Part shown: piece after piece, positions 1-64,000 of the stretch
How positions within the stretch are numbered: the first letter of the stretch is position 1
Layout: each line of letters begins with the position of its first letter
DNA from: an uncultured Acidobacteriota bacterium
GTDB taxonomy: Bacteria; Acidobacteriota; UBA6911; RPQK01; JAPXNP01
Length of the DNA stretch: 64,000 bases
Assembly (NCBI GenBank): GCA_963777605.1
Contig: CAVZRV010000007.1
Coordinates: 320,001 to 384,000, forward strand
Direction: 5' to 3'
Position numbers and translations under genes: made by a program
Notes under the pieces: model-generated
What the model was told of the DNA's origin: nothing
The model's database searches: none
Seen by the model: the letters and a program-made list of their open reading frames with translations, nothing else

Positions 1-387
1 ACCGGGTCGGCCTACGCCGACACCGCGATACGGGTCGGAGTCGTCACTCAGTTTTCAGCCGTTCGTCCGGTCCGGGTTGCCCCTTACCGCTACCCGGTGG
101 CCGCCGGTTGCGGACGATTCGGCTTCAGATCCGCACCAGTGGTGGTGGTGCCCGCCGGGAACTGGGGCAAAGTCGATTTCAACGTCAAACCGAAGAGCTC
201 AAAGGTCTTCGTGGATGGCACCTTCATCGGAGTCGCCGACCAATGGGACGGTGGCTTTTTCGGAACCACGGCCACCCTCAAGGCGGGTAATCACCGCGTC
301 CGAATCGAGGCGCCCGACGGCCGGACCATCACTCGCAAGATCTACGTGATGCCCGGCAAAGAACTCAACTTCAACTTCGAGTTCTAA
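1..387 (+). CDS. PEGA domain-containing protein, 5' end outside window
   Basis: Frame 1 is open from base 1 (TGSAYADTAIRV...). C-terminal VKPKSSKVFVDGTFIG...LKAGNHRVRIEAP matches the PEGA fold pattern. Confidence 0.75.
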   Translation, partial: TGSAYADTAIRVGVVTQFSAVRPVRVAPYRYPVAAGCGRFGFRSAPVVVVPAGNWGKVDFNVKPKSSKVFVDGTFIGVADQWDGGFFGTTATLKAGNHRVRIEAPDGRTITRKIYVMPGKELNFNFEF

Positions 388-478
388 TTCCGTGCCACGC
401 ACGCCAGCCAATCGCAAACGCCCATGGAATAAGAATTATGTTCCAAGTCTGGCACCAGTTACCGAAAACCCGCACCGG

Positions 479-862
479 TCACGGGGTGCGGGTTTCGCCG
501 CGGATAGCCGAGGCGACACTGCCGAGCACCTTGTCGAGAGACCCTCCCCATTGAACGGTCTCGAGCAGATTCCCATCTCCGTCATAGACGGAAGCCTTCC
601 AACCGAAACCCGGGTCTTCGACGATCAAACGGTAGTCAACCGCCATTTCCCTGTCGGCTGTGACAACACAATCGCGACACAGTCGGGCGAAATCTTCTTC
701 GAGTTCGGCCTGCTGGAGAGCGGAGACCGGAAAACAGTCCGGAGACGGACGGGCTTCCAGGTAAATCCGGGTGATGCCGGGGTGATCACTTGCTGCGACA
801 ACTGAAACCGGCGCAGCCAGGAGAATCACCGCAACGACGGCCAGGCAGTACAAGTAACGCAT
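479..862 (-). CDS. hypothetical exported protein (signal peptide, CxxC)
   Basis: MRYLYCLAVVAVILLAAPVSVVAA signal-like N-terminus; AAGGGGG SD-like sequence upstream of ATG 862. Confidence 0.6.
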   Translation of the reverse strand: MRYLYCLAVVAVILLAAPVSVVAASDHPGITRIYLEARPSPDCFPVSALQQAELEEDFARLCRDCVVTADREMAVDYRLIVEDPGFGWKASVYDGDGNLLETVQWGGSLDKVLGSVASAIRGETRTP

Positions 863-902
863 TTCGGTACCCCCTTGTTTTCTCATTGCTCTCATAACGG
901 TT

Positions 903-927
903 AACGAGTTTGACCCTCCTTTTGTTC
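903..927 (-). promoter_or_regulatory. putative ECF-sigma promoter GAAC-N17-CGTT
   Basis: Minus strand reads GAACAAAAGGAGGGTCAAACTCGTT. Same architecture occurs at 57954-57978. Confidence 0.4.
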
Positions 928-1041
928 TGATAGTTGGGAGGTTTTTCGATCGCTGTCGGATTTCGGACCGATTCAGTGCTGATTAGAGCTTCCGTGGGTT
1001 CCTTCGAAGCGCCAATCTCTCTGATCGTGTAACCGGAGTTC

Positions 1042-1050
1042 TGCTATACT
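1042..1050 (+). promoter_or_regulatory. extended -10 promoter of tRNA-Pro
   Basis: TGCTATACT (TGn-TAnnnT) ends 11 nt before the tRNA 5' end. Confidence 0.55.
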
Positions 1051-1061
1051 CGGGCATTCGT

Positions 1062-1138
1062 CGGGGCATGGCGCAGTCCGGTAGCGCGCCTGCTTTGGGA
1101 GCAGGATGTCGGGGGTTCAAATCCCTCTGCCCCGACCA
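1062..1138 (+). tRNA. tRNA-Pro (anticodon TGG)
   Basis: Acceptor stem CGGGGCA/TGCCCCG, anticodon arm CCTGC-TTTGGGA-GCAGG, T-loop GTTCAAATC, encoded 3' CCA; 77 nt. Confidence 0.98.
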
Positions 1139-1232
1139 TTTCAAATTGCGAATTTCGAAATGCGAAGTACGAAGCAAATTCGCAGATCGCACTTCGGTTT
1201 CCGCCTTCGAACTCGCCATTCTCAACTCGCAG
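1139..1232. repeat. inverted array of degenerate heptamers (nnnCGAA / TTCGnnn)
   Basis: TTTCAAA TTGCGAA TTTCGAA ATGCGAA GTACGAA, then TTCGCAG ATCGCAC TTCGGTT ... CTCGCCA TTCTCAA CTCGCAG. Confidence 0.7.
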
Positions 1233-1287
1233 TCGGCGTCCGGACGTCCATCCCGCCACCGGCCTGCGGCCCATCTCCTCGCCCAAT

Positions 1288-1453
1288 TTGGAGTGCCGGA
1301 AGTGACAACTTCCGCTTTTGCCCATCACCGAACGATGCCTCCGACATCAGGAAGCGAAAGCTTCCCTTGCCACTCACCTCGAACGCGGTGGGACGTTCGG
1401 CTTGCACTCGCCGAGGCACGCCACGGCGGAAGCTTTCGGTTCGCGCATTCCAA
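1288..1453. repeat. degenerate REP-like palindrome cluster
   Basis: TTGGAGTGC-CGGAAG tgacaa CTTCCG-CTTTT (1288-1319), GGAAGC gaaa GCTTCC (about 1350-1365), and an inverted partner ending GCATTCCAA (1445-1453). Confidence 0.5.
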
Positions 1454-1527
1454 GTGAATCTCCAGCAAGTGCCAGGATCGACGGAGAAGCCTTAATGGGC
1501 AGGGGGGGCCAAAAGGGCTGATGGATG

Positions 1528-2742
1528 TCACCGATTTTGGAGGGCGGCGGCCATGGCGGCGATGTTTTCCGGGGGGACGTCGGCGAGGATGTTGTGGACC
1601 TGCTGAAAAACGAAGCCTCCGCCGGGGCGCAACTTCTCGATTTGCTGCCTGACGTGGCGGAAGACCTCGTCCGGGGTTCCCTGGGGAAGGATGGCGTGGG
1701 TATCGCAGCCTCCGCCCCATAAGGTGATTTCCGACCCGAAGTCCGCTTTCAGTTGTGCGGCTTCCATTCCGGCACACGAGACCTGCACCGGGTTGATGGC
1801 ATCCAGCCCCGCGTCAATCAGATCGGGAAGGAGAGGTCGAACCCCTCCGCAGCAGTGCAACATTACCTTGACGTCCGCCAGCGCCTTGGCCCGATTCCAC
1901 ATCAGGCAATGCCGGGGCTTAAAAAACTCCCGATACATGGCCGGTGAGATCTGCGGGCCGGTCTGCATTCCGAGGTCGTCTCCGAACACAATGACATCGA
2001 TGTACGGCCCGACGATTCCGAGCCAGTGCTCGAGATCAGAGAGGTGATGCTCGACGAGGCGATCCAGAAACTGGTGGGCTCGGGCGGGCTCGGCAGCGAG
2101 GAGGATCAGGAATTCGTCGTTACGGAATAGCATCTGCCCGATTTCGAGAAGGTTCCCCCCGAACAGCCCCAGAATCGCCCGGTCTGTTGACTCCCTCAAG
2201 CGCCTGGCCCCCTCCCGAAGTTCTTCATCGGAGACAGGGCCCGGTGGGGCGGATACCACCGACCACATCGACTCATCCAGTGCCGCGCCGATCGAATCGT
2301 ACTTCTCGGGCTCATCGCGCAAGGGAAAGAAGACCTGTTCGAAGTAGAGCGCCCCGTCCGGCATGTGCCCAACGATTCGGCCCGATGAGGCCCGCACAAC
2401 CCACCGCCCTTCGAGCCGTTCGGGCGGAAGCCACGCAGGAACGCTGGAGAGGGTCCCGTCTGGCAAGGGCCAGTCGACCCAGTCTTCATCGGCGAGAGAG
2501 AACCCGCGACCCAACTCGATGGTGTCGGCACCGAACCAATCGAGAACGTCCTCGTCGATCACCGCCAGTTGCTGGATCAGATCGTAAACCCGGATCGGCT
2601 TCTCTCTCAGGCCCAGGTGAGCCCGCAGCCTCCGGTAGGCCTGTGCGGAGATCCCGGACGAGCGGTGCCCGGAGAGATCCACCGGAACCTGCTCGGGTTC
2701 ACGGTGATCCAGGGCTGCCAGGATCCGCTCTCTGGAGTTCAT
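1528..2742 (-). CDS. uroporphyrinogen decarboxylase family (MtaA/CmuA-like methyltransferase) protein
   Basis: [47 protein letters not shown]...VPPEN motifs. Confidence 0.88.
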   Translation of the reverse strand: MNSRERILAALDHREPEQVPVDLSGHRSSGISAQAYRRLRAHLGLREKPIRVYDLIQQLAVIDEDVLDWFGADTIELGRGFSLADEDWVDWPLPDGTLSSVPAWLPPERLEGRWVVRASSGRIVGHMPDGALYFEQVFFPLRDEPEKYDSIGAALDESMWSVVSAPPGPVSDEELREGARRLRESTDRAILGLFGGNLLEIGQMLFRNDEFLILLAAEPARAHQFLDRLVEHHLSDLEHWLGIVGPYIDVIVFGDDLGMQTGPQISPAMYREFFKPRHCLMWNRAKALADVKVMLHCCGGVRPLLPDLIDAGLDAINPVQVSCAGMEAAQLKADFGSEITLWGGGCDTHAILPQGTPDEVFRHVRQQIEKLRPGGGFVFQQVHNILADVPPENIAAMAAALQNR

Positions 2743-3338
2743 CGATCGACTTCAAGACCGGCTTTGAGCCGCCGCTTGAACCGGCTCAAAGCCACCGCCC
2801 GGTGTGAAACCTGGTTCTTGGCGGCGGAATCCATCTCTCCGAAAGTCAGGCCCGCGGGAGGGTAATAGAAGATCGGATCGTAGCCGAACCCGTTCTGACC
2901 TCTCGGCTCAAGAGTAATCTCGCCGCGGACGATACCCTCGGTCTCGATGATGCGGTCTTCGCCAAGGAGACCACATATGGCACAAACGAACTGGGCTCCA
3001 CGAGGAGCGTCGGGTCCGGCTTCGCGAAGGAACCGCAATACCGCACCATTCCTTTCTTCGTCACTCGGTGCCAGCCGCGCCGAGTAGACGCCCGGCCTGT
3101 CGTCGAGCGCGTCCACCATCAGGCCCGAATCGTCGGCGATGGCGGGCAATCCGGTCAAGCCAGCAAAATGAGTTGCCTTCTTGCGAGCATTTTCGGCAAA
3201 GGTGTCACCGTCTTCGACGGCATCGGGTAGTCCCGGAAACAGTTCCAGAGAAACCAAATCAATGTCCAGGTCTTCCAGGACTGCCTGCAATTCGACCAGC
3301 TTGCCCTTATTGGTCGTTGCCAGCAGAACGCGCATCAT
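2739..3338 (-). CDS. rdgB: non-canonical purine NTP pyrophosphatase (Ham1 family)
   Basis: [35 protein letters not shown]. Confidence 0.95.
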
Positions 3339-4095
3339 CCGGTCTCCGCAGGATCGAATCAGGATCCCCGACTCGGGCTCCGATCACTTCCTTCTGCTTC
3401 TCGATCAGCGTTGAGATCCCCGCCGAGGCAAGGTCGAGCATGCGGTTGAGCCGGTCACGGTCAAACGGCTCGGCTTCGGCAGTGCCCTGAATTTCAACGA
3501 AGGATCCTGCGCCGGACATGATCACGTTCATGTCCACTTCCGCATTCGAGTCCTCCTCGTATGCGAGATCCAGGTAAACGTCCCCGTTGACAACCCCGAC
3601 ACTGACCGCGGCCACGTAGTCGCGAACGGGAGACATCGTCAATTTTCCCTGCTCCATCAGCCTGTGGACGGCGAGGGCAAGCGCGACGAAGGCTCCGGTC
3701 ACCGATGCAGTCCGCGTCCCACCGTCCGCCTGGATCACGTCGCAATCGAGCCAGAAAGTCCGCTCACCTAACGCGCGCAGGTCGATCACCGATCGCAACG
3801 CACGACCGATAATCCGTTGAATTTCCTGTGTCCTTCCCGAGGGCCGACCTTTGGCGGACTCGCGTACCATCCGTGTCGAGGTGGAGCGGGGCAACATCCC
3901 GTACTCGGAGGTAACCCACCCGCTGCCCGAGCCCCGAATGAATGGAGGAACCCGGTCTTCAAGGCTGGCACTGCAGATGATGCGGGTGCCACCGCACTCG
4001 ATCAAAACGGAGCCCTCCGGGTGAACAATGAAATCTGGAGTAATCACCACCGAACGCAACTGGTCCGGCTGCCGGCCATCGGAACGAATCAACAT
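3307..4095 (-). CDS. rph: ribonuclease PH
   Basis: [35 protein letters not shown]. Start set at ATG 4095 (MLIRSDGR). Confidence 0.96.
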
Positions 4096-4105
4096 CGTGA
4101 GTATT

Positions 4106-4729
4106 CTACATGAAGGCCCCGGACAGGGAGACGTGGCCGAGGAGGGTCTCGGCGGGTCGACCGCCGACCAGAAACCGTACCCGCTCGATCTCGGGCAAGT
4201 TGCTGCGCAGGCTTTGGACAATCGACCGGATGAACGCCAGTTCGGTGACGATGCCTCCCGCGAGCGTGCCGCCACCGTCGAGAGTCAAATCAACGACCGC
4301 GGTTCCGTCATTCAGAACGTAGACCTGGCGCAACCTGGCCTTGCCGTACAGGGACTCGAGGATCAGGAGTGGCTCCTCGCCATCCACTTCCTCCTCGGGC
4401 TCGGCCGACTCCGAAGGGCCCTTGAACAGTTCCTCGATGATCTGCCGGGCCATCAGGGTCTGGTCGTCGATCTGGAAAATCGTCCGTTCCTCTCCAGTCA
4501 GAAAGTTCTCCGCTCCGGGATAGGCATCCCGCGTGTAGAAAAACAATTCTACTGCGACCTCTTCGGTCCCCTGGTCCTTGACGATGGAACTTTCCGGAGT
4601 CAGGCGCTCCGGCCCCGCCGCCGCCTGGTCTCGACGGCGCAGCTGTTCGGAAAGAAACAGGCTGTATGCCATGTACCCGGCGACCGCGACCAACACTACG
4701 GCCAGTATGGCCCACTTGTAATCTCTCAT
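4106..4729 (-). CDS. GerMN domain-containing membrane-anchored protein
   Basis: N-terminal [33 protein letters not shown]; typical amidase-GerMN-rph context. Confidence 0.85.
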
Positions 4730-6228
4730 TGCGTCCTGGTAAATCGTGCAAGGGTATCGGCAATTGCCGCGGCAAGCTGATCCCGAAATTCCGGCGTGCC
4801 GAGTAGACTGAGATCCTGCGGATTGGTCAGGAACCCGGTTTCGATCAGAATCGCCGGAGCCTCGATCGGTTCGAGTTCCGCCAAGGGAGCTTCGGTAACC
4901 AGATTTTCCGATTCAAACAGTTCGTTCAGGCGGCTCTGCATGAGATGCGCAAGCCTGCGACTTTCGACGATGTAAGGATCCTGCGCCCGGCTCCATGGTT
5001 TCAGAAGAGCGGCTAACTCCGACGATTTTTCGTCTTCCGTTTCCGCCTCGCCCTTCTCCTCGGGAGCGCTGAGAATGTAGACCATCGGCCCGCGGATTCC
5101 CGGGGTGGGCGCTGAGCCGAGGTGAATCGTGACGAAGACCGACGCCTGATAAAAATTAGCAACCGCAGCCCGCTGATCCAGGGCAATGGAGACATCCCGG
5201 GTCCGGGTCAGGCGCATCGGCACCTGGTCCGCGCGCAACTGGTGCTCCACCTTCTGGGCCAGTTCGAGAGCCAACACTTTCTCGAGCACTTCCTGGTGGG
5301 AATCAACCCCGTAGTCCTCGGCACCGTGCCCGGCATCGACAACAACCAAACCCTCCTGCCTAACTCGGCGAGCAGCCGTCGGCACCTGCGCCCCGATGGT
5401 CTGGTCAGAAGGAGAAACAACTCCCGCTCCGGCGCCCGAATCGGCAGGCCGACCGTCCGAAGGGCTGACCACGGTCGGTTCCGAAACTCCGTACACGTCC
5501 AGTACGAGGCGTGGAGGATTGTTCAGCATGAGGTGCTGGAATCTTAGGAACGCGGGCCCCTTCCTTATCCTGAAGGTACCCAGGGCCTCCTGAGCTTCGA
5601 AAGAGATCCCCGAGACGATGTCCTGGGAAACAGGCAAGTCAATGGTAGCCGGACGAACCAGAGAATCCATGTACGCAACATCGATGTAGTCATGGAACTC
5701 TCGCACTTCGACGTCGGCCGGCCGGCTCATTCTGAACACGATCGAGAGATGGTCGGGGTAGTCCAGAGTTTCCACCCGCACGGTATTCTCCCTTACCAAC
5801 TCAATCTGAAATGACCAATTTCCGGTTTGGGTCATCCGTTCATTCAGAATCGTCGGGAGCGCCATTTTGAGGAAGTCGACCGGCACGTACCACTGGCCCT
5901 GGCGGCGTTCCCAGCAGGGAGCCCCGAGCAGAACGTACTGTTCTCCGGTTCGGACGAGGGGGCGACCGCTCTGGAGGATGAGGGTCCCCCGCGAACCCGC
6001 CACCATCACCCGGCCTCGGGCAGCGGTCAGCGACAGGTTGAGGAGTTGGGCGATGTCGTCGAGGGAATAGTAGGGGGTTCCGTTGTGGTCAACGGCACTG
6101 AGCTTTCGAACAGCACCGCCAACACTGATCGAGAGATCCTGAGAGAATCCCCAGGCCAGGAACAGCACCCCTGTAAGTACGGCTATACTCCAGCGGCCGT
6201 ACCGACTACTCCTATCCAATGAGAACAT
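4726..6228 (-). CDS. N-acetylmuramoyl-L-alanine amidase (Amidase_3)
   Basis: VVDAGHG, EKVLAL, FVTIH, ILIETGFLTN zinc/catalytic pattern; PPRLVLDV AMIN-like motif. Confidence 0.88.
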   Translation of the reverse strand: MFSLDRSSRYGRWSIAVLTGVLFLAWGFSQDLSISVGGAVRKLSAVDHNGTPYYSLDDIAQLLNLSLTAARGRVMVAGSRGTLILQSGRPLVRTGEQYVLLGAPCWERRQGQWYVPVDFLKMALPTILNERMTQTGNWSFQIELVRENTVRVETLDYPDHLSIVFRMSRPADVEVREFHDYIDVAYMDSLVRPATIDLPVSQDIVSGISFEAQEALGTFRIRKGPAFLRFQHLMLNNPPRLVLDVYGVSEPTVVSPSDGRPADSGAGAGVVSPSDQTIGAQVPTAARRVRQEGLVVVDAGHGAEDYGVDSHQEVLEKVLALELAQKVEHQLRADQVPMRLTRTRDVSIALDQRAAVANFYQASVFVTIHLGSAPTPGIRGPMVYILSAPEEKGEAETEDEKSSELAALLKPWSRAQDPYIVESRRLAHLMQSRLNELFESENLVTEAPLAELEPIEAPAILIETGFLTNPQDLSLLGTPEFRDQLAAAIADTLARFTRTQ

Positions 6229-6253
6229 CCCCGCAATTATAAGGAAGTCGGGC

Positions 6254-7129
6254 CTAAAGATTCACGGCGTGACTGAGTGTAAGGTCAGATTCTTTAACTT
6301 TTCTCGCGAGACGGGGGTTGCGGGAAATCTCCGTGGCCAGGTTGGTGTGCAGTGAATGGCCGGCCCGGTAGGCGGTAATCCGTCCGATCAGGGGAAAACC
6401 GCACAGGGAGACGTCGCCGATTAAATCAAGAACCTTGTGGCGGACAAACTCGTCATCCGCTCGCAGTTCCCCGTTCATAATGCCGTTCTCGCTCAACACG
6501 ACCGCGTTGTCGAAACTACCCCCACGGATCAGGCCCTTCTTGAGGAGGTCCTCCACTTCGCGGTAGAAACCGAACGTCCTGGCGAAAGCCACTTCCCGGG
6601 AATACACGCGGGGATTGATGTCGAGGTCCAGCACCTGGCTGCCAATCGCAGGGTGATCAAAGTCGATCTGATAGCGAATCGAGAACTGCTCGGCCGGCTC
6701 TATCTTCACGTACTTGCCAGGCTCCTCCAGGATCACAGTTTCCTCGACAACCAGGCAGGTTCTCTCGGCATCCTGTTCCTCGACACCCGCCTCCCGGATC
6801 ATTTCGACAAAGCGAAGTGCCGAACCGTCAAGAATGGGGACTTCCAGGGAGTCGATGTCGATGAAGACGTTGTCGATGCCACATCCGTAAAGAGCCGACA
6901 GAACGTGCTCCACGGTCGAAAGCATCACCCCCCGCTTCATCAGCGTAGTCGCCAGAACGACCCGGGAGACCCAGCATCGCAGAGCCTCAATCTCGAAGTT
7001 CTGCAGATCGACCCGTCTGAACACCATCCCGGTATTCGCGGGCGCGGGGCGCAATGTCAAAGAGACTTTACAACCTGTATGAAGGCCGGTTCCAGAGACG
7101 CTAACGGGCTTGCGAATTGTACACTGCAT
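6254..7129 (-). CDS. lpxC: UDP-3-O-acyl-N-acetylglucosamine deacetylase
   Basis: GTGLHTG, STVEHVLSAL, EVPILDGSA, ARTFGF, RHKVLDLIGD. Confidence 0.97.
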   Translation of the reverse strand: MQCTIRKPVSVSGTGLHTGCKVSLTLRPAPANTGMVFRRVDLQNFEIEALRCWVSRVVLATTLMKRGVMLSTVEHVLSALYGCGIDNVFIDIDSLEVPILDGSALRFVEMIREAGVEEQDAERTCLVVEETVILEEPGKYVKIEPAEQFSIRYQIDFDHPAIGSQVLDLDINPRVYSREVAFARTFGFYREVEDLLKKGLIRGGSFDNAVVLSENGIMNGELRADDEFVRHKVLDLIGDVSLCGFPLIGRITAYRAGHSLHTNLATEISRNPRLARKVKESDLTLSHAVNL

Positions 7130-7260
7130 TTCCAGATTTCTATGGAAGCACGTTCGGGTCCAGTCTCAAGCCCACGAAGGAATCAGGGTTTCAGCCCGTG
7201 TGGACCTCAGAAGTGTTGCCAGAAAACGACAACAAGTGTGGCTTGCCGGAAACATCCGGA

Positions 7261-8046
7261 TCACTTCTCTTCCACCACTGGACGGGTAAACAGAGATTCC
7301 GGAAGGTCCGGGTTTACGATGATATCAACGACGAATTGCTGCTCGGAGACTTCCTCGTCCACGTAGATATCGTGGCGGAGCGGGAGATTGACTCCCTGGA
7401 TCACGTGCCAGTTGTAGAACTCATGCTCGCGCTTGTGGCGGACGCCCACCTTGTCCGTAAAATGACTTTCCAGCTTTTCGGGCAACCCGGTCTTGGTGTT
7501 AAAGAAGACCACCACCGAATTGTTGGTGGCGTCAAGGAACTCGACCGCCTCGAAACTCCCGGTCCCGGCGATGTCTTCAGGACCGAAGTAATAGACGTTC
7601 ATTCCTTCTTCGTTGAGGCGGTAGCGAAGGAGCACATCGACATCGAGACTGACGGCCTTCTTGAACTGCTCGATCTCCTCGGGCTTGATTTCTTCGACAG
7701 TGGATTTCCCGTCCAACGTCCAGCCCTTGTCCAGTTCCAGGTTGTAGATCTGCACGTACTGGCGCTTTCCCTCTCCCATCTGGAACCTGGACTTGACCGG
7801 ATTGTAGACGGTCCAGTCGGTATACTCCGTGAATGCCTTCCGTCCCTTTCGAAAGTGGAAATAGCGGCCACTGCTCGACGTCGCATTCATATTCAGATAG
7901 GCGTCCCCACCCATCTCCTTGATGGCGCGGTCAATGACCCGGCGTGCTTCCGGGGCGATGTCGGCTCTCGCCTGCACGACCGCAAAAACTGCGATAAACA
8001 GCCCCAAGAGTGAGACGAAAATTGCTTTTCCAGACTTCATACGCAT
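7261..8046 (-). CDS. exported hypothetical protein, possibly LolA-like/lipoprotein-sorting beta fold
   Basis: Signal peptide ending VQARA; IDRAIKEMGG; beta-rich; C-terminal NPDLPESLFTRP. Confidence 0.6.
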   Translation of the reverse strand: MRMKSGKAIFVSLLGLFIAVFAVVQARADIAPEARRVIDRAIKEMGGDAYLNMNATSSSGRYFHFRKGRKAFTEYTDWTVYNPVKSRFQMGEGKRQYVQIYNLELDKGWTLDGKSTVEEIKPEEIEQFKKAVSLDVDVLLRYRLNEEGMNVYYFGPEDIAGTGSFEAVEFLDATNNSVVVFFNTKTGLPEKLESHFTDKVGVRHKREHEFYNWHVIQGVNLPLRHDIYVDEEVSEQQFVVDIIVNPDLPESLFTRPVVEEK

Positions 8047-8099
8047 GGCAGTTCCCGTGCAAAGATCCTACCAGACCTTGGCGCGCGCGTCCGGCAGGA

Positions 8100-9137
8100 T
8101 CACCCTCCAAAATAGCGGGAGTAGAGTGCCCGGGCCACCCCCGGGTCATCGGTTCCTTTAATGATGGCCCGCCCGTCCTGGAAGTATGTGAACTCGAATT
8201 CGCCGGATCGGAACCGGATCAGGTAGGGCGACGCCTCCACGTCCAGTGTCCGGCCAAGTCGGCCGGCGAGTTCCTCGAGGTCGGCTTCGACGACCCGGAC
8301 GGGCTTCACCTGCACGGCATTTCTTCCACAAAGCCGCGCTGTAGCCGAACTGAGCCGGCCTTCCAGGAAGTCGAATCGCCGTTCTCCGCAACAGCGGCAG
8401 TCGGCTCTCGGCCCGACATCTTCAACACGACGCCACAGGTCCTGCCAGACATCAACAGTGAAGAGGCCGGTAAGGGGCAGCTTCCCGGTGAGGATTCGAA
8501 GTGCCTGAGTGACCTGGAAACCGGCCACGACGTGTATCGTCGGAGCCAGGATGCCCGCCGTATCACAAGTCTCACCTGCGCCGGAAGCCGGCATTTCAGG
8601 AAAGAGGCACTGCAGACAGGAAGTCCTTCCCGGAACCACCGCCATCGCCAGGCCGTAACTTCCCAGGGCCGCCCCGTACACCCAGGGAATGCCCTTGGAG
8701 ACAGCGTAGTCATTGACAAGGAATCGGACCTCGAAATTGTCCGATCCGTCAAGGATGAGGTCTGCTCCGTTCAGCAGGCTTTCGATGTTGTCCCAAGAGA
8801 GGTCCTGAATGTGTGAATCGATCCGAACATCAGAGTTGATGGCAGAAATAGCCCGCTCGGCCGCGACAGCCTTGGGCAGGGACAACCCGGCGTCCGACTC
8901 TGTAAAGAGCGACTGCCGCTGAAGATTGCTCCACTCAACAAAATCTCGGTCGATGACCGTCAACCTCCCGGCTCCGGCCCGGGCGAGCATCTCGGCAATC
9001 ACGCTTCCGAGCGCACCACATCCAACTACGGCGACGTGCGATTGACGGATTTGATCCTGTCCTTCGGCACCAATGCCGGGGAACAGAACCTGTCGCGAGT
9101 ACCTCCCCTTCTTGGGATCAAACGGGTCGGGGCTCAT
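8100..9137 (-). CDS. ThiF/MoeB family adenylyltransferase
   Basis: RYSRQ, VVGCGALGS, DRDFVEWSNLQRQ, CLQC and CRCC zinc pairs. Confidence 0.92.
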   Translation of the reverse strand: MSPDPFDPKKGRYSRQVLFPGIGAEGQDQIRQSHVAVVGCGALGSVIAEMLARAGAGRLTVIDRDFVEWSNLQRQSLFTESDAGLSLPKAVAAERAISAINSDVRIDSHIQDLSWDNIESLLNGADLILDGSDNFEVRFLVNDYAVSKGIPWVYGAALGSYGLAMAVVPGRTSCLQCLFPEMPASGAGETCDTAGILAPTIHVVAGFQVTQALRILTGKLPLTGLFTVDVWQDLWRRVEDVGPRADCRCCGERRFDFLEGRLSSATARLCGRNAVQVKPVRVVEADLEELAGRLGRTLDVEASPYLIRFRSGEFEFTYFQDGRAIIKGTDDPGVARALYSRYFGG

Positions 9138-10051
9138 GATTCACCAACCAGCCGGACGCCACGGACATCAAGATCCAGGACGTGATAATCCGCCCTCGAG
9201 CGATTGGCGGCCAGCGCATCGACCATCCACCCGCCGACCTCGTCGTGCCCTCCGGTAGTGATAGCCAAAAGGGTCGAACCCGACCCACTGACAGTCAACG
9301 CCAGCACCTTCTCGTCCAGGTGGCGCGGCAATCCCTCCCGCGACAGGACCGACTCGGCACCCGGGATGAGACTCGCCCGAAAAGCCTGGTGCAACTGGTC
9401 CCGGGTCGCCTCCCGAAGCAGATCGGGACGCCCCTGCGAAAGCGCGAAGACCAGCAGGCCACACCGCTGAAGATTGAAAACCGCGTCCTTAAGGCCATAC
9501 TGTTCGGGAAGAATCGCCCGTGCCTGCCGGGTCGAAATTTCGATGTCCGGAATGGCAACCACGAAGCGACAGTCCAGTTTGAAGGGCAGGCGCTCTGACC
9601 AGACCTTTCCCGAGTCAACCCAGGACAAGGTCCAACCGCCCATGAGACTGGCGGCCACGTTCTCCGGATGACCTTCCAGCCCGTAGGCGATAGCCAGGCT
9701 CTCCCTCTCAGGGAGGCGAGCGCCCGCAATGTGTTCGGCCAGCCGAATGCCGGCAACGTAGGCGGCACCGCTGCTTCCAAGGCCGCGTCGAAGGGGAATG
9801 TCATTGCGGACCGCAAAGGCCATGCCAGGAATCTCCACACCCATCTCAGCTGCCCCAGCACGGAGCCCTTTCTCGATGGCGTTGTCGGCCGGTTCCAGCA
9901 TCCACCCCTCCGGCCAGACCAGTTCTGCATCCTCTCGAAAGGTGACATCGATCTCGAGGTACACACTCAACGCGGCAGAAATCGCGTCGAATCCAGATCC
10001 AAGGTTGCTGGTACTTCCTGGAACTACAAGTTGGACATTGTCATGCGCCAT
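9134..10051 (-). CDS. thrB: homoserine kinase
   Basis: PGSTSNLGSGFD, IPLRRGLGSSGAA GHMP motif, EGHPEN, SGSGST. Confidence 0.93.
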   Translation of the reverse strand: MAHDNVQLVVPGSTSNLGSGFDAISAALSVYLEIDVTFREDAELVWPEGWMLEPADNAIEKGLRAGAAEMGVEIPGMAFAVRNDIPLRRGLGSSGAAYVAGIRLAEHIAGARLPERESLAIAYGLEGHPENVAASLMGGWTLSWVDSGKVWSERLPFKLDCRFVVAIPDIEISTRQARAILPEQYGLKDAVFNLQRCGLLVFALSQGRPDLLREATRDQLHQAFRASLIPGAESVLSREGLPRHLDEKVLALTVSGSGSTLLAITTGGHDEVGGWMVDALAANRSRADYHVLDLDVRGVRLVGES

Positions 10052-10074
10052 AGCGATCTCTCAGCCTTCCCCCG

Positions 10075-11073
10075 TCACGCCTCAGGCGGACGCCCCGCAA
10101 CCTCGGTCAGAAGTTGGAACCGCCGATCTCCAGCTTTCTCCGCGCGCCATCCCCCATGACCACGAAAGAGGACATCGAACAATGCCTCCCCCGAAATCCC
10201 CAATCTCCGGGCGTCAGCAGCCGCCACCGGCCGATCGAACAGAAACCCTTTCCAGGGCAACCGGCTGGTTGAGACGTAGTCCAACCACCGTTCAATCGAA
10301 TCCAGAACGAGAGGCACGGCCAGCGCTCCAACTCCGGCATCACGAAGGCGCCGGTTGGCCTCCGCAACGTCCGGCGGGCCTCCTGAACCGGGTAAGGCAA
10401 CGCCCCACAGGTTCGGTACCTCCTGCCAGTGATCGATTCTGAACAGGTCCCGTGCTTCCGAGAAAGAGAACTGCCCCGGAGCCACACTTCGATCCGCAGA
10501 TTCCACGACGTAGGTCCACGCAGCACCCAGCAAAGGCCCCAGGATGCGGGTCACCATTCCTGCGGGCCCCATTCCCAGAATCACCCTGGGCAATCTGGTT
10601 CCGGGGGCTTCGAGAAACTTCAACATCGACACCAGATCGGCAGTGCCCGCGACATTCACCGCAAGCTTGACGCCGTCTCCCGGAAGTGCGGCGATTCGCC
10701 CGAAGGCGGATTCGAGATCCTGCGGGAAGCCACTGAAATCGTGTGCAGAACGGAGCATTCGGGCAGGTTTCGCCCAGTCCGGCCCGACCGGGACATCGTG
10801 CTCCAGGTCGATCCAGTGGAACCCGGCAGCGGCCGCTCGCCGGAGGATTTCGAGGCGTACGCCTTCATCCCCTTCGAAGAATCCGCCCTCTCGAGTCGGA
10901 CGGCAGGTCGCAATGAAATGCGTCACGGAAGATGGTGGGGCAGGAAACCGCTCCGGGTCATCGAGTACGTCTATCCGCAGTTCGACAAATCCAGTCGTGC
11001 CGGAATAGCGCCGGAGCTTCTCCTCCAGCAAAGAAAGGTCTTTCTCAGCAAGGGTCAGACAGATTCGGGACAT
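10075..11073 (-). CDS. aroD: type I 3-dehydroquinate dehydratase with degenerate partial shikimate dehydrogenase domain
   Basis: VELRID, IATCR..EGG, SAHDF, VKLA, LGMG...TRIL, APGQ. C-terminal roughly 110 aa resemble a decayed AroE N-domain. Confidence 0.82.
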   Translation of the reverse strand: MSRICLTLAEKDLSLLEEKLRRYSGTTGFVELRIDVLDDPERFPAPPSSVTHFIATCRPTREGGFFEGDEGVRLEILRRAAAAGFHWIDLEHDVPVGPDWAKPARMLRSAHDFSGFPQDLESAFGRIAALPGDGVKLAVNVAGTADLVSMLKFLEAPGTRLPRVILGMGPAGMVTRILGPLLGAAWTYVVESADRSVAPGQFSFSEARDLFRIDHWQEVPNLWGVALPGSGGPPDVAEANRRLRDAGVGALAVPLVLDSIERWLDYVSTSRLPWKGFLFDRPVAAADARRLGISGEALFDVLFRGHGGWRAEKAGDRRFQLLTEVAGRPPEA

Positions 11074-11085
11074 GAAAGGTGAGGC

Positions 11086-11712
11086 TCAGGTATTGATCCA
11101 GGCGTCGGATTGCTTGCTTGAACCGGCAAGCATCTCCAGCTTCTTCTTCTCTCGGGTTTCCCTGACCCGGGCGCTTTCGCCGATCCGGCCCCAGAACGAT
11201 TGAAAGTAGTGCCACATCGAGAGGATCGACAGACCAGCGGCGATCCAGAGAAGAATCGTGCCCACGTAGAAGAGGAAACCTTCCGGGTACCGGCTTCCCG
11301 CGATCAGGCAACTGCAGCAGGCAACCTGGGACACCATCTTGTATTTGCCCAGCCGGGAAGCTGCAATGGTGACTCCCTCGGCAGAGGCAATGCTCCGAAG
11401 GCCGGTCACGGCAAATTCGCGGCTGACCACGATGATCACGATCCAGGCAGGGGCGGCACCCATCTCGACCAGCGCCACCAGGGCAGCGGAAATCAAGATC
11501 TTGTCGGCGAGCGGGTCGAGCAACTGTCCCAGCATCGTGACCTGTGAGCGTTTTCTCGCCAGGTACCCGTCCAGGTAGTCGGTCATTGCCGCAGCCAGGA
11601 AGACCGCCAAACCCCAGACTTCCCGATCCGGGAAATTACCCGTCAGGAGCACTACCAGCAGCACCGGAACCAGAAAAATCCGGGTGGCGGTTAGAGCCGT
11701 TGGAAGATTCAT
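11086..11712 (-). CDS. pgsA: CDP-diacylglycerol--glycerol-3-phosphate 3-phosphatidyltransferase
   Basis: MNLPTALT, TDYLDGYLAR...GQLLDPLADK, REFAVTGLR. Confidence 0.95.
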   Translation of the reverse strand: MNLPTALTATRIFLVPVLLVVLLTGNFPDREVWGLAVFLAAAMTDYLDGYLARKRSQVTMLGQLLDPLADKILISAALVALVEMGAAPAWIVIIVVSREFAVTGLRSIASAEGVTIAASRLGKYKMVSQVACCSCLIAGSRYPEGFLFYVGTILLWIAAGLSILSMWHYFQSFWGRIGESARVRETREKKKLEMLAGSSKQSDAWINT

Positions 11713-11872
11713 TTCTCGCGCGATCTTTCGTCTTTAGTCTTTAGGCGACTTTACCACATCCGTGTTCATGAACTTCAGAAAATAGCAATCGCCAGCGTTA
11801 TCTTAACAGATTCGGAGGGAGGCGCTTGCACATCAGTGCCCCCATTTCGGTTATGATAGTGGAAACCTTTGA

Positions 11873-11945
11873 CCGGAATCGACATCTTTCTGGGTGATTC
11901 CGGAACCCACACCCCCGCACGTTGAGAGTAGGGGTGTTTTTTCTT
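11873..11945 (+). promoter_or_regulatory. structured 5' leader with terminator-like hairpin (candidate attenuator)
   Basis: CCGGAATC/GATTCCGG stem, then ACACCCC/GGGGTGT stem with a T-tract immediately before the GGAGG SD. Confidence 0.45.
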
Positions 11946-11957
11946 GGAGGTTGGATT

Positions 11958-12494
11958 ATGAATATGAAGAGAGTCTTCACGGGCACCGGTGTTGGGTTTC
12001 TGGCACTGGTGGCGTTTTCGGCTGTGGCATTCGTAAATGCCCCGGGGACGATTGTGTCCTCTGCCGCCACAGCCGTCGAAGGGACCTCTGCTGATAATGG
12101 GGGGCAGGATGGTGAGTTTTCTGGTCCGGCCGAGGAGCCACACTTACCTGCCAACTTGCAGACTGGTTCAAGTCAATACAATGCCTTTCAGGCAACTGCC
12201 TACTGCGATTTCGGGATCACCTTCTCGGGAATTCTGGTCCACCGCGGGATGGTAGCGGCAGATCCGAACATTCTCCCGATCGGATCGGTGATTGAGGTAA
12301 AAGCGGGGGAATACAGCGGGATCTACACGGTCATGGACACGGGTGGAGTGGTGAAAGGTCATCTGATCGACATCTACATGCCCGACTACGAAGAGGCCGT
12401 GCAGTTCGGCCGGCAGGGCGTCAAGGTGCGGGTGCTTCGTCTTGGCTGGCATCCGGATGACGCACCGGACCTTCAATATACCTTCGCCGGGTGA
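11958..12494 (+). CDS. 3D (Asp-Asp-Asp) domain protein, exported
   Basis: FQATAYC, VAADPNILPIGS, MDTGG, IDIYM...AVQFGRQ; GGAGG SD at 11946. Confidence 0.9.
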   Translation: MNMKRVFTGTGVGFLALVAFSAVAFVNAPGTIVSSAATAVEGTSADNGGQDGEFSGPAEEPHLPANLQTGSSQYNAFQATAYCDFGITFSGILVHRGMVAADPNILPIGSVIEVKAGEYSGIYTVMDTGGVVKGHLIDIYMPDYEEAVQFGRQGVKVRVLRLGWHPDDAPDLQYTFAG

Positions 12495-12596
12495 AAGCCC
12501 GGTGCCGTATCGTGGTGTCGGCCGTTTCCGGTCGGCACCTCTCGTCCTGATCAGACTGAAGGAATGCCGCTGGACTTCCGGGAAGGTTAGCATTCG

Positions 12597-14417
12597 TTGG
12601 AGAACGAGGCAGTTCTCAAAGTCAAAGTTGACCGTCTTCCCGCGTCCCCCGGCGTGTACCTGTTTCGGGACCGCCGGGGCGAAGTCATCTACATCGGCAA
12701 AGCCAAGAGTCTTCGCAACCGGGTTCGTTCCTATTTTCAGTCGAATCGCTATCTCGACCTGAAGACCGACTTCATCAACCGGAATGCAACGGACCTCGAG
12801 TACATCGTCACCGACAACGAAGTCGAAGCTCTCATTCTCGAGAGTACCCTGGTCAAGAAAAGCCAGCCGAAGCTCAACGTCCGCCTTAAGGATGACAAGT
12901 CATTTCTGCACATCAAACTGACAGTCAACGAGGAATACCCGCGGGTACTTCTCACTCGACGAATTCGGGATGACGGGGCTCTCTATTTCGGGCCCTACCT
13001 GCCCGCTTCGCTGGCCCGTAACACAATCAAGATCATCAACCGCCATTTCCAGCTTCGCACCTGTTCCATTCCCATCGACGGATCGCAGGAGCGTCCCTGC
13101 CTCGAGTATCACATTCACCGGTGCCTGGGCCCCTGCAAGGAGGGACTGTGCAGCCGAGAAGAATACGGACGGGCGGTTCAGGACGTGATCCTGCTCCTCA
13201 CAGGGAAGAACGATCAGTTGATCGAACGGCTGACTGAAAAGATGACCGATGCAGCGGAGCGGGAGCAGTTTGAGGCGGCGGCATTCTTTCGGGACCGTAT
13301 GGCGATGGTGCGGGAGCTGGCAGAGAAACAGAAGATGGCTTCGACGAGCGACGAAGACATTGACGTCTTCGCCTACTACCGCGAAGGGTGCCGTCTCGCC
13401 CTTCAGCTCTTCACGCTCAGAAACGGACTGGTCGTCGGCAAGCGAGAATTCTTCTGGGAGGACCTGGAAATCTTCGAACCGGCGGTGTTCCTGAGAGACG
13501 CCGTGCAGCAATACTACCTGGGCGCGGGATTTGTTCCTGGCCAAATCTTCCTTCCGGCCGAGATCGAGGACCAGGAAATCATCGCAAGGTGGCTCAACGA
13601 ACGGAAGGCCATAACCGGAAGAAGCAGGCTCCGCATCCTGGTTCCCCGCCGGGGTCCAAAACTGGACCTGCTGCTCCTGGTGGAACGCAACGCGAAAATC
13701 GCATTCGAGTCGCGGTTCAAGATCCACAAGGCCGCCAAAATCCGGGTGCTCGAAATGCTCCAGGACGCCCTGGGGCTCCCCACTCTGCCGGCAACGATCG
13801 AGGCTTTCGACATATCGAATATCCAGGGTGCCGAGACCGTTGCGTCGATGGTAGTGTGCCGGGACGGCCTGATGTCTCGAATGGACTACCGCAAGTTTAA
13901 GGTCCGGGCAGTCGAGGGCCCCAACGATTTCGAATCGATGAGAGAAGTGATTCATCGACGGTATCGCAGGGTCCTGGAAGAAGGGATCGACCTTCCCGAA
14001 CTGGTCCTGGTCGATGGTGGAAAAGGGCAGTTGCACTCCGCCTACCAGGCGCTCTCAGAACTCGGTCTGGACGACCTTCCGCTGGCCAGCATCGCGAAAC
14101 GGGAGGAACTGATCTTTGTCAACGGGGCGGACGAGGCCGTCCGGCTGGACCAGACCTCTCCGGCCCTCCACCTGATTCAGGAAATTCGGGACGAGGCTCA
14201 CCGATTTGCGGTCACCTACCACCGCAATCGCCGTTCGTCCCGCGATTTCGGGTCCGAACTGGACCAGATCCCCGGCGTCGGCGCCAAACGAAAACGGCGG
14301 CTCCTGCAGAATTTCGGAAGTGTGAACCGCGTCCGCCAGGCCACGATGGAAGAACTGGCACCGTTCGTCGGAAGGAAGGTCGCCGAGGCCATCCGCCAGC
14401 ATTTCGAACACCAGTAA
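12597..14417 (+). CDS. uvrC: excinuclease ABC subunit C
   Basis: PGVYLF...IYIGKAKSLRNRVRSYF GIY-YIG, EAFDISN, VDGGKGQ, IRDEAHRFA, HhH tail. Confidence 0.97.
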   Translation: MENEAVLKVKVDRLPASPGVYLFRDRRGEVIYIGKAKSLRNRVRSYFQSNRYLDLKTDFINRNATDLEYIVTDNEVEALILESTLVKKSQPKLNVRLKDDKSFLHIKLTVNEEYPRVLLTRRIRDDGALYFGPYLPASLARNTIKIINRHFQLRTCSIPIDGSQERPCLEYHIHRCLGPCKEGLCSREEYGRAVQDVILLLTGKNDQLIERLTEKMTDAAEREQFEAAAFFRDRMAMVRELAEKQKMASTSDEDIDVFAYYREGCRLALQLFTLRNGLVVGKREFFWEDLEIFEPAVFLRDAVQQYYLGAGFVPGQIFLPAEIEDQEIIARWLNERKAITGRSRLRILVPRRGPKLDLLLLVERNAKIAFESRFKIHKAAKIRVLEMLQDALGLPTLPATIEAFDISNIQGAETVASMVVCRDGLMSRMDYRKFKVRAVEGPNDFESMREVIHRRYRRVLEEGIDLPELVLVDGGKGQLHSAYQALSELGLDDLPLASIAKREELIFVNGADEAVRLDQTSPALHLIQEIRDEAHRFAVTYHRNRRSSRDFGSELDQIPGVGAKRKRRLLQNFGSVNRVRQATMEELAPFVGRKVAEAIRQHFEHQ

Positions 14418-14645
14418 CCGACTGATTGGGGCAATGGAATTCGCGGACCCGAGGGTCCGACGGATCCATGAGAACCATTGCGCCCGGTTCCCGGCAACGC
14501 CATCACTAATTGCGTGCAATTCCTGCATGCCCAAATGCAAGAACCGCATTCGGCGCCTTCTCCCGGTCTTCGGAATATTCTCAGAAGAATCTCTAAATCA
14601 TTGCCGAGAAAGGCCTTGTAGAGCCTCTTCCGATTCGGGGTCAAA

Positions 14646-14662
14646 CTGGCACCAAGGCTGCA
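14646..14662 (+). promoter_or_regulatory. sigma-54 (-24/-12) promoter
   Basis: CTGGCACCAAGGCTGCA = GG-N10-GC, about 90 nt upstream of ATG 14751. Confidence 0.6.
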
Positions 14663-14750
14663 ACTCTCTCCGGTGACTGTGCCCGAGAGAATGCTCAGCA
14701 GTCAGTTCGAATAAGAAGTTGAAAAGAATGACCTGTACGAGGAGACAAAG

Positions 14751-15494
14751 ATGAGAAAGACCTTCCGAATCACGGCTCTGGTTCTTGCTGCCCTGTTGAC
14801 TTCGATCGTCGGCTTCGGCCAAACCGGCACCACCCCCGATTTCAGCCAACCCCTCACCATCGAGGAAATCGGCCACCTGACCTATATGGTTGAGGAAGAA
14901 AAGCTGGCTCGTGACGTCTACGAAAACCTGTACGAGGAATGGGGCAACCCGGTTTTTGAGAATATCGCCCAGGCTGAGCAGCGGCACATGGACAGCCTGA
15001 TCTACGTAATGGGAGCCTACGGGCTCAACGTTGAACTCGGCGAATTCGGCCAGTTCTCGGATCCCGACCTGGCGGTTGTCTACGGAGAACTCATGGCCGC
15101 CGGCACCGAGTCAGAACTCCAGGCACTCTCCACCGGTGCGCTAATTGAGGAGATCGACATCAACGATCTGGCTCTCTCCCTGGACGACACGGTGAATCCT
15201 GTGCTGCAGAACGTCTTCGAGAAACTGATGAGGGGATCCCGCAACCACCTGCGGGCCTTCGCAGGGCTGATCGAAGCACAGGGCGTGGAGTATACGGCCC
15301 AGCAGTTGTCCCAGGAAGGCGTTGATGCGATCCTCGACAGCCCCCGGGAACGGGGACGACGCGGGGACTGCGTCAATTGCGGCCACAATGGTGGAACGGG
15401 CAATCGGCCGAAAGGCGTCGGCATGGGCGGGTTCGGCGGGAACGGCCCGGGAGCCGGCATGGGGCCTGGCGACGGCACCTGCCTTCTCCCCTAA
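14751..15494 (+). CDS. DUF2202 ferritin-like domain protein with signal peptide and Gly-rich tail
   Basis: EEEKLARDVY, IAQAEQRH, IEEIDINDL, GSRNHLRAF. Confidence 0.88.
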   Translation: MRKTFRITALVLAALLTSIVGFGQTGTTPDFSQPLTIEEIGHLTYMVEEEKLARDVYENLYEEWGNPVFENIAQAEQRHMDSLIYVMGAYGLNVELGEFGQFSDPDLAVVYGELMAAGTESELQALSTGALIEEIDINDLALSLDDTVNPVLQNVFEKLMRGSRNHLRAFAGLIEAQGVEYTAQQLSQEGVDAILDSPRERGRRGDCVNCGHNGGTGNRPKGVGMGGFGGNGPGAGMGPGDGTCLLP

Positions 15495-15508
15495 CCTGTC
15501 GGATTAAC

Positions 15509-15548
15509 GTGCCGGCCGGAAGGACAACACTCCCCGGCCGGCATTTCT
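15509..15548. terminator. hairpin between convergent genes
   Basis: GTGCCGGCCGG...CCGGCCGGCAT followed by TTCT. Confidence 0.6.
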
Positions 15549-15621
15549 GCATTCGGGACGGGATTCGCAGTGCACTTCCCGGCTTCAGCCGGCGCTATCC
15601 AGAAGCAACAGGCGCATTGTT

Positions 15622-16194
15622 TCAGCTGAAAGCGGTCGGGTTGTAGAAAGGTGCAAAAGCCGAGATCAGGGCGAGAACGAATGAGTGGCGCCCGCTCAAA
15701 ATACCTCGAGAGAGATACTCCCAGGGGCCATCCTCGGCGGACAATCCCGCCTCCTTGGAAAAGCGGTCGAGAACGATATCGAGGTCAATACCCCGGTCGA
15801 TCACCTGGTCGGCGATTTTTGGAGGGACGGCGAGACCAGGTCCGTGGCCAAACCAGCCTTTGTGCCCATTCGTGACGTACGCCCAACTGGCTAGGAAAAC
15901 CAGCCGTCGGGGCCCTTGCGATTCAACAAGCTGAAAACCCGGCTGAAGCCCCACGTAGAAGTCGGCTTCAGCACGCTCCCGCTTCAGTTGCAGGATCAGG
16001 GATTCGGCCCTTGAGCGCGCGCCTCTCATGAGTTCATCCTGGTTGAGAGGGAGGCTCCTGATTTCCCCGGCGACCCCAAAGGACAGAAATTCGACCGAAT
16101 CCCGCTTATCGACGAGGCTCTCTGAAAAGATCTTCCACCCCTCTTTGACGGCCTCGATTTCAGCGAGTCGGTTGCTGGCTACTGCCACAATCAT
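15622..16194 (-). CDS. inosine/xanthosine triphosphatase family (DUF84/YjjX-like), divergent
   Basis: VAVASN..EIEAV, GARSRA, ADFYVGL.G, ALISAFAPFYN. Confidence 0.75.
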   Translation of the reverse strand: MIVAVASNRLAEIEAVKEGWKIFSESLVDKRDSVEFLSFGVAGEIRSLPLNQDELMRGARSRAESLILQLKRERAEADFYVGLQPGFQLVESQGPRRLVFLASWAYVTNGHKGWFGHGPGLAVPPKIADQVIDRGIDLDIVLDRFSKEAGLSAEDGPWEYLSRGILSGRHSFVLALISAFAPFYNPTAFS

Positions 16195-16245
16195 GAGCGA
16201 ATTCTATCCCTCTCCCCTGACGGGAGCATGCAGACGGAAACCCGC

Positions 16246-17034
16246 TCACTTGACCGCCATCAGGATCTCACTGACCGCGGCATGAATGCGGCCGTTCGTC
16301 GCGAGGCACTCCCGGTCGTGGATCGACGCCGGTGAGGAGTCAAACCGCGAAACTCTTCCACCGGCCTCTTCCAAAATGAGAGATCCGGCAGCAACGTCCC
16401 AGGCGTTGAGGCTCAATTCCCAGAATCCATCGAAGCGGCCACAGGCCACGTTGCAGAGATCGAGGGCAGCGGACCCGTCTCTCCGCACCGAACGGGCATA
16501 TTTCATCATGTAATTGAAACACTTAAGGTTAGACTCGATCTCTTCGATCTGGTACGAGAAACCGGTGCACAGGAGACAGTCCTCCAGGTTCTCCTCGGTC
16601 GAGACCTGGATCGGTTGCCCGTTCAAAAACGCACCTTCCCCCGCCACGGCTGTAAACCTCTCGTTCAGAACCGGGTTGTGCACGACTCCCGCCGCCACCC
16701 GCCCTTCCAGTTCCAGGCCAATTGAGACACAGTAAACTGGGTACCTGTGGGCGTAGTTGGTTGTCCCGTCCAGGGGATCAATCACCCATTGAAACGGGGC
16801 CCCTTCGTTGGAGCCTCCCCGCTCTTCAGCAAGGACCCCGTGGTGGGGGAATTCCTCCAGAACGCGGCTGACGATCAACTCCTCGGCAGCAAGGTCGGCC
16901 TCGGTTACAAGGTTGACCCGGCCTTTCTTGGAGATCTCGAACGAGGTCCGGCTCTTTTCCAGCAGCAGTTCCCCAGCCTCTCGCACCAGCCGGCACGCCA
17001 ACTCAAATGCGTTTTCCAGTTCCTGATTCTTCAT
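16246..17034 (-). CDS. suhB: inositol monophosphatase family protein
   Basis: LVTEAD, AEE, WVIDPLDGTTNY, GSAALDL, WDVAAG. Confidence 0.92.
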   Translation of the reverse strand: MKNQELENAFELACRLVREAGELLLEKSRTSFEISKKGRVNLVTEADLAAEELIVSRVLEEFPHHGVLAEERGGSNEGAPFQWVIDPLDGTTNYAHRYPVYCVSIGLELEGRVAAGVVHNPVLNERFTAVAGEGAFLNGQPIQVSTEENLEDCLLCTGFSYQIEEIESNLKCFNYMMKYARSVRRDGSAALDLCNVACGRFDGFWELSLNAWDVAAGSLILEEAGGRVSRFDSSPASIHDRECLATNGRIHAAVSEILMAVK

Positions 17035-17100
17035 GTTCTTTCCTGTCTTCCAGCGACAACGCCCTGCTCACTTGCTGAACCACCAGTTTAACGCAGGGAC

Positions 17101-17589
17101 TCACTCCGGCCGCCAAACCAGGGCAACGGCATACACGGCAATCCCCTCTCCGCGCCCGATGACTCCCCTGCCTTCCATCGTCGTGGCCTTGATCCCGACA
17201 TCGGCGACAGCAAGGCCAAGCGCCTCCGCCACTTTGGCCTTCATCTCCGAAACGTGAGGCTTGATTCGGGGTGCCTCGGCCAAAACCATGGCATCGACGT
17301 TTACCACTCGGTAGCCCTGATCGTTCACGAGCGCGGCGGCCTGCCGGAGGAGCACCAGGCTCGAAATTCCCCGATAGCGAGGGTCCGTGTCGGGAAAGAG
17401 ACCCCCAATGTCGTCCAATCCGGCAGCACCCAAAATCGCGTCGGTGATCGCGTGAAGAAGGGCGTCGGCATCAGAATGGCCTTCCAGTCCACGTTCCCAC
17501 TCGATCTCCACGCCGCCCAAAACGAGCGGACGCCCCGCCACGAACGGGTGAAAGTCAAACCCATTTCCTATCCTGAATGGAGGTTTCAT
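17101..17589 (-). CDS. ispF: 2-C-methyl-D-erythritol 2,4-cyclodiphosphate synthase
   Basis: GNGFDFH, GHSDADALLHAITDA, DIGGLFPDTD, KATT. Confidence 0.96.
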   Translation of the reverse strand: MKPPFRIGNGFDFHPFVAGRPLVLGGVEIEWERGLEGHSDADALLHAITDAILGAAGLDDIGGLFPDTDPRYRGISSLVLLRQAAALVNDQGYRVVNVDAMVLAEAPRIKPHVSEMKAKVAEALGLAVADVGIKATTMEGRGVIGRGEGIAVYAVALVWRPE

Positions 17590-18278
17590 GCTTTCTTCTG
17601 CCCGGATCGACCCTGCCGATCTTCTTCCAGATCATCTTCCCACGTAATCTTGCGATTGGTCGGCTCCCCATCGACAACGCAGACGTCAATGCCGAGCCGC
17701 TCGACCAGAGAAGATTCATCGGTGCCCGTGAACCCGTCGCCCTGCGCACTCGCCAGAGCTCGTGCCAGCAGATCGACCCGGAAAGCCTGCGGCGTCTGCA
17801 CCAGCCTGATGTCTTCCCGAGGGAGTGTCTGGAAGACCCGCGATCCCCGCACCAGCTTCACCGTGTCGGAAGGAGCCAATCCCGGGATGCAGGCCCCAAA
17901 CCGGCGGGCCCCGTCCATGACTCGCCGAATCAGGCCCTGAGATACAAAGGCCCTGGCCGCATCGTGGACAAGCACCAGGTTGACCTCTCCGGAAACCTCC
18001 CTGAGACCCCGCTCGACTGACGCCTGGCGGCTGTCCCCTCCGACGACAACTTTGAACAACACTCCCGTTACTGGGTCGAGTTCGCCCTGCACCCGTTCCA
18101 CCCAGCCCTCGGGAACGACGACGACAGCTTCCCGGACCAGGGTGAGAAAGGGATCCAAAGCATGGAGGTATAGCCTCTTCCCCCGGTACTCCAGGAACTG
18201 CTTGGGCAGATCTCCCCCAAAGCGGCTCCCGCTGCCCGCAGCCGCGAGCACCAAACCGACGCCACCTTGGGACTTCAT
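17586..18278 (-). CDS. ispD: 2-C-methyl-D-erythritol 4-phosphate cytidylyltransferase
   Basis: AAAGSGSRFG..PKQF, GGDSRQASV, VHDAAR, QTPQAF, NRKIT. Start chosen at ATG 18278. Confidence 0.94.
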   Translation of the reverse strand: MKSQGGVGLVLAAAGSGSRFGGDLPKQFLEYRGKRLYLHALDPFLTLVREAVVVVPEGWVERVQGELDPVTGVLFKVVVGGDSRQASVERGLREVSGEVNLVLVHDAARAFVSQGLIRRVMDGARRFGACIPGLAPSDTVKLVRGSRVFQTLPREDIRLVQTPQAFRVDLLARALASAQGDGFTGTDESSLVERLGIDVCVVDGEPTNRKITWEDDLEEDRQGRSGQKKA

Positions 18279-18375
18279 TGGATCCACTTCCATCGGTTCC
18301 AAACCGGGTCCTTTCCCGCAAGTCAGCCAAGTTTTCATCAATTCCCTTGCTCGATTGGCCGTTTGCCGGGACGAC

Positions 18376-19746
18376 TCAATGGGAGGCCAACTCGGCGAGG
18401 CCAAGGAAATCCACAACGGTCCCGACTCCTTCGATCTTGATACCCGGGACCGGTTCGGGCAAGGGGAGGTTCCCCCGCGGAAGAATCACGCGCTCGAAGC
18501 CAAGGTTCAGGGCTTCCTTGATGCGAACATGGCCGAAACTGACCGAACGCACCTCCCCGGCCAACCCGACTTCCCCGAAAGCAACGGTCCGGTGAGGAAG
18601 CGGAATGTCGAGGAAGCTGGAAACCACCGCTCCGAGAAGAGCCAGGTCGACCGCCGGTTCCGCGATGGTAATACCGCCGGCCGCATTGACGAAAACGTCA
18701 CTCCCGAGGAGATGAAACCCGAGCCGCTTCTCCAGCATTGCCAGGAGGAGCGAAAGGCGGTTGGGGTCAACCCCGTTGGCCGTCCGGCGGGCCGTGCTGT
18801 AGTTCGTTTGACTGACCAGCGCCTGCAATTCGACCAATACGGGCCGCGAACCCTGCATGGCACTCATCACCGCTGAACCGGATACATGTTCCGCCCGTTC
18901 CGCAAGAAAGACCCTGGAAGGGTTATCCACGCTCCGGAGCCCCTTCGAGGTCATTTCGAAGATTCCCAGCTCGTTCGACGGGCCGAAACGATTCTTGACC
19001 GTCCGGACCAGTTTCTGGTTGTGATGCCGGTCCCCTTCGAAATAGAGCACGACATCGACGATGTGCTCCAGAGCCTTCGGCCCGGCAAGACTTCCATCCT
19101 TGGTGATGTGGCCGATCAGAAAGGTGGGGACGTTCGCCTGCTTCGAGAAAGTGAGGAATCGCATCGCGCATTCCCGAATCTGCGAGATACTCCCAGGGAT
19201 CGACTCCATCGACTCGGTGAAGACCGTCTGAATCGAATCCACGATCAAGGCGGTAGGCTCCAGGCGCTCAATCTCTCCGAACACTACTTCCACATTGGTC
19301 TCCGGCGAGATGAACAGGTTCTTTCCGACAACTTCGAGCCGGTCGCCCCTCATCTTGATCTGCCGCGCCGATTCTTCTCCCGCCACGTACAGCACACGCT
19401 CGCCCCCACGGGAGAGGATCTCTGCGATCTGCAACAGGAGAGTCGATTTCCCAATCCCCGGCTCGCCTCCGAGAAGCACCACCGATCCACGGACAATCCC
19501 GCCACCGAGCACGCGATCGAACTCACGGTCCCCGGTTACAAGACGGTCAACATCTTCCCGGTCCACCTCCGGGTACGGAACCGCGTGCTGACCGGAGAAA
19601 TGAGAGATCGGAGGGGAACCTCTACCGGTACGCTCCTCCACCAGTGAGTCCCACTCACCACAGCTGGGGCATCGCCCGAGCCACTTGACGCTTACGCTCC
19701 CACAGGATTGACAGACATAACTCAGCTTGCCGGCTTGCTTGGCCAT
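18376..19746 (-). CDS. radA: DNA repair protein RadA/Sms
   Basis: CQSC..CPSC zinc finger, GEPGIGKST, KNRFG. Confidence 0.97.
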   Translation of the reverse strand: MAKQAGKLSYVCQSCGSVSVKWLGRCPSCGEWDSLVEERTGRGSPPISHFSGQHAVPYPEVDREDVDRLVTGDREFDRVLGGGIVRGSVVLLGGEPGIGKSTLLLQIAEILSRGGERVLYVAGEESARQIKMRGDRLEVVGKNLFISPETNVEVVFGEIERLEPTALIVDSIQTVFTESMESIPGSISQIRECAMRFLTFSKQANVPTFLIGHITKDGSLAGPKALEHIVDVVLYFEGDRHHNQKLVRTVKNRFGPSNELGIFEMTSKGLRSVDNPSRVFLAERAEHVSGSAVMSAMQGSRPVLVELQALVSQTNYSTARRTANGVDPNRLSLLLAMLEKRLGFHLLGSDVFVNAAGGITIAEPAVDLALLGAVVSSFLDIPLPHRTVAFGEVGLAGEVRSVSFGHVRIKEALNLGFERVILPRGNLPLPEPVPGIKIEGVGTVVDFLGLAELASH

Positions 19747-19760
19747 CGCGTTATCCGGTC

Positions 19761-20801
19761 CTATTCCCGGGAATAAGTCCGCTCGACCCGCGGGCCGATG
19801 GAGGTGAGGACCTCATAAGGGATCGTTCCAATCCGGAGGGCGATGGCTGCAGCGGAGATCGGAGACGCGGGGTCGTCACCGAGGATGACCACTTCATCGC
19901 CAGGCGCCAATTCAGGGTAATCGGTTACGTCGATCGACGTCAGGTCCATACTGACCCGGCCCACAACCGGAGCCAATCCCCAACGGGTCAAGACCAGTCC
20001 CTCGTTCGAATGCCTCCTGCTGTAGCCGTCCGCGTACCCCACTGCGAGCACTGCTATCCGGCTGGGCCGACTGGTCGTAAAGCTATGTCCGTAGCCGACC
20101 GCGGCTCCCGCCGGAAAAGAGTTCACGGCCAGTACTCGTGCGCTCCATCGCAGGGCGGGCTTGAGTTCTGAAAGCGGATCAACGTTGGCTATCCCGTACA
20201 GTGCCAGTCCCGGTCGAACGGCATCAAAACCGGCGGTTGGGAACGCGAGGCCTGCGCTGTTGGAAAGGTGCGTGCGACCCACCGGCAAACCCTCGGTAGC
20301 CCGGCGAAAGCGTTCGACCTGGCCGGCGGTGAATTCGGCATCAAAATCTGCCGAAGAGAGGGTAGCAAAGACCCCTTTAACCTGCTCTCCCAGCCTGCGG
20401 ACGAGAGGCTCGCAGCGCTCGGGGGCAATTCCGAGTCGGCCCATCCCGGTGTCAATCTTGATCTCAACCGGAACATCCTGCGGGATTTCATCTTCCCGGT
20501 ACAGCGCTGCCGTCAAGGCGTGAGCCCGAAACTCGGGCTCGTCTCCCGGTTCACAACCGCCAAATACCAGGATGTCTCCGGCAGGAATCCAGCGGCGAAG
20601 CTCGCGTGCCTCGCCGAGATCGGCAACGGAGAAGGAGCGCACTCCGGCATCGAAAAGAGTCCGGGCTACCGCTCGCATCCCGTGTCCGTATGCATTTGCC
20701 TTGACCACGGCAATCACCGGAAGGCCTCCGGAAACTCCGGAAATTACTTCAAGATTGTGTCTGAGTCTCGCCAGGGAGACCTCCACCCAGGTTCGCTTCA
20801 C
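19761..20801 (-). CDS. alr: alanine racemase
   Basis: AVVKANAYGHG, DTGMGRLG, VRPGLALYG, GYADG, GRVSMD. GTG start overlaps the dnaB stop (GTGA). Confidence 0.95.
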   Translation of the reverse strand: MKRTWVEVSLARLRHNLEVISGVSGGLPVIAVVKANAYGHGMRAVARTLFDAGVRSFSVADLGEARELRRWIPAGDILVFGGCEPGDEPEFRAHALTAALYREDEIPQDVPVEIKIDTGMGRLGIAPERCEPLVRRLGEQVKGVFATLSSADFDAEFTAGQVERFRRATEGLPVGRTHLSNSAGLAFPTAGFDAVRPGLALYGIANVDPLSELKPALRWSARVLAVNSFPAGAAVGYGHSFTTSRPSRIAVLAVGYADGYSRRHSNEGLVLTRWGLAPVVGRVSMDLTSIDVTDYPELAPGDEVVILGDDPASPISAAAIALRIGTIPYEVLTSIGPRVERTYSRE

Positions 20802-22156
20802 TCCAACTCCTCGGCTAAGTTCTCGAACTTGGTCCACTCGCTGATGAATGCCAGCTTCACAATGCCCGTCGGCCCGTTTCGCTGCTTTCCGATGATAATC
20901 TCGGCAATACCCTGCTCCTCCGGTTCCGGTTCCTTGCTGTAAAGGTCCGGCCGAAAGACAAACAGGACGACGTCAGCATCCTGTTCGATCGAGCCTGATT
21001 CCCGCAGGTCGGAAAGTTGCGGTTTGTGATCGCCCCGGCGTTGTTCAGGGGCTCGGCTGAGCTGGGAAAGCGCCACTACCGGAATGTTCAACTCCTTGGC
21101 CAACCCTTTCAAAGAGCGGCTGATCGCCGAAATTTCCTGCTGGCGGTTCTCGGCCCTGGAACGGCCGCCGACGGCTCCGGTCATCAACTGAAGGTAGTCG
21201 ATCACGATCATATCCAGACCGTGCTCGGCCATCAGTCGCCGGCTCTTGGATCTCATTTCGACGATCGATGCCCCCGGAGTGTCATCGATAAAGATTCGCG
21301 CCTGCCCGAGCCGGCTCATGGCCTTGGCAAGGCTCTGCCAATCGCTCTTGGAAAGGAAGCCTGTACGGACCTTATGACTGTCCACCCTGGCTTCTCCGCA
21401 CAGGAGCCTCAGGACCAACTGGGACGCGGACATCTCCAGGCTGAAGACGCCTACGATGCGCTTTTCCTTGATGGCCGCGTGTTGGGAGATGTTCAGGGCC
21501 AGACTGGTCTTCCCCATGCCAGGTCGGCCCGCCAGAATGATCAGATCGGAGGGTTGAAGGCCGGACATCATCTCGTCGAGCTGAACGAAACCGGTCGGCA
21601 CCCCGGTGACCAACTCCCGCCGCTCCTCGAGAGTCTCTATCTGCTGCCAGGTCTGCTTCAACAAGTCGGGCAGTTGCACGAACCCGGACTGCACCTTCTC
21701 CTGGCTGATCCGGAAGATCGCCTGCTCGGCATGCTCGAGCAGGTCCATCGTGTCCTCTTCACCCGCGTAACTGCGCAACAGGATGTCGTTTGTGGAGTGA
21801 ATCAGCTTTCGAAGGATGGATTTCTCCTTGACGATCTGGGCATAGTGCACGATGTTGGACGTTCGCGGCACTCCGTCGGCCAACGACGCCACGTAGGCGG
21901 TGCCACCCACAACGTCCAGTTCGCCATCCCGGATCAGCAGTTCCCTGACCGTGAGGCTGTCGATTGCCCGCGACTCGCTGGAGAGTTCCTCCATCTTGCG
22001 GAAGATCCGGCGGTGGGCCTCGCTGTGAAAGTCTTCCTCGGAGAGGAGTTGCGCCGCCTGGTCATAGAGTCGGTTGTCAAGGAGAACGGCACCGAGAACG
22101 GCGCGCTCCGCTTCCTGGGAACTGGGCAGAGACTTGTCCAACGAGAGGCTTTCCAT
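20798..22156 (-). CDS. dnaB: replicative DNA helicase
   Basis: GRPGMGKT, FSLEMS, IDYLQLM, SQLSR, DLRESGSIEQDAD, KQRNGP; no intein. Confidence 0.98.
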   Translation of the reverse strand: MESLSLDKSLPSSQEAERAVLGAVLLDNRLYDQAAQLLSEEDFHSEAHRRIFRKMEELSSESRAIDSLTVRELLIRDGELDVVGGTAYVASLADGVPRTSNIVHYAQIVKEKSILRKLIHSTNDILLRSYAGEEDTMDLLEHAEQAIFRISQEKVQSGFVQLPDLLKQTWQQIETLEERRELVTGVPTGFVQLDEMMSGLQPSDLIILAGRPGMGKTSLALNISQHAAIKEKRIVGVFSLEMSASQLVLRLLCGEARVDSHKVRTGFLSKSDWQSLAKAMSRLGQARIFIDDTPGASIVEMRSKSRRLMAEHGLDMIVIDYLQLMTGAVGGRSRAENRQQEISAISRSLKGLAKELNIPVVALSQLSRAPEQRRGDHKPQLSDLRESGSIEQDADVVLFVFRPDLYSKEPEPEEQGIAEIIIGKQRNGPTGIVKLAFISEWTKFENLAEELE

Positions 22157-22322
22157 AGTGGCCGGCGTCTATTATAGCCAGTGAGCCTGCCCCGTGACTC
22201 CCCCAGCCTGAGAACTTTCATGAATACGAATCACGCCAACAGCACGTAATCCCGCCGATCTTCCGAATGGTCAAACCGTGGAACTGCATTCGGGTGGTCC
22301 CACTTCCGGAGCGTCGGAAACG

Positions 22323-22349
22323 AAAAGAGCCCGCCGGAGCGGGCTCTTT
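22323..22349 (-). terminator. intrinsic terminator after rplI
   Basis: AAAAGAGCCCGC-CGGA-GCGGGCTCTTT inverted repeat with A/T tails. Confidence 0.8.
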
Positions 22350-22378
22350 AAAGAAAAAACCGAAATCGGCGCTCGAGT

Positions 22379-22942
22379 CTACTCGGAAGCCGGGGCAATT
22401 CCCGCCTGCCGCTCGATCTCGGCCACACGAGCATTGAGCTCTTCGACAATCTTGTCGCTTTCGGGACCCCGGGGCATGGTGCGGGACACCTCATCTCCGG
22501 CATCTGGCATAACCGATACCAGAATGGTCGCTTCCACATCGCTGTGGGGCCGGACCTCAACCTTGAAATTCCCAATGTTCTTGATGGGCTGCGCCAGCAC
22601 GATCTTCCGCCGGTCAAGGTTGATCCCGTTCTCGGCCAGCACGTCGGAAAGATCCTTTGACGTGACCGACCCGAACAGAACGCCGGTATCTCCGGACTTC
22701 CGGCTCACCACGATGTGGACCTGGCCCAGTTCGGCAGAGAGAATCTCGGCATCGGCCCGGTCATTGGACTCTCGCTTGGCCAGGGCAATCCGCTGCTGCT
22801 CGACCATCTTCAAGTTACCTGCCGTCGCCGGTACCGCAAGGTGACGAGGGATCAGGTAATTGCGTCCGTACCCGGGCGAGACTTTGACGACATCTCCGCG
22901 CCGTCCCAACTCGTATACGTCATCAATCAGAATGACTTCCAT
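22379..22942 (-). CDS. rplI: 50S ribosomal protein L9 (C-terminally extended)
   Basis: LGRRGDVVKVSPGYGRNYLIP, LFGSVT, PIKNIG. Confidence 0.97.
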   Translation of the reverse strand: MEVILIDDVYELGRRGDVVKVSPGYGRNYLIPRHLAVPATAGNLKMVEQQRIALAKRESNDRADAEILSAELGQVHIVVSRKSGDTGVLFGSVTSKDLSDVLAENGINLDRRKIVLAQPIKNIGNFKVEVRPHSDVEATILVSVMPDAGDEVSRTMPRGPESDKIVEELNARVAEIERQAGIAPASE

Positions 22943-22963
22943 GGATCCTTACCTCTTCAGTAC

Positions 22964-23173
22964 CTAGCGCTTAACGTAGGGGAGAAGGGCCAGATGTCGG
23001 GCCCGCTTAATCGCGGTGGTCAATTTCCGCTGGCAAGGCGCACAACTCCCGGTAATGCGACGGGGCACGATTTTGCCGTTCTCAGTGATGAACTGGCCGA
23101 GGAATCGCGCGTCCTTGTAATCGAAATAGTACTTCCCGGCGCACAGTTTGCAAAATTTACGTTTTCTCGCCAT
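22964..23173 (-). CDS. rpsR: 30S ribosomal protein S18 (Cys-containing form)
   Basis: [35 protein letters not shown]. Confidence 0.97.
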
Positions 23174-23179
23174 CTCTAT

Positions 23180-23608
23180 CTACTCCTGTTCATCCGAGTC
23201 AGAGTTGCCCTCATCCCGATCCGATTCGACCGGGGTCCGCTCCGAGGTCGCCTTGCTCTGTTCTCGTCTGATCTTACGCTGTTCCTTCCGGGTCTCGAAC
23301 TTCTGGGCCCGTTTGAGGTCCTCGTCAACCCGGACGGAAAGGAACCGAATGACAGCGTCGATTACCTTGAATCTGCGCTCCAGTTCAGCTACGCCACGCC
23401 CCGACTCCTCGTCCAGGGTCAGGACCGTATAGTATCCATCGTTGTGTTTCTGAACCGGGAAAGCGAGACGGCGTTTTCCCCACTTGTCGATGTTCGCAAC
23501 TTCGGCCCCCATCTCTTGAGCGACATTGACGAAGGTGTCGACCTGACGATCGACCTCTTCTTCCGTCAGGGTGGGAGCGAGAACGAATACTACTTCGTAT
23601 CGTCTCAT
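23180..23608 (-). CDS. rpsF: 30S ribosomal protein S6
   Basis: MRRYE, WGKRRLAFPV, VIRFL. Confidence 0.96.
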   Translation of the reverse strand: MRRYEVVFVLAPTLTEEEVDRQVDTFVNVAQEMGAEVANIDKWGKRRLAFPVQKHNDGYYTVLTLDEESGRGVAELERRFKVIDAVIRFLSVRVDEDLKRAQKFETRKEQRKIRREQSKATSERTPVESDRDEGNSDSDEQE

Positions 23609-23655
23609 GGTCTGTTTCTCTCCTAACGCTGAAAAACCGTCATCTTAACACAGAC

Positions 23656-23689
23656 CGCAGGCCGCCCGGGAGCAACCGGGGGGCCTGCG
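23656..23689 (-). terminator. GC-rich hairpin after pyrophosphatase gene
   Basis: CGCAGGCC..CCCGG/CCGGG..GGCCTGCG; weak U tract. Confidence 0.4.
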
Positions 23690-23699
23690 ACCACTTCAA

Positions 23700-25697
23700 C
23701 TAAGCCAGCAGCGGCGCAATCACCAGCGCCACGATGGACATGAGCTTGATCAGGATATTCATGGACGGCCCGCTGGTGTCCTTGAATGGGTCTCCAACCG
23801 TGTCGCCCACAACCGCAGCCTTGTGGGCGTCTGATCCCTTGCCTCCGAGATATCCGCTTTCAATCAACTTCTTGGCGTTGTCCCAGGCCCCGCCGGCGTT
23901 GGCCATAAAGAGGGCCATCAGGACACCGGACAGAGTCGCCCCAGCCAGCATTCCGCCGAGAGCCGTTGGTCCCAGGGCAAATCCGACGGCTACGGGACTT
24001 GCTATGGCAACCACTCCGGGCAGCACCATCTCACGCAGAGCGGCGCGGGTCGAAATATCGACGCAGCGTGCGGTATCGGGCTTCGCCGTTCCTTCCATAA
24101 GCCCGGCGATCTCGCGGAATTGCCGCCGAACTTCCTCAACCATCTTGAAGGCGGCTCTCCCCACCGCCGACATGGTCATGTCGGCGATCAGGAACGGCAG
24201 AATCCCACCGATCAATAAACCAACCACAACCAGGGGATCAACCAGGTTGATGGAAGTCAGGCCCACCGTCTTCGAATAGGCGGAGTAAAGGGCCAGGGCG
24301 GTCAGGGCGGCAGAACCGATCGCAAAGCCCTTGCCGATCGCGGCCGTCGTGTTGCCCAGCGCGTCTAAACTGTCTGTGATCTTCCGCGTCTCGGGGCCGA
24401 GTCCGCTCATCTCGGAGATCCCGCCCGCGTTGTCGGCGATCGGCCCATAGGCGTCCACCGACATAGTGATCCCGACCGTACCAAGCATTCCAACCGCCGC
24501 GATCCCAATTCCGTACAGACCGGCCAGGTTGTAGGCAACCAGGATCGTCGCGGCGATCATCAAGATTGGAGCAGCGGTTGACTGCATGCCCACTGCGAGA
24601 CCCGCAATGATGTTGGTGGCGACTCCGGTTTTACAGGAATCGGCGATCCGACGAACGGGGGATCCGCCCGTGTACCACTCGGTGATGAGACCGATCACGA
24701 CTCCCGACAACGTCCCCATAAAAATGGCTCCGAAAATACCGAGTTCGAGTCCGAGTGAGTTGATTGCAAACAGAGCGCCGGCCAGCATAAGCACGGCGCT
24801 GAGGATGGTGGAAGCACGCAACGCCGCCGCAGGATTGAGACTGCGGAGTACCCTGATCGAAACCACACCGATCAGGGAAGCCACCAATCCAATCGTAACC
24901 AAGATGAGCGGGAGTCCCATGTACAGCATCTGGTTCTCCGGCCCGATATTGAGAACGGACGAGGATCCCGAGGCCGCAATCGCTATTGTCGCGATAATCG
25001 AACCGACGTAACTCTCGAAGATATCGGCACCCATTCCAGCCGTGTCACCCACGCAATCACCAACGTTGTCGGCGATCGTCGCTGGATTTCGAGGGTCGTC
25101 CTCAGGGATCCCGGCTTCGACCTTTCCGACCAGGTCGGCTCCAACGTCAGCACTCTTGGTGTAGATTCCGCCACCGACACGGGCGAAAAGGGCGATCGAA
25201 CTGGCTCCCATGGCGAACCCGTTGATATCAGCGGCTGCCAAAAAGCCGTTCTGATAGAGGATGAACGCGACGCCCACTCCGATAAGTCCAAGGCTGGCCA
25301 CCGAGAGGCCCATGACGGCCCCACCGGAGAAAGCCACGCTCAGCGCGCTGCCGATTCCCGAATCGTTAGCGGCCTGGCTGGTCCGAACGTTTGCCTTAGT
25401 CGCCGCACTCATGCCGAAGAAGCCGGCCAGCATCGAGCAGCAGGCCCCGGCCAGAAAAGCAAGCGCGGTGTGAAGCGAGATTGCGATGCCGAGGATGACA
25501 AAGACGATCACGACAAATCCCGCCAGGATCGTGTACTCCCTGCGGAGGAACACCATCGCGCCATGGTGGATCTGCTCGGCGATATCGACCATGATCGGAT
25601 TGGTAACCACGATCCTGGATATGGATGAGAAGATGATTACGGCTGAAATCAGCCCGACAAACCCGACAATTGGGAACCAAATGGAAAGTCCTGACAT
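23700..25697 (-). CDS. hppA: membrane-bound K+-dependent, probably Na+-translocating pyrophosphatase
   Basis: [51 protein letters not shown]. Confidence 0.95.
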
Positions 25698-25851
25698 AAG
25701 CTTCCCCCTCCTTCGGCCTTCTACGGCGAAATGCAGTCCGAATTGGAACTTGAGTAGAACGTGTCTGCGCTAGCGTTGTCTCCTACCGGAATGCCAGAAA
25801 GTTGTGGATCAGGTGCCGGCTCAGAAGAATGGTTTCGGGCCTGACCCGTAT

Positions 25852-26409
25852 CTAGTTGAAGCGAGCCATCGCTCGATCAATGCCCTCCAGGAGGTAATAT
25901 TCGACCGCTTGTTCACACGTACCGAGAACTTCGGTCAGAACCTCGATCTCGCTGCCGGTGAATCGGTCCAGTACATAACCCGCCAGGTCGGCACTGCCTC
26001 GGTCTCCGGCAATACCAATCCGCAGCCTCGGAATCTCGATCGTCCCCAAATGCTCGATGATCGATTGCATTCCTTTGTGCCCCCCGGAACTTCCCGAAGC
26101 CCGGAACCGAATTTTCCCCAGCGGAAGCGCTACGTCGTCGTATACGATAAGGCTCTCGCCGACGTCCAGTCCAAAATATCTTATCAACTCGCGGACGGAC
26201 GTCCCGCTCAGATTCATGTAGGTCTGCGGCTTCAAGAGCAGCAGATCCTGTTCTGCCAGCCGCATTCTGGCCGTTAAAGCCGTTGATCCGAACCTGGTCA
26301 AAGCAGAGTCACCCCGCTTCGCCAGGCGATCGATCAACATGAAGCCAACGTTGTGACGGGTTTTCGTGAAACGCCGTCCGGGATTGCCCAAGCCTGCTAT
26401 CAAGCGCAC
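25852..26409 (-). CDS. pth: peptidyl-tRNA hydrolase
   Basis: GLGNPG...TRHNVGF, KPQTYMNLSG, GGHKG, RLRIGI. Confidence 0.97.
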   Translation of the reverse strand: MRLIAGLGNPGRRFTKTRHNVGFMLIDRLAKRGDSALTRFGSTALTARMRLAEQDLLLLKPQTYMNLSGTSVRELIRYFGLDVGESLIVYDDVALPLGKIRFRASGSSGGHKGMQSIIEHLGTIEIPRLRIGIAGDRGSADLAGYVLDRFTGSEIEVLTEVLGTCEQAVEYYLLEGIDRAMARFN

Positions 26410-26442
26410 GTCACAGCCTCACCCGGATATCGGGTCCCCGGA

Positions 26443-27090
26443 CTACTCTTCCTCCTCAGGCTTACCCTTGCGGATCAACTCGGGTTCAACAGCAGGTTCC
26501 AGTTCACCCTCCTCACTGACTTCTTCTTCCTCAACCTGAGGAGCGGCCACGGTGACGACTACGAGGTCGGATTCACTGAGCACTTTGACCTTGGACATGT
26601 CGATCTTGAGATCCGCCACCCGCAGGGAGTCCCCGATTTCCAGATCGTCCACTTCGACCACGATTTCGCTCGGAACATCCTGAGGCAGGCACTCAACCTG
26701 GATGTTTCTGAGAACCACGTCAATCATTCCGCCCAACTTGACGCCTTTTGCGGTCCCGGAGACTTCGACGTGAACATCGAACTCCATAACTTCGTCCATC
26801 GAAATGTGGACAAAATCGACATGTACCAGGTTCCCTTTGACCGGGTGGAGTTGGAATTCCTTGACCATAACGTCAGACTGCTGTTCACCCAGTTGGAGTT
26901 TAAAAATACTGTTCCGACCGGTCTCGGAGGTCAGGATCTCGATAACCGCCTTGGGATCCACCACCAGACTGGCAGTCTCCTGCTGGTGCCCGTAAGAAAC
27001 TGCAGGAATCTTTCCCGAGACACGCAGACGGCGACTCGCATTCTTGCCAAGATCGCTTCTCAATTCAGCATCTATTACACGCTGGGTCAT
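26443..27090 (-). CDS. rplY: 50S ribosomal protein L25/Ctc
   Basis: GKNASRRLR..GKIPAV.YG, HVDF, GVKLGG, acidic tail. Confidence 0.96.
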   Translation of the reverse strand: MTQRVIDAELRSDLGKNASRRLRVSGKIPAVSYGHQQETASLVVDPKAVIEILTSETGRNSIFKLQLGEQQSDVMVKEFQLHPVKGNLVHVDFVHISMDEVMEFDVHVEVSGTAKGVKLGGMIDVVLRNIQVECLPQDVPSEIVVEVDDLEIGDSLRVADLKIDMSKVKVLSESDLVVVTVAAPQVEEEEVSEEGELEPAVEPELIRKGKPEEEE

Positions 27091-27256
27091 TTCCCATCTC
27101 CTAACGTCAGAAAAACCGCTATTCTACCAAGAATCTCTCGAGGATCGTCAACTACCTGCCGAGATTCCTGGCCGGGCCGGTTCCACGAAGCCCAGATTCG
27201 CACCGAATTCGTGCGGGAAGGAGCCTGAAATTGCTGCGCCCCGAGAAACACTCAAA

Positions 27257-28210
27257 CTAGAGTTGGACAAAGAGTCGGCTCACGGAAGTTTCTTCGTGAA
27301 TCGACTTGATTGCCTCTGAGAGCAGTGGAGCCACGCTCAACACCTGAATCTTGGGAATTCTCTTTTCGTCACCCAGAGGAATCGTATTGGTGATGAGGAC
27401 TTTTTCAAACTCAGATTCCTCAAGGCGTTGAATCGCCGGACCGGAAAGTATTCCATGGGTCGCGGCAGCAAAGAGACGCCGGGCGCCCTTCTTACGCATT
27501 TCCTTGGTTGCGTTGACGATCGTCCCTCCGGTATCGATCAAGTCGTCGACAATGATCACGTCGCGCCCATCGACATCCCCGACGATGTTCATCACTTCCG
27601 CCTCGTTGTCGGCAACTCGACGCTTGTCGATGATGGCCAGGTTGGCTTTCAGATACTTGGCGTAGAAACGAGCCCGCTCCACCCCTCCAGAGTCAGGAGA
27701 AACCACGGTGAGATGGTCGAGATCCATATTCTTGAGACATTCGATCAGAACCGGAGTGGCATAGAGGTGATCGACCGGAATATTGAAGAAACCCTGGATC
27801 TGGTCGGCATGAAGGTCCATGCTGAGGATCCGATGAGCCCCGGCCGCGGTCATCAGATCTGCCACCAACTTGGAGGAAATCGGCACCCTGGGTTTGTCCT
27901 TCCGATCCTGGCGGGCATAGCCGTAATAGGGAATGACGGCCGTAATGCGCTGGGCCGACGCCCGCTTGAACGCATCTATCATGACCAGCAACTCCATCAG
28001 GCTCTCGGCCACCGGAGTACAGGTCGGTTGCACGAGAAATACGTCCTGTCCACGAACGTTTTCCAGGATCTGAAAGGCGACCTCGCCGTCACTGAAGCGT
28101 TTCAGCTTCACTTTGCCGAGAGGAACTCCCAAGTTGTCACAGATTTCATGGGCGAGAGGCTGATTCGCCGAACCAGAGAAAACCTTCAATACCGACATGG
28201 CTGTTTCCAA
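27257..28210 (-). CDS. prs: ribose-phosphate pyrophosphokinase
   Basis: FSDGE, PYYGYARQDRK, DLHADQIQGFF, VDDLIDTGGT. Confidence 0.97.
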   Translation of the reverse strand: METAMSVLKVFSGSANQPLAHEICDNLGVPLGKVKLKRFSDGEVAFQILENVRGQDVFLVQPTCTPVAESLMELLVMIDAFKRASAQRITAVIPYYGYARQDRKDKPRVPISSKLVADLMTAAGAHRILSMDLHADQIQGFFNIPVDHLYATPVLIECLKNMDLDHLTVVSPDSGGVERARFYAKYLKANLAIIDKRRVADNEAEVMNIVGDVDGRDVIIVDDLIDTGGTIVNATKEMRKKGARRLFAAATHGILSGPAIQRLEESEFEKVLITNTIPLGDEKRIPKIQVLSVAPLLSEAIKSIHEETSVSRLFVQL

Positions 28211-28282
28211 AGGGATTATGTCTGAGTTACTGTGTAATCCAGGTCAAACCAAAAGAAAGTCTACGTCCCAAAAGCATCCAGT

Positions 28283-29242
28283 TCAACGAAGACCGGAGCC
28301 AAGACCGACATCCGGGCCAAGGCGGCGGACGTATTCCGCCCTGCCGATTCCCTGGCACAGAAAGACGCGCCCGAGCTTCAAACGAAGACATTCGTCCGCA
28401 ACTCGCGCCAAGATCGACCGGTCCCCCAGCGCAATCATGGTGGAACCGCTTCCTGCCAAGAGGACACCCGGGCAACCACTACGAGAAAGGGTCTCTTTCA
28501 GTCTCGCCAAGGCAGGATATCGAACCAAAACCGGTCCCTCAAGATCATTGCGCAACGCCATCCAGCGGTGCTCCCCCGCAATCTCCAGGAACTGGCGAAT
28601 TTTAGTACCCACCTGCGCTTCTGTCAAATTGTCCGCTTCCGCCAGGAACGGCGCTTCGATCAGGCCGTAGGCCTCCCGGGTCGAAACCTGAAATTCGGGC
28701 CATACGAGCAGAAAAGCCTCGGGCAGAGGGACATCTTTCACAGCTCGAATCCGCTCCCCCTTTCCGGTACCCACGGCGGTCCCCCCGGTCAGAAAGAAGA
28801 CCACGTCGGATCCGATCATGGCTCCCATTTCAGCAAGTTCAGAGAGAGTAAACGGATGGCCGAAGATCATGTTCAGCCCAAGCAGGGTCATCGCGGCATT
28901 GCTGGATCCACCGCCGAGTCCCGCCCCGGCGGGAATCCTCTTTTCGAGTCGGAAACGCACGCGTGTCCGTCCTGCCCAACCGCTCCATGAACAGGTCACC
29001 TGCACGGAGGACCAGGTTATCCCGACCCGCGGAGAGGCTCTGGTCCCCTTCTATAAAGAGCTGAGAGCACGATTCGTCCACCCGTTCAATCTCCAGCCGA
29101 TCAGCGAGATCGAGAGACTGAAAAATGGTAACAAGCTCGTGGAATCCATCGCTTCTCCGGCCGGCGATTTCAAGCCAGAGATTGACCTTGCAGAATGACG
29201 GCAGTGTGACGCTGGCGAGGGAAGGGGAAAACCCTGAGGCAT
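28283..29242 (-). CDS. ispE: 4-diphosphocytidyl-2-C-methyl-D-erythritol kinase, interrupted by two compensating frameshifts as assembled
   Basis: KVNLWLEI.GRRSDGFHEL.TIFQ and DNLVLRA lie in one frame. ATG 29242 and KRIPAGAGLGGGSSNAA, GSDV, NDLE, GSGS lie in another. Confidence 0.88.
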
Positions 29243-29244
29243 CC

Positions 29245-31149
29245 CTACCTTCGTGCCGACGGGTCACCGATCTTCTCCAGCTTCTCGCGCACCCGCTGAG
29301 CCTCCTCTTCTTTTCCAGCCTTGGAGATGGACTGTTCGTAGACCTGCCGGGCTTCTTCCACTTCTCCCTTGCGAGCGAGAAGATCACCAAGATGTTCGAG
29401 AATTACTGAATCTTGGGCCTCCAGCCGAACGGCTTCCCGCAGGTGCTCCTCGGCCTCATCCAGCTTGTTCTGCTTGAAGTAGACCCAACCCAGACTGTCC
29501 AGAAAAGCTCCATTACTGGGTTCCAGGTCGACCGCTCGCTGGATCAACTCCTGCGCCTCCGCCAGCCGAATCCCCTGCTCAGCAAACATGTAGCCGAGGT
29601 AGTTGAGCGCCTCGGCATAGTCCGGGTCAGCTGTCAGGAGGCGGCGAAACTCTTCTTCGGCCGAAGAGTAGTCCTTCTGCCGTTCGTATGCAGCCCCGAG
29701 TTGAAACCGAAGTCGCTGGCTGTCCGGAGACGAGGCCAAGGCCTCTTTTACGATATTCTGGGCATCCTTAAAGCGATCCTTCGAAAGGTAGAGCTGGCTG
29801 GCGGCAATGTAGAAAAGGTCAGGATCGGAGGAAGAGGGCGCCGATTCCTTCAGGAGTTGAACTCCCTCGTCGACCCGTCCGGCCGATGCCAGCACCTGGC
29901 TACGGGCAATGGTGACGTAGGGGTCACTACCTTGTTTCTCCAGCAACTCCGCACTGAGCGAGAGCGCATCGTTTATGCGCCCTGCGGCCTGATAAACCCG
30001 CAACAGCCTGAGCCGAACATCAAGGTCGTCAGGGTCAGCCTCAATCACCTGGTTCAAAAGGTCAACCGCCTCGTCGTAACGCTTCTGTTCCTGCCGCAAC
30101 CAGGCGAGGTTGGTCATGAACAACGGGCGAAATCCTCGGGTTGCCCCGCTGTCCGATTTGAGGAGAGACTCGAACATCTTCGCTGCCTGGTCGACCTCCC
30201 CCTTAAGGGAAAGCACACTGGCCAGTTCGTACTGCACCTGCAGATTTCCCGGGTCACCAGTGTGGAGTTGTTCAAGCACTTCCTGGGCCCGGTCCAGGTT
30301 GTTATCCTGTCGATAGGCACGAGCGAGGTCGAGGCGAAGATCGTTGTCATGCGGCAGCATGGCCGTCAAGCGCTCAAGTATCGGCACCGCCTCGGAGCCA
30401 CGCCCGAGCCCCACCAGGGTCCGGGCAAGCCCTTCGCTGAGCCGGGGATCAGGGCCATGCTCGAGGCCCCGTCGGTAGACGTCTGCGGCGCCCTCGAGGT
30501 CGCCGTTTCGGGTGTAGAGCTCAGCCAGCAAGATCAGGTAGTTGGGAATGTCGTCCCGGATCTGCAGCCCCTTATTCAGGACGTCGATGGCTTCGTCATA
30601 CCGCTTCAATTCGATGAGCGCCTGGGACTCCGAATAGAAAGCCGCTAGTTCCATCGGCTCCAGTTGCCGAAGGCGATGGAAATATTCGGCCGACTTCTCA
30701 TAATCCTGCTGCTCAAAATACATTTCGGCAGCGGCCTGGAGGGCCTCGGTCTGGTCTGGATCAAGCCTGAGCACCTGCTCGAACTCGTCCAGAGCCTTGG
30801 TCCGCATCGCATCCTGAGAACGTGCGTTGTAGTAAATGCGTCCCAGAACAAGATGAGGCTCGAGCTGTTCGGGGGACTCGGATATCGCCTTCTGACAGAC
30901 TTCCACAGCCTGAGAGATGTCTCCGGACTGAACCAGCGCCTCGGCATATTCGATCCGAAGCCCCATACTGCCGGGATCATCCTCCAGAGCGCTGCGAAAT
31001 TCGACCAGGGCCTTGGCGTAGTCTTCCCTGAACTGAAACATCTTGCCCAGGGTAAAGTGGTAGTAGGAATCTGCCTGGTTCGGCGCTTGCTGGCCTAGAC
31101 CCGTGGCGATCGAGAGAACCGCTATAACGACATTAAGGGATACGCGCAT
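29245..31149 (-). CDS. exported tetratricopeptide repeat protein
   Basis: Many TPRs, ALNYLGY, FLDSLGWVY, EHLGD; conserved position upstream of ispE. Confidence 0.9.
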   Translation of the reverse strand: MRVSLNVVIAVLSIATGLGQQAPNQADSYYHFTLGKMFQFREDYAKALVEFRSALEDDPGSMGLRIEYAEALVQSGDISQAVEVCQKAISESPEQLEPHLVLGRIYYNARSQDAMRTKALDEFEQVLRLDPDQTEALQAAAEMYFEQQDYEKSAEYFHRLRQLEPMELAAFYSESQALIELKRYDEAIDVLNKGLQIRDDIPNYLILLAELYTRNGDLEGAADVYRRGLEHGPDPRLSEGLARTLVGLGRGSEAVPILERLTAMLPHDNDLRLDLARAYRQDNNLDRAQEVLEQLHTGDPGNLQVQYELASVLSLKGEVDQAAKMFESLLKSDSGATRGFRPLFMTNLAWLRQEQKRYDEAVDLLNQVIEADPDDLDVRLRLLRVYQAAGRINDALSLSAELLEKQGSDPYVTIARSQVLASAGRVDEGVQLLKESAPSSSDPDLFYIAASQLYLSKDRFKDAQNIVKEALASSPDSQRLRFQLGAAYERQKDYSSAEEEFRRLLTADPDYAEALNYLGYMFAEQGIRLAEAQELIQRAVDLEPSNGAFLDSLGWVYFKQNKLDEAEEHLREAVRLEAQDSVILEHLGDLLARKGEVEEARQVYEQSISKAGKEEEAQRVREKLEKIGDPSARR

Positions 31150-31266
31150 CGTTTACTTGAGTTTGACCTCCAAGATTGGGGCGATTATCTCACATCCCGC
31201 CCGCCTGGCCCCACGGCGCCCAATGGCCGCCTTCCAAGAGCAGGGTCAAGCCCTGTTCGAACCGAC

Positions 31267-34041
31267 TTACTGGGCCGCGACTGCGGCCATATACTCAAGA
31301 TTATCGGCAAAGAACAGTTCCAGCCCGACCAGCGGAGAATCAGAGGTTACCCGAACAAATCCCCCCAGCTGATCACTCAGATTGGGCAGAAGTTCGGAAA
31401 GAAGCCCCACCGCACGAGCTCCAGCCGGGATCACTACGCTCACAGAATCGTTCGGGGTCCCATCCTTCCGGACGACCTCGATGGTGGCAGTCGCCTCTGC
31501 GGTCCCCGGGTTGATCAGGCTCAACCCCGTCGACAACCCGAGTCCGTCCGCGACGTGGGAGAAGATCAGACGATCGGAGGCAACCGACTGAAGCGGCACG
31601 GTGGACATTGCCTTCCCGCTGAAAACCTGCAGCTCGGCGCTCCCTGCAAGACCCGGCTTGTCGGCTTCCACCGAAATCCATCCGCTCTGCACAGCACCTT
31701 CATCCGTCAGCCCAAAGAGATCGGCAACACTCTGGCGCACCGACTCTCCACCTTCCAGGGTGATTGCCAGAGGAGCAGAAAGTTCCTGTCCGTCATTGCC
31801 CCTGAAAGTCAGGGTGACTTGTAACCGCTGCTGTTCGGGGGTCGGCAGTTCCGGATCTCCCTCGCCGTCGTCTTCCGGGGCCTTCGGGTTGGAATTGACC
31901 AGTTTCAGAATCGTGTCGGTTCCCTGAAAAAGGGTGACCTGAGGGATGTAGAACTGGGTCGGCTGCGGATCCCGATCCGACACCGGCTGACCGTTGACCG
32001 CCGACATCCGCTCGGCTTCGACCACCCGTTCGTAGGCGATGATTCCCGTGTCAGAGGTGACGACTATGTACCCGTCAACAAAGTCTTCGAAATCCGCCTC
32101 CGAGAACAGCCCGTCGACGACCGTATCGTCCGGATTGGTATCGCGCGCCCAGGTAACGAAAACGGTACGCGAAGCCATCTGCCGGTTCGTACTGTCGATT
32201 GCCACCCCGTCAGGTCCGTACAGGGTAATCGTGGCCGTCATCGTCTGGCGGTTCTTGTTCAAAAGCACAAGTTCAGTCTGCCGGCCGTCCAACACCTGGA
32301 TTTCGGGAATCACGACCTTCTGGGAAGTTCCTGGAGAAGCGACCGCACCGTCCAACCGCGTCAGGAGCCGGTCCCCGGTCAGGAAGAAGCTCTTCAAGCC
32401 GGCGACATCGCTGTCCACGTCGAACCAGCCTTCAATATCTCCGCCCGCCGCACTCTGCAGGATCTCGTCGGCTGTCTCCGCAAACTGGGTTTCGGCCGGG
32501 ATCGCTACTTCACGAGGGTTGACGTATTCCACAACGTCTTCGGTGGCCGTGTCGTCCTGAAACTGGCCACCCGAGTTGCTGAAACCGGTGATCACGACAC
32601 TGGCATCGTCAGGTTCCGGGTTGGTGATCGCTACCCCAGTGAACCAGGTGTTGTCGGAAAGCACCCGCTGGATCGAAAATTGGGTCGAGCTTTCGACAAA
32701 CTCGAGGGCGTTTGCATTAAAGTCGGCCACCACCAAAGTCTGCCCGTTTGGAGTGAATCCGATTTGCAGTGGCGCCGAAGAAACAAACGTTCCGTCGGCC
32801 CGCTCGACCGCCCCGCCCATCTGCGTGTAGCGCGGTACCTCGTTGGTTTCCAGGTTGTACGAAATCAACTCGTCTGAAATCGGAGTCGCCAGATACATCC
32901 ACACCCCGTCCGCAGAAAAGGCCGGCTTCGAACGAGGCCGGAACTCACTCCTGAGCGGCGTGAACTTACGGGATTCGCCGGTTTCCGGGTTGATGAAGTA
33001 GAGTTCCAGGCTGCAGATGACGAGAAACTCGTTTTTCGGGGTCCAGTAAACTCCGGTAGCCGCCCCTCCTACCCAGTAACGGGCAAACTCCTCGGTTTCC
33101 AGGTCGAGCACCCAGAGTCGATCGGTCGCCAACTCGGGCACCTGCGACGTCGAACTGATCAGCTGGTCAGTGATGGCCAGATAACGTCCGTCCGGAGAAA
33201 TGATCATCGAGGTCGATGCCGAGAAGTCCTGATAGGGCTCACCGGTGGCGGCTCCTGTTTCCGGCGCATATTTCTTGGTGAGGGTAAAACTCTCCCGGTC
33301 AACCACTGCAATCGAATCCGGCGTTGCCACCTTGTCCAGGTAGTACGACCCGACCAGGGAAATGGCGATGAAGCTTCCGTCCGGCGCCATAGCCAGCCAT
33401 TGTGGCCTGGTCCCCTGGACGAACTGGACCCGGGGGGCAATCTCTTCGGCAGTCTCGAGGCTGAAGCGAATCAACTGGTCGGTTCCGGCGGATGCCACGT
33501 AACCAATCTTGCCGTCCGGAGAAAAGACGATGTTGTTGGCGAAAGAGAGAAACGTGTCGGCAAGATCGACGGTTCTCACCTCATTGGTGTCCATATCGAT
33601 CAGGGCAATCCGGGCAACGTTCTCACCGATGAAGTTGGGCGGCTCAGGGATGTTCCGCCTGAGGAGGAGGCAGGTGACCACGATGGTCTTGCCGTCCGGC
33701 GCCAAAAAGAGCTGATTGGGGTTGTCGCCGACCGTGATGAAATCGAGGATTTCTCCCGAGACCGGGTTGAACACCATGACCTTGTCCGACCCGGAGATGC
33801 TGATGAACGCCCTCGTTGAATCGGGGGCAAACACAAGGTTGGGAGCAAAATTCAAGTCGGTCGTCGAAGAAGATCCTGTTTTCGAGATTTCCAGGTTTCC
33901 CGAAACCACCGGGAGGAGATTGGTGTCGAAATGTAGAGTGTCATCTACATCGGCCAGGTTTACGTGCTCGTAGACTCTCTGACCATACAGGGGACCGATA
34001 CTCAGGAAAAGAGCTGCCGCCAGCAGCCATCTCAAAGCCAT
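31267..34041 (-). CDS. large exported protein: YncE/YVTN-like beta-propeller plus repeated C-terminal beta domains
   Basis: Signal peptide; repeated F/I-(S/A/T)PDG blades; repeats WFTGVAITNP, QTELVLLN, DTILKLVN, STGLSLINP. Confidence 0.75.
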   Translation of the reverse strand: MALRWLLAAALFLSIGPLYGQRVYEHVNLADVDDTLHFDTNLLPVVSGNLEISKTGSSSTTDLNFAPNLVFAPDSTRAFISISGSDKVMVFNPVSGEILDFITVGDNPNQLFLAPDGKTIVVTCLLLRRNIPEPPNFIGENVARIALIDMDTNEVRTVDLADTFLSFANNIVFSPDGKIGYVASAGTDQLIRFSLETAEEIAPRVQFVQGTRPQWLAMAPDGSFIAISLVGSYYLDKVATPDSIAVVDRESFTLTKKYAPETGAATGEPYQDFSASTSMIISPDGRYLAITDQLISSTSQVPELATDRLWVLDLETEEFARYWVGGAATGVYWTPKNEFLVICSLELYFINPETGESRKFTPLRSEFRPRSKPAFSADGVWMYLATPISDELISYNLETNEVPRYTQMGGAVERADGTFVSSAPLQIGFTPNGQTLVVADFNANALEFVESSTQFSIQRVLSDNTWFTGVAITNPEPDDASVVITGFSNSGGQFQDDTATEDVVEYVNPREVAIPAETQFAETADEILQSAAGGDIEGWFDVDSDVAGLKSFFLTGDRLLTRLDGAVASPGTSQKVVIPEIQVLDGRQTELVLLNKNRQTMTATITLYGPDGVAIDSTNRQMASRTVFVTWARDTNPDDTVVDGLFSEADFEDFVDGYIVVTSDTGIIAYERVVEAERMSAVNGQPVSDRDPQPTQFYIPQVTLFQGTDTILKLVNSNPKAPEDDGEGDPELPTPEQQRLQVTLTFRGNDGQELSAPLAITLEGGESVRQSVADLFGLTDEGAVQSGWISVEADKPGLAGSAELQVFSGKAMSTVPLQSVASDRLIFSHVADGLGLSTGLSLINPGTAEATATIEVVRKDGTPNDSVSVVIPAGARAVGLLSELLPNLSDQLGGFVRVTSDSPLVGLELFFADNLEYMAAVAAQ

Positions 34042-34091
34042 AAGCTCACCATTATACAGACTTGATGTCCATTCAATATCAGCGGGTCAAA

Positions 34092-34379
34092 TTATGATTG
34101 ACGGGCTGCGATTCGAATTCTTTCAACAAGGCCACAACCCCAGAATGCATTCACCCGCCCAGCGATCATGGGAGCCAAATCGGCACAGGACGCCCATCCC
34201 TCGGCTTTTGCCTCCAACGTCAGGCGCCCCCCTTCCAGTGCGACCGGAACAAGGTTCCCGGCCAGTCGCTCTCCCACTATTTCAGGCCACAGTTCCTGGA
34301 GCAGGATCAGCGCAAGTTCAGGCTTTCGAGCTACCTCTCTTAAGATTGAAGGAAAACAGTCACGGAGTGGACGCATCAC
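34092..34379 (-). CDS. DciA/DUF721 family protein
   Basis: LQELWPEIVGERLA...PVALEGGRL...W pattern. Confidence 0.7.
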   Translation of the reverse strand: MMRPLRDCFPSILREVARKPELALILLQELWPEIVGERLAGNLVPVALEGGRLTLEAKAEGWASCADLAPMIAGRVNAFWGCGLVERIRIAARQS

Positions 34380-34380
34380 T

Positions 34381-35280
34381 TCAGTTCCCGGCTGGAAGTC
34401 GCCTTATTCGGTCGCCAAAGAATTCCGACTCCGGAACCTTCGCGTTCATCTCGATCATGTCCGGCTTGTAAGAAACAATCTTCCCAGCCGAATCAAGCCC
34501 CACCACCAGGCGCCCGAGAAAGCGTCCTCTTTCGACCGTATTCAGGACTACGGCATTCTGTACCTGGCTCGGGCGAGCCAGGAAGAACCGTCGTTCCATC
34601 GCGATTATTACGTAGATTTCGGGGTTGGCGTCCGCCAGTCTTTTCAGGACGTCACCGGGTAGATCGGCCAGCACTACGAGGAAGTCAGCTTCTTGAAGAA
34701 CCTTTTCCTTGATCCGGGCAACGGCTTCCAGAGGATCGATTCCCGAAAACCCCGAACGTGGAGGAACCCGGGCCGTGTCCGCCAAACCCAAAAACCCAAT
34801 CCGAACATCGGCATCCCCGACCCTTACCGTCTTGATTGCGTAAGGGGCCGGCGCAGCGGCGGAAGACGGGGCCTTCAGGTTAGTCGAGATCACCTCCGCC
34901 CTGGTGAGCATCACCTGCGACAAGGTGGGCCAGTAGTGGAGATCGTCCGCCGTGAGGTTGAAAACATCGACCGGGATCCTGTCCAGGGCCTCGGTCATGA
35001 GTTCGTTAATGGGAGTGGAGGCCGGGCCCGCAGGCCTGAAATAGCCTCCGGCGTCAACGCTGATCACCGGCCCCGCATGCTCCTGCCTGTAGTTGTCGAT
35101 GTAGCCGGCTCTCCGAGCCAGTCCCCCGGTGGGGTTGACCTTTCACCCACAAGGTTCGTGTGCGCCATGGACGTAGCCGGTAAAGAAAAGGGTGAGCTCA
35201 CCCTGCCCGAACAGGCTGCTTCCCGAGCCCACAACAAACAGGCCGACGACCAACGAAACCAGGAAACGAATCCGCATCAC
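34381..35280 (-). CDS. UshA-like (5'-nucleotidase fold) probable selenoprotein; in-frame TGA at 35143-35145
   Basis: Signal peptide, then LTLFFTGYVHGAHEPCG*KVNPTGGLARRA...VDAG, continuous in frame with ORF 34381..35067. Confidence 0.85.
35105..35139 (-). promoter_or_regulatory. candidate bacterial SECIS element
   Basis: Downstream of TGA: GTCAACCCC-ACC-GGGGGAC hairpin and CTGGCTC-GGA-GAGCCGG hairpin with a G-leading loop 28 nt from the TGA. Confidence 0.5.
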
Positions 35281-35377
35281 GTTGGAGATTCTAACGGAAT
35301 CTGTCCCGCCTGGTCAGATATTCTCTTTACAAAGAACACGGCGGTTAGGTAAAACTCGGAGATCCGGAGCGCACTTT

Positions 35378-35893
35378 ATGCACCAGACCCTGTTGCTCAA
35401 TGCGACCTACGAACCGTTGCAGATCGTTTCATGGAAGCGCGCCGTCAAAATGCACTTTCAGGAGAAGGTTGAGATCCTGGAGCACCACAACCGCGAAATC
35501 CGAAGCGTCCGGATGTCGATGAAAGTCCCATCGGTGATCCGCCTGGTCAGTTATGCGCAGATTCGCCGTCGCCACGTCGCAATTCGATTCTCGCGTCAGA
35601 ATCTCTTCGCCCGCGACAAGTTCCGCTGCCAGTATTGTGGCAGCCGTCTACCCTCTTCCGACCTCACCTACGACCACGTTTTACCGGTTGCCCGCGGCGG
35701 CCGAAAAACCTGGGAGAACATCGTCACATCCTGTATGCGCTGCAATCGGGAAAAGGGCAACCGCACCCCTGAGGAAGCGGGGATGCGCATCCTGAAGCGG
35801 CCCTCCGCCCCTCTCGGCTTCCCCGCGAAGATCCAGCTTCTTTTCCATCGGATCCAGGCTCCCGAGAACTGGCAAGCCTACATTTTCAGCTGA
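35378..35893 (+). CDS. HNH endonuclease (McrA-like HNH_5 family)
   Basis: LLNATYEPL, PSVIRL, RDKFRCQYCG, DHVLP..RGG..TWEN.VT.C..CN..KG.RTP. Confidence 0.92.
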   Translation: MHQTLLLNATYEPLQIVSWKRAVKMHFQEKVEILEHHNREIRSVRMSMKVPSVIRLVSYAQIRRRHVAIRFSRQNLFARDKFRCQYCGSRLPSSDLTYDHVLPVARGGRKTWENIVTSCMRCNREKGNRTPEEAGMRILKRPSAPLGFPAKIQLLFHRIQAPENWQAYIFS

Positions 35894-36619
35894 ATGGGTC
35901 GAGCAGTGATCTATCCCATTACGCTGGCACTGTTTGCAAGGTATCCTCGCCTTGGAGAGGTCAAGAGCCGGCTTGCCGCGCGAATTGGTGAAGTTGCTGC
36001 ACTTCGAGTTTACCGTGCGCTCCTTTCCGACTCAGTGCTTCACTTCGGGAGTCTTCCTGCAGCTCGAAAGGTCCTTTACTTGACCGGCTGCAGCCGAGAA
36101 GAGGCGGACCGGTTCCTGTCGGAGGAGCCAAACGCAGCCGGCTTCAAAGTAGACCTGCAAGGCGAGGGCGACCTGGGTTCCCGGATGTGCGCGGTCGCCG
36201 ATACTGCCCTCCGTGAGTCGGGTGGGATCGTCTTCCTCGGCAGCGACAGCCCCACCGTTCCCCTTCCCTACCTCCGGCGAGCACTCGACGAGGTGGCAAG
36301 AGGGACTCCAGTCGTCCTCGGGCCGTCCTGCGACGGGGGGTATTTTCTGATCGGACTCTCGCGGCCGCGGCCTGAACTCTTTCACGACATCGATTGGGGA
36401 AGCGACCTTGTTCTCAGCCAAACCGTTGGCCGAATCTCGAGCGAAGACGTTCTCCTTCTTCCCTACTGGTACGACATTGATCAATGGGAAGACCTTGCCC
36501 TCTTGCGCCTGGACATCTCTCGAAGCCCCGCCTCCACCTTTCCCGGACTGCGCTCGCTCATGATCGATGACGGTGTCCCGTCCGGGCCGAAACCATGTGA
36601 TTCAAAGCGGATCTGGTAA
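35894..36619 (+). CDS. DUF2064/TIGR04282-type glycosyltransferase-like protein
   Basis: FARYPRLGEVKSRL, QGEGDLGSRM, GSDSP, LGPSCDGGYFLIG, IDWGS, DID. Confidence 0.88.
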   Translation: MGRAVIYPITLALFARYPRLGEVKSRLAARIGEVAALRVYRALLSDSVLHFGSLPAARKVLYLTGCSREEADRFLSEEPNAAGFKVDLQGEGDLGSRMCAVADTALRESGGIVFLGSDSPTVPLPYLRRALDEVARGTPVVLGPSCDGGYFLIGLSRPRPELFHDIDWGSDLVLSQTVGRISSEDVLLLPYWYDIDQWEDLALLRLDISRSPASTFPGLRSLMIDDGVPSGPKPCDSKRIW

Positions 36620-36739
36620 ACCGCTTGTGATACTTTTAGTAAGGATGTGCCATCTACTATTCATGGGTGCCGATCAAGTTGACCGGCCCAAGTTAGGACT
36701 CTTTAGAATCATCGGGTTGACGAGAGGGAACGCTGACTG

Positions 36740-37597
36740 ATGTCCGACGAGCAACAGACGCTCTTCGAAAAAGTCAAGAATGGGCTGGAGAACCTTCTGG
36801 CGTTGAAGGTAACGGATGCGGAGCGGGTTCGCTACGCGGACGACCCACTCAACGTTTTCGGGGAGGATTTTTCCAACCAGCGACCGCTGAGAGTCGCCGC
36901 CACCCTGGCTATTCTGTTCCACATCCTGCTCTTTCTGGTCAGCCTTCCTTTCCTGCAACGGCAGATTTTCGTCCCGACCAAGGAGGTCCTGCCACTTCGC
37001 CAGTTGGCGCTTCCTTCACTTCCCAAAGGCGGAGGGCCGCCCGAACCCCAGGTTCCGAAGCCAAAACCGGAACAGGCCGTCCCGAAGCCTAAACCAGTTC
37101 TCGTGCCAATCCCTGATCCGACTCCGCTCGAACCCGAACCGATCCAGCGCGAGGCCGTTGTGGACACTCCCAAGGTCCTTGACGAAGTTGCGTCGGAGTT
37201 GAGCATGGGTGACATCAGTGCGCCGGCCGGACACGGCCAGGGCGTGGAAGGGACCGGGACCGGGATGTCGAGCGGAGAAGGCCCCGCCGCCGGTGCGGGT
37301 GACGGCGTCTACACGCTGGGCAGCGGAGTGACGAATCCCGTTCCGATCAAGCAGACCACCCCCAGTTACACGGATGAAGCGATCAAGGCCAAGGCCCAGG
37401 GTGTAGTTCTCCTGCAGGCGATCATCCGAAAAGATGGTCGGGTAACCGATTTCAAAGTCATCAGAGGCCTGGGTTTCGGGCTGGAGGAAAAGGCAATCGA
37501 AGAAATCGCTTCCAACTGGAGGTTTCGCCCCGGGACACTGCAAGGCAGACCCGTGGACGTGCTGGCGACGATTGAAGTTCAGTTCAATCTGCGCTGA
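36740..37597 (+). CDS. energy transducer TonB family protein
   Basis: TM with His (ILFH), Pro-rich linker, PSYTDEAIKAKAQGVVLL, WRFRPG. Confidence 0.88.
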   Translation: MSDEQQTLFEKVKNGLENLLALKVTDAERVRYADDPLNVFGEDFSNQRPLRVAATLAILFHILLFLVSLPFLQRQIFVPTKEVLPLRQLALPSLPKGGGPPEPQVPKPKPEQAVPKPKPVLVPIPDPTPLEPEPIQREAVVDTPKVLDEVASELSMGDISAPAGHGQGVEGTGTGMSSGEGPAAGAGDGVYTLGSGVTNPVPIKQTTPSYTDEAIKAKAQGVVLLQAIIRKDGRVTDFKVIRGLGFGLEEKAIEEIASNWRFRPGTLQGRPVDVLATIEVQFNLR

Positions 37598-37642
37598 TTC
37601 CGAGTTCTCTCTCTTGCGATCTCTCGTTTCCGACTAAAATTC

Positions 37643-38758
37643 ATGCACAGACTGGCGTTTACTGTGGGCGCGGGCGTTTTCCTGTTCGACTTTCTCACCA
37701 AGTGGATCGTCAAGAACACGCTGGCACTCCATTACTATCCCATCATCAACGGCTTCGTAACCCTTCAGTACGTCCGCAACGAAGGTATTGCGTTCGGCAT
37801 GTTCCGCAACCTTCAGAACGACTGGAAGCCGGTGATTCTGTCTGCAATAGCGGTCATTGCGATCGCTGTCGTCTGCTACTACATCCTTTCCCTGCCCCGC
37901 ACCGATCGGCTCATGTTCCTGGCGCTCGGACTCCTGCTGGGAGGAATCGCAGGCAATTTTCTCGACCGTGCGATGCACGGATACGTGGTTGATTTCGTCA
38001 CACTCCACATCTATGACTGGTTTGCCTGGCCAACCTTCAACCTGGCTGACACTGCGATTACCTGCGGTGTATTCCTGATCCTCATTCAAACATTCATGTT
38101 CGAGGACGAGCCATCGTCGAACCAGGGTCACTCCGCCGGCGCCTTGTTCCTTCCCCTGCTGCTTCTCTCGCCCAGCCCAGTCGCTACCGACCAGATCGTC
38201 CACCAACTGCAGCGGGAGTATGAACACATCCACTCCTTTCGGGCTGACTTCCGGCAGATCTTCAGGAGCCGGGGGATTGAGCAAACCGAGACCGGGATTG
38301 TTATGATGAAGCGTCCCGGAAAGATGTACTGGGAGTACAAAGAACCGAAACTCAAGATCTTCGTAGCTGATGGCAAAAAGACTTTCTTCTATGTTCCTGC
38401 TGACAAACAGGTGATTGTTTCCAGCCTCGACCTTGAAAACAGTGACTCTCCATTGCTTTTCCTGCTCGGCATGGGAAATATCGAGCGTGACTTCCTGGTT
38501 TCCCTCGAATCGGAGGACGGTCCAGAGGCCGCAGATACGCTCCTGCTCCGTTTGACGCCGAGAACTCCCCAGCCTGAGTTCTCTTACCTCTTGGCTGCGG
38601 TGGAGAAAGAGAAATACTGGATTCGCCGACTGACCGTGGTTGAGCCAATCGGGCAGGAGAACGAATACGTGTTGTCGAACGTCGAGCAGAATGTAGACAT
38701 TCCCGACAAGAGATTTCAATTCAAGATACCTTCGAACGCCGAAGTCATACAGCAGTAA
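37643..38758 (+). CDS. lspA: fusion of lipoprotein signal peptidase II (LspA) and outer-membrane lipoprotein carrier LolA
   Basis: NEGIAFG, GNFLDR, VVDF, FNLAD (LspA), then SFRADFRQ, KRPGKMYWEY, FVADGK, SPLLFLLG (LolA), with no stop between. Confidence 0.85.
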   Translation: MHRLAFTVGAGVFLFDFLTKWIVKNTLALHYYPIINGFVTLQYVRNEGIAFGMFRNLQNDWKPVILSAIAVIAIAVVCYYILSLPRTDRLMFLALGLLLGGIAGNFLDRAMHGYVVDFVTLHIYDWFAWPTFNLADTAITCGVFLILIQTFMFEDEPSSNQGHSAGALFLPLLLLSPSPVATDQIVHQLQREYEHIHSFRADFRQIFRSRGIEQTETGIVMMKRPGKMYWEYKEPKLKIFVADGKKTFFYVPADKQVIVSSLDLENSDSPLLFLLGMGNIERDFLVSLESEDGPEAADTLLLRLTPRTPQPEFSYLLAAVEKEKYWIRRLTVVEPIGQENEYVLSNVEQNVDIPDKRFQFKIPSNAEVIQQ

Positions 38759-38768
38759 GGGGTGCAGG

Positions 38769-39764
38769 GTGGTCAGAAAGCGCGCTTATATTTCGTCGTT
38801 GGGAATGCATGTTCCGGAAAACCGGGTCACGAACCGGGAGTTGTCAATGCGGGTGGAAACTTCCGACGAGTGGATTCGTGAACGGACCGGTATCTGTGAG
38901 CGACGGATCGTATCCCCCGGTCAGAGCAACAGCGACCTTTCGGCCAAGGCCGCCCAGAAATGTCTTGCTGCAAGCAAGTGGAAACCGGAAGACATCGACC
39001 TGGTCATCGTAGCGACGGTCACGCCCGACATGATGTTCCCTTCGACTGCATGCCTCGTCCAGGAGAAGATCGGAGCGCTGAATGCCTGGGGCTTTGACCT
39101 CTCAGCCGCCTGTTCGGGATTCATCTTCGCGATGGCAACAGGGAGCAGCTTTATCGAGAGCGGTGCGCACCAGCGTGTTCTGATCATCGGAGCTGATGTC
39201 ATGTCGAGCATCGTCAACCCTGACGATCGCGCAACCTGCGTACTGTTCGGAGACGGCGCAGGTGCAGTCCTTCTTGAGGCCACCGAAGACCCCAACACCG
39301 GCATCGTGGACTCGATTCTTCGAGGGGACGGCTCGGGCGGGAAATTCCTGTTCATGCCGGGAGGTGGGTCCCGCAACCCGGCGTCGAAGGAAAGCATCGA
39401 ACAGGGCATGCACTTCGTTCACCAGGACGGACGCAGCGTTTACAAGTTCGCCGTCAAACACATGTCCGATATCTCCTCGGAGATCTTGCAGAGGAATGGG
39501 ATTCCCGCGGAACAGCTCAAGCTCTTCGTCCCGCACCAGGCAAACCTCAGGATCATCCGTTCCACCGCTGAGCGGCTGGGATTGCGGAAGGATCAGATCG
39601 CCGTCAACATTGATCGTTTTGCCAACACGACGGCCGCAACCATCCCTATATGCCTGACCGAGAGCTATGAATCAGGCCGACTCGCCAAGGGAGACACTGT
39701 CCTGCTCTCCAGTTTCGGGGCCGGGTTCACCTGGGGCAGCATTCTTCTCAGATGGGGAATCTAG
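38769..39764 (+). CDS. fabH: 3-oxoacyl-ACP synthase III
   Basis: ETSDEWIRERTGI, AACSGF, LFGDGAGA, PHQANLRI, NT, FGAGFTWG. Confidence 0.96.
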   Translation: MVRKRAYISSLGMHVPENRVTNRELSMRVETSDEWIRERTGICERRIVSPGQSNSDLSAKAAQKCLAASKWKPEDIDLVIVATVTPDMMFPSTACLVQEKIGALNAWGFDLSAACSGFIFAMATGSSFIESGAHQRVLIIGADVMSSIVNPDDRATCVLFGDGAGAVLLEATEDPNTGIVDSILRGDGSGGKFLFMPGGGSRNPASKESIEQGMHFVHQDGRSVYKFAVKHMSDISSEILQRNGIPAEQLKLFVPHQANLRIIRSTAERLGLRKDQIAVNIDRFANTTAATIPICLTESYESGRLAKGDTVLLSSFGAGFTWGSILLRWGI

Positions 39765-39767
39765 TGG

Positions 39768-40289
39768 TCAGATAAAAAGGTCGTCCTCCGGGTTATCGCG
39801 AACCGGAGTGTGCTCTGTCTTTCTGGAAAACAGGTAGTCAACGCCTACCTTCAATCCTCTGATCACCGAAGAGATCTCGACGATCGGCCGCAGGAGGTCC
39901 TGCTGGACAATGTCGGTGGTTTGACGGAACTTCGCCACGGTATCGCCGACCGTCTCGTCGACTTTGTCGGCCTGTCGTTTCCCCACTTCCACGAAGCGAT
40001 CGACGAGTTGATCCAGATCCCGGGTCCTGGTCTCCACCATCCGGTTGACATCCTCCGCCCGGTTGGAGAGGTTCTCGAAGACTGACTTGAGATGCTCCAA
40101 ACCCGAGACGATGTCCTGCAACCGGGTGAGTACATCCCGGGCATCCTGCTCCAGGTCAGTGGATAATCGGCTCAGACGACTTACCGCATCGCCAGTAGAA
40201 CGCATCGTGCGCCAGACAACAACCGCCTGGGCCACAATCGAGAGGGCCGTAACGCCCACGAAAATTACAAGTAGGACCTCGACCGTCAA
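39768..40289 (-). CDS. DUF948-like membrane-anchored coiled-coil protein
   Basis: N-terminal TM followed by amphipathic helices; downstream of a YtxH gene. Confidence 0.6.
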   Translation of the reverse strand: MTVEVLLVIFVGVTALSIVAQAVVVWRTMRSTGDAVSRLSRLSTDLEQDARDVLTRLQDIVSGLEHLKSVFENLSNRAEDVNRMVETRTRDLDQLVDRFVEVGKRQADKVDETVGDTVAKFRQTTDIVQQDLLRPIVEISSVIRGLKVGVDYLFSRKTEHTPVRDNPEDDLFI

Positions 40290-40317
40290 GGCAACTTCCC
40301 CTTACTCACACAGAAAC

Positions 40318-40662
40318 TTAACCTTTTCCGCCGGCTTCAGGCTCCAGCTTGTCCTTCTCTGACTGGTAGGCCTTTTTTCCCGCATCGATCGCCGAGGAAA
40401 TTTGCTCACGCTGATGGTCCACGAGTTCGCGTCCCCGCTCCACAGTCGTGTTCAACTTTTCCCCAAGGTCCTGTTTGACACCGGAGACATAGCCCCGACC
40501 CGACTCGACTTTGCGCTTCACATCGTCAACACCGGTTCGATAGCGATCTCCCAGCAGATCGCGGGTTTCCTGACCCGATTTTGGAGCGAAGAGAAGAGCG
40601 ACTGAAGCCCCCACAAAACCGCCAATCATGAAGTACAAAAGCTTCTCACCACTGTCCGCCAT
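40318..40662 (-). CDS. YtxH domain protein
   Basis: GGFVGASVALLFAPKSGQETR. Confidence 0.88.
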   Translation of the reverse strand: MADSGEKLLYFMIGGFVGASVALLFAPKSGQETRDLLGDRYRTGVDDVKRKVESGRGYVSGVKQDLGEKLNTTVERGRELVDHQREQISSAIDAGKKAYQSEKDKLEPEAGGKG

Positions 40663-40740
40663 TATATCTCTCCTTCCTGGAACGTATCCGAATCAAGAGT
40701 TGGTTCGTCTGATCGAAGTTCAAGAGTATCATAAGTTTCG

Positions 40741-41565
40741 ATGGAGCGAGAAGAATCGACCAGGAAGCGGAGCAAGATTCCCAGAGCCCTCACCATCGCC
40801 GGATCCGACAGTGGAGGCGGTGCCGGAATTCAGGCCGATCTGAAGACTTTCGGAGCCTTGGGGGTCCACGGAATGAGCGCCATCACGGCGGTGACGGCAC
40901 AGAATACCAAAGAAGTGCGAAGCATCTTCGGAATTCCCCCCGGGATCGTTCGAGACCAGATTGACGCGGTGGCCGAAGACATCGGTGTCGATGCGGCCAA
41001 GACCGGGATGCTGCACTCATCCGAGATCATCCTGTCCGTCGCTGAAGCCGTCGAGATGCACCAGATTTCACTGCTGGTAGTTGACCCCGTGATGATATCG
41101 ACATCGGGAGCCCGACTGATCGAGGAAGACGCGGTTGAAGCGCTGATAAGAGCACTATTGCCGCTTGCTCTTATCATCACGCCCAACCTCCCGGAAGCGG
41201 GGCAACTGGTTGGGCGCCGATTGGAAGAGGACCACCAGATCTGGAAGGCTGCCGAAGAAATCCTGAGCATGGGCCCTCGAGCCGTGGTTATCAAGGGCGG
41301 GCACCGGCAGGATCCGGCCCGATCCCAGGACTATTACCTCGACGAAGAAGGGCCAGTCCTGCTGGACGCACCCAGGATAGCGACGTCGAACACCCACGGA
41401 AGCGGATGTACCTTTGCGGCTGCGGTCACTGCCTTCCTGGCCCAGGGGCACACTTCCCGGGAGGCCTGTCGGCGCGCCAAGAACTACGTGTCCGAGGCAC
41501 TCCAAAAATCCTTGTCGATCGGCGCGGGACACGGTCCGCTGGGGCACTTCTGGGAGTGGTGGTAG
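40741..41565 (+). CDS. thiD: hydroxymethylpyrimidine/phosphomethylpyrimidine kinase
   Basis: LTIAGSDSGGGAGIQADLKT, KTGML, TPNLPEA, KGGH, HGSGCT. Confidence 0.96.
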   Translation: MEREESTRKRSKIPRALTIAGSDSGGGAGIQADLKTFGALGVHGMSAITAVTAQNTKEVRSIFGIPPGIVRDQIDAVAEDIGVDAAKTGMLHSSEIILSVAEAVEMHQISLLVVDPVMISTSGARLIEEDAVEALIRALLPLALIITPNLPEAGQLVGRRLEEDHQIWKAAEEILSMGPRAVVIKGGHRQDPARSQDYYLDEEGPVLLDAPRIATSNTHGSGCTFAAAVTAFLAQGHTSREACRRAKNYVSEALQKSLSIGAGHGPLGHFWEWW

Positions 41566-41583
41566 ATCTCCGCCGAGCCTGCT

Positions 41584-42273
41584 TCAGATCGTCCGGCTGC
41601 TCCGGCCATGCTGTTTCGACTTCTGCTCGGCGTAGTAAGGACACAAGTCAGCCAGGAAACAGCTCTCACAGCGCGGATTCTGGGCCTTGCAGGTCTTTCG
41701 TCCGTGGAGAATCAGTCGGTGGGAATAGGCGATCCACTCCTCCCTCGGGACTTTGGCCATCAGGTCTTTTTCGATCCGGGTGGGATCACTGTAGGAAGTG
41801 AATCCCAGCCGCCGCGACAGGCGGCTCACATGGGTATCGACCACCACACCGTCAGCGATTCCGAACCAGGTACCGAGTACAACATTGGCAGTCTTGCGCG
41901 CGACACCGGGAAGCTCGAGCAGATACTCCATAGAGTCCGGAACCCGTCCCTCGAATTTCTCCAAGATGGCACGCGAGGCTCCAATCAGGTTCTTTGCCTT
42001 GTTGCGAAAGAAACCCGTGCTTCGGATCACTTCCTGGAGCTCCGTTTCCTCGGCGTCCGCCATTGAAACAGGATCGGGATACCTGCGAAAGAGATCGGGG
42101 GTCACCTTGTTAACGCGATCATCCGTACACTGGGCCGAGAGTATCGTGGCGACAAGCAACTGGAAGGGATTCTGGTGAACAAGGGCACAGTCGGCATCGG
42201 GAAATTCGCCCTGAAGCCTGGACAGGACCTCTTGAATACGCTCTCTTTCAGCCCGGCTGGATGTTCGCGGCAC
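41584..42273 (-). CDS. nth: endonuclease III
   Basis: ILSAQCTD, LPGVARKTANVV, VDTH, C-x6-C-x2-C-x5-C Fe-S motif. Confidence 0.96.
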   Translation of the reverse strand: MPRTSSRAERERIQEVLSRLQGEFPDADCALVHQNPFQLLVATILSAQCTDDRVNKVTPDLFRRYPDPVSMADAEETELQEVIRSTGFFRNKAKNLIGASRAILEKFEGRVPDSMEYLLELPGVARKTANVVLGTWFGIADGVVVDTHVSRLSRRLGFTSYSDPTRIEKDLMAKVPREEWIAYSHRLILHGRKTCKAQNPRCESCFLADLCPYYAEQKSKQHGRSSRTI

Positions 42274-42344
42274 GGACTCATCTTAGCATTCCAGAAACCT
42301 CGATTGTGCAACTCGTCCCCCTTTTTCGAATCCTTACTGGTGTG

Positions 42345-42596
42345 ATGAAAGTGTCGGGGATCGCTGTATTCGCCCTCCTCGGGGGCTTCTTCCTACTGCT
42401 GATGGCCGGAATGGACAACGCTCAGGCCACCCTCAAATACAAGAAAGAGACCGGGAAGAAGTGTACCTTCTGCCACAACCAGATCCCCGAACCGGGAGAT
42501 GAAGACCCCCGACTGACCAAAGACGGGAAGAAGTTCAAGGAGAATGGTCACAAGCTGACCGAAGAACAGAAGCAGAGACCGGACTCAGTTCACTAG
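42345..42596 (+). CDS. small exported monoheme c-type cytochrome-like protein
   Basis: Signal peptide ending AQA; KKETGKKCTFCH (CxxCH). Confidence 0.7.
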   Translation: MKVSGIAVFALLGGFFLLLMAGMDNAQATLKYKKETGKKCTFCHNQIPEPGDEDPRLTKDGKKFKENGHKLTEEQKQRPDSVH

Positions 42597-42650
42597 TGTC
42601 CTGTCACGCATCTTATGACGCTTTCAGAGCCCCGCATACGTGACAGGAGA

Positions 42651-44369
42651 TTAGAGCTGCTTTTCCCCTGACACCGCCCGAGGCCTTTTTCCATTCCTGT
42701 TGCGCGCTGACGAGTGGTCCCGCAATGCCACTGCCAGCCCGGCCAGTAAGACACCTGCCAGGAGACCGACAAGCACGGATATCCACGAGAAGCCTCCGCC
42801 GAATTCCGGCAGGAGCCCGGCCGGTTGAACCTGAAAGTAGTACCCGTCGAGGGGGACCTTCTGTCCATTTTCATCGATCAGGTGCAGCTCCAGGCTAACC
42901 ACCTCGCCCTCCCCGGGTGTCCCCGCGAGGCTCCACTGCCACTCCGCCTCTTCGCGAGGAGCCGCCGACTGAACCGCATCTCCCTTCGTCAAGGTTCCCT
43001 TGAGAGATGGCGAAGAAGATCGCAACTGGGCCTCCAGCTTGAGGGCTCCCCCCAGGGATTGATAGAGGCGCCTTTCTTCTTCAGTGAACTGGACCGTATT
43101 GGGAGAGGCGGTTTTCAATCGCAGGACGGTGGCCTCCTCAGGAGACTTCGAGGGCACGACTTCGAGCGTTCCGATCGGCTGGGAAAGGAGGTTGATCTCT
43201 CCCAGCTGAACCGGCTCGTCGCCACCTTCCTCTGCCTTTCGCCTGACCGAAAGTGCCTCCCCGAGGCGCTCGGCCAACTCCAGCTTTTCCTTTGACTCCT
43301 TAGTAGCCAGGTAGGTGGCCTCCAGGCTGCCGCGATCCGAAGTCACGGCTTTGAGATTTCCCTGGAGCTTGTCGGCCCGGCGACGGGAATCGGCCAACTC
43401 CTGGCTCAACTCAGTGACCTTGCGCTCCAGGTCGGATACCTGACCGCTGAGCCGCACCTTGTCCTGGGAAAGCATGTCGATATTGCGAGTCAGGCTGTCT
43501 ACCTGGCGACCAAGCTGAGAATTCGAGTCAAGCTGAACGTTCAGCTTCGAGGCAACCGCCTGGACCTGATCGCGGAACTTGGCATTCTCGGCCTTAACCC
43601 CGGCCAATTCCTGGTCCAACTGGTTCCGCTCCCGCTGCAGGCTGTCCCGTTCCTGGCGAAGCGTAGTAACCGACTCGCTGGCGCCCGCCAACCCAGAACG
43701 CACTTCCTGCAGCTGCATTTCGAGGTTCTTGCGGGAACTCCGTTCCTCCGCGAGTGACGCCTCCGTCTGTGTCAACCTCTGTTTGGCCTGGTCGAGGTCT
43801 TTCTGGATTTTCGCGTATTCGGGCTGGCTCTCCAGAATCGCCTTGTTCACGAATTCGGTCGAAGCGCCGGTGGTGTCGGAGAACTGTCGAACCGTCCGGT
43901 TGTACTGGTCCGTGATGTACTGCTCCTTGGCCTTGTCCAGTTCCTTGTAGCTCAGTCCCTCGGAGAATGTCTCTTTGAGTGCGGCATCAAAGGCGGAACG
44001 GCGGTGAAAAGTGTAGGTCAACGATTCACCGAAGTCGAAAATCACGGAAGCCTTGCGGGTCTGATCGATCGAGGCCAGCTTGAATTCGATGCTTGAGTCG
44101 TTGAAGTCGATCGCAGTGATCCTCACCTGCTCTCCCACCCGGAACGTCAGTGGGCTCTTGAGGCTCTCAGGGTCGTCCACGAGCAGGTTTCCGCGAAGAT
44201 GGATCGTCTCCCTCTCCCCGTGCACTGGCCGCTGAAGAAAGAGCGCCCGGTTCTCATATTGCTGCCTGTATTCCAGCTGGACCTCTTTCCCGACACCCGC
44301 CCAAACGGTCGAGCCTGCCAGGAAAGACAGGCAAATTGCCACGAGCATCGAGCCGATTCTGGAACCCAT
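42651..44369 (-). CDS. exported long coiled-coil protein with C-terminal membrane anchor
   Basis: Signal peptide (..VWA), about 200 aa of heptad-rich sequence, C-terminal TM and basic tail. Confidence 0.7.
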   Translation of the reverse strand: MGSRIGSMLVAICLSFLAGSTVWAGVGKEVQLEYRQQYENRALFLQRPVHGERETIHLRGNLLVDDPESLKSPLTFRVGEQVRITAIDFNDSSIEFKLASIDQTRKASVIFDFGESLTYTFHRRSAFDAALKETFSEGLSYKELDKAKEQYITDQYNRTVRQFSDTTGASTEFVNKAILESQPEYAKIQKDLDQAKQRLTQTEASLAEERSSRKNLEMQLQEVRSGLAGASESVTTLRQERDSLQRERNQLDQELAGVKAENAKFRDQVQAVASKLNVQLDSNSQLGRQVDSLTRNIDMLSQDKVRLSGQVSDLERKVTELSQELADSRRRADKLQGNLKAVTSDRGSLEATYLATKESKEKLELAERLGEALSVRRKAEEGGDEPVQLGEINLLSQPIGTLEVVPSKSPEEATVLRLKTASPNTVQFTEEERRLYQSLGGALKLEAQLRSSSPSLKGTLTKGDAVQSAAPREEAEWQWSLAGTPGEGEVVSLELHLIDENGQKVPLDGYYFQVQPAGLLPEFGGGFSWISVLVGLLAGVLLAGLAVALRDHSSARNRNGKRPRAVSGEKQL

Positions 44370-44533
44370 CACACCCTCCGCCAAATTCTGTCTAGCTCCT
44401 GTCCTCACGCGCATCAGCATACAGCACACCCATGCCTCCCTGCCGACTCCAGTAGGGTTTCATCCAAAAGGCTTCTCCGGAAAACGCGAGAGGCCCCACC
44501 GGCTCCAGCCAATCTCCGGCGTCCGGTACGGTC

Positions 44534-45547
44534 TCACCACCACTGTGCCCGCACCTTTCCAACCAGCCTGCCCCGGTCCCCCGAGAGATTCATTCCGAAG
44601 ATCAGCAGGAACGCAACCAGGGCCGGCGCCCACTTCCAGTGCTGAGACAGAAGTGCCTGCAGGGAGGCAGCATCCCGAATCAGCAGCCCCAGACTGACCG
44701 CCGGCTCCTGAACTCCAACGCCGAGGAACGAGAGGCTGATTTCAGCGACCAGGAAGAGAGGCAGGAAAAACGTTGCCTGGACAACGAGGACACTGCGGCA
44801 GAACGGCAGAACGTGGCGCACGAGGATCCTGAAATCGGAGGCTCCGATCGACCGGGCCGCCAACACGTGTTCCCGTTCCCTGATGGCCAGTACCTGTCCT
44901 CGAACGACCCTCGACACGGTCGCCCACGAGATCACCACGAAAATGACCACCATCATCATCATGGCTTCCAATGGAGAGAGGTTCACAGGGTAAAGAACGC
45001 GCAGTCCCAGGATGAAGAAAAGCCCGGGAACGGCAAGGAAGAGATCACTGACCCGCATGATGATCCGGTCGGCCCAACCTGAATAGTAGCCGGAAAGAGC
45101 CCCGGCCAGGGTTCCGATCAACAGCGTAAAAATGATCGCGGTCAGTGAGGCCAGCAAGGAAAAGCGGACGCCGCTGAGGGTCCGCGAGAAGATGTCTCTC
45201 CCCAGAGAGTCAGACCCGAGCAGAAAGACCGGCTGGGCACAGTCAGCAGTTCCCCAGATCCGGAACGGAATCCAGGATCCCCCCAAAACCCCTTCCTGCC
45301 GGCACTCCGGGAACCATGTAAGGGGCACCCGAAGACGGCTGGAAGAAACGCCAGGCTCTCGCTCCAGGACGGCGAAGATCGGGAGCCTCGAGCCCCCAGC
45401 CCAGCCGAAGGTCAGACGGGAAGGAGGCTGGTTCGGCCACTCTCGAAACTGATAGTCGGGAGGTTGAGGAGCAAGCATCGGGAGCAGGAAGAGTCCCAGT
45501 AATCCAAGACCCAGCCCCAGACCTGTCCAGATAGCTCCCCGCGTCAT
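44534..45547 (-). CDS. peptide ABC transporter permease (OppC/DppC-like)
   Basis: LLGSDSLGRDIFSR, RVVRGQVL, AARSIGAS..RILVRHVLP; ATGA overlap with the upstream permease. Confidence 0.9.
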   Translation of the reverse strand: MTRGAIWTGLGLGLGLLGLFLLPMLAPQPPDYQFREWPNQPPSRLTFGWAGGSRLPIFAVLEREPGVSSSRLRVPLTWFPECRQEGVLGGSWIPFRIWGTADCAQPVFLLGSDSLGRDIFSRTLSGVRFSLLASLTAIIFTLLIGTLAGALSGYYSGWADRIIMRVSDLFLAVPGLFFILGLRVLYPVNLSPLEAMMMMVVIFVVISWATVSRVVRGQVLAIREREHVLAARSIGASDFRILVRHVLPFCRSVLVVQATFFLPLFLVAEISLSFLGVGVQEPAVSLGLLIRDAASLQALLSQHWKWAPALVAFLLIFGMNLSGDRGRLVGKVRAQWW

Positions 45548-46470
45548 GGTTCTCTGACCCTCGGGTCGTTCAGACAGAGCACGATGTCGGCGATCAAACC
45601 GGCGCACAAAACCGCGACCGCGGCCGTCAGAACGGCAAATAAAGCTACGTAAAGGTCCCGTGACTGAATGGCATCGACAGTCAGGGCACCGAGGCCTGGC
45701 CAGCCAAATACTTTCTCGGCTACAACAGCGCCGCTCATCAGGCCGGCAAGGGTGACCCCTGCCATGGAGATCAATGGATTCGCGGCATTCCTCAATGCCT
45801 GGAACAGGATCCGATGTCGCGGAATCCCACGGGCAGCCGCGGAAGCGATGTAAGGCTGAGACAGGACATCCACGAGCTCTAGCCGCAGGATTCGCAGGAA
45901 AACTGCTCCGGAAGGTATGGCCAGAGTCAAAGCCGGCAACCAGACCTGGTAGATGTGTTCGCTGTCAAGGAAAGGTGACCAGCCCGACCAAATCGAAATC
46001 CCGAAGAGGAGGACCGCCGAGAGTACCGACGGCAACGACAGGGCGACGAGGGAGAGCACCAGGATCACCCGATCGAGCAAACCGCCGATCAGGGCCGCTG
46101 AGACACAGGCCAGGGGAACCGACCAGGACAAGCTGAAAAGGAGTGCCACCCCGGCCAGGAACAGAGTGAATTTCAGGCGCTCGATCACGAGTTGGAAGGC
46201 CGGGCGGTGCTGGGCAAACGAGTAGCCGAAATTGCCCCGAACTACCTGAGATAGCCACGCCAGGTACTGAGCCGGAAGAGCCTTCCGAAGGCCGAAATCC
46301 TCCCGGAGTTTCTCAACGGTCGCCTTCGATATGGTCGGGTTCAGTTCCATTTCGGTCAAGAAGTCCCCGGGGACGGAGCTGAAGAAAACGAATACGAGGA
46401 CGGAAAGGAGGAAGAGGGCGGGAATTGCTTCGAGAAGACGTCGTAAGACGAAACGAAGGATCGATTTCAC
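45544..46470 (-). CDS. peptide ABC transporter permease (OppB/DppB-like)
   Basis: RFVLRRLL, QYLAWL...GNFGYS, EKVFGWPGLG. GTG start overlaps the TGA of the binding-protein C-terminus. Confidence 0.88.
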   Translation of the reverse strand: MKSILRFVLRRLLEAIPALFLLSVLVFVFFSSVPGDFLTEMELNPTISKATVEKLREDFGLRKALPAQYLAWLSQVVRGNFGYSFAQHRPAFQLVIERLKFTLFLAGVALLFSLSWSVPLACVSAALIGGLLDRVILVLSLVALSLPSVLSAVLLFGISIWSGWSPFLDSEHIYQVWLPALTLAIPSGAVFLRILRLELVDVLSQPYIASAAARGIPRHRILFQALRNAANPLISMAGVTLAGLMSGAVVAEKVFGWPGLGALTVDAIQSRDLYVALFAVLTAAVAVLCAGLIADIVLCLNDPRVREP

Positions 46471-48297
46471 GGCTCCGCCCTTGAGATCTTCCAGGACCGC
46501 GCCCACGCATAAGGAAACACCGATGCCACGTCGATGCTGCTCAGCCCCGGACTCCGCGCCAGCAGAATGTCTCGATGGACGAGCGGGATCAGGGGAACTT
46601 CCTCCGCCAGCAACCGCTGCACGCGGGAGAACAGCTCCACCTGGCGCCCTCGATCGACGGTAGCGCTGAGCTCTTCCATCACCTGGTCGATCTTCGAGTT
46701 CCCACTCGGGCGCCTCGCTCCGGTCCAGCCTCCAGACGTGCATGGCCCCGTCGGAGAGGAGCAGATCGCGCATCTGGAACGGTTCCAGCGGGAGGTCCAG
46801 GTTCATGATCGCTACGTCGAAGTCATGCGATCCCATAACCCGAGAAATCACCGAGCGGAGCTCCTCCTGGCGAACAGAGACCTCAATCCCGACTCGTGCA
46901 AGGTCCTGCCGGATCAGGCTGGCAATACGACCCTGGACGTCACCGGCCGAGGTCACCAGTTCGAACCGGACCGGGTTCCCCGCGGAGTCAACCAGCCTAA
47001 TGCCGCCTTCTATCCCGTGGAAAGAAAAACCTGCCTGGCGGAGAAGCTCATGTGCAACCTCAAGGCCGCTCTTCTCTGCCTCGGCAGGCAAATACCAACG
47101 GCTGTTGGCGGGGGAGATCAGCCGTTTCGCCTCGGTCGCCAGCCCAAGATAAACGTTGCGGACAATCGAAGATCGGCTCACGGCTGCGCTCAGCGCTCGA
47201 CGGAATCCCCGTTTCGAGAACCAGCTGTACCGAATCCTTGCATCCTCCTTCGTGGGCTGATTGAGGTTAAGACAGAAGAAGGTGACATTGCTGGAGGGTC
47301 CGAGTTCCCGGGTCACACAGACCTTGCGCTCTTCCAGTAACCGGAAGTCCTCAGGTCGAAGAAGCTGGTCGATAAGATCGAGCTGGCCCAGGTTCAGCCT
47401 CAAGACCTGGGCGTTACGGTCTTCGAGATAGAGCAACCTGACTTCATCGAGGTAGGGCAACTGGGCTCCGGACGAATCTGTCTTCCAGTAGTAGGGATTG
47501 CGCTTCAGAGTAGTGCCGATTCCCGGCTTGTGTTCGGCGACCATGAACGGACCGAGGCCCGCCATCTCGACAGGGTCGGTGCCGAGGGTCCACTTTTCCT
47601 CGATCGGTGAATCGCCTTCCTCTGATTCCAGCAGGTGCCGCGGAAGTACCGGGATGGTCGAGAGCACCGACTCAATCCCGGAAAAGGGTCGCGGCCAGCG
47701 CAACTCGATCTCTCCCGATGGGAGAACGGAAAATTTCAGCGGCTCGCCATAGATATAAGCCGAGTCTTTCAGCACGTTGGAGGACGCCGGGTCAAGAATA
47801 TTCTCCAGAGTGAACACCACGTCTTCAGGGCCGACCAAGACGCCGTCGGAAAAGCGCAGGCCCTGCCGCAGGGCTAACCGAGCACTGGTCCCGTCGGATC
47901 CAAATATGGCGTCGCAAACTCCAGGACCAACGGTTTGTGCGACGGGATCAAATTCCAGCAGGGTGCCGGTTGTCAGCATGACCAACAGCCGGGAACGGGA
48001 TTCTGAGGCGGCAAGATAGTTGAAGGTGTTGGGCTCACCGGCCAGCGCGTACCGCACGCTCCCACCGGGACGGCCCTGACAGGAGACTTCGAGCGCCCCT
48101 GCAGGAACCTCTCCCCGCCGGTCTGCTTCCGGAGGTCCTTCCGAACCGTTCCTTTCTCCGGAACATGCCCCCAGCAACAGAACCAGGATCAGCCAGCCCA
48201 GGACTGTTCCTGAAGGCCCCCACGGCAACCGAAGCTTTCGTGGCGGAGCCAGTGAATGTGTCATAGTCGCAAAAGCATCGCTACTCTTCCCAGGCAC
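46467..48297 (-). CDS. peptide ABC transporter substrate-binding lipoprotein (family 5), one-base frameshift near 46695
   Basis: Lipobox LLGAC, LRQGLRFSDG, GLGPF, RNPYYW...LPYLD. True C-terminus (VQRLLAEEVPLIPLV) is in ORF 46467..46682. Confidence 0.85.
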
Positions 48298-48315
48298 CAG
48301 ACTGCGCCGACACCG

Positions 48316-48774
48316 CTATTTGATCGGTGGGGGCTTCAACCAGTCATAGCCGATCACGGGGTCGTCATGAGCAATCCGGCCTTCGTCATCCGGGTCGTAA
48401 GTTCGGGACGTGATGTAAAACAGGTTGGCAGGTCCGGACATGCACTTGCAGCCGTGGGCGACCCCAGGGGGGATCTTGAGAAGGATCGCATCTTGCCCTT
48501 CGCCCATCATCAACTCCATCAACTCTCCATGAGTATCGGAGTCCGGACGGTTGTCATACAAGGCCACCTTCAACACTCCGCTCCCCACATACCACCAGTC
48601 CACCTGTCTGGCATGGATGTGCCAGGCCTTGATCACACCCTGGTACATCAGGGAATGGCTCCACTGGCCAAATCCCTCTGAAAAGATGTCGTCGTGAACA
48701 CGGACGATCTCGCGAAAGAACCCCCGCTCGTCCCGGTGTGTCTGCAATCCGCGAATCTCAACCCCGTCGATCAT
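48316..48774 (-). CDS. dTDP-4-dehydrorhamnose 3,5-epimerase family (RmlC-like cupin)
   Basis: DERGFFRE, GVIKAWHIH, IPPGVAHG, YDPDDE. Confidence 0.85.
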   Translation of the reverse strand: MIDGVEIRGLQTHRDERGFFREIVRVHDDIFSEGFGQWSHSLMYQGVIKAWHIHARQVDWWYVGSGVLKVALYDNRPDSDTHGELMELMMGEGQDAILLKIPPGVAHGCKCMSGPANLFYITSRTYDPDDEGRIAHDDPVIGYDWLKPPPIK

Positions 48775-48831
48775 TCAGTCTCACTCCTCTTCGAAACAGT
48801 ATACCGTCCGCCAGGGGTTCGATGACCGGCG

Positions 48832-50568
48832 TCATCGAGCCCGCTCCAATGGTTCGATGACCGGCTTTCGCCCCTCCTCCACCAGATAGTGCCGATTAAC
48901 GTCCAGGTTCTCAAACTCCTGTTCCCGGCCGCTCGGCCAACGAACGTGGAGCCTGGTCACCTTCTTAGCCACGCCCAAGCCAAAATGGGCCCTGGGATCG
49001 CTGCCGGAGTAAATCGAACCGGCACTCTTGACTTCCCACCACTGTCGCATTCCGCCGGCCTCGACTTCGATTCGTGTCCCGTACCCGTCACGGTTGCTCC
49101 GGGTTCCGACCGCCCGCACCATGATCCAGTTATTGGCGTCTCTCCGGTCGGTTCGAAACAGGACCGGCTTCCCGTTCAGGTTCACCACCAAGAAGTCAAA
49201 GTCTCCATCGTTATCGTAATCCGCGAAGGCGACACCACGGCCCAGGACGGGCTTCTGAAAATCCTCCCCTACCATCCGGGCAGCGTTCATGAAAGTGCCG
49301 TCTCCCCGGTTGGCGTAGAAGCTCATCGGCTCGTCGAATTTCTCGTCGAGACCCGCGTCGATCAGGTAGGGGTAGACGTGCCCGTTCGAATGAACAATGT
49401 CCTTCCAGCCGTCGTTGTTGAAATCAATCAACTTCACACCCCAGCCGACCAGTCCGATCTCGGCCTGAAGAAGCTGGGCCCGGGCCGTGATATCGCGAAA
49501 CTGCAGTTCGCCTTCATTCCGGTAGAGTGTGCTGTAATCATCGGCGAAGTGGGTGAGGTAGACATCGAGCAGGCCGTCGTTGTCGAAGTCTGCGGCGTCC
49601 ATACCCATGCTGGCCTGCTCGCGGCCTTCTGCGTTGACCGCCAACCCACTGAGGAGACCGTCTTCCACGAAATGTCCGTCTCCCTGATTGACGTACAGTA
49701 GATTCGGAGTCACGTCGTTCCCGACATAGAGATCCTGATCGCCGTCGTTGTCCAGATCCGCCCACATCACGCCCAATGAATAAAAGCGCTGGGAATCTGC
49801 CGCGCCGACTTCTTCGGAGGCCTCAGTAAATGTCCCGTCCCCGTTGTTTCGATACAGACTGTTCCTGGCTCCCGGCAAACCGGTCGGACCGCAAAGGACA
49901 ACCGCCTCCCGGTGACGGCAGACCTTCGGAGGAAGCGCGTCGAAATTGATGTAAAGGTAGTTGGCCACGTAGAGGTCGAGATCCCCGTCACCGTCGCAGT
50001 CCCCGAAAGCAGCCGAGGTACTCCAGCTCGGATCGCCTACGCCGGCGACGTCGGTAACCTCCTCAAATGTCCCGTCACCGTTGTTCCGAAAGAGCTGATT
50101 TGGCCCGAGCCGGGTGATGTAGACATCAGGATCGCCGTCGTTGTCATAGTCGCCGAAGGCCACTCCCATCCCCCATCCTTCGGAGATGAGACGCGACTTC
50201 TCGGTCACATCCTCGAAAGTGCCATCGTGCCGGTTCCGATAGAGGGCTCCTCGCGGGTTCTTCCCGGAGCGGTATCGTTCAACAGTCGATCCCTGCACGA
50301 GAAATAGATCGGGCCAGCCATCTCTGTCGTAGTCGAAAAAACCGGCACCGCCACCCTTGGTTTCAGGGATGAAGTTCTTGACCGTTCGCTCGCCGTTGAT
50401 CTGTTCGAATGTGATCCCCGAAGTGCCGCTCACATCGGTGAACCGGGGAAGCGAGTTCCGCAGGGACTCGTCCGAGGCTCCCAGCAGTACCGGCGACAAA
50501 GCCACTATAGACACCAGCACAGGCAACAGCCGGCAAAATCCTAACCTGTCTGGCAACAGTGATCGCAC
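48832..50568 (-). CDS. CRTAC1 family protein (FG-GAP repeats plus ASPIC/UnbV)
   Basis: Repeated DYDNDGDxD motifs, NNGDGTF, SNRDG.G, HFGLG, VRWPSG. Confidence 0.92.
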   Translation of the reverse strand: MRSLLPDRLGFCRLLPVLVSIVALSPVLLGASDESLRNSLPRFTDVSGTSGITFEQINGERTVKNFIPETKGGGAGFFDYDRDGWPDLFLVQGSTVERYRSGKNPRGALYRNRHDGTFEDVTEKSRLISEGWGMGVAFGDYDNDGDPDVYITRLGPNQLFRNNGDGTFEEVTDVAGVGDPSWSTSAAFGDCDGDGDLDLYVANYLYINFDALPPKVCRHREAVVLCGPTGLPGARNSLYRNNGDGTFTEASEEVGAADSQRFYSLGVMWADLDNDGDQDLYVGNDVTPNLLYVNQGDGHFVEDGLLSGLAVNAEGREQASMGMDAADFDNDGLLDVYLTHFADDYSTLYRNEGELQFRDITARAQLLQAEIGLVGWGVKLIDFNNDGWKDIVHSNGHVYPYLIDAGLDEKFDEPMSFYANRGDGTFMNAARMVGEDFQKPVLGRGVAFADYDNDGDFDFLVVNLNGKPVLFRTDRRDANNWIMVRAVGTRSNRDGYGTRIEVEAGGMRQWWEVKSAGSIYSGSDPRAHFGLGVAKKVTRLHVRWPSGREQEFENLDVNRHYLVEEGRKPVIEPLERAR

Positions 50569-50614
50569 GTCACCCTCGTCTGTAGAGGACTGGAAAGAAA
50601 TGACAACGGGAAAT

Positions 50615-52729
50615 TCAGGCCCGCCGCCTGCGGGCGGCCAATTTCTCGTGTGTCAGCACCTCGATAATCCGACCGCTGCCGGGCCGGGAAAGGTCCAGCC
50701 GGCGCTCTTCACGTTCCTCAGTCCCATCCTTCCTGAGTTCCACCTGGACAACCGGTCGAGAGAGATTCTTGGGATGGATTCCAACCACCCGGACGACCTC
50801 TCCGGAACTGAGCAACAGTATCTCATTAAACGGGAACAAGCTTACTGTCAGGGCAAGAGCGCGAACAACGGCCTGGTCGAATTCCCCGTCCCGGGACAGT
50901 TCGTAGAGAGCCTGGTAACCGGTCATGGGGTTTCGATAGGGGCGCGGATGGATGCAGGCTTCGAAGAAGTCAACCACACCGATCAGTTTGGCCTCCGGGC
51001 GAATCTGCTCTGATTTCAGCCCGAGCGGGTGACCGAGTCCATTTTCCCGCTCGAACACCTGGCCGACGATTTCGCTGACGACACCAAACTCCCCCTGGAG
51101 AACACGGGCAGAAAAGAGGGGCCGCTTGCGAAGAGTCTTCAACTCCGCCTCAGTCAGGGGAGTTTCCTTGAACACCAGCTTTTCGGGGAGCTTTACCACC
51201 CCGATCTCGTGGAACAACGCGGCCAGGCCGACCCGCTGCTGAAACTCACGGCTCCGCTGGCGGATCTGGGCAACTCGAATTGCCAGCACCGCCACGTTAA
51301 CGCTGTGGCTGCTAACCGCGAAACTTCGCTCCCGGTCGGCTGACTGGATGATCAACTGGTCCGAGGCTCCAGGCAGTTCGATCAGCCGGTCTACGAGTGC
51401 TTCAGCCCGTGCCAAGTACGGGACCCCACCGACCGCCGCCCTTCTGATCGAGCGAAGCACGAAATCCTGTGCCTCCTCATAAAGTGAATCGAATCGGCCC
51501 ACGTGTTCGGTTTCATCGAGGAAAGCAGACAGAAACGACTGGCGGGCAAAACTCGTGAATTCCTCTGCCTTGATCTTGTTTCCCGCTGGTTCAGCCAGAT
51601 CGACACCGAGCCGGGTGAGCAGTTCCGAGTCAAATTCCAAAGCCGTTTCAGGTTCTGCGACCGGAATATCTTCGGTCGTGTCCTGAGCCCAAACAGGCAG
51701 TGAGGTCGGCACAGCTTTCGACGAGTCTCCTCGTCCATCCGGTGCGACCGGTTCAACCTCTCGCTTGCCCAGACGGCGAAACTCGGAGCGGTACTGTTCC
51801 AGGGCTTCAAGGGCACTCGTGCGATCGAGTTCGACGACTTCGTCTTCTTCTTTAGCTGCCATCGCTACCATCCCGGTTGAGACGGGGGACACTTTCTTCG
51901 GCGCCGGGCCGCTCCGCTGAGGATGGAAATCGAGCAGGGAACCGCACTCGAGCGAACGCGCGGCGGCCACCTTCTCTTCCACCTCCAGTTCAGGCAGGTC
52001 AGCATCCGCCAGCGCCGCGGAGAGCCTCAGCCTTCGCTCAACCTGACTGAGGCAATCGGTAAACTCCGACATCAACTTTCGCATCCGTCCAAGCGACTCG
52101 CCCACCGCCTCCGGCGCTTCTTCCTCGGACGGCTCCTCACTTTTCGCGGCAAGCGTCTCCGCCTCTGCTACAACCTTGCGCAACGACTCCACCGCCCTCT
52201 CCTGCCTTTCCCCTGTCTTGCCGCGCTGGCGGGCCAGGTTCAGAAGGCCGATAACACGACTTTCAAACTCGGGAACCGAAATGGGCTTCTGGATGTAGTC
52301 GTTTGCGTAGGTTTCGTGGCCGATAAGCCGATCCGGGGTCTCCCCTCCCTCAACAAAGAACATGCAGGGGATGCTCTCGGTCGATTTATCCTCCCGCAGC
52401 TTCTGAACCAGCATGTAGCCGTCCATTTGCGGGAGATGCAATGAAACCAGAACCAACACCGGTCGATGCTTTCGGACGAGGGTCAGGGCCGACTTGCCGT
52501 CCTGCGCCGTGAGAACGTTGAAATTGAGATTCCTGAGGATTGAAGCCACATGGTCCAAGTCCGAAGGATTGGCCTCCGCGACAACGACCTCTCCCAGATC
52601 CTGCTTGTTCGTACGTCCCCCTCTCTCCCAGGATGACCCTGAGACCTCTCCATACCGGCGAAGCAGGAAACTATTCGTAAAGCTCATATCCAGGAAATCA
52701 AACGACGTATTTAAATACGTCCCCATCAA
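50615..52729 (-). CDS. pseudo-receiver plus degenerate HD-GYP-like domain protein (start uncertain)
   Basis: REC-like ..LPQMDGY..DYIQKP; HSVNVA, ALFHEIG, ERENGLGHPLGL, RPYR. Confidence 0.78.
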   Translation of the reverse strand: MMGTYLNTSFDFLDMSFTNSFLLRRYGEVSGSSWERGGRTNKQDLGEVVVAEANPSDLDHVASILRNLNFNVLTAQDGKSALTLVRKHRPVLVLVSLHLPQMDGYMLVQKLREDKSTESIPCMFFVEGGETPDRLIGHETYANDYIQKPISVPEFESRVIGLLNLARQRGKTGERQERAVESLRKVVAEAETLAAKSEEPSEEEAPEAVGESLGRMRKLMSEFTDCLSQVERRLRLSAALADADLPELEVEEKVAAARSLECGSLLDFHPQRSGPAPKKVSPVSTGMVAMAAKEEDEVVELDRTSALEALEQYRSEFRRLGKREVEPVAPDGRGDSSKAVPTSLPVWAQDTTEDIPVAEPETALEFDSELLTRLGVDLAEPAGNKIKAEEFTSFARQSFLSAFLDETEHVGRFDSLYEEAQDFVLRSIRRAAVGGVPYLARAEALVDRLIELPGASDQLIIQSADRERSFAVSSHSVNVAVLAIRVAQIRQRSREFQQRVGLAALFHEIGVVKLPEKLVFKETPLTEAELKTLRKRPLFSARVLQGEFGVVSEIVGQVFERENGLGHPLGLKSEQIRPEAKLIGVVDFFEACIHPRPYRNPMTGYQALYELSRDGEFDQAVVRALALTVSLFPFNEILLLSSGEVVRVVGIHPKNLSRPVVQVELRKDGTEEREERRLDLSRPGSGRIIEVLTHEKLAARRRRA

Positions 52730-53483
52730 CGATCTTCATCTCGCGATTTGCCGATTCCAACAAACAAAGATCCGCCAGGTTGTTTATCCGGCGAGGCACG
52801 CCATTGGAAATCTTGTGAACCAGGTAGAGGGCCTCCTCGGTGAACAGTTCCCGTTTGCAGCCCGCAATTTTGAGGCGGTGCCGGACATAGGAGGCACTGT
52901 TCTGATGATCAAACCGGTGCAGATGCCATTTCACCGCGATTCTCTGATCAAGTTGGGGGTACAACATGATTTTCTCGCGAAGCTCAGGCTGCCCAACCAG
53001 AAGAACGTTAATCAAAAAGCGGTCTTCCAGCTGGATGTTCAAAATCAGCCGAAGTTCCTCAAAAACTTGGGGATCATCAATAATTTGGGCCTCATCGATA
53101 ATGAGTAAATTGATCCTTCCTCCCGTCACATTGTCGAAGAAAAACTGCGATAGATCCCGAAAGATTTCGATCCTTGGACGCTCTCCCGGATCCCGCCCAA
53201 ACTGGTGCGCCACCTCTCTCAAAAAGGTGGTCCGGTCGAAAAATGGATAATTGATAAGCGCGATTTCGTAATTGCTGAGGTCCAGCGAACTGATCAGGGT
53301 CCTGACCAGCACCGTCTTGCCACAGCCGTACTCGCCGCTGAGCATGGCGCAACCCTTCTCATTGTGAACGGCGTATTGCAGACGCGATAATCCCTCACGG
53401 TGGTTCTCGGAAGGGTAGAGAAACCGCCGATCAGGGGTGTTCTCAAAGGGCTTGTCGTTCAGATCCCAATATTCCAAATACAT
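52698..53483 (-). CDS. ExeA/GspA-like AAA ATPase
   Basis: MYLEYW.L..KPF..TPD, GEYGCGKT, IIDEAQ, LVGQPEL, GVPRRIN. Confidence 0.9.
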   Translation of the reverse strand: MYLEYWDLNDKPFENTPDRRFLYPSENHREGLSRLQYAVHNEKGCAMLSGEYGCGKTVLVRTLISSLDLSNYEIALINYPFFDRTTFLREVAHQFGRDPGERPRIEIFRDLSQFFFDNVTGGRINLLIIDEAQIIDDPQVFEELRLILNIQLEDRFLINVLLVGQPELREKIMLYPQLDQRIAVKWHLHRFDHQNSASYVRHRLKIAGCKRELFTEEALYLVHKISNGVPRRINNLADLCLLESANREMKIVDGDVFKYVV

Positions 53484-53689
53484 CCGGCCCACTCCTGCCT
53501 GGATCCTCAGAAAATGGCCACTGCAGAGTCACACATTGCGCAACCGCAGTTATAGCACAGGCTTCTGTAAATCCATCTTTAAATGAAGAATGGGCTTCCT
53601 GGGCACCGCAGTCAACGCAAAATCCGGCGGGAAATTGTCCATCCATGGATCTCTTCCGCTACATCCTGAAGGCCGGCCTGAAACTCCGA

Positions 53690-54415
53690 TCAGTTACCGA
53701 CCCGCTTCACTTTTCCATCTCTGGTCAAGATGAAACCCTCCGGGAGCGATTCCTCAACTGCCGGACGGAATCCGCGTACACTCCACCCGTTCTCCATGAA
53801 AAATTCCAGGATCTGGTTCCGAACCCTGGGACGGTCTTCCGACCCGAGATAACATTCGAGGACGGCTTCCCTAGCCTCCTCTTCAGGACGACCCATCAGG
53901 TACTGTATCGCCGACAGTCGAACGTCGTCATCTTCGTCGTCAAGAAACTTGGCGACCGTCTCCTGGAGACTCGGAGAGGACAACTCGCCGAGCGCTCGCA
54001 ACAGTTGGGTCTTGGGTATCGGGCTGGCGGGGGGATTCTTCCAGAGAAACTCGAGAAGCGCCTGAAACTGCTCCGCCTGCTCTTCCGGACTCAAAATGTC
54101 CTGCAATGCCTTGGCCGGCCAGTAAACGAGCCTCTCGGTCTTGAGGTATTCCATCAAAGGCGGGATCGCCTCTTCTCCCAGCCCGACAAGCCAGCGGTGG
54201 ACCTGATGCTTCTCCTGCTCGTCCTGTACCGACGGGGAAACGCTGATAGTGTAGCGGTCCAGCAGTGCACGAATCGCGGGTTCCGTCCCCATCTCAAACA
54301 GGCGCTGGGCGGCATTCTGACGAACCGAGGCGTCGCCGTGCGGTTCCTTGACCTTCTTCCGCAAGCGTTCGATTTGTCGTTCAGGTGATCGTTGAAAAAG
54401 CGCCCATAAATCCAT
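53690..54415 (-). CDS. HEAT repeat domain protein
   Basis: VRQNAAQRL...AIRALL, LGEEAIPPL, LDDEDDDVRLSAI. Confidence 0.75.
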   Translation of the reverse strand: MDLWALFQRSPERQIERLRKKVKEPHGDASVRQNAAQRLFEMGTEPAIRALLDRYTISVSPSVQDEQEKHQVHRWLVGLGEEAIPPLMEYLKTERLVYWPAKALQDILSPEEQAEQFQALLEFLWKNPPASPIPKTQLLRALGELSSPSLQETVAKFLDDEDDDVRLSAIQYLMGRPEEEAREAVLECYLGSEDRPRVRNQILEFFMENGWSVRGFRPAVEESLPEGFILTRDGKVKRVGN

Positions 54416-54675
54416 TCAGGAGTCCTTGATCGATCTAGTCTCTCGAGTCGAAAATTGGCACACAGGTGCATGCAGATTTCCGACTCGCGACACTAGCCAA
54501 CTGTACACAGTTCACGCCAAATATTCAATCACTTTCGGGCTGTTCCACCCTCACGATCTTGATCGTTAAACATTATCAGCAAAAGAGTTGCAGCTCGTGT
54601 TTACACCTGATCATTTACAAGGAAATACACTCTCTGCACAGGCTTTCCGGGGCCTGAGAGAGATATCATAAACCT

Positions 54676-55659
54676 ATGAAAGCGATCGCGATCACGGAAC
54701 CCGGAGAGGCAAATGTCCTGCAAATGAGAACGTTTCCCGATCCTGAGCCCAAAAGGGGAGACCTATCCATCCAGGTCAAGGCAACCGGCATCAACCGGGC
54801 TGATCTCCTCCAAAGACGAGGGTTTTACCCCCCGCCGGCGGGTATCGAACCATCCATCCCGGGACTGGAGGTGGCCGGAATCGTAGACCGTTCGGAGGAT
54901 CCCAGTGGACGCTTCAAACCGGGTGACCGGGTAATGGCCCTCGTGGGTGGAGCAGGATATGCCGAGAAGATCTCGGTGCCTGCGGCGCACTGCCTCAAAA
55001 TCCCGGAGCTGCTCTCGTTTGCAGAGGCAGCGGCAATTCCAGAAGTCTTCCTGACCGCCTACGATGCATTGTTCAGACAGCTTGAGATTTCCCTCGGCGA
55101 GTCCCTCCTGATCCACGCTGTTGGCAGCGGTGTCGGGACTGCTGCGCTCCAGCTCGCCCGGGTTGCCGGAGTCCAGGTTGTCGGGACCAGCAGGAACTCC
55201 GGCAAGATCGAACGAGCCGGCCAACTCGGCCTGACCAAGGGAGTCACAACAAGCGATTCGGATTGGCCGGCGCGAGTCCGAGCGGCAACGCCGCAAGTGG
55301 GAGTCAACGCAATTCTGGACCTCGTCGGAGCCGCATATTGGAAAGAGAACCTGGATCTGCTGGCTCCCCTGGGCAGGATGATCATCGTCGGCCTGGTTTC
55401 GGGTTCGCGAGTTGATGCCGACCTTTCGACGCTCCTGCGCAAGCGGTTGCGTCTCCTCGGTACAGCCTTACGTTCCCGAACGGTCGAAGAGAAAGGCGAG
55501 CTGATCTCCGAGTTCGGCAACCGTTGCCTTCCCTTGTTCCAGTCTGGAACCATCCGACCGGTCCTGGACCAGGTTTTTCCATGGGACAAAGTTGTCGAGG
55601 CTCACGACTGCGTGGAGAGCAACCGAAACTTTGGAAAGATCGTTCTTGCCGTCGAGTAG
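54676..55659 (+). CDS. NAD(P)H-quinone oxidoreductase, PIG3 family
   Basis: GINRADLLQRRG.YPPP, PGLEVAG, IPEVFLTA, HAVGSGVGTAA, GKIVL. Confidence 0.92.
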   Translation: MKAIAITEPGEANVLQMRTFPDPEPKRGDLSIQVKATGINRADLLQRRGFYPPPAGIEPSIPGLEVAGIVDRSEDPSGRFKPGDRVMALVGGAGYAEKISVPAAHCLKIPELLSFAEAAAIPEVFLTAYDALFRQLEISLGESLLIHAVGSGVGTAALQLARVAGVQVVGTSRNSGKIERAGQLGLTKGVTTSDSDWPARVRAATPQVGVNAILDLVGAAYWKENLDLLAPLGRMIIVGLVSGSRVDADLSTLLRKRLRLLGTALRSRTVEEKGELISEFGNRCLPLFQSGTIRPVLDQVFPWDKVVEAHDCVESNRNFGKIVLAVE

Positions 55660-55700
55660 AACGGATACCGGGCCTCCACGTTTGCTATGATCCTTCGACG

Positions 55701-57110
55701 ATGTTGAATAGAGGAGATCTCATCGAGGTCACAATCGAATCGTCGGCTTTCGAGGGAACGACTGTTGCCCGGTTGGACGGCCTGGTGGTGTTCGTACCGT
55801 TTGGCGTGCCCGGAGACCGAGTTCAGGCCCGGATCGTCCGCAAGCGAAGAAAATATCTCGAAGCGGTGATCGAGTCCGTTCTCGAACCCTCTCCGCTCCG
55901 GCGCGAGCCGCGCTGCATCCATTTCGGGACGTGCGGGGGATGCCGGCTCCAGAACCTGGAGTACGATCGGCAACTGGAGTTCAAAGGCGAACAGGTTGGA
56001 TCTCTCCTGGAACGCATCGGCGGTCTAAGCAACCCTCCGCTGCTCCCGGTCCTGCCTTCGCCGCGGGAGTACCACTATCGGAACAAGATGGAGTTTTCCT
56101 TTGGGAACAGCCGCTGGCTGACCCGCGAGGAGATTGCCTCTCGGGAGGATCTGCAGCGGGACTTCGCCCTCGGGCTGCACGTCCCTGGTCGCTTCGACAA
56201 GATCCTGGATCTCCACGAGTGCTACCTTCAGGACGAGTTTTCCATCAATTTGGTCAATCGACTGCGGACACTTGCACTGGAGCGGGGTTGGGCGCCTTAC
56301 GACACCATTCATAACACCGGCTACCTGAGGAACCTGGTTATTCGCGTCGGTCAAAACACCAGTCAGGTCATGGTTGTGGTCGTAACCACGTCGCATGAGC
56401 CCGACCGGATGGCACGGATAGTCGAACTGATCAGGGAAGTCATCCCCTCGGTCACCACCGTCGTCAACAGTGTGAACAGTGGCCGGTCCCCGGTTGCCGC
56501 GGGAGAAGAGATCGTCTGCCTCGGCGAAGGCTTTATCCACGAACGGATCCGTGACCGACTCTTTCAGGTCACGCCGACCGCCTTTTTCCAGCCCAACACT
56601 CTCCAGGCCGAACGGCTGATGGGAACGATCCTGGACTACAGCACCTCGTCTGACTCCCGAGGTCTGATGTTCGATCTCTTTTGCGGACTCGGGACGATTG
56701 GACTCATCCTGGCCGATCACTTCGACCAGATCTTTGGTATTGAAAGCCACCCCGAATCGATTCGCCTGGCCCGAATCAACTCGCAACTCAACCAGGTCCG
56801 AAACGCCCATTTCGTGCAAGGCGACGCCGCCCAGGCGCTTCGGCCGGATTCACTTCGCCAGACCGGCGTACCGGACGTTCTCGTACTCGACCCCCCCCGG
56901 GCCGGGCTCCATCAGGATGTCGTCTCCGGTGTTCTGAAATGCGAACCACGCCGGATCGTCTACACGAGCTGCAACCCTGCGACTCTGGCCAGGGACCTCA
57001 AACTGCTCAGTGAAAGCTATGAGGTCGAAGCGGTCCAACCTATCGACATGTTTCCTCAGACCTATCACATTGAGTGCGTCACGGCACTGCGGTTGCGGAA
57101 GCAGCAATAG
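55701..57110 (+). CDS. rlmD: 23S rRNA (uracil-5)-methyltransferase, TrmA/RlmD family
   Basis: TRAM domain, C.HFGTCGGC, YRNKMEF, FFQPN, DPPRAG, SCNPATLARD, DMFPQT.HIE. Confidence 0.93.
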   Translation: MLNRGDLIEVTIESSAFEGTTVARLDGLVVFVPFGVPGDRVQARIVRKRRKYLEAVIESVLEPSPLRREPRCIHFGTCGGCRLQNLEYDRQLEFKGEQVGSLLERIGGLSNPPLLPVLPSPREYHYRNKMEFSFGNSRWLTREEIASREDLQRDFALGLHVPGRFDKILDLHECYLQDEFSINLVNRLRTLALERGWAPYDTIHNTGYLRNLVIRVGQNTSQVMVVVVTTSHEPDRMARIVELIREVIPSVTTVVNSVNSGRSPVAAGEEIVCLGEGFIHERIRDRLFQVTPTAFFQPNTLQAERLMGTILDYSTSSDSRGLMFDLFCGLGTIGLILADHFDQIFGIESHPESIRLARINSQLNQVRNAHFVQGDAAQALRPDSLRQTGVPDVLVLDPPRAGLHQDVVSGVLKCEPRRIVYTSCNPATLARDLKLLSESYEVEAVQPIDMFPQTYHIECVTALRLRKQQ

Positions 57111-57171
57111 GCAGGAAAGCAGGAATCCCAGGAGCACCCGTGAGTCGCAGAGCTGCGACGACAGCTGGGGT

Positions 57172-57732
57172 CTAAGGATTGAGCCAGGGCTTCAGCTCCT
57201 CTTCCAGCAATGCCTTGCTGTAGGCGGCTCCCTTTTTCAGGCCCCGGTTCTGAAGCCAGAACGTCGGTTCGGGAAGGTTGCTCTTCCACACCAGACCCGG
57301 CTTGTAGAAAACGAACATGTCCCAGGCTTCGAGCGTGGGAATTCCAAACTCTTCCGAATAGACCCGACTCCCGAACCTCCAGAGGTCCCAGAAGTGGACC
57401 GCCCGGCGATCGGGAAGATAAACCGACGCCCGCTGAGCCGTTGCCTGGCTGTCACTGTGCAGATAAGGCGCCCAGAGCAGGAACACCTGAATCGGGGCCG
57501 AGGGATACTTGATCAGAATTTCCTGAATTTCAGAACACGCCTGAAGACAGTGCCCTCAGGTCGGAGACATGACCGCAACCAGGCGAGGCTGATTCGAAGC
57601 TGCGTTGAAGGCATCCTTCAATCCCCGGGCGTCGAAAGCCAGCGGTGTGACCGGCAATTCCGCCAGATATTGTGCAGACAACACACTGAAAAGGCACGCC
57701 AGACTTACGAGAGAGATCAAGAACCTGCGCAT
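57172..57732 (-). CDS. exported thioredoxin-like probable selenoprotein (UxxC); in-frame TGA at 57556-57558
   Basis: MRRFLISLVSLACLFSVLSA...FNAASNQPRLVAVMSPT*GHCLQACSEIQ...VFLLW joins ORFs 57556..57933 and 57172..57486 in one frame; 186 aa. Confidence 0.82.
57529..57545 (-). promoter_or_regulatory. candidate bacterial SECIS element
   Basis: TTCAGG-CGTGT-TCTGAA hairpin starts 10 nt after the TGA; loop contains GT. Confidence 0.5.
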
Positions 57733-57775
57733 TATTTTAAACAAGGATACTGAATCTGGAAATTGCAGTTCAAGA

Positions 57776-57955
57776 TTCGTCGCCCCCTCGGAACTTCCAC
57801 GCGTGAAAGCGGTGGTGTACGACGCCGATCCCAACGCCTTCCTCGTCGTCAATCCAACCGAGGAGGTGCTTGGGGGCGGATTTGGGGATCTTCGTCCCAA
57901 GTGGAGAAAGAAGATGACGAAGAAGCCGGACAAAGACTCCGAGCGGTCCGAATGA
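57776..57955 (+). pseudogene. 3' remnant of a YitT-family gene (DUF2179-like C-terminus)
   Basis: FVAPSELPRVKAVVYDADPNAFLVVNPTEEVLGGGF resembles the DPxAF...EVxGxGF tail; no membrane domain upstream. Confidence 0.55.
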
Positions 57956-57978
57956 ACAAATTCTCCTCCCGTTTCGTA
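57954..57978 (+). promoter_or_regulatory. putative ECF-sigma promoter GAAC-N17-CGTA
   Basis: GAACAAATTCTCCTCCCGTTTCGTA upstream of the GGAGG SD and ATG 58009. Confidence 0.4.
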
Positions 57979-58008
57979 CAGATTAGTTAGAGAAACGGAG
58001 GAAATGGG

Positions 58009-58284
58009 ATGGGAGAACTGGCACTGCTCTTTGGCGTGATGGTTTTCGTCGGCATCGTAGTGGTTTTGGTCAAACTTGGCCTGCTTCTGGTATTCGTGCC
58101 ACTGAAGATCGGATTCGTACTTGTGAAACTGGTGCTGTTGATCGTTCTGGGACTACCGCTCATGGCAATCGGGCTTGCCTTGCTGGTCGCAGCGGTGCCG
58201 GTTGCCCTGGTCGCAGTTCCAGTCGTTGCTGTCCTGGCACTGCTCGCGCTGCCCTTCGTGCTGGTACTGAAGCTGGTCTTTTGA
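58009..58284 (+). CDS. small, extremely hydrophobic membrane protein
   Basis: SD GGAGG; 91 aa almost all L/V/A/F/I/G with sparse K and P. Confidence 0.65.
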   Translation: MGELALLFGVMVFVGIVVVLVKLGLLLVFVPLKIGFVLVKLVLLIVLGLPLMAIGLALLVAAVPVALVAVPVVAVLALLALPFVLVLKLVF

Positions 58285-58287
58285 AGA

Positions 58288-59427
58288 TCAGCGGACCGCC
58301 AGGTCAATGATGTCGCTCAAGACCCCGGCCGCAGTGGCAGGAACACCCGCTCCTCTCCCCTGGATGACCAGAGGGTGGGGATCGTAAAGACGAGTGTATA
58401 TTTCAATCAGGTTGTCGTTTCCCCTCAGCCGACCCAGCGGAGTTTCCAGAGCAACTTCTTCCGGGCCGACCCGACACTTGCCGTTCTCAATCACGGCCGC
58501 GTAGCGAAGAACCCGGCCATGCTTTTGAGCGGATCGGACCCGCACCGAGAAGTACTCATCAAGGTCCCCGGTACGGGCAAGGAACTCGTTCACGGGGAGA
58601 TTGTCGAGTTCTCCGGGCAACAAACCCCTCACTTCAACATCAGCGAGATTGAGTTGCCAGCCGATCACCCGCGCCAGGATCAGGCTCTTGCGGGCCACGT
58701 CGGTGCCCGCCAGATCTTCCCGCGGATCGGGTTCGGTGAATCCCGCTTCATAAGCCTGGCGGATCAAACGGCTGAATGGGACTCCCTCCTGGAGGCGGGT
58801 CATCAGGAAACCCAGGGTGCCGCTGAAAGTGCCGGCGATTCGCTGGACCTCGTCACCACTCGCCATGATTCGGGAAAGCGCTACCATGATCGGCAGACAG
58901 GATCCAACGGTGGTTTCCCACCGACAGGCCGTCGGATCACCGGTGAGCGCCTGGAAGAGAGACAGGTCGCCTGCCAGCGGCTTCTTATTGGCCAGCACCA
59001 CGCGTCCCGCGCGCGCCAGGGAATCCAGCAGAGCGGGAGCCGTATCGGAGCTGGCGGTTGCATCCACCAAGATCGAGCCCGGACCGATAAATTGGGCGAC
59101 CAGTTGCATGCCGCCCGGGTGCGGAACGGCTCCGGGTTGCTCAAGAAACGCACGGCCCTTCAGCTTCCCCTCGATCAGGGATCGAATCACCTCATCCGAA
59201 ACCGGCAAATCTCCCTGCCCAGCGAGGTATCCTTCGCTGCCGGCGATACAGACCAGATCAAGCGTCAGATTGAACCGATGGAGGTGGAAATCACGATTCT
59301 CGAGGATATGTCGAAGCAGCGCCCGACCGACTCCTCCAACGCCCAAAAGGACCAGAGGAACCCTCCGCACACCCCCGACCGATGACGGCCGACTTGCCGT
59401 GAGAAACTTAAGTTCCTGTTCCATCAA
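58288..59427 (-). CDS. homoserine dehydrogenase
   Basis: GVGGVG, VVLANKK, ETTVGSCLP, FSGTL, GFTEPDPREDL.G.DVARK, GRGAG..TAAGV. Confidence 0.93.
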   Translation of the reverse strand: MMEQELKFLTASRPSSVGGVRRVPLVLLGVGGVGRALLRHILENRDFHLHRFNLTLDLVCIAGSEGYLAGQGDLPVSDEVIRSLIEGKLKGRAFLEQPGAVPHPGGMQLVAQFIGPGSILVDATASSDTAPALLDSLARAGRVVLANKKPLAGDLSLFQALTGDPTACRWETTVGSCLPIMVALSRIMASGDEVQRIAGTFSGTLGFLMTRLQEGVPFSRLIRQAYEAGFTEPDPREDLAGTDVARKSLILARVIGWQLNLADVEVRGLLPGELDNLPVNEFLARTGDLDEYFSVRVRSAQKHGRVLRYAAVIENGKCRVGPEEVALETPLGRLRGNDNLIEIYTRLYDPHPLVIQGRGAGVPATAAGVLSDIIDLAVR

Positions 59428-59520
59428 ACCGTCTCAGCCCAACGGTGTGCATTTGTATCACAAACCAGACAAACAAAGCTTCGGGTTCCGGACAATGCTC
59501 AATGTGATAAGTTAACCGGA

Positions 59521-60147
59521 ATGAACATTCGGAGCACTTTGGGCCCCTTTGTTACATTGTCGCTTACCCTGCTTGTCTCCTGCTCTTCCGGAACAACAGC
59601 CAGCCCCCCAACTACCGAACTCGATGTTCTTTACGACGCTCCTGCTTTCCAGTTCACCGACAGCACGGGAGCCCAGGTAAGTCGCGATTCCCTCAAAGGT
59701 CGGGTGTGGATCGTCGATTTCATCTTTACACGGTGCGGTGGACCCTGCCCCCTGATGACCCAACGGATGCACAAGCTGCAGGGACTCCTGGCCGAGAAAG
59801 GCTATTCGGGAGACGCATCACCGGTCGTGTTGGTCTCCATCACCGTTGATCCCGAATACGACACGCCTCCGGTCCTGGCGGACTATGCCAAGCTCTGGGG
59901 AGCGGACACCTCGAATTGGCACTTCCTCACGGGCCCTCCGGAGATCGTCCTCCAGACCGTCCGTGAAGGCTTCAAGGTAACAGCCTCGAGGGAAGGTTCC
60001 GGTACCGACATGCCAGATATCCTCCACAGCACCAACTTCCTGCTCGTGGACCAGGAAGGGCGGATCCGGCGGATTGGCCACCTCGACGAAGAAGATCTCG
60101 AGCCGTCCCTGGTGGCAGACGCGGCAAAACTCCTCAACGCCTCCTGA
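59521..60147 (+). CDS. SCO family copper chaperone lipoprotein
   Basis: Lipobox LVSC, FIFTRCGGPCP, SITVDPEYDTP, LHS..F.LVD. Confidence 0.93.
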   Translation: MNIRSTLGPFVTLSLTLLVSCSSGTTASPPTTELDVLYDAPAFQFTDSTGAQVSRDSLKGRVWIVDFIFTRCGGPCPLMTQRMHKLQGLLAEKGYSGDASPVVLVSITVDPEYDTPPVLADYAKLWGADTSNWHFLTGPPEIVLQTVREGFKVTASREGSGTDMPDILHSTNFLLVDQEGRIRRIGHLDEEDLEPSLVADAAKLLNAS

Positions 60148-60273
60148 GAAAGCATCCTCTTTCAAAGAGGTTCCTGCTTCAACAGGTCTGGCCCGCGATG
60201 GGACTCGGCGGTATGCTAGATACCGTCATGAGATGGTTCTCGTACTGCACTCAGCTCGACATGAGAGGTGACC

Positions 60274-63200
60274 ATGGCTGTCAGCCTGAAGGAACTTCAG
60301 TCTTACATTGAACGGTTTTCCAGCGGAGACAACGCACGCCTCCTCCAGAATCTCGCGACGGTAATCTTCGAGGAAGCCGCTCCCGAATTCCTCGAACTCT
60401 TTTCAGAGGCCGATCTCCTGGCTGTGACTCTGGCGGCGCTCGAATTCATTGACGAGCGACGTCTGAAGAGCTACCAGATCCGTTGCTTCAATCCCACTCC
60501 GGAAACCCACGGATGGACGAGCGCCCACACCGCGATTGAGATCAGCGTGCCCGACCGTCCGTTCCTGGTTGACTCGGTCCGGCTGCAACTGAAGCGCAAA
60601 GGAATCGCTCTCCATCACCTGCTCCATCCAATCCTTAGCGTCGAGCGGGGTTCGGAGGGTGAGGTCAAAGAGATCTTCCAACGGCAGTCGGAAGCGTCCA
60701 TCGCCGAGTCCTATGAGCTCTACCTCATCGACCGCATCGACGACCCGGCAGGGCTTGAGGAACTGGAAGCGGACCTTTCGCGAATCCTGGGACTGGTAAC
60801 GGCGGTGACCGACGATTTCACGGCGATGCGTGGAAAGGCTCGGGAAATCGCCAATGCTCTTTCCAAGGCGATTGCCGATGCCGGTTCGCTTCGGTTCCCG
60901 GATTCGGCCTCTGCGATCGCCGAATACGCCGAGTTCATGCGGTGGATCGACGCCGAGAATTTCGTCTACCTTGGTTACCGCGAGTACGAGGTATACGAGG
61001 AAGGCGGCCGGGAGTTCGCCCGAATTCGGGGCAACTCCCGCCTCGGCATCCTCCGCGACGTTGATTCGAGCCGGTTCGCCCAACCGGTGGCTGTCGAGGC
61101 CCTTCCGGCCAAGATTCTCGACCAGATGGCCGGGGTCCCTCTCCTGCTCGTCGCCAAGGCGAATACGGAGTCGCCGATTCAGCGGAGCGGGATGATGGAC
61201 TACATTGGGCTCAAGGAGTTCGATGAGCAGGGGCGATTTGTCGGAGAAAGGCGCTTCCTTGGCCTCTTTGCGTCCCACGCCTACACAACGGCACCGACGG
61301 AGATCCCGATCCTCAGGGAGAAGCTACGGAAGGTTCTGGAACTGGATCGAGCGCGAGCTGCTTCTTACGACTACAAGCAGATCGTCAACATTTTCAATTC
61401 CATCCCCCTCGGGGAACTCTTCGGCCTGAGCGCCGTGAATCTGCACCGCGATATCCGGGACATTATGTCGATCGAAAAGGAGCGCGGCGTTCGTCTCCAG
61501 ATCAGACTCGATGCCATGCAGCGGGGCTACTCGGTCACGGTTATCATGCCGAAAGAGCGTTTCAATTCCCAGGTGAGATTGAAGATTCAATCACACCTGG
61601 AGGCCAGGCTGGGCGCTACGTACTCGAATTATCGGCTGGCAATGGTGGGGACAGACGAAGAACGAGTCCGGTTTCATTTCTTCTTTTCTTCCGCGATGAC
61701 CATGGATGAAATCAGCTTCGGCGAACTCGAGCGCGAAGTAGCGGAACTGACCAGTACCTGGGATGACCGACTGGGAGAGGCTCTGGAGGAGAAATTCGGC
61801 GACTCGGGCCGAAACCTGGCCCGGAAGTATTCCCGAGTGTTTCCCGACGGCTACAAGGCCGAGGTGCCGATCGAGAACGCCGTCCGGGATGTCCCCAACC
61901 TGGAGGCGCTGGGAAATCGAGATTTCCTGATCGACCTGATCAACCCGATAAAGACGCGCTACAAGGAGAAGACGACTCACCTGCGGATCTACCATCCAGG
62001 GACGCTGGTCCTCGCTGAGATCTTCCCGGTTCTCGAAAACCTGGGGCTCAAGATATTCGAGCAAATCTCCTATCAACTGGAACTCAGTCCAGGACGACTG
62101 GCCTCGGTCGATATCTTCCGCGTACAGGACAGCGATGCTTCTCCGATCCATATCGAGAACGACGGGTCACGTCTCAGAGAAGCACTGGTCTCTATTCTCA
62201 CCAACTCCGCCCGCAGTGACCGGTTGAACCGCCTCGTCCTGTCGGCGGGGCTCTCGATCCGAGAGGTCGCCCTCCTCAGTACCTGCCGCGGACATCTCTT
62301 TCAACTGGTTCCGTCTGCCAGTCTGACATTCATTACTGAGACTTTCCTCAACTACCCCGAATGCTGCCAGAAAGTGCTCCGCTTCTTTGAATGCAAGTTT
62401 GATCCGTCACTCGAAGGCGATCGCCAGGCTCTGGCTGCCGCCGCCCACCGGGAAGCAATGGAAAGTCTCAACAGCGTATCTACCCTTCCCGAAGACACGA
62501 CTCTCCGATGTCTGATTGACCTGGTTCACTCGACCCTGCGGACGAACTACTTCCTCAACAAGACTCACATCAGCATCAAGGTCGAGTCAAACCGTCTGAC
62601 CTGGATTGTAGAACCCAAACCCCTCTACGAGATCTTTGTCTGGGGTCCCAACCTGGAAGCGGTCCACCTGAGGGGAGGTGCAATCGCACGAGGGGGCCTG
62701 CGCTGGAGTGATCGCCCTGACGATTTCAGGACGGAAGTGCTGGGTCTGATGAAGACGCAGATGAGCAAGAACGCCCTTATCGTCCCCGAAGGCTCCAAGG
62801 GAGGGTTCGTACTGAAGAACGCCCCGGTGGAACGCAATCGACTGATCGAGTACGTGAAGACGCAGTACCGGACGTTTATTCGTGGTCTCCTCGACGTCAC
62901 CGACAACATCATTGACTCGAAGCCGGTCCACCCCGGAGATCTGATTGTCTATGACGGCTACGATCCCTATCTCGTGGTCGCCGCGGACAAGGGCACGGCA
63001 ACTTTCAGTGATTTGGCCAACTCGATCAGCCGGGAATACGGTTTCTGGCTCGGTGACGCGTTCGCTTCCGGCGGCTCCAACGGTTACGATCACAAGAAGG
63101 AGGGGATCACCGCCAAGGGCGCTTGGGAGTGCGTGCAGCGACACTTTCGAGAACTGGGCATGGATCCTCACAGGGAAGAGTTCACCGTCGCCGGCATTGG

Positions 63201-64000
63201 TGACATGTCGGGGGACGTTTTTGGGAACGGGTTGATCTTCTCGGACAAGATCCGACTCGTCGCCGCCTTCAACCATACCCACATCTTTCTCGACCCCTCT
63301 CCCGACGCGCCTGCAAGCTTCCAGGAGAGGTTGCGGCTTTTTGCCGACCCCTCCTTGTCCTGGGAGGATTACGACCCGTCCCTGATCAGTTCGGGCGGCG
63401 GAGTCTTTCTCCGTAAATCCAAGGCTATCGATCTGTCCACGGAAGCTCGGGAACTCCTGGGACTGGACGAAGAGTCGGTCAGTGGCCAGGAGATCGTCCG
63501 CCGCATTCTCCAGCTGCCGGTTGACCTGCTCTGGAACGGAGGCATCGGCACCTATGTCAAAGCGACCACGGAGAATCATTCCGACGCGGGGGATCTCAAT
63601 AACAACGGCGTTCGAATCGACGCTCCGCAACTCAGGGCCCGTGTCGTAGGAGAAGGAGGCAATCTCGGCTTTACACAGCTCGCCCGGATCGAGTACTCGC
63701 TAAACGGAGGGCGGATGAACACCGACGCAATCGACAATTCGGGCGGCGTCGACATGAGTGATCACGAGGTCAATCTCAAGATCCTGCTCAGCCCGGCTGT
63801 CCGATCCGGCAGGATCTCCGCAGACGATCGCAATCAGCTACTGGTCCGGATGACCGATGAAGTCAGCAGTTTGGTCCTCGCCAACAACTACTCCCAAGCC
63901 CTCTGCCTGTCTCAGGCCGAGCACCTCGGAGTCGAAGGCATCGACACTCTGGAATCGCTCCAGAACCAGCTTTCCTCCCACAGCCGTCTGAAGCCGAATG
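60274..64000 (+). CDS. large NAD-specific glutamate dehydrogenase, 3' end outside window
   Basis: Open frame from ATG 60274 (missing from the ORF track because it has no stop). Motifs HLRGGAIARGGLRWSDR, KNALIVPEGSKGGF, DPYLVVAADKGTATFSD, GIGDMSGDVFGNG, GEGGNLG. Confidence 0.95.
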   Translation, partial: MAVSLKELQSYIERFSSGDNARLLQNLATVIFEEAAPEFLELFSEADLLAVTLAALEFIDERRLKSYQIRCFNPTPETHGWTSAHTAIEISVPDRPFLVDSVRLQLKRKGIALHHLLHPILSVERGSEGEVKEIFQRQSEASIAESYELYLIDRIDDPAGLEELEADLSRILGLVTAVTDDFTAMRGKAREIANALSKAIADAGSLRFPDSASAIAEYAEFMRWIDAENFVYLGYREYEVYEEGGREFARIRGNSRLGILRDVDSSRFAQPVAVEALPAKILDQMAGVPLLLVAKANTESPIQRSGMMDYIGLKEFDEQGRFVGERRFLGLFASHAYTTAPTEIPILREKLRKVLELDRARAASYDYKQIVNIFNSIPLGELFGLSAVNLHRDIRDIMSIEKERGVRLQIRLDAMQRGYSVTVIMPKERFNSQVRLKIQSHLEARLGATYSNYRLAMVGTDEERVRFHFFFSSAMTMDEISFGELEREVAELTSTWDDRLGEALEEKFGDSGRNLARKYSRVFPDGYKAEVPIENAVRDVPNLEALGNRDFLIDLINPIKTRYKEKTTHLRIYHPGTLVLAEIFPVLENLGLKIFEQISYQLELSPGRLASVDIFRVQDSDASPIHIENDGSRLREALVSILTNSARSDRLNRLVLSAGLSIREVALLSTCRGHLFQLVPSASLTFITETFLNYPECCQKVLRFFECKFDPSLEGDRQALAAAAHREAMESLNSVSTLPEDTTLRCLIDLVHSTLRTNYFLNKTHISIKVESNRLTWIVEPKPLYEIFVWGPNLEAVHLRGGAIARGGLRWSDRPDDFRTEVLGLMKTQMSKNALIVPEGSKGGFVLKNAPVERNRLIEYVKTQYRTFIRGLLDVTDNIIDSKPVHPGDLIVYDGYDPYLVVAADKGTATFSDLANSISREYGFWLGDAFASGGSNGYDHKKEGITAKGAWECVQRHFRELGMDPHREEFTVAGIGDMSGDVFGNGLIFSDKIRLVAAFNHTHIFLDPSPDAPASFQERLRLFADPSLSWEDYDPSLISSGGGVFLRKSKAIDLSTEARELLGLDEESVSGQEIVRRILQLPVDLLWNGGIGTYVKATTENHSDAGDLNNNGVRIDAPQLRARVVGEGGNLGFTQLARIEYSLNGGRMNTDAIDNSGGVDMSDHEVNLKILLSPAVRSGRISADDRNQLLVRMTDEVSSLVLANNYSQALCLSQAEHLGVEGIDTLESLQNQLSSHSRLKPN

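Follow-up and report, generated by a model that had tools for sequence, protein, structure and literature searches.

A conserved in-frame fusion of signal peptidase II and the lipoprotein chaperone LolA in a group of Acidobacteriota

The fused gene, its products and its genome

The window analysed here is a stretch of 64,000 nucleotides from an uncultured Acidobacteriota bacterium, and all coordinates given without a contig name refer to it. Positions 37643..38758 of its forward strand hold a single open reading frame that starts with ATG and encodes 371 amino acids followed by a stop codon, with no stop in between. A preliminary description of this DNA had read the frame as a signal peptidase II (LspA) that continues into the lipoprotein chaperone LolA, and profile searches confirmed that reading. 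The N-terminal half matched Peptidase_A8 (Pfam PF01252) over residues 11-151 (E 1.6e-36, 126.1 bits against a cut-off of 25) and passed the lspA equivalog model of NCBIfam (TIGR00077, 112.3 bits, cut-off 73.95). The C-terminal half matched LolA (Pfam PF03548) over residues 195-361 (E 2.1e-27, 96.3 bits against a cut-off of 23.6) and passed the lolA equivalog model (TIGR00547, 136.3 bits, cut-off 112). The frame encodes a complete LspA and a complete LolA, each above the curated cut-offs. The motifs quoted earlier, GNFLDR, VVDF, FNLAD, FEDEPSSNQGH and AGALFLPLLLLSPSPVA, are all present in the translation.

The features of the gene all lie on the forward strand. The LspA domain comprises residues 1-152 (37643..38098), as delimited by the Pfam and NCBIfam matches, an AlphaFold2 model, Foldseek, and phmmer matches to 6ryo, 9emz and 5dir. 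In an alignment with the Staphylococcus aureus LspA 6ryo, Asp108 in GNFLDR (codon 37964..37966) falls on the Asp of GNFIDR and Asp136 in FNLAD (codon 38048..38050) on that of FNIAD. We take these two residues, the Asp of GNxxDR and the Asp of FNxAD, to be the catalytic pair of LspA; both are invariant in 47 of 47 aligned fused proteins. Comparison of junctions divides the linker that follows into three parts. Residues 153-164 (FEDEPSSNQGHS, 38099..38134) are acidic and predicted to be cytoplasmic, residues 165-175 (AGALFLPLLLL, 38135..38167) form a hydrophobic h-region, and residues 176-181 (SPSPVA, 38168..38185) resemble a c-region, with a putative signal peptidase I (SPase I) site after Ala181 (PVA|TD). 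Residues 182-371 (38186..38755) make up the mature LolA domain, as placed by Pfam, NCBIfam and Foldseek.

The AlphaFold2 model used 47 fused homologues as input and reached a mean pLDDT of 86.3 and a pTM of 0.52. Its LspA part has four transmembrane (TM) helices (residues 2-25, 62-83, 89-112 and 134-152) and periplasmic beta strands. The linker, residues 153-181, is modelled with low confidence (pLDDT about 51-61, the acidic part included), and the only helix in it covers residues 166-174 of the h-region, 9 residues against 19-24 for each of the four TM helices. A beta-rich domain begins at residue 182 with an N-terminal helix (182-194), which is followed by an antiparallel beta half-barrel. 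When the two halves were compared with solved structures by Foldseek, the N-terminal half resembled LspA (5dir_C, TMt 0.90, rmsd 1.9; 6ryo_A, TMt 0.83), and the C-terminal half resembled LolA (8v1k_A, TMt 0.83; 4ki3, 0.81; 1ua8, 0.82; 6f3z_B, 0.79). The modelled fold of the C-terminal domain is the open beta half-barrel with a helical lid that is characteristic of LolA. Complex prediction of the LspA part (residues 1-158) with the LolA part (residues 180-371) on a 47-row alignment scored 0.01 against a mark of 0.32, which gives no answer either way.

The gene is preceded, 45 nt upstream, by a gene for a 285-aa protein with a TonB C-terminal domain (36740..37597, forward strand) and followed, 10 nt downstream, by the gene for FabH, 3-oxoacyl-ACP synthase III (38769..39764, forward strand). 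No further genes of the lipoprotein pathway were found nearby. Two genes upstream of the fusion, the frame of an HNH endonuclease (35192-35893, forward strand) ends exactly at the start of a DUF2064 gene (35894-36619, forward strand). On the reverse strand, a frame of 361 aa (37634-38719) is nearly coextensive with the fused gene and has no Pfam match; long antisense frames are also present in relatives, and this one is probably a shadow ORF.

We then took an inventory of the lipoprotein pathway in the genome, which is 96.7% complete. It has no Peptidase_A8 match besides the fused gene, which is also its only strong, and only orthologous, LolA. Lgt is present, as is Lnt (292.5 bits, above its cut-off), and there are two SPase I genes. 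LolA works with an ABC transporter of the LolCDE/LolDF type; a LolC/E-like gene, at 341 bits against 362, and a LolD-like gene, at 268 against 308, lie next to each other at C6:88825-90700, both below their equivalog cut-offs. The absence of lolB that had been reported for its proteobacterial position extends beyond the locus, with 0 matches to PF03550 across the 96.7% complete genome.

Other genes with related domains were also seen. A second, weak LolA-like gene (PF03548, 47.8 bits, C7:22436-22966) lies in a separate cluster with the parts of an ABC exporter (C7:22436-25174), namely a LolD-like ATPase (C7:23437-24096) and a permease resembling FtsX/LolCE (C7:24131-25174), and similar weak LolA-like matches occur in most relatives, split and fused alike. 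The protein P0167 (797 aa) is a membrane protein that combines a BlaR1-type peptidase M56 domain (residues 18-308), a GWxTD domain (437-527) and a C-terminal LolA domain (616-782). The protein P0154 (358 aa) carries two tandem Peptidase_A8 domains, an LspA-LspA duplication.

Spread of the fusion and its origin from neighbouring genes

The preliminary description cautioned that the assembly shows indels elsewhere, so that a false indel, in the assembly or in the sequencing, might have joined two separate genes. Reads of the exact strain across the junction were not among the runs that we found: a search of sequencing runs returned five, with word shares of at most 0.09 each, none with the exact strain and none recorded as RNA. 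Nevertheless, the same in-frame join recurs throughout the relatives. A search for homologues gave 109 clusters at 90% identity, of which 82 carry both Pfam domains in one protein, 25 LolA only and 2 LspA only. The fused clusters, drawn from JGI, ENA, NCBI and Logan, reach down to 42% identity. Among 41 related genomes, 21 have the fused gene, several of them on a single contig, and no stop or indel separates the two domains. Moreover, metagenome contigs of relatives from two runs bridge the junction with 0 gaps, one over 38016-38433 with 52 mismatches and one over 38096-38343 with 27 mismatches. These results refute an artefact for the family and led us to reject the caveat; that a false indel created the join in the window is improbable in the extreme.

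The fused genomes comprise all 16 of the family of the window (f1), all 3 of f3 and both of f12. In one f1 genome (G013) the fused gene is recovered as two contig-end pieces, each of which reads through the junction. No second LspA match was found in any fused relative among the 41 genomes. Separate lspA and lolA genes, in that order and directly adjacent, are found in 18 of the 41, and the remaining 2 (74% and 90% complete) have a weak LolA-like match only. Sampling 301 Acidobacteriota genomes evenly yielded 13 single full-length matches, 5 in f1, 7 in f3 and 1 in f12; the sample includes three unpublished genomes (G063, G182 and G018), and the conclusions are independent of these. In f17, which belongs to a sister order of the same class, lspA and lolA are adjacent but split. 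In the genomes of other classes that were inspected, such as G052, G304, G166 and G082, without a systematic count, the two genes lie at unrelated places. A search of genome contigs with this one protein gave proteobacterial LspA genes for the most part, and the sole acidobacterial genome among the results had the gene split over two contig ends.

Clustering at 50% identity shrinks the fused family to very few representatives (P0071, P0077 and P0142); judged by sequence, the fused proteins are one moderately diverse family. In 47 aligned fused proteins many positions of LolA, too, are invariant, and the linker varies freely. The LspA-LolA fusion is, on this comparison, real and under selection, because clusters with both domains extend to 42% identity, the two Asp residues and the LolA positions are invariant, and the linker is free to vary. 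The proteins are listed in NCBI as 'signal peptidase II [Acidobacteriota bacterium]' and in JGI as 'lipoprotein signal peptidase/chaperone LolA'.

The fused proteins of f3 (P0044-P0061, P0046) have a low-complexity C-terminal extension of 40-160 residues after LolA, and gene calls within one of the 90% clusters of this family range from 419 to 530 aa.

The sister families offer a view of the arrangement before fusion. Their lspA-lolA pairs have the same gene order and encode orthologous proteins, with 42-58% identity per domain, but they are two open reading frames. In 13 of 24 split loci the stop of lspA overlaps the start of lolA. Ten of these overlaps are the four-base sequence ATGA (L016, L018, L019, L020, L021, L023, L026, L028, L115 and L117) and three span 8-17 nt (L014, L025 and L027), while in the remaining split loci the two genes lie 2 to about 250 nt apart. 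One of the overlapping loci, L023, comes from the unpublished genome G018, which is also counted among the 41 related genomes; leaving this locus out gives 12 of 23. Where the two genes overlap, lolA lies in a different frame from lspA, and therefore a small indel would suffice to join them.

The composition of the linker fits such an origin. The C-terminal tail of free LspA proteins is acidic or polar, and free LolA proteins begin with an N-terminal signal peptide. The fused linkers contain the same two pieces in the same order, in the window the acidic residues 153-164, then the h-region and then SPSPVA. By this comparison the fused linker is the C-terminal tail of LspA plus the former signal peptide of LolA, since the sister families have lspA and lolA adjacent and often overlapping.

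We calculated a maximum-likelihood tree from 47 concatenated LspA and LolA rows, from which the linker columns and the G018 row were excluded, with f17 as the outgroup. The fused proteins of f1 (support 100/99), f3 (97/88) and f12 (100/100) were each monophyletic, and the backbone of the order was without resolution. The tree needs 2 state changes, and 200 bootstrap trees gave 2-3, with a single change in 1% of them. The tree points to one to three fusion-state events, with more than one favoured.

Three split loci have lspA and lolA in the same frame, parted by one to three stops: a TAG-TGA-TAA cluster in L029 (genome G022), a single TGA in L114 (G100) and a single TAG in L024 (G033). These pairs may represent stages on the way to fusion or fission, or places where the stops are occasionally read through. 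At another locus, L129 (G246:C46), lspA follows ileS, an order known from many bacteria, with lolA about 1.2 kb further downstream. A frame of 1087 aa that includes lspA gave the appearance of an IleRS-LspA fusion in this genome; we rejected it, because the frame is a GC-rich open frame that overlaps ileS in another frame.

The linker and the fate of LolA

We asked what becomes of the LolA domain once it has been joined to LspA. The LspA C-terminus is cytoplasmic in solved structures, and the four-helix model of the fusion is consistent with this; therefore, the next hydrophobic stretch is expected to cross the membrane N-in/C-out. The preliminary description had reasoned in the same way that a further hydrophobic segment behind the cytoplasmic end of LspA would carry LolA outward, and its logic holds. 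It left two outcomes for the segment: a polyprotein from which SPase I releases LolA at PVA|T, or a membrane-tethered LolA that takes lipoproteins directly from the peptidase.

The properties of the linker bear on both. Its hydrophobic core has a median length of 15 residues (range 7-27) in 82 fused proteins, compared with 13 in 22 free LolA signal peptides, and is often interrupted by Pro. The whole linker has a median length of 36 residues (30-83, n=75), and in the 82 fused proteins no spacer has been added between the core and LolA. Hydropathy was computed with crude scripts for 75 full-length fused proteins as the best 19-residue Kyte-Doolittle window, for which 1.6 is the classical TM threshold. 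The linkers had a median of 1.44 and 16 of 75 reached 1.6, close to the free LolA signal peptides (median 1.51, 9 of 22). All 75 proteins reached the threshold in TM1-3 (median 2.43) and 43 of 75 did so in TM4, which, with a median of 1.64, is only marginally more hydrophobic than the linker. As far as its sequence and the model can tell, the linker has kept the look of a signal peptide, not that of a membrane anchor, and some lineages, with the 16 linkers that reach the TM threshold in mind, could retain an anchor.

Possible cleavage sites were then examined. At least one site that follows the -3/-1 rule is present after the core in 69 of 82 fused proteins and in 19 of 22 free LolA proteins. 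In a comparison with shuffled tails, 68 of 75 linkers had such a site where 61.4 were expected, and 48 had Ala at -1 where 40.6 were expected; for the free LolA signal peptides the excess was comparably slight, with 21 of 22 where 17.8 were expected. The -3/-1 rule has little power, and the small excess over composition-matched shuffles decides nothing on cleavage. Many relatives have textbook SPase I-type sites (VNA|S, LNA|Q, VGA|Q, CSA|Q, VRA|Q). The site of the window, PVA|T, is poor, with Pro at -3, and in its two closest relatives the corresponding residues are AVG|T and AIG|T. No lipobox was found in any of the 75 linkers, and therefore LspA does not appear to cut its own fusion.

We consider it fairly probable that the fusion is a polyprotein in which a cut by SPase I releases a periplasmic LolA. 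This reading is favoured because the linker keeps the size of a signal peptide and, with no spacer, directly precedes the sole orthologous LolA of an organism that has no LolB. Both an internal sequence of the n-h-c type after the last TM helix and SPase I genes were found in the genome, although the n-part in the window is acidic. The stretch before the core has a net positive charge in 52, no net charge in 10 and a net negative charge in 20 of the 82 fused proteins, and the value of -3 in the window runs contrary to the positive-inside pattern. The weak site with Pro at -3 also speaks against cleavage in the window. We infer export by the linker, cleavage and the position of the cut from the sequence and the model. 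Of the two outcomes offered in the preliminary description the evidence leans to the first, with the dimensions of a former signal peptide kept and the site that it named being the poorer part of the case.

The sequence of events would be as follows. In ancestors of the order, neighbouring and often ATGA-overlapping lspA and lolA genes would have been merged by a small frame-joining change. The product would be inserted in the inner membrane as a four-helix LspA, and the former signal peptide of LolA would start the export of LolA, N-in/C-out like a normal signal peptide. SPase I would cut near Ala181|Thr182, thereby freeing a soluble periplasmic LolA, and the old signal peptide would stay on LspA as a short fifth segment. 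LspA would then remove the signal peptides of lipoproteins as usual, and LolA would ferry the triacylated lipoproteins from the LolC/E-LolD transporter to the outer membrane without LolB.

Alternatively, LolA could remain uncleaved, with the hydrophobic segment acting as a fifth TM helix or signal anchor that holds LolA at the periplasmic face beside LspA. Anchored by the old signal peptide, LolA would capture each lipoprotein upon removal of its signal peptide, and would serve for hand-off or holding at the inner membrane rather than for shuttling. The poor c-region of the window, the 13 of 82 linkers in which a looser scan found no -3/-1 site, and the linkers with a 19-residue hydropathy of at least 1.6 (16 of 75) would fit such a tether. 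Retention of the fusion in three family-level clades could reflect a benefit of proximity, P0167 likewise has a LolA domain at the C-terminus of a membrane protein, and the role of mobile carrier could in principle fall to the weak LolA-like paralogue. That paralogue, however, is found in split and fused genomes alike and so does not compensate for the fusion. The core is short, with its 9-residue model helix, and often broken by Pro, and there is no spacer that would allow a tethered LolA to reach the periplasmic domain of LolC or the outer membrane. The AlphaFold2 model shows no confident packing of the two domains against each other (pTM 0.52, pLDDT 86). In addition, in a genome without LolB the sole orthologous LolA would be expected to travel to the outer membrane. 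For bacteria that lack LolB, a 2024 review (PMC11784454) suggests that LolA alone completes delivery to the outer membrane, and therefore a free LolA would be needed. Taking both sides together, we regard the tether as unlikely though worth keeping; for a direct hand-off from the peptidase, which the preliminary description had attached to it, we found no support.

A further alternative is that LolA is translated separately from a start in the linker, either Met152, an internal ATG at the end of TM4 (38096..38098), or a TTG at Leu168, which would make the fused protein minor or irrelevant. The preliminary description had found no separate start for LolA in the other frames at the junction, and this was borne out for the forward strand, where the other-frame ORFs are 37702-37992 and 37857-38078. 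It had named the ATG at 38096 as a possible internal start, and this codon did not prove to be conserved as one. An in-frame ATG, GTG or TTG lies between TM4 and the core in 17 of 23 fused loci, and a few relatives (L002, L032 and L124) have a Met right at the core, but 6 of the 23 loci have no such codon ahead of the core. A Shine-Dalgarno (SD)-like 4-mer was found upstream of the candidate start in only 1 of 23 fused loci, and no SD-like motif precedes Met152; the true start of the fused ORF is also without an SD motif, so the absence is weak evidence. A protein started at Met152 in the window would have an n-region with a net charge of -3. A scan for promoters and terminators over 36600-39900 stayed at chance level, with 1 promoter-like site against 0.9 expected, and that one lies on the opposite strand. 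We think it distinctly improbable that LolA is made from such a start.

Relation to known systems and significance

The LspA half of the fusion belongs to the same HMM family as the stand-alone enzymes of Pseudomonas aeruginosa (5DIR) and S. aureus (6RYO/6RYP), and shares their fold and the Asp residues of GNxxDR and FNxAD. Enzymes of this family cleave diacylglyceryl-prolipoproteins and are sensitive to globomycin. In contrast to the stand-alone enzymes, the chain of the LspA half runs past the cytoplasmic end, through a signal-peptide-like segment, into a predicted periplasmic domain of 190 residues. The LolA half likewise passes the equivalog HMM and has the same fold as the stand-alone LolA of E. 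coli (1IWL/1UA8), P. aeruginosa (2W7Q) and Francisella tularensis (8V1K), with TMt values of 0.75-0.83. Whereas a free LolA has its signal peptide at the N-terminus, the fusion has none there for LolA, and the predicted export signal lies within the chain, after the four TM helices of another enzyme.

A precedent for an internal signal of this kind is the FbcH cytochrome b-c1 precursor of Bradyrhizobium, in which a polytopic membrane protein is followed within the same chain by a signal sequence and a periplasmic domain, and which is processed into two proteins. We use it as a working analogy for the mechanism; the proteins are unrelated, and cleavage is experimental in FbcH and inferred in the fusion. 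A second likeness is to the bifunctional LolA of LolB-less bacteria such as Caulobacter, as described in the same review (PMC11784454), which likewise works without LolB but is a free protein. With LolB missing from the genome, the acidobacterial LolA probably also inserts its cargo into the outer membrane.

A full-text search of the literature found no description of an LspA-LolA fusion. The words 'fusion', 'fused' and 'Acidobacteri' do not occur in the available part of the 2024 review on outer-membrane lipoprotein trafficking (PMC11784454). The sequences are already public under automatic names, and what is new is the architecture and its implications. NCBI records name the fused proteins only 'signal peptidase II', which leaves a gap in annotation.

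LspA and LolA are essential in the biogenesis of outer-membrane lipoproteins and are antibiotic targets. To our knowledge, they are separate proteins in all bacteria studied, and we know of no model organism in which lipoprotein maturation and sorting are coupled at the inner membrane. The gene tree, for which two or three events are a better fit than a single one, suggests that overlapping (ATGA) pairs fuse with ease. Should LolA stay anchored, which we hold to be the less probable case, maturation would be coupled directly and physically to sorting at the inner membrane, with onward transport by the LolC/E-LolD pump or another carrier. If the fusion is cut, as the polyprotein reading proposes, it would be a rare bacterial housekeeping polyprotein processed by signal peptidase I. 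A natural fusion that is conserved in one group of soil bacteria within the Acidobacteriota, and is the cell's only copy of both proteins, suggests that the signal peptide of LolA can direct export from an internal position, downstream of a polytopic enzyme.

Follow-up and report, generated by a model that had tools for sequence, protein, structure and literature searches.

An in-frame TGA, almost certainly read as selenocysteine, joins two annotated fragments into a predicted thioredoxin-fold protein of an apparently uncatalogued family in Acidobacteriota

Several described selenoprotein families combine a thioredoxin fold with a UxxC motif, among them Trx (PF00085), the Prx-like thiol:disulfide oxidoreductases (PF00578), the thiol-disulfide isomerase-like proteins (cd02966), and Redoxin (PF08534), as given in Table 1 of PMC13188914. 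In these families selenocysteine (Sec) takes the first position of CxxC, a SECIS element directly follows the UGA, and many homologues carry Cys. The motif T-U-x-x-C in a redoxin-like fold is found in NF053656 (TUGYCR motif thioredoxin fold (seleno)protein), and UxxC also occurs in the Prx/Trx-like N-terminal domain of Selenoprotein P (PF04592), which the GOS "Prx-like 2" family is said to resemble (PMC2398784). Proteins of the TlpA/ResA/DsbE group (1lu4, 2f9s, 3gl3, and 5um7) have a single thioredoxin domain with a strand-helix insert, an N-terminal export or anchor segment, and a CxxC that opens the first helix, and the isomerases PDI, DsbC, and DsbG have a fixed CGHC-type motif together with extra or dimerisation domains. 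A metal-linked group is formed by the MerP/HMA binders and the selenoproteins NF041115, NF045683, and NF049942.

The locus described here lies in a window of 64,000 nucleotides, the whole stretch of DNA that was analysed, and its predicted product shares with the UxxC thioredoxin-fold selenoproteins the place of Sec, the SECIS-like hairpin right after the UGA, the many Cys homologues, and the fold. It nevertheless fell below the cut-offs of their models (best PF00085 E value, 0.051 for the protein and 0.0005 among 36 homologues) and has a signature of its own, S-P-T-U-x-x-C, W-x-P, D-x-R-x-x-H-F-W-D, A-W-D, and W-x-x-x-x-P-x-P-x-x-W. NF053656 matched 1 of 36 homologues at an E value of 0.027 without reaching its cut-off of 100 bits, and a genome search with that model misses the window gene. 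Weak matches to PF04592 were seen for 2 of 82 members of the wide family (best E value, 0.044), and neither SelP_N (PF04592) nor NF045500 matched the window gene. The single domain of the TlpA/ResA/DsbE group, its insert, and the motif at the first helix are shared in the structural model, along with a probable export or anchor segment, yet identity to those proteins is only 7 to 16%, most copies in the family have Sec, and the cis-proline is uncertain; the family is also longer than the TlpA-like proteins of the host by about 23 residues, which lie in its C-terminal half. Distant members take the place after merT or are fused to MerT, HMA, or DF domains, as in the metal-linked group, whereas the window protein has a thioredoxin rather than an HMA fold, no HMA match, and no such neighbours or domains.

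Against Pfam and NCBIfam (June 2026), the domain stayed below every cut-off in the window protein, in 36 close homologues, in 82 wide-family members (Pfam), in 45 representatives, and in eight correctly framed Sec forms (L116, in the wrong frame, was left out of this last set). Table 1 of PMC13188914, which covers 119 families, includes many UxxC thioredoxin-like families, none with an SPTU-type motif, and the accessible part of that source nowhere mentions Acidobacter. The strings SPTU, HFWD, and AWDVY were absent from four GOS supplementary files (PMC2398784), and SPTU was not found by a full-text literature search, in four deep-Sep supplements (PMC12013277), in the accessible main text of Haft and Gwadz (bioRxiv 10.1101/2022.07.06.499078), or in a portion of the BSepDB supplement (PMC13326102) whose rows are a species list. 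Among the literature listings searched, no paper dealt with the family or with a thioredoxin that takes the place of merP. The family thus appears to be large, uncatalogued, and of a common chemical kind, and some of its members may already sit within a broad "Trx-like" or "redoxin" bin.

An earlier note on this DNA had proposed that two minus-strand reading frames in the same frame are parted by a single TGA, and translation agreed: read through, the frame has 186 codons and a TAG stop, and codon 59 is its sole in-frame TGA (Table 1). Under translation table 11 the gene instead breaks in two: the upstream piece ends at 57556, and the downstream piece has 104 aa. Such 104-aa pieces are present among public gene calls, as the note had expected of separately annotated halves; one in the public protein collection is P0194, whose cluster is that of P0024, a protein with 89% identity over the downstream half. 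Taken with the comparative data below, the sequence makes it almost certain that positions 57172 to 57732 are one gene whose TGA is read as Sec.

Table 1. Features of the putative selenoprotein gene and its surroundings (window coordinates)
Feature	Position	Strand	Evidence
Predicted selenoprotein gene, Sec59, 186 aa, stop TAG	57172..57732	-	Single open frame; full-length Cys homologues of 176-199 aa; AlphaFold model pLDDT 93.8
Putative Sec codon 59, in-frame TGA	57556..57558	-	Aligned with invariant Cys; TGA in 66/104 loci, Cys in 38/104, TAA/TAG in 0
Predicted U-G-H-C active-site motif at start of helix 60-75, preceded by conserved S-P-T	57547..57558	-	Alignment and model
Putative SECIS hairpin, six pairs, five-base loop, G at +21 then U	57529..57545	-	99.3% paired cells in TGA loci vs 41.7% in Cys loci; register equal to that of host selD hairpin
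Conserved A-W-D motif, residues 136-138, before strand 139-143; may be at the usual cis-proline place	57319..57327	-	A 74, W 72, D 74 of 82
Downstream piece, 104 aa, separate protein per gene callers	57172..57486	-	Table 11 and public gene calls
Hydrophobic N-terminus, residues 1-20, probable signal peptide or membrane anchor	57673..57732	-	Hydropathy here and in 35 homologues; helix 2-20 in model
Weak sigma-70-like site, 9/12, ends 2 nt before ATG	57734..57762	-	1 found vs 0.3 expected

The hydrophobic N-terminus suggests that the selenoprotein would be exported; its 11-residue mean hydropathy is 2.67, and values of 2.1 to 3.75 were obtained for all 35 full-length Cys homologues. The sigma-70-like site ahead of the gene may be chance. 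The gene stands alone, its 3' end facing a converging rlmD-like methyltransferase gene, and upstream of it lie a gene for a 91-aa membrane protein on the opposite strand, a homoserine dehydrogenase gene, and a SCO1/SenC gene. Between the selenoprotein gene and the next gene, the plus strand (57779-57874) carries a C-terminal DUF2179 remnant (profile positions 24 to 55; E value, 1.4e-6), which looks like the leftover of a deleted gene. Elsewhere in the window (45544-48297, minus strand), an ABC peptide substrate-binding-like protein is joined in one long frame to a permease-like C-terminal part; judged by eye, the join resembles a stretch in the wrong frame, and a frameshift is possible.

A word-based protein search returned 45 proteins, 35 of them near full length and aligned, the other 10 being pieces of 103 to 119 aa. 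Cys was present at positions 59 and 62 in every one of the 35, in agreement with the earlier proposal that the TGA sits at the first Cys of a thioredoxin CxxC, for which the note had suggested a check of the residue aligned in homologues. The site codon was then compared in 104 related loci, that is, the fetched loci minus identical 180-nt contexts and minus three frame-broken rows (L040, L143, and L144); six domain matches in the fetched loci had no assignable motif. TGA was found in 66 loci, TGC or TGT in 38, and TAA or TAG in none, with the caveat that kin are not independent and that near-identical loci of single species may remain in these counts. The expected retention of the TGA among relatives, with both flanks conserved, was thus seen. 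A pseudogene or two small genes, with the TGA as a true stop or a sequencing error, would fit a hairpin that is thermodynamically unremarkable when taken alone; that reading is very improbable, since 66 distinct loci keep TGA and none has TAA or TAG, the sequence is conserved on both sides, and the hairpin goes with TGA and is absent with Cys, all of which contradicts it. Decoding of the TGA as Trp was also rejected, because the aligned residue is Cys and the sole tRNA with a TCA anticodon in the host genome is tRNA-Sec (ARAGORN). At one related locus (L144:3139-3165, identical to L040, in G014), the TGA and an intact hairpin are present, but an additional T in a run directly after the codon shifts the frame, which is either an assembly error or a real break.

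The hairpin TTCAGG-CGTGT-TCTGAA, which the note had placed 10 nt after the TGA, was recovered there at 57545-57529. Bacterial SECIS criteria, as given in PMC13188914, are a loop of 3 to 9 nt, a stem of 4 to 16 bp, a G in the first two loop positions, and a distance of 16 to 37 nt from the UGA; here the loop has 5 nt with G second and then U, the stem has 6 bp, and the spacing is 16 nt. The energy of the 31-nt piece was -6.0 kcal/mol (z, -1.0), compared with a SECIS threshold of -7.5 kcal/mol or below and a consensus energy of -7.66, and the minimum-energy folds of pieces of 44, 59, and 79 nt were other structures. A six-pair stem in this register with at least five Watson-Crick pairs and a G at +21 follows only 109 of the 210,290 TGA triplets of the host genome, and for this reason the hairpin is more than chance. 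As a candidate SECIS element it is weak alone, and its support comes from conservation and covariation, not from folding energy.

That support was drawn from loci divided by profile score into close (at least 130 bits) and distant (the remainder). Of the 38 close TGA loci, 36 had every pair of the stem, +14 to +19 with +30 to +25, whereas none of 31 close Cys loci did; among distant loci the corresponding counts were 20/28 and 0/7. The register had been read off the first 24 TGA loci, and among 14 close TGA loci added after it was set the stem was complete in 13. G at +21 was present in all 38 close TGA loci versus 11 of 31 Cys loci, and the codon for Leu+4 was CTT in 32/32 TGA loci versus 7/31 Cys loci. 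In the first locus set, 99.3% of cells were paired, three pairs were changed on both sides, none of 500 shuffles scored as high, and slid controls were all lower; in eight Cys loci, 41.7% of cells were paired. Compensatory pairs (AU/GC) stood at 12:11, and RNAalifold recovered the same stem unaided. Moreover, the hairpin of the host selD gene has the same register and a G at +21. In a distant Sec clade (L142, L127, L130, L132, L123, and L128), GGC replaces GGG two codons into the loop and the stem sequence differs, so the hairpin there may shift by one base in register.

The genes for Sec synthesis and insertion, selA, selB, selC, and selD, for which a check had been proposed, are all present in the host genome (96.7% complete; 5.7% contamination): profile matches exceeded the cut-off for selA (528 bits), selB (354), and selD (363), and tRNA-Sec was found. 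Host selD has one TGA of its own. Four further likely selenoproteins, each with a hairpin after the TGA, were seen on the plus strand of the host genome at C30:49692, C7:756510, C35:154856, and C35:158846; two are TlpA-like with F-P-T-U-G-x-C, one has W-A-S-W-U-A-G-C, and one is PrdB-like with P-A-U-P-V-C. The loose genome-wide scan for motif plus hairpin gave 464 matches, mostly chance, and was used only for the selD hairpin and for spotting candidates. Among the Acidobacteriota genomes searched, 40 of 41 and 47 of 49 had a selA match that exceeded or approached the cut-off, and Sec use looks nearly universal in the sampled genomes of the phylum; consequently the comparison has no Sec-negative control group, and Cys-only genomes are not Sec negative. 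One genome (G009; 750 contigs, 91% complete) has TGA copies of the family and tRNA-Sec without a selA match.

The family was matched in 39 of 41 genomes of the host family and order, of which 33 have a copy whose match contains one TGA and 6 have only copies without. In the phylum sample it was matched in 53 of 301 genomes (a tally that includes G062, a genome flagged as unpublished and counted here alone), and the seven listed genomes of the same class outside the host order gave no match. All 30 related loci that have titles are from Acidobacteriota. A full profile search gave 1,945 clusters at 50% identity with E values up to 0.001, of which 923 had E values up to 1e-10. On a quick tree of 101 rows with the site masked, Sec and Cys labels switched at least 16 times, with 7 switches forced by starred branches and the direction not readable. 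At one locus (L020:4940-6102; also L078), a Sec copy is directly followed on the same strand by a Cys copy. The host genome has exactly two members, each with TGA at the site: the window copy and a second one at C6:125087-125623 (plus strand; L014:6085-6627). The latter is 48% identical to the window copy, reads S-P-T-U-P-H-C, has a seven-pair hairpin in the same register, and lies upstream of a sulfatase-like gene on the opposite strand. Plasmid matches were sought for three family members, and none were found. Many cluster representatives of about 300 to 330 aa, P0068 and P0072 among them, have some 120 further residues that form an additional domain at the N-terminus; it starts with a W-x-G motif and, in the representatives tested, was named by neither Pfam nor NCBIfam.

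The thioredoxin-like fold claimed at the outset was upheld by an AlphaFold model (pLDDT, 93.8), by structure matches, and by Foldseek. In the model an N-terminal helix (residues 2 to 20) precedes a thioredoxin domain with strands 50-55, 82-87, 111-115, 139-143, and 158-161, and UxxC opens helix 60-75. The best structure matches were 1lu4 (Z, 13.2; rmsd, 2.8; 123 residues aligned) and ResA 2f9s (Z, 12.7; rmsd, 3.0; 127 aligned), and the same TlpA/ResA/DsbE group headed the Foldseek results. The top structure matches were tied with other thioredoxin-fold groups, and among the matches listed identity was at most 20% to every solved structure; the fold thus leaves the direction of the reaction unfixed. 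A profile of the family matched TlpA-like proteins of the host with a probability of 94%, PDB sequence searches gave weak PDI or thioredoxin matches around the CxxC (best E values, 0.0018 and 0.039), and in the ESM Atlas clusters without a name scored 0.97 while named thioredoxin-like leads were all below 0.9. The note had remarked that GHC matches the disulfide-isomerase-type CGHC, but the motif does not point to an isomerase: PDI models gave an E value of 0.15, TIGR01126 scored 12.4 bits against a cut-off of 107.2, the best matches were single-domain TlpA/ResA/DsbE proteins, and the middle residues vary. They are GH, PH, or PN in the close clade, and in the wide family the first of them is G in 26 and P in 25 of 82 members. 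The two Cys positions are kept in 80/82 and 81/82. Given the variable middle residues, the single domain, and the sub-cut-off PDI models, the disulfide-isomerase reading was rejected.

The conserved polar and aromatic residues R50, W87, D94, R110, W137, D138, and W149 could form a small-molecule site, and GPx, Bcp, and deiodinase folds were among the structure matches (Z, 10 to 11). Both points would suit a peroxidase or sulfenic-acid reductase that guards the envelope by peroxiredoxin- or GPx-like chemistry, as would a further peculiarity of the active site. Thioredoxin-fold proteins usually have a cis-proline that is said to prevent metal binding, and peroxiredoxins carry another residue in its place (PMC2757866, citing Su et al. 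2007). In the family the usual cis-proline may be missing, with A-W-D in its place; against this site, hhalign puts the TlpA proline near P132 instead (Pro in 34 of 82). A plain disulfide reductase that lacked the cis-proline would be unusual. We nevertheless consider the peroxidase improbable: those families carry TxxU or UxxT (PMC13188914, Table 1) where this one has UxxC, their folds rank below TlpA/DsbE, and the window protein has no AhpC-TSA or Redoxin Pfam match. In the wide family the Redoxin model matched 5 of 82 members, with a best E value of 0.0039, below the cut-off.

Gene neighbourhoods differed between the window clade and distant loci. In the window clade the neighbours were rlmD-like (12 of 31 loci) or SCO1 (5 loci), and no metal gene was found within 3 kb in any of 69 loci, 24 of which have at least 4 kb of DNA; such housekeeping neighbours name no client. 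Of 35 distant loci, 11 (7 with Sec and 4 with Cys) had a same-strand merT-like gene that adjoined or was fused to the family gene; it stood upstream or was fused in 10 of them and lay downstream in 1. A merR or csoR gene usually came first, as in the order merR, DF-family gene, merT, and family gene with TGA seen at L120, L127, and L142. These 11 loci, which include two pairs of the same genus, are spread over several branches of the quick tree; 7 had no HMA/MerP domain found within 3 kb and 3 have a fused HMA. With Pfam models only, MerR, MerT, MerB, HMA, zf_CopZ, or CsoR was found beside 10 of 34 distant loci, in a test of 63 of 128 neighbouring ORFs picked by eye. Small metal-gene profiles gave 16 of 35 distant loci versus 2 of 1,023 blocks of the host genome, the former count being inflated by self-matches because these very loci had contributed to the profiles. 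The small profiles also placed MerT, HMA, or DF domains on 18 of 147 cluster representatives, and on 16 representatives MerT, HMA, or DF-family domains were confirmed by NCBIfam or Pfam (45 and 20 proteins sent). The link to metal operons is a property of distant branches, not of the window copy.

These neighbourhoods, the domain-bearing representatives, and the spread of merT-linked loci over several branches raise the possibility that UxxC binds a soft metal (Hg, Cu, or Ag) as a periplasmic receptor in the MerP slot that passes the metal to MerT-type transporters, the window copy then being a general metal chaperone or scavenger. Hg or Cu could be bound through U-x-x-C because a conserved Trp may have replaced the cis-proline said to block metal binding (PMC2757866), and the SCO1/SenC gene 1.8 kb from the window gene, syntenic in 5 loci, would fit a role with metals. 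We regard this reading as doubtful: none of the 69 window-clade loci has such a neighbour, MerT was not found in the host genome, the count of 16 of 35 is inflated as described, and a reductase serving the cysteines of MerT and HMA proteins predicts identical neighbourhoods. In its fullest form, to which we give the same tentative standing, the family would be a Sec-armed periplasmic soft-metal receptor that replaces MerP beside MerT-like transporters, and the window clade a branch made into a core envelope gene by a whole Acidobacteriota order, often with two or three Sec and Cys copies.

We favour, with some reserve for the chain as a whole, an exported thioredoxin-fold selenoprotein that would act as a TlpA/ResA/DsbE-like selenol/thiol oxidoreductase of the envelope, from recoding through export to recycling by DsbD. 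Its first step is very nearly beyond doubt on the sequence comparisons: the hairpin that starts 10 nt after the UGA is predicted to bind SelB, which delivers Sec-tRNA to this codon and so gives a 186-aa product with U59-G-H-C62. The N-terminal peptide would then target the protein to the periplasm. There the N-terminal residue of UxxC, as the selenolate, may attack a disulfide or oxidised thiol of a partner protein, Cys62 may resolve the mixed bond, and a DsbD-type protein of the host may restore the reduced form. The sole DsbD-domain gene of the host lies within C29:412511-421721, about 7 kb from selB, a proximity that may be chance; DsbB was not found in the host genome. The selenoprotein would thus work as an envelope reductase with a client of its own; for members in distant branches, the paired cysteines of MerT- and HMA-type metal carriers are the probable client.

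The bacterial selenoproteome thereby gains a family that current Pfam and NCBIfam models miss, one that is near universal in a single Acidobacteriota order and extends over the 1,945 clusters above, and that is undercounted because gene callers split its Sec forms. Repeated switches between Sec and Cys with gain or loss of the hairpin, together with Sec and Cys copies in one genome, offer a clean test of the benefit of selenium in the envelope. Finally, the merT-like cassettes to which distant members are linked provide a testable function at a point where selenium meets mercury.
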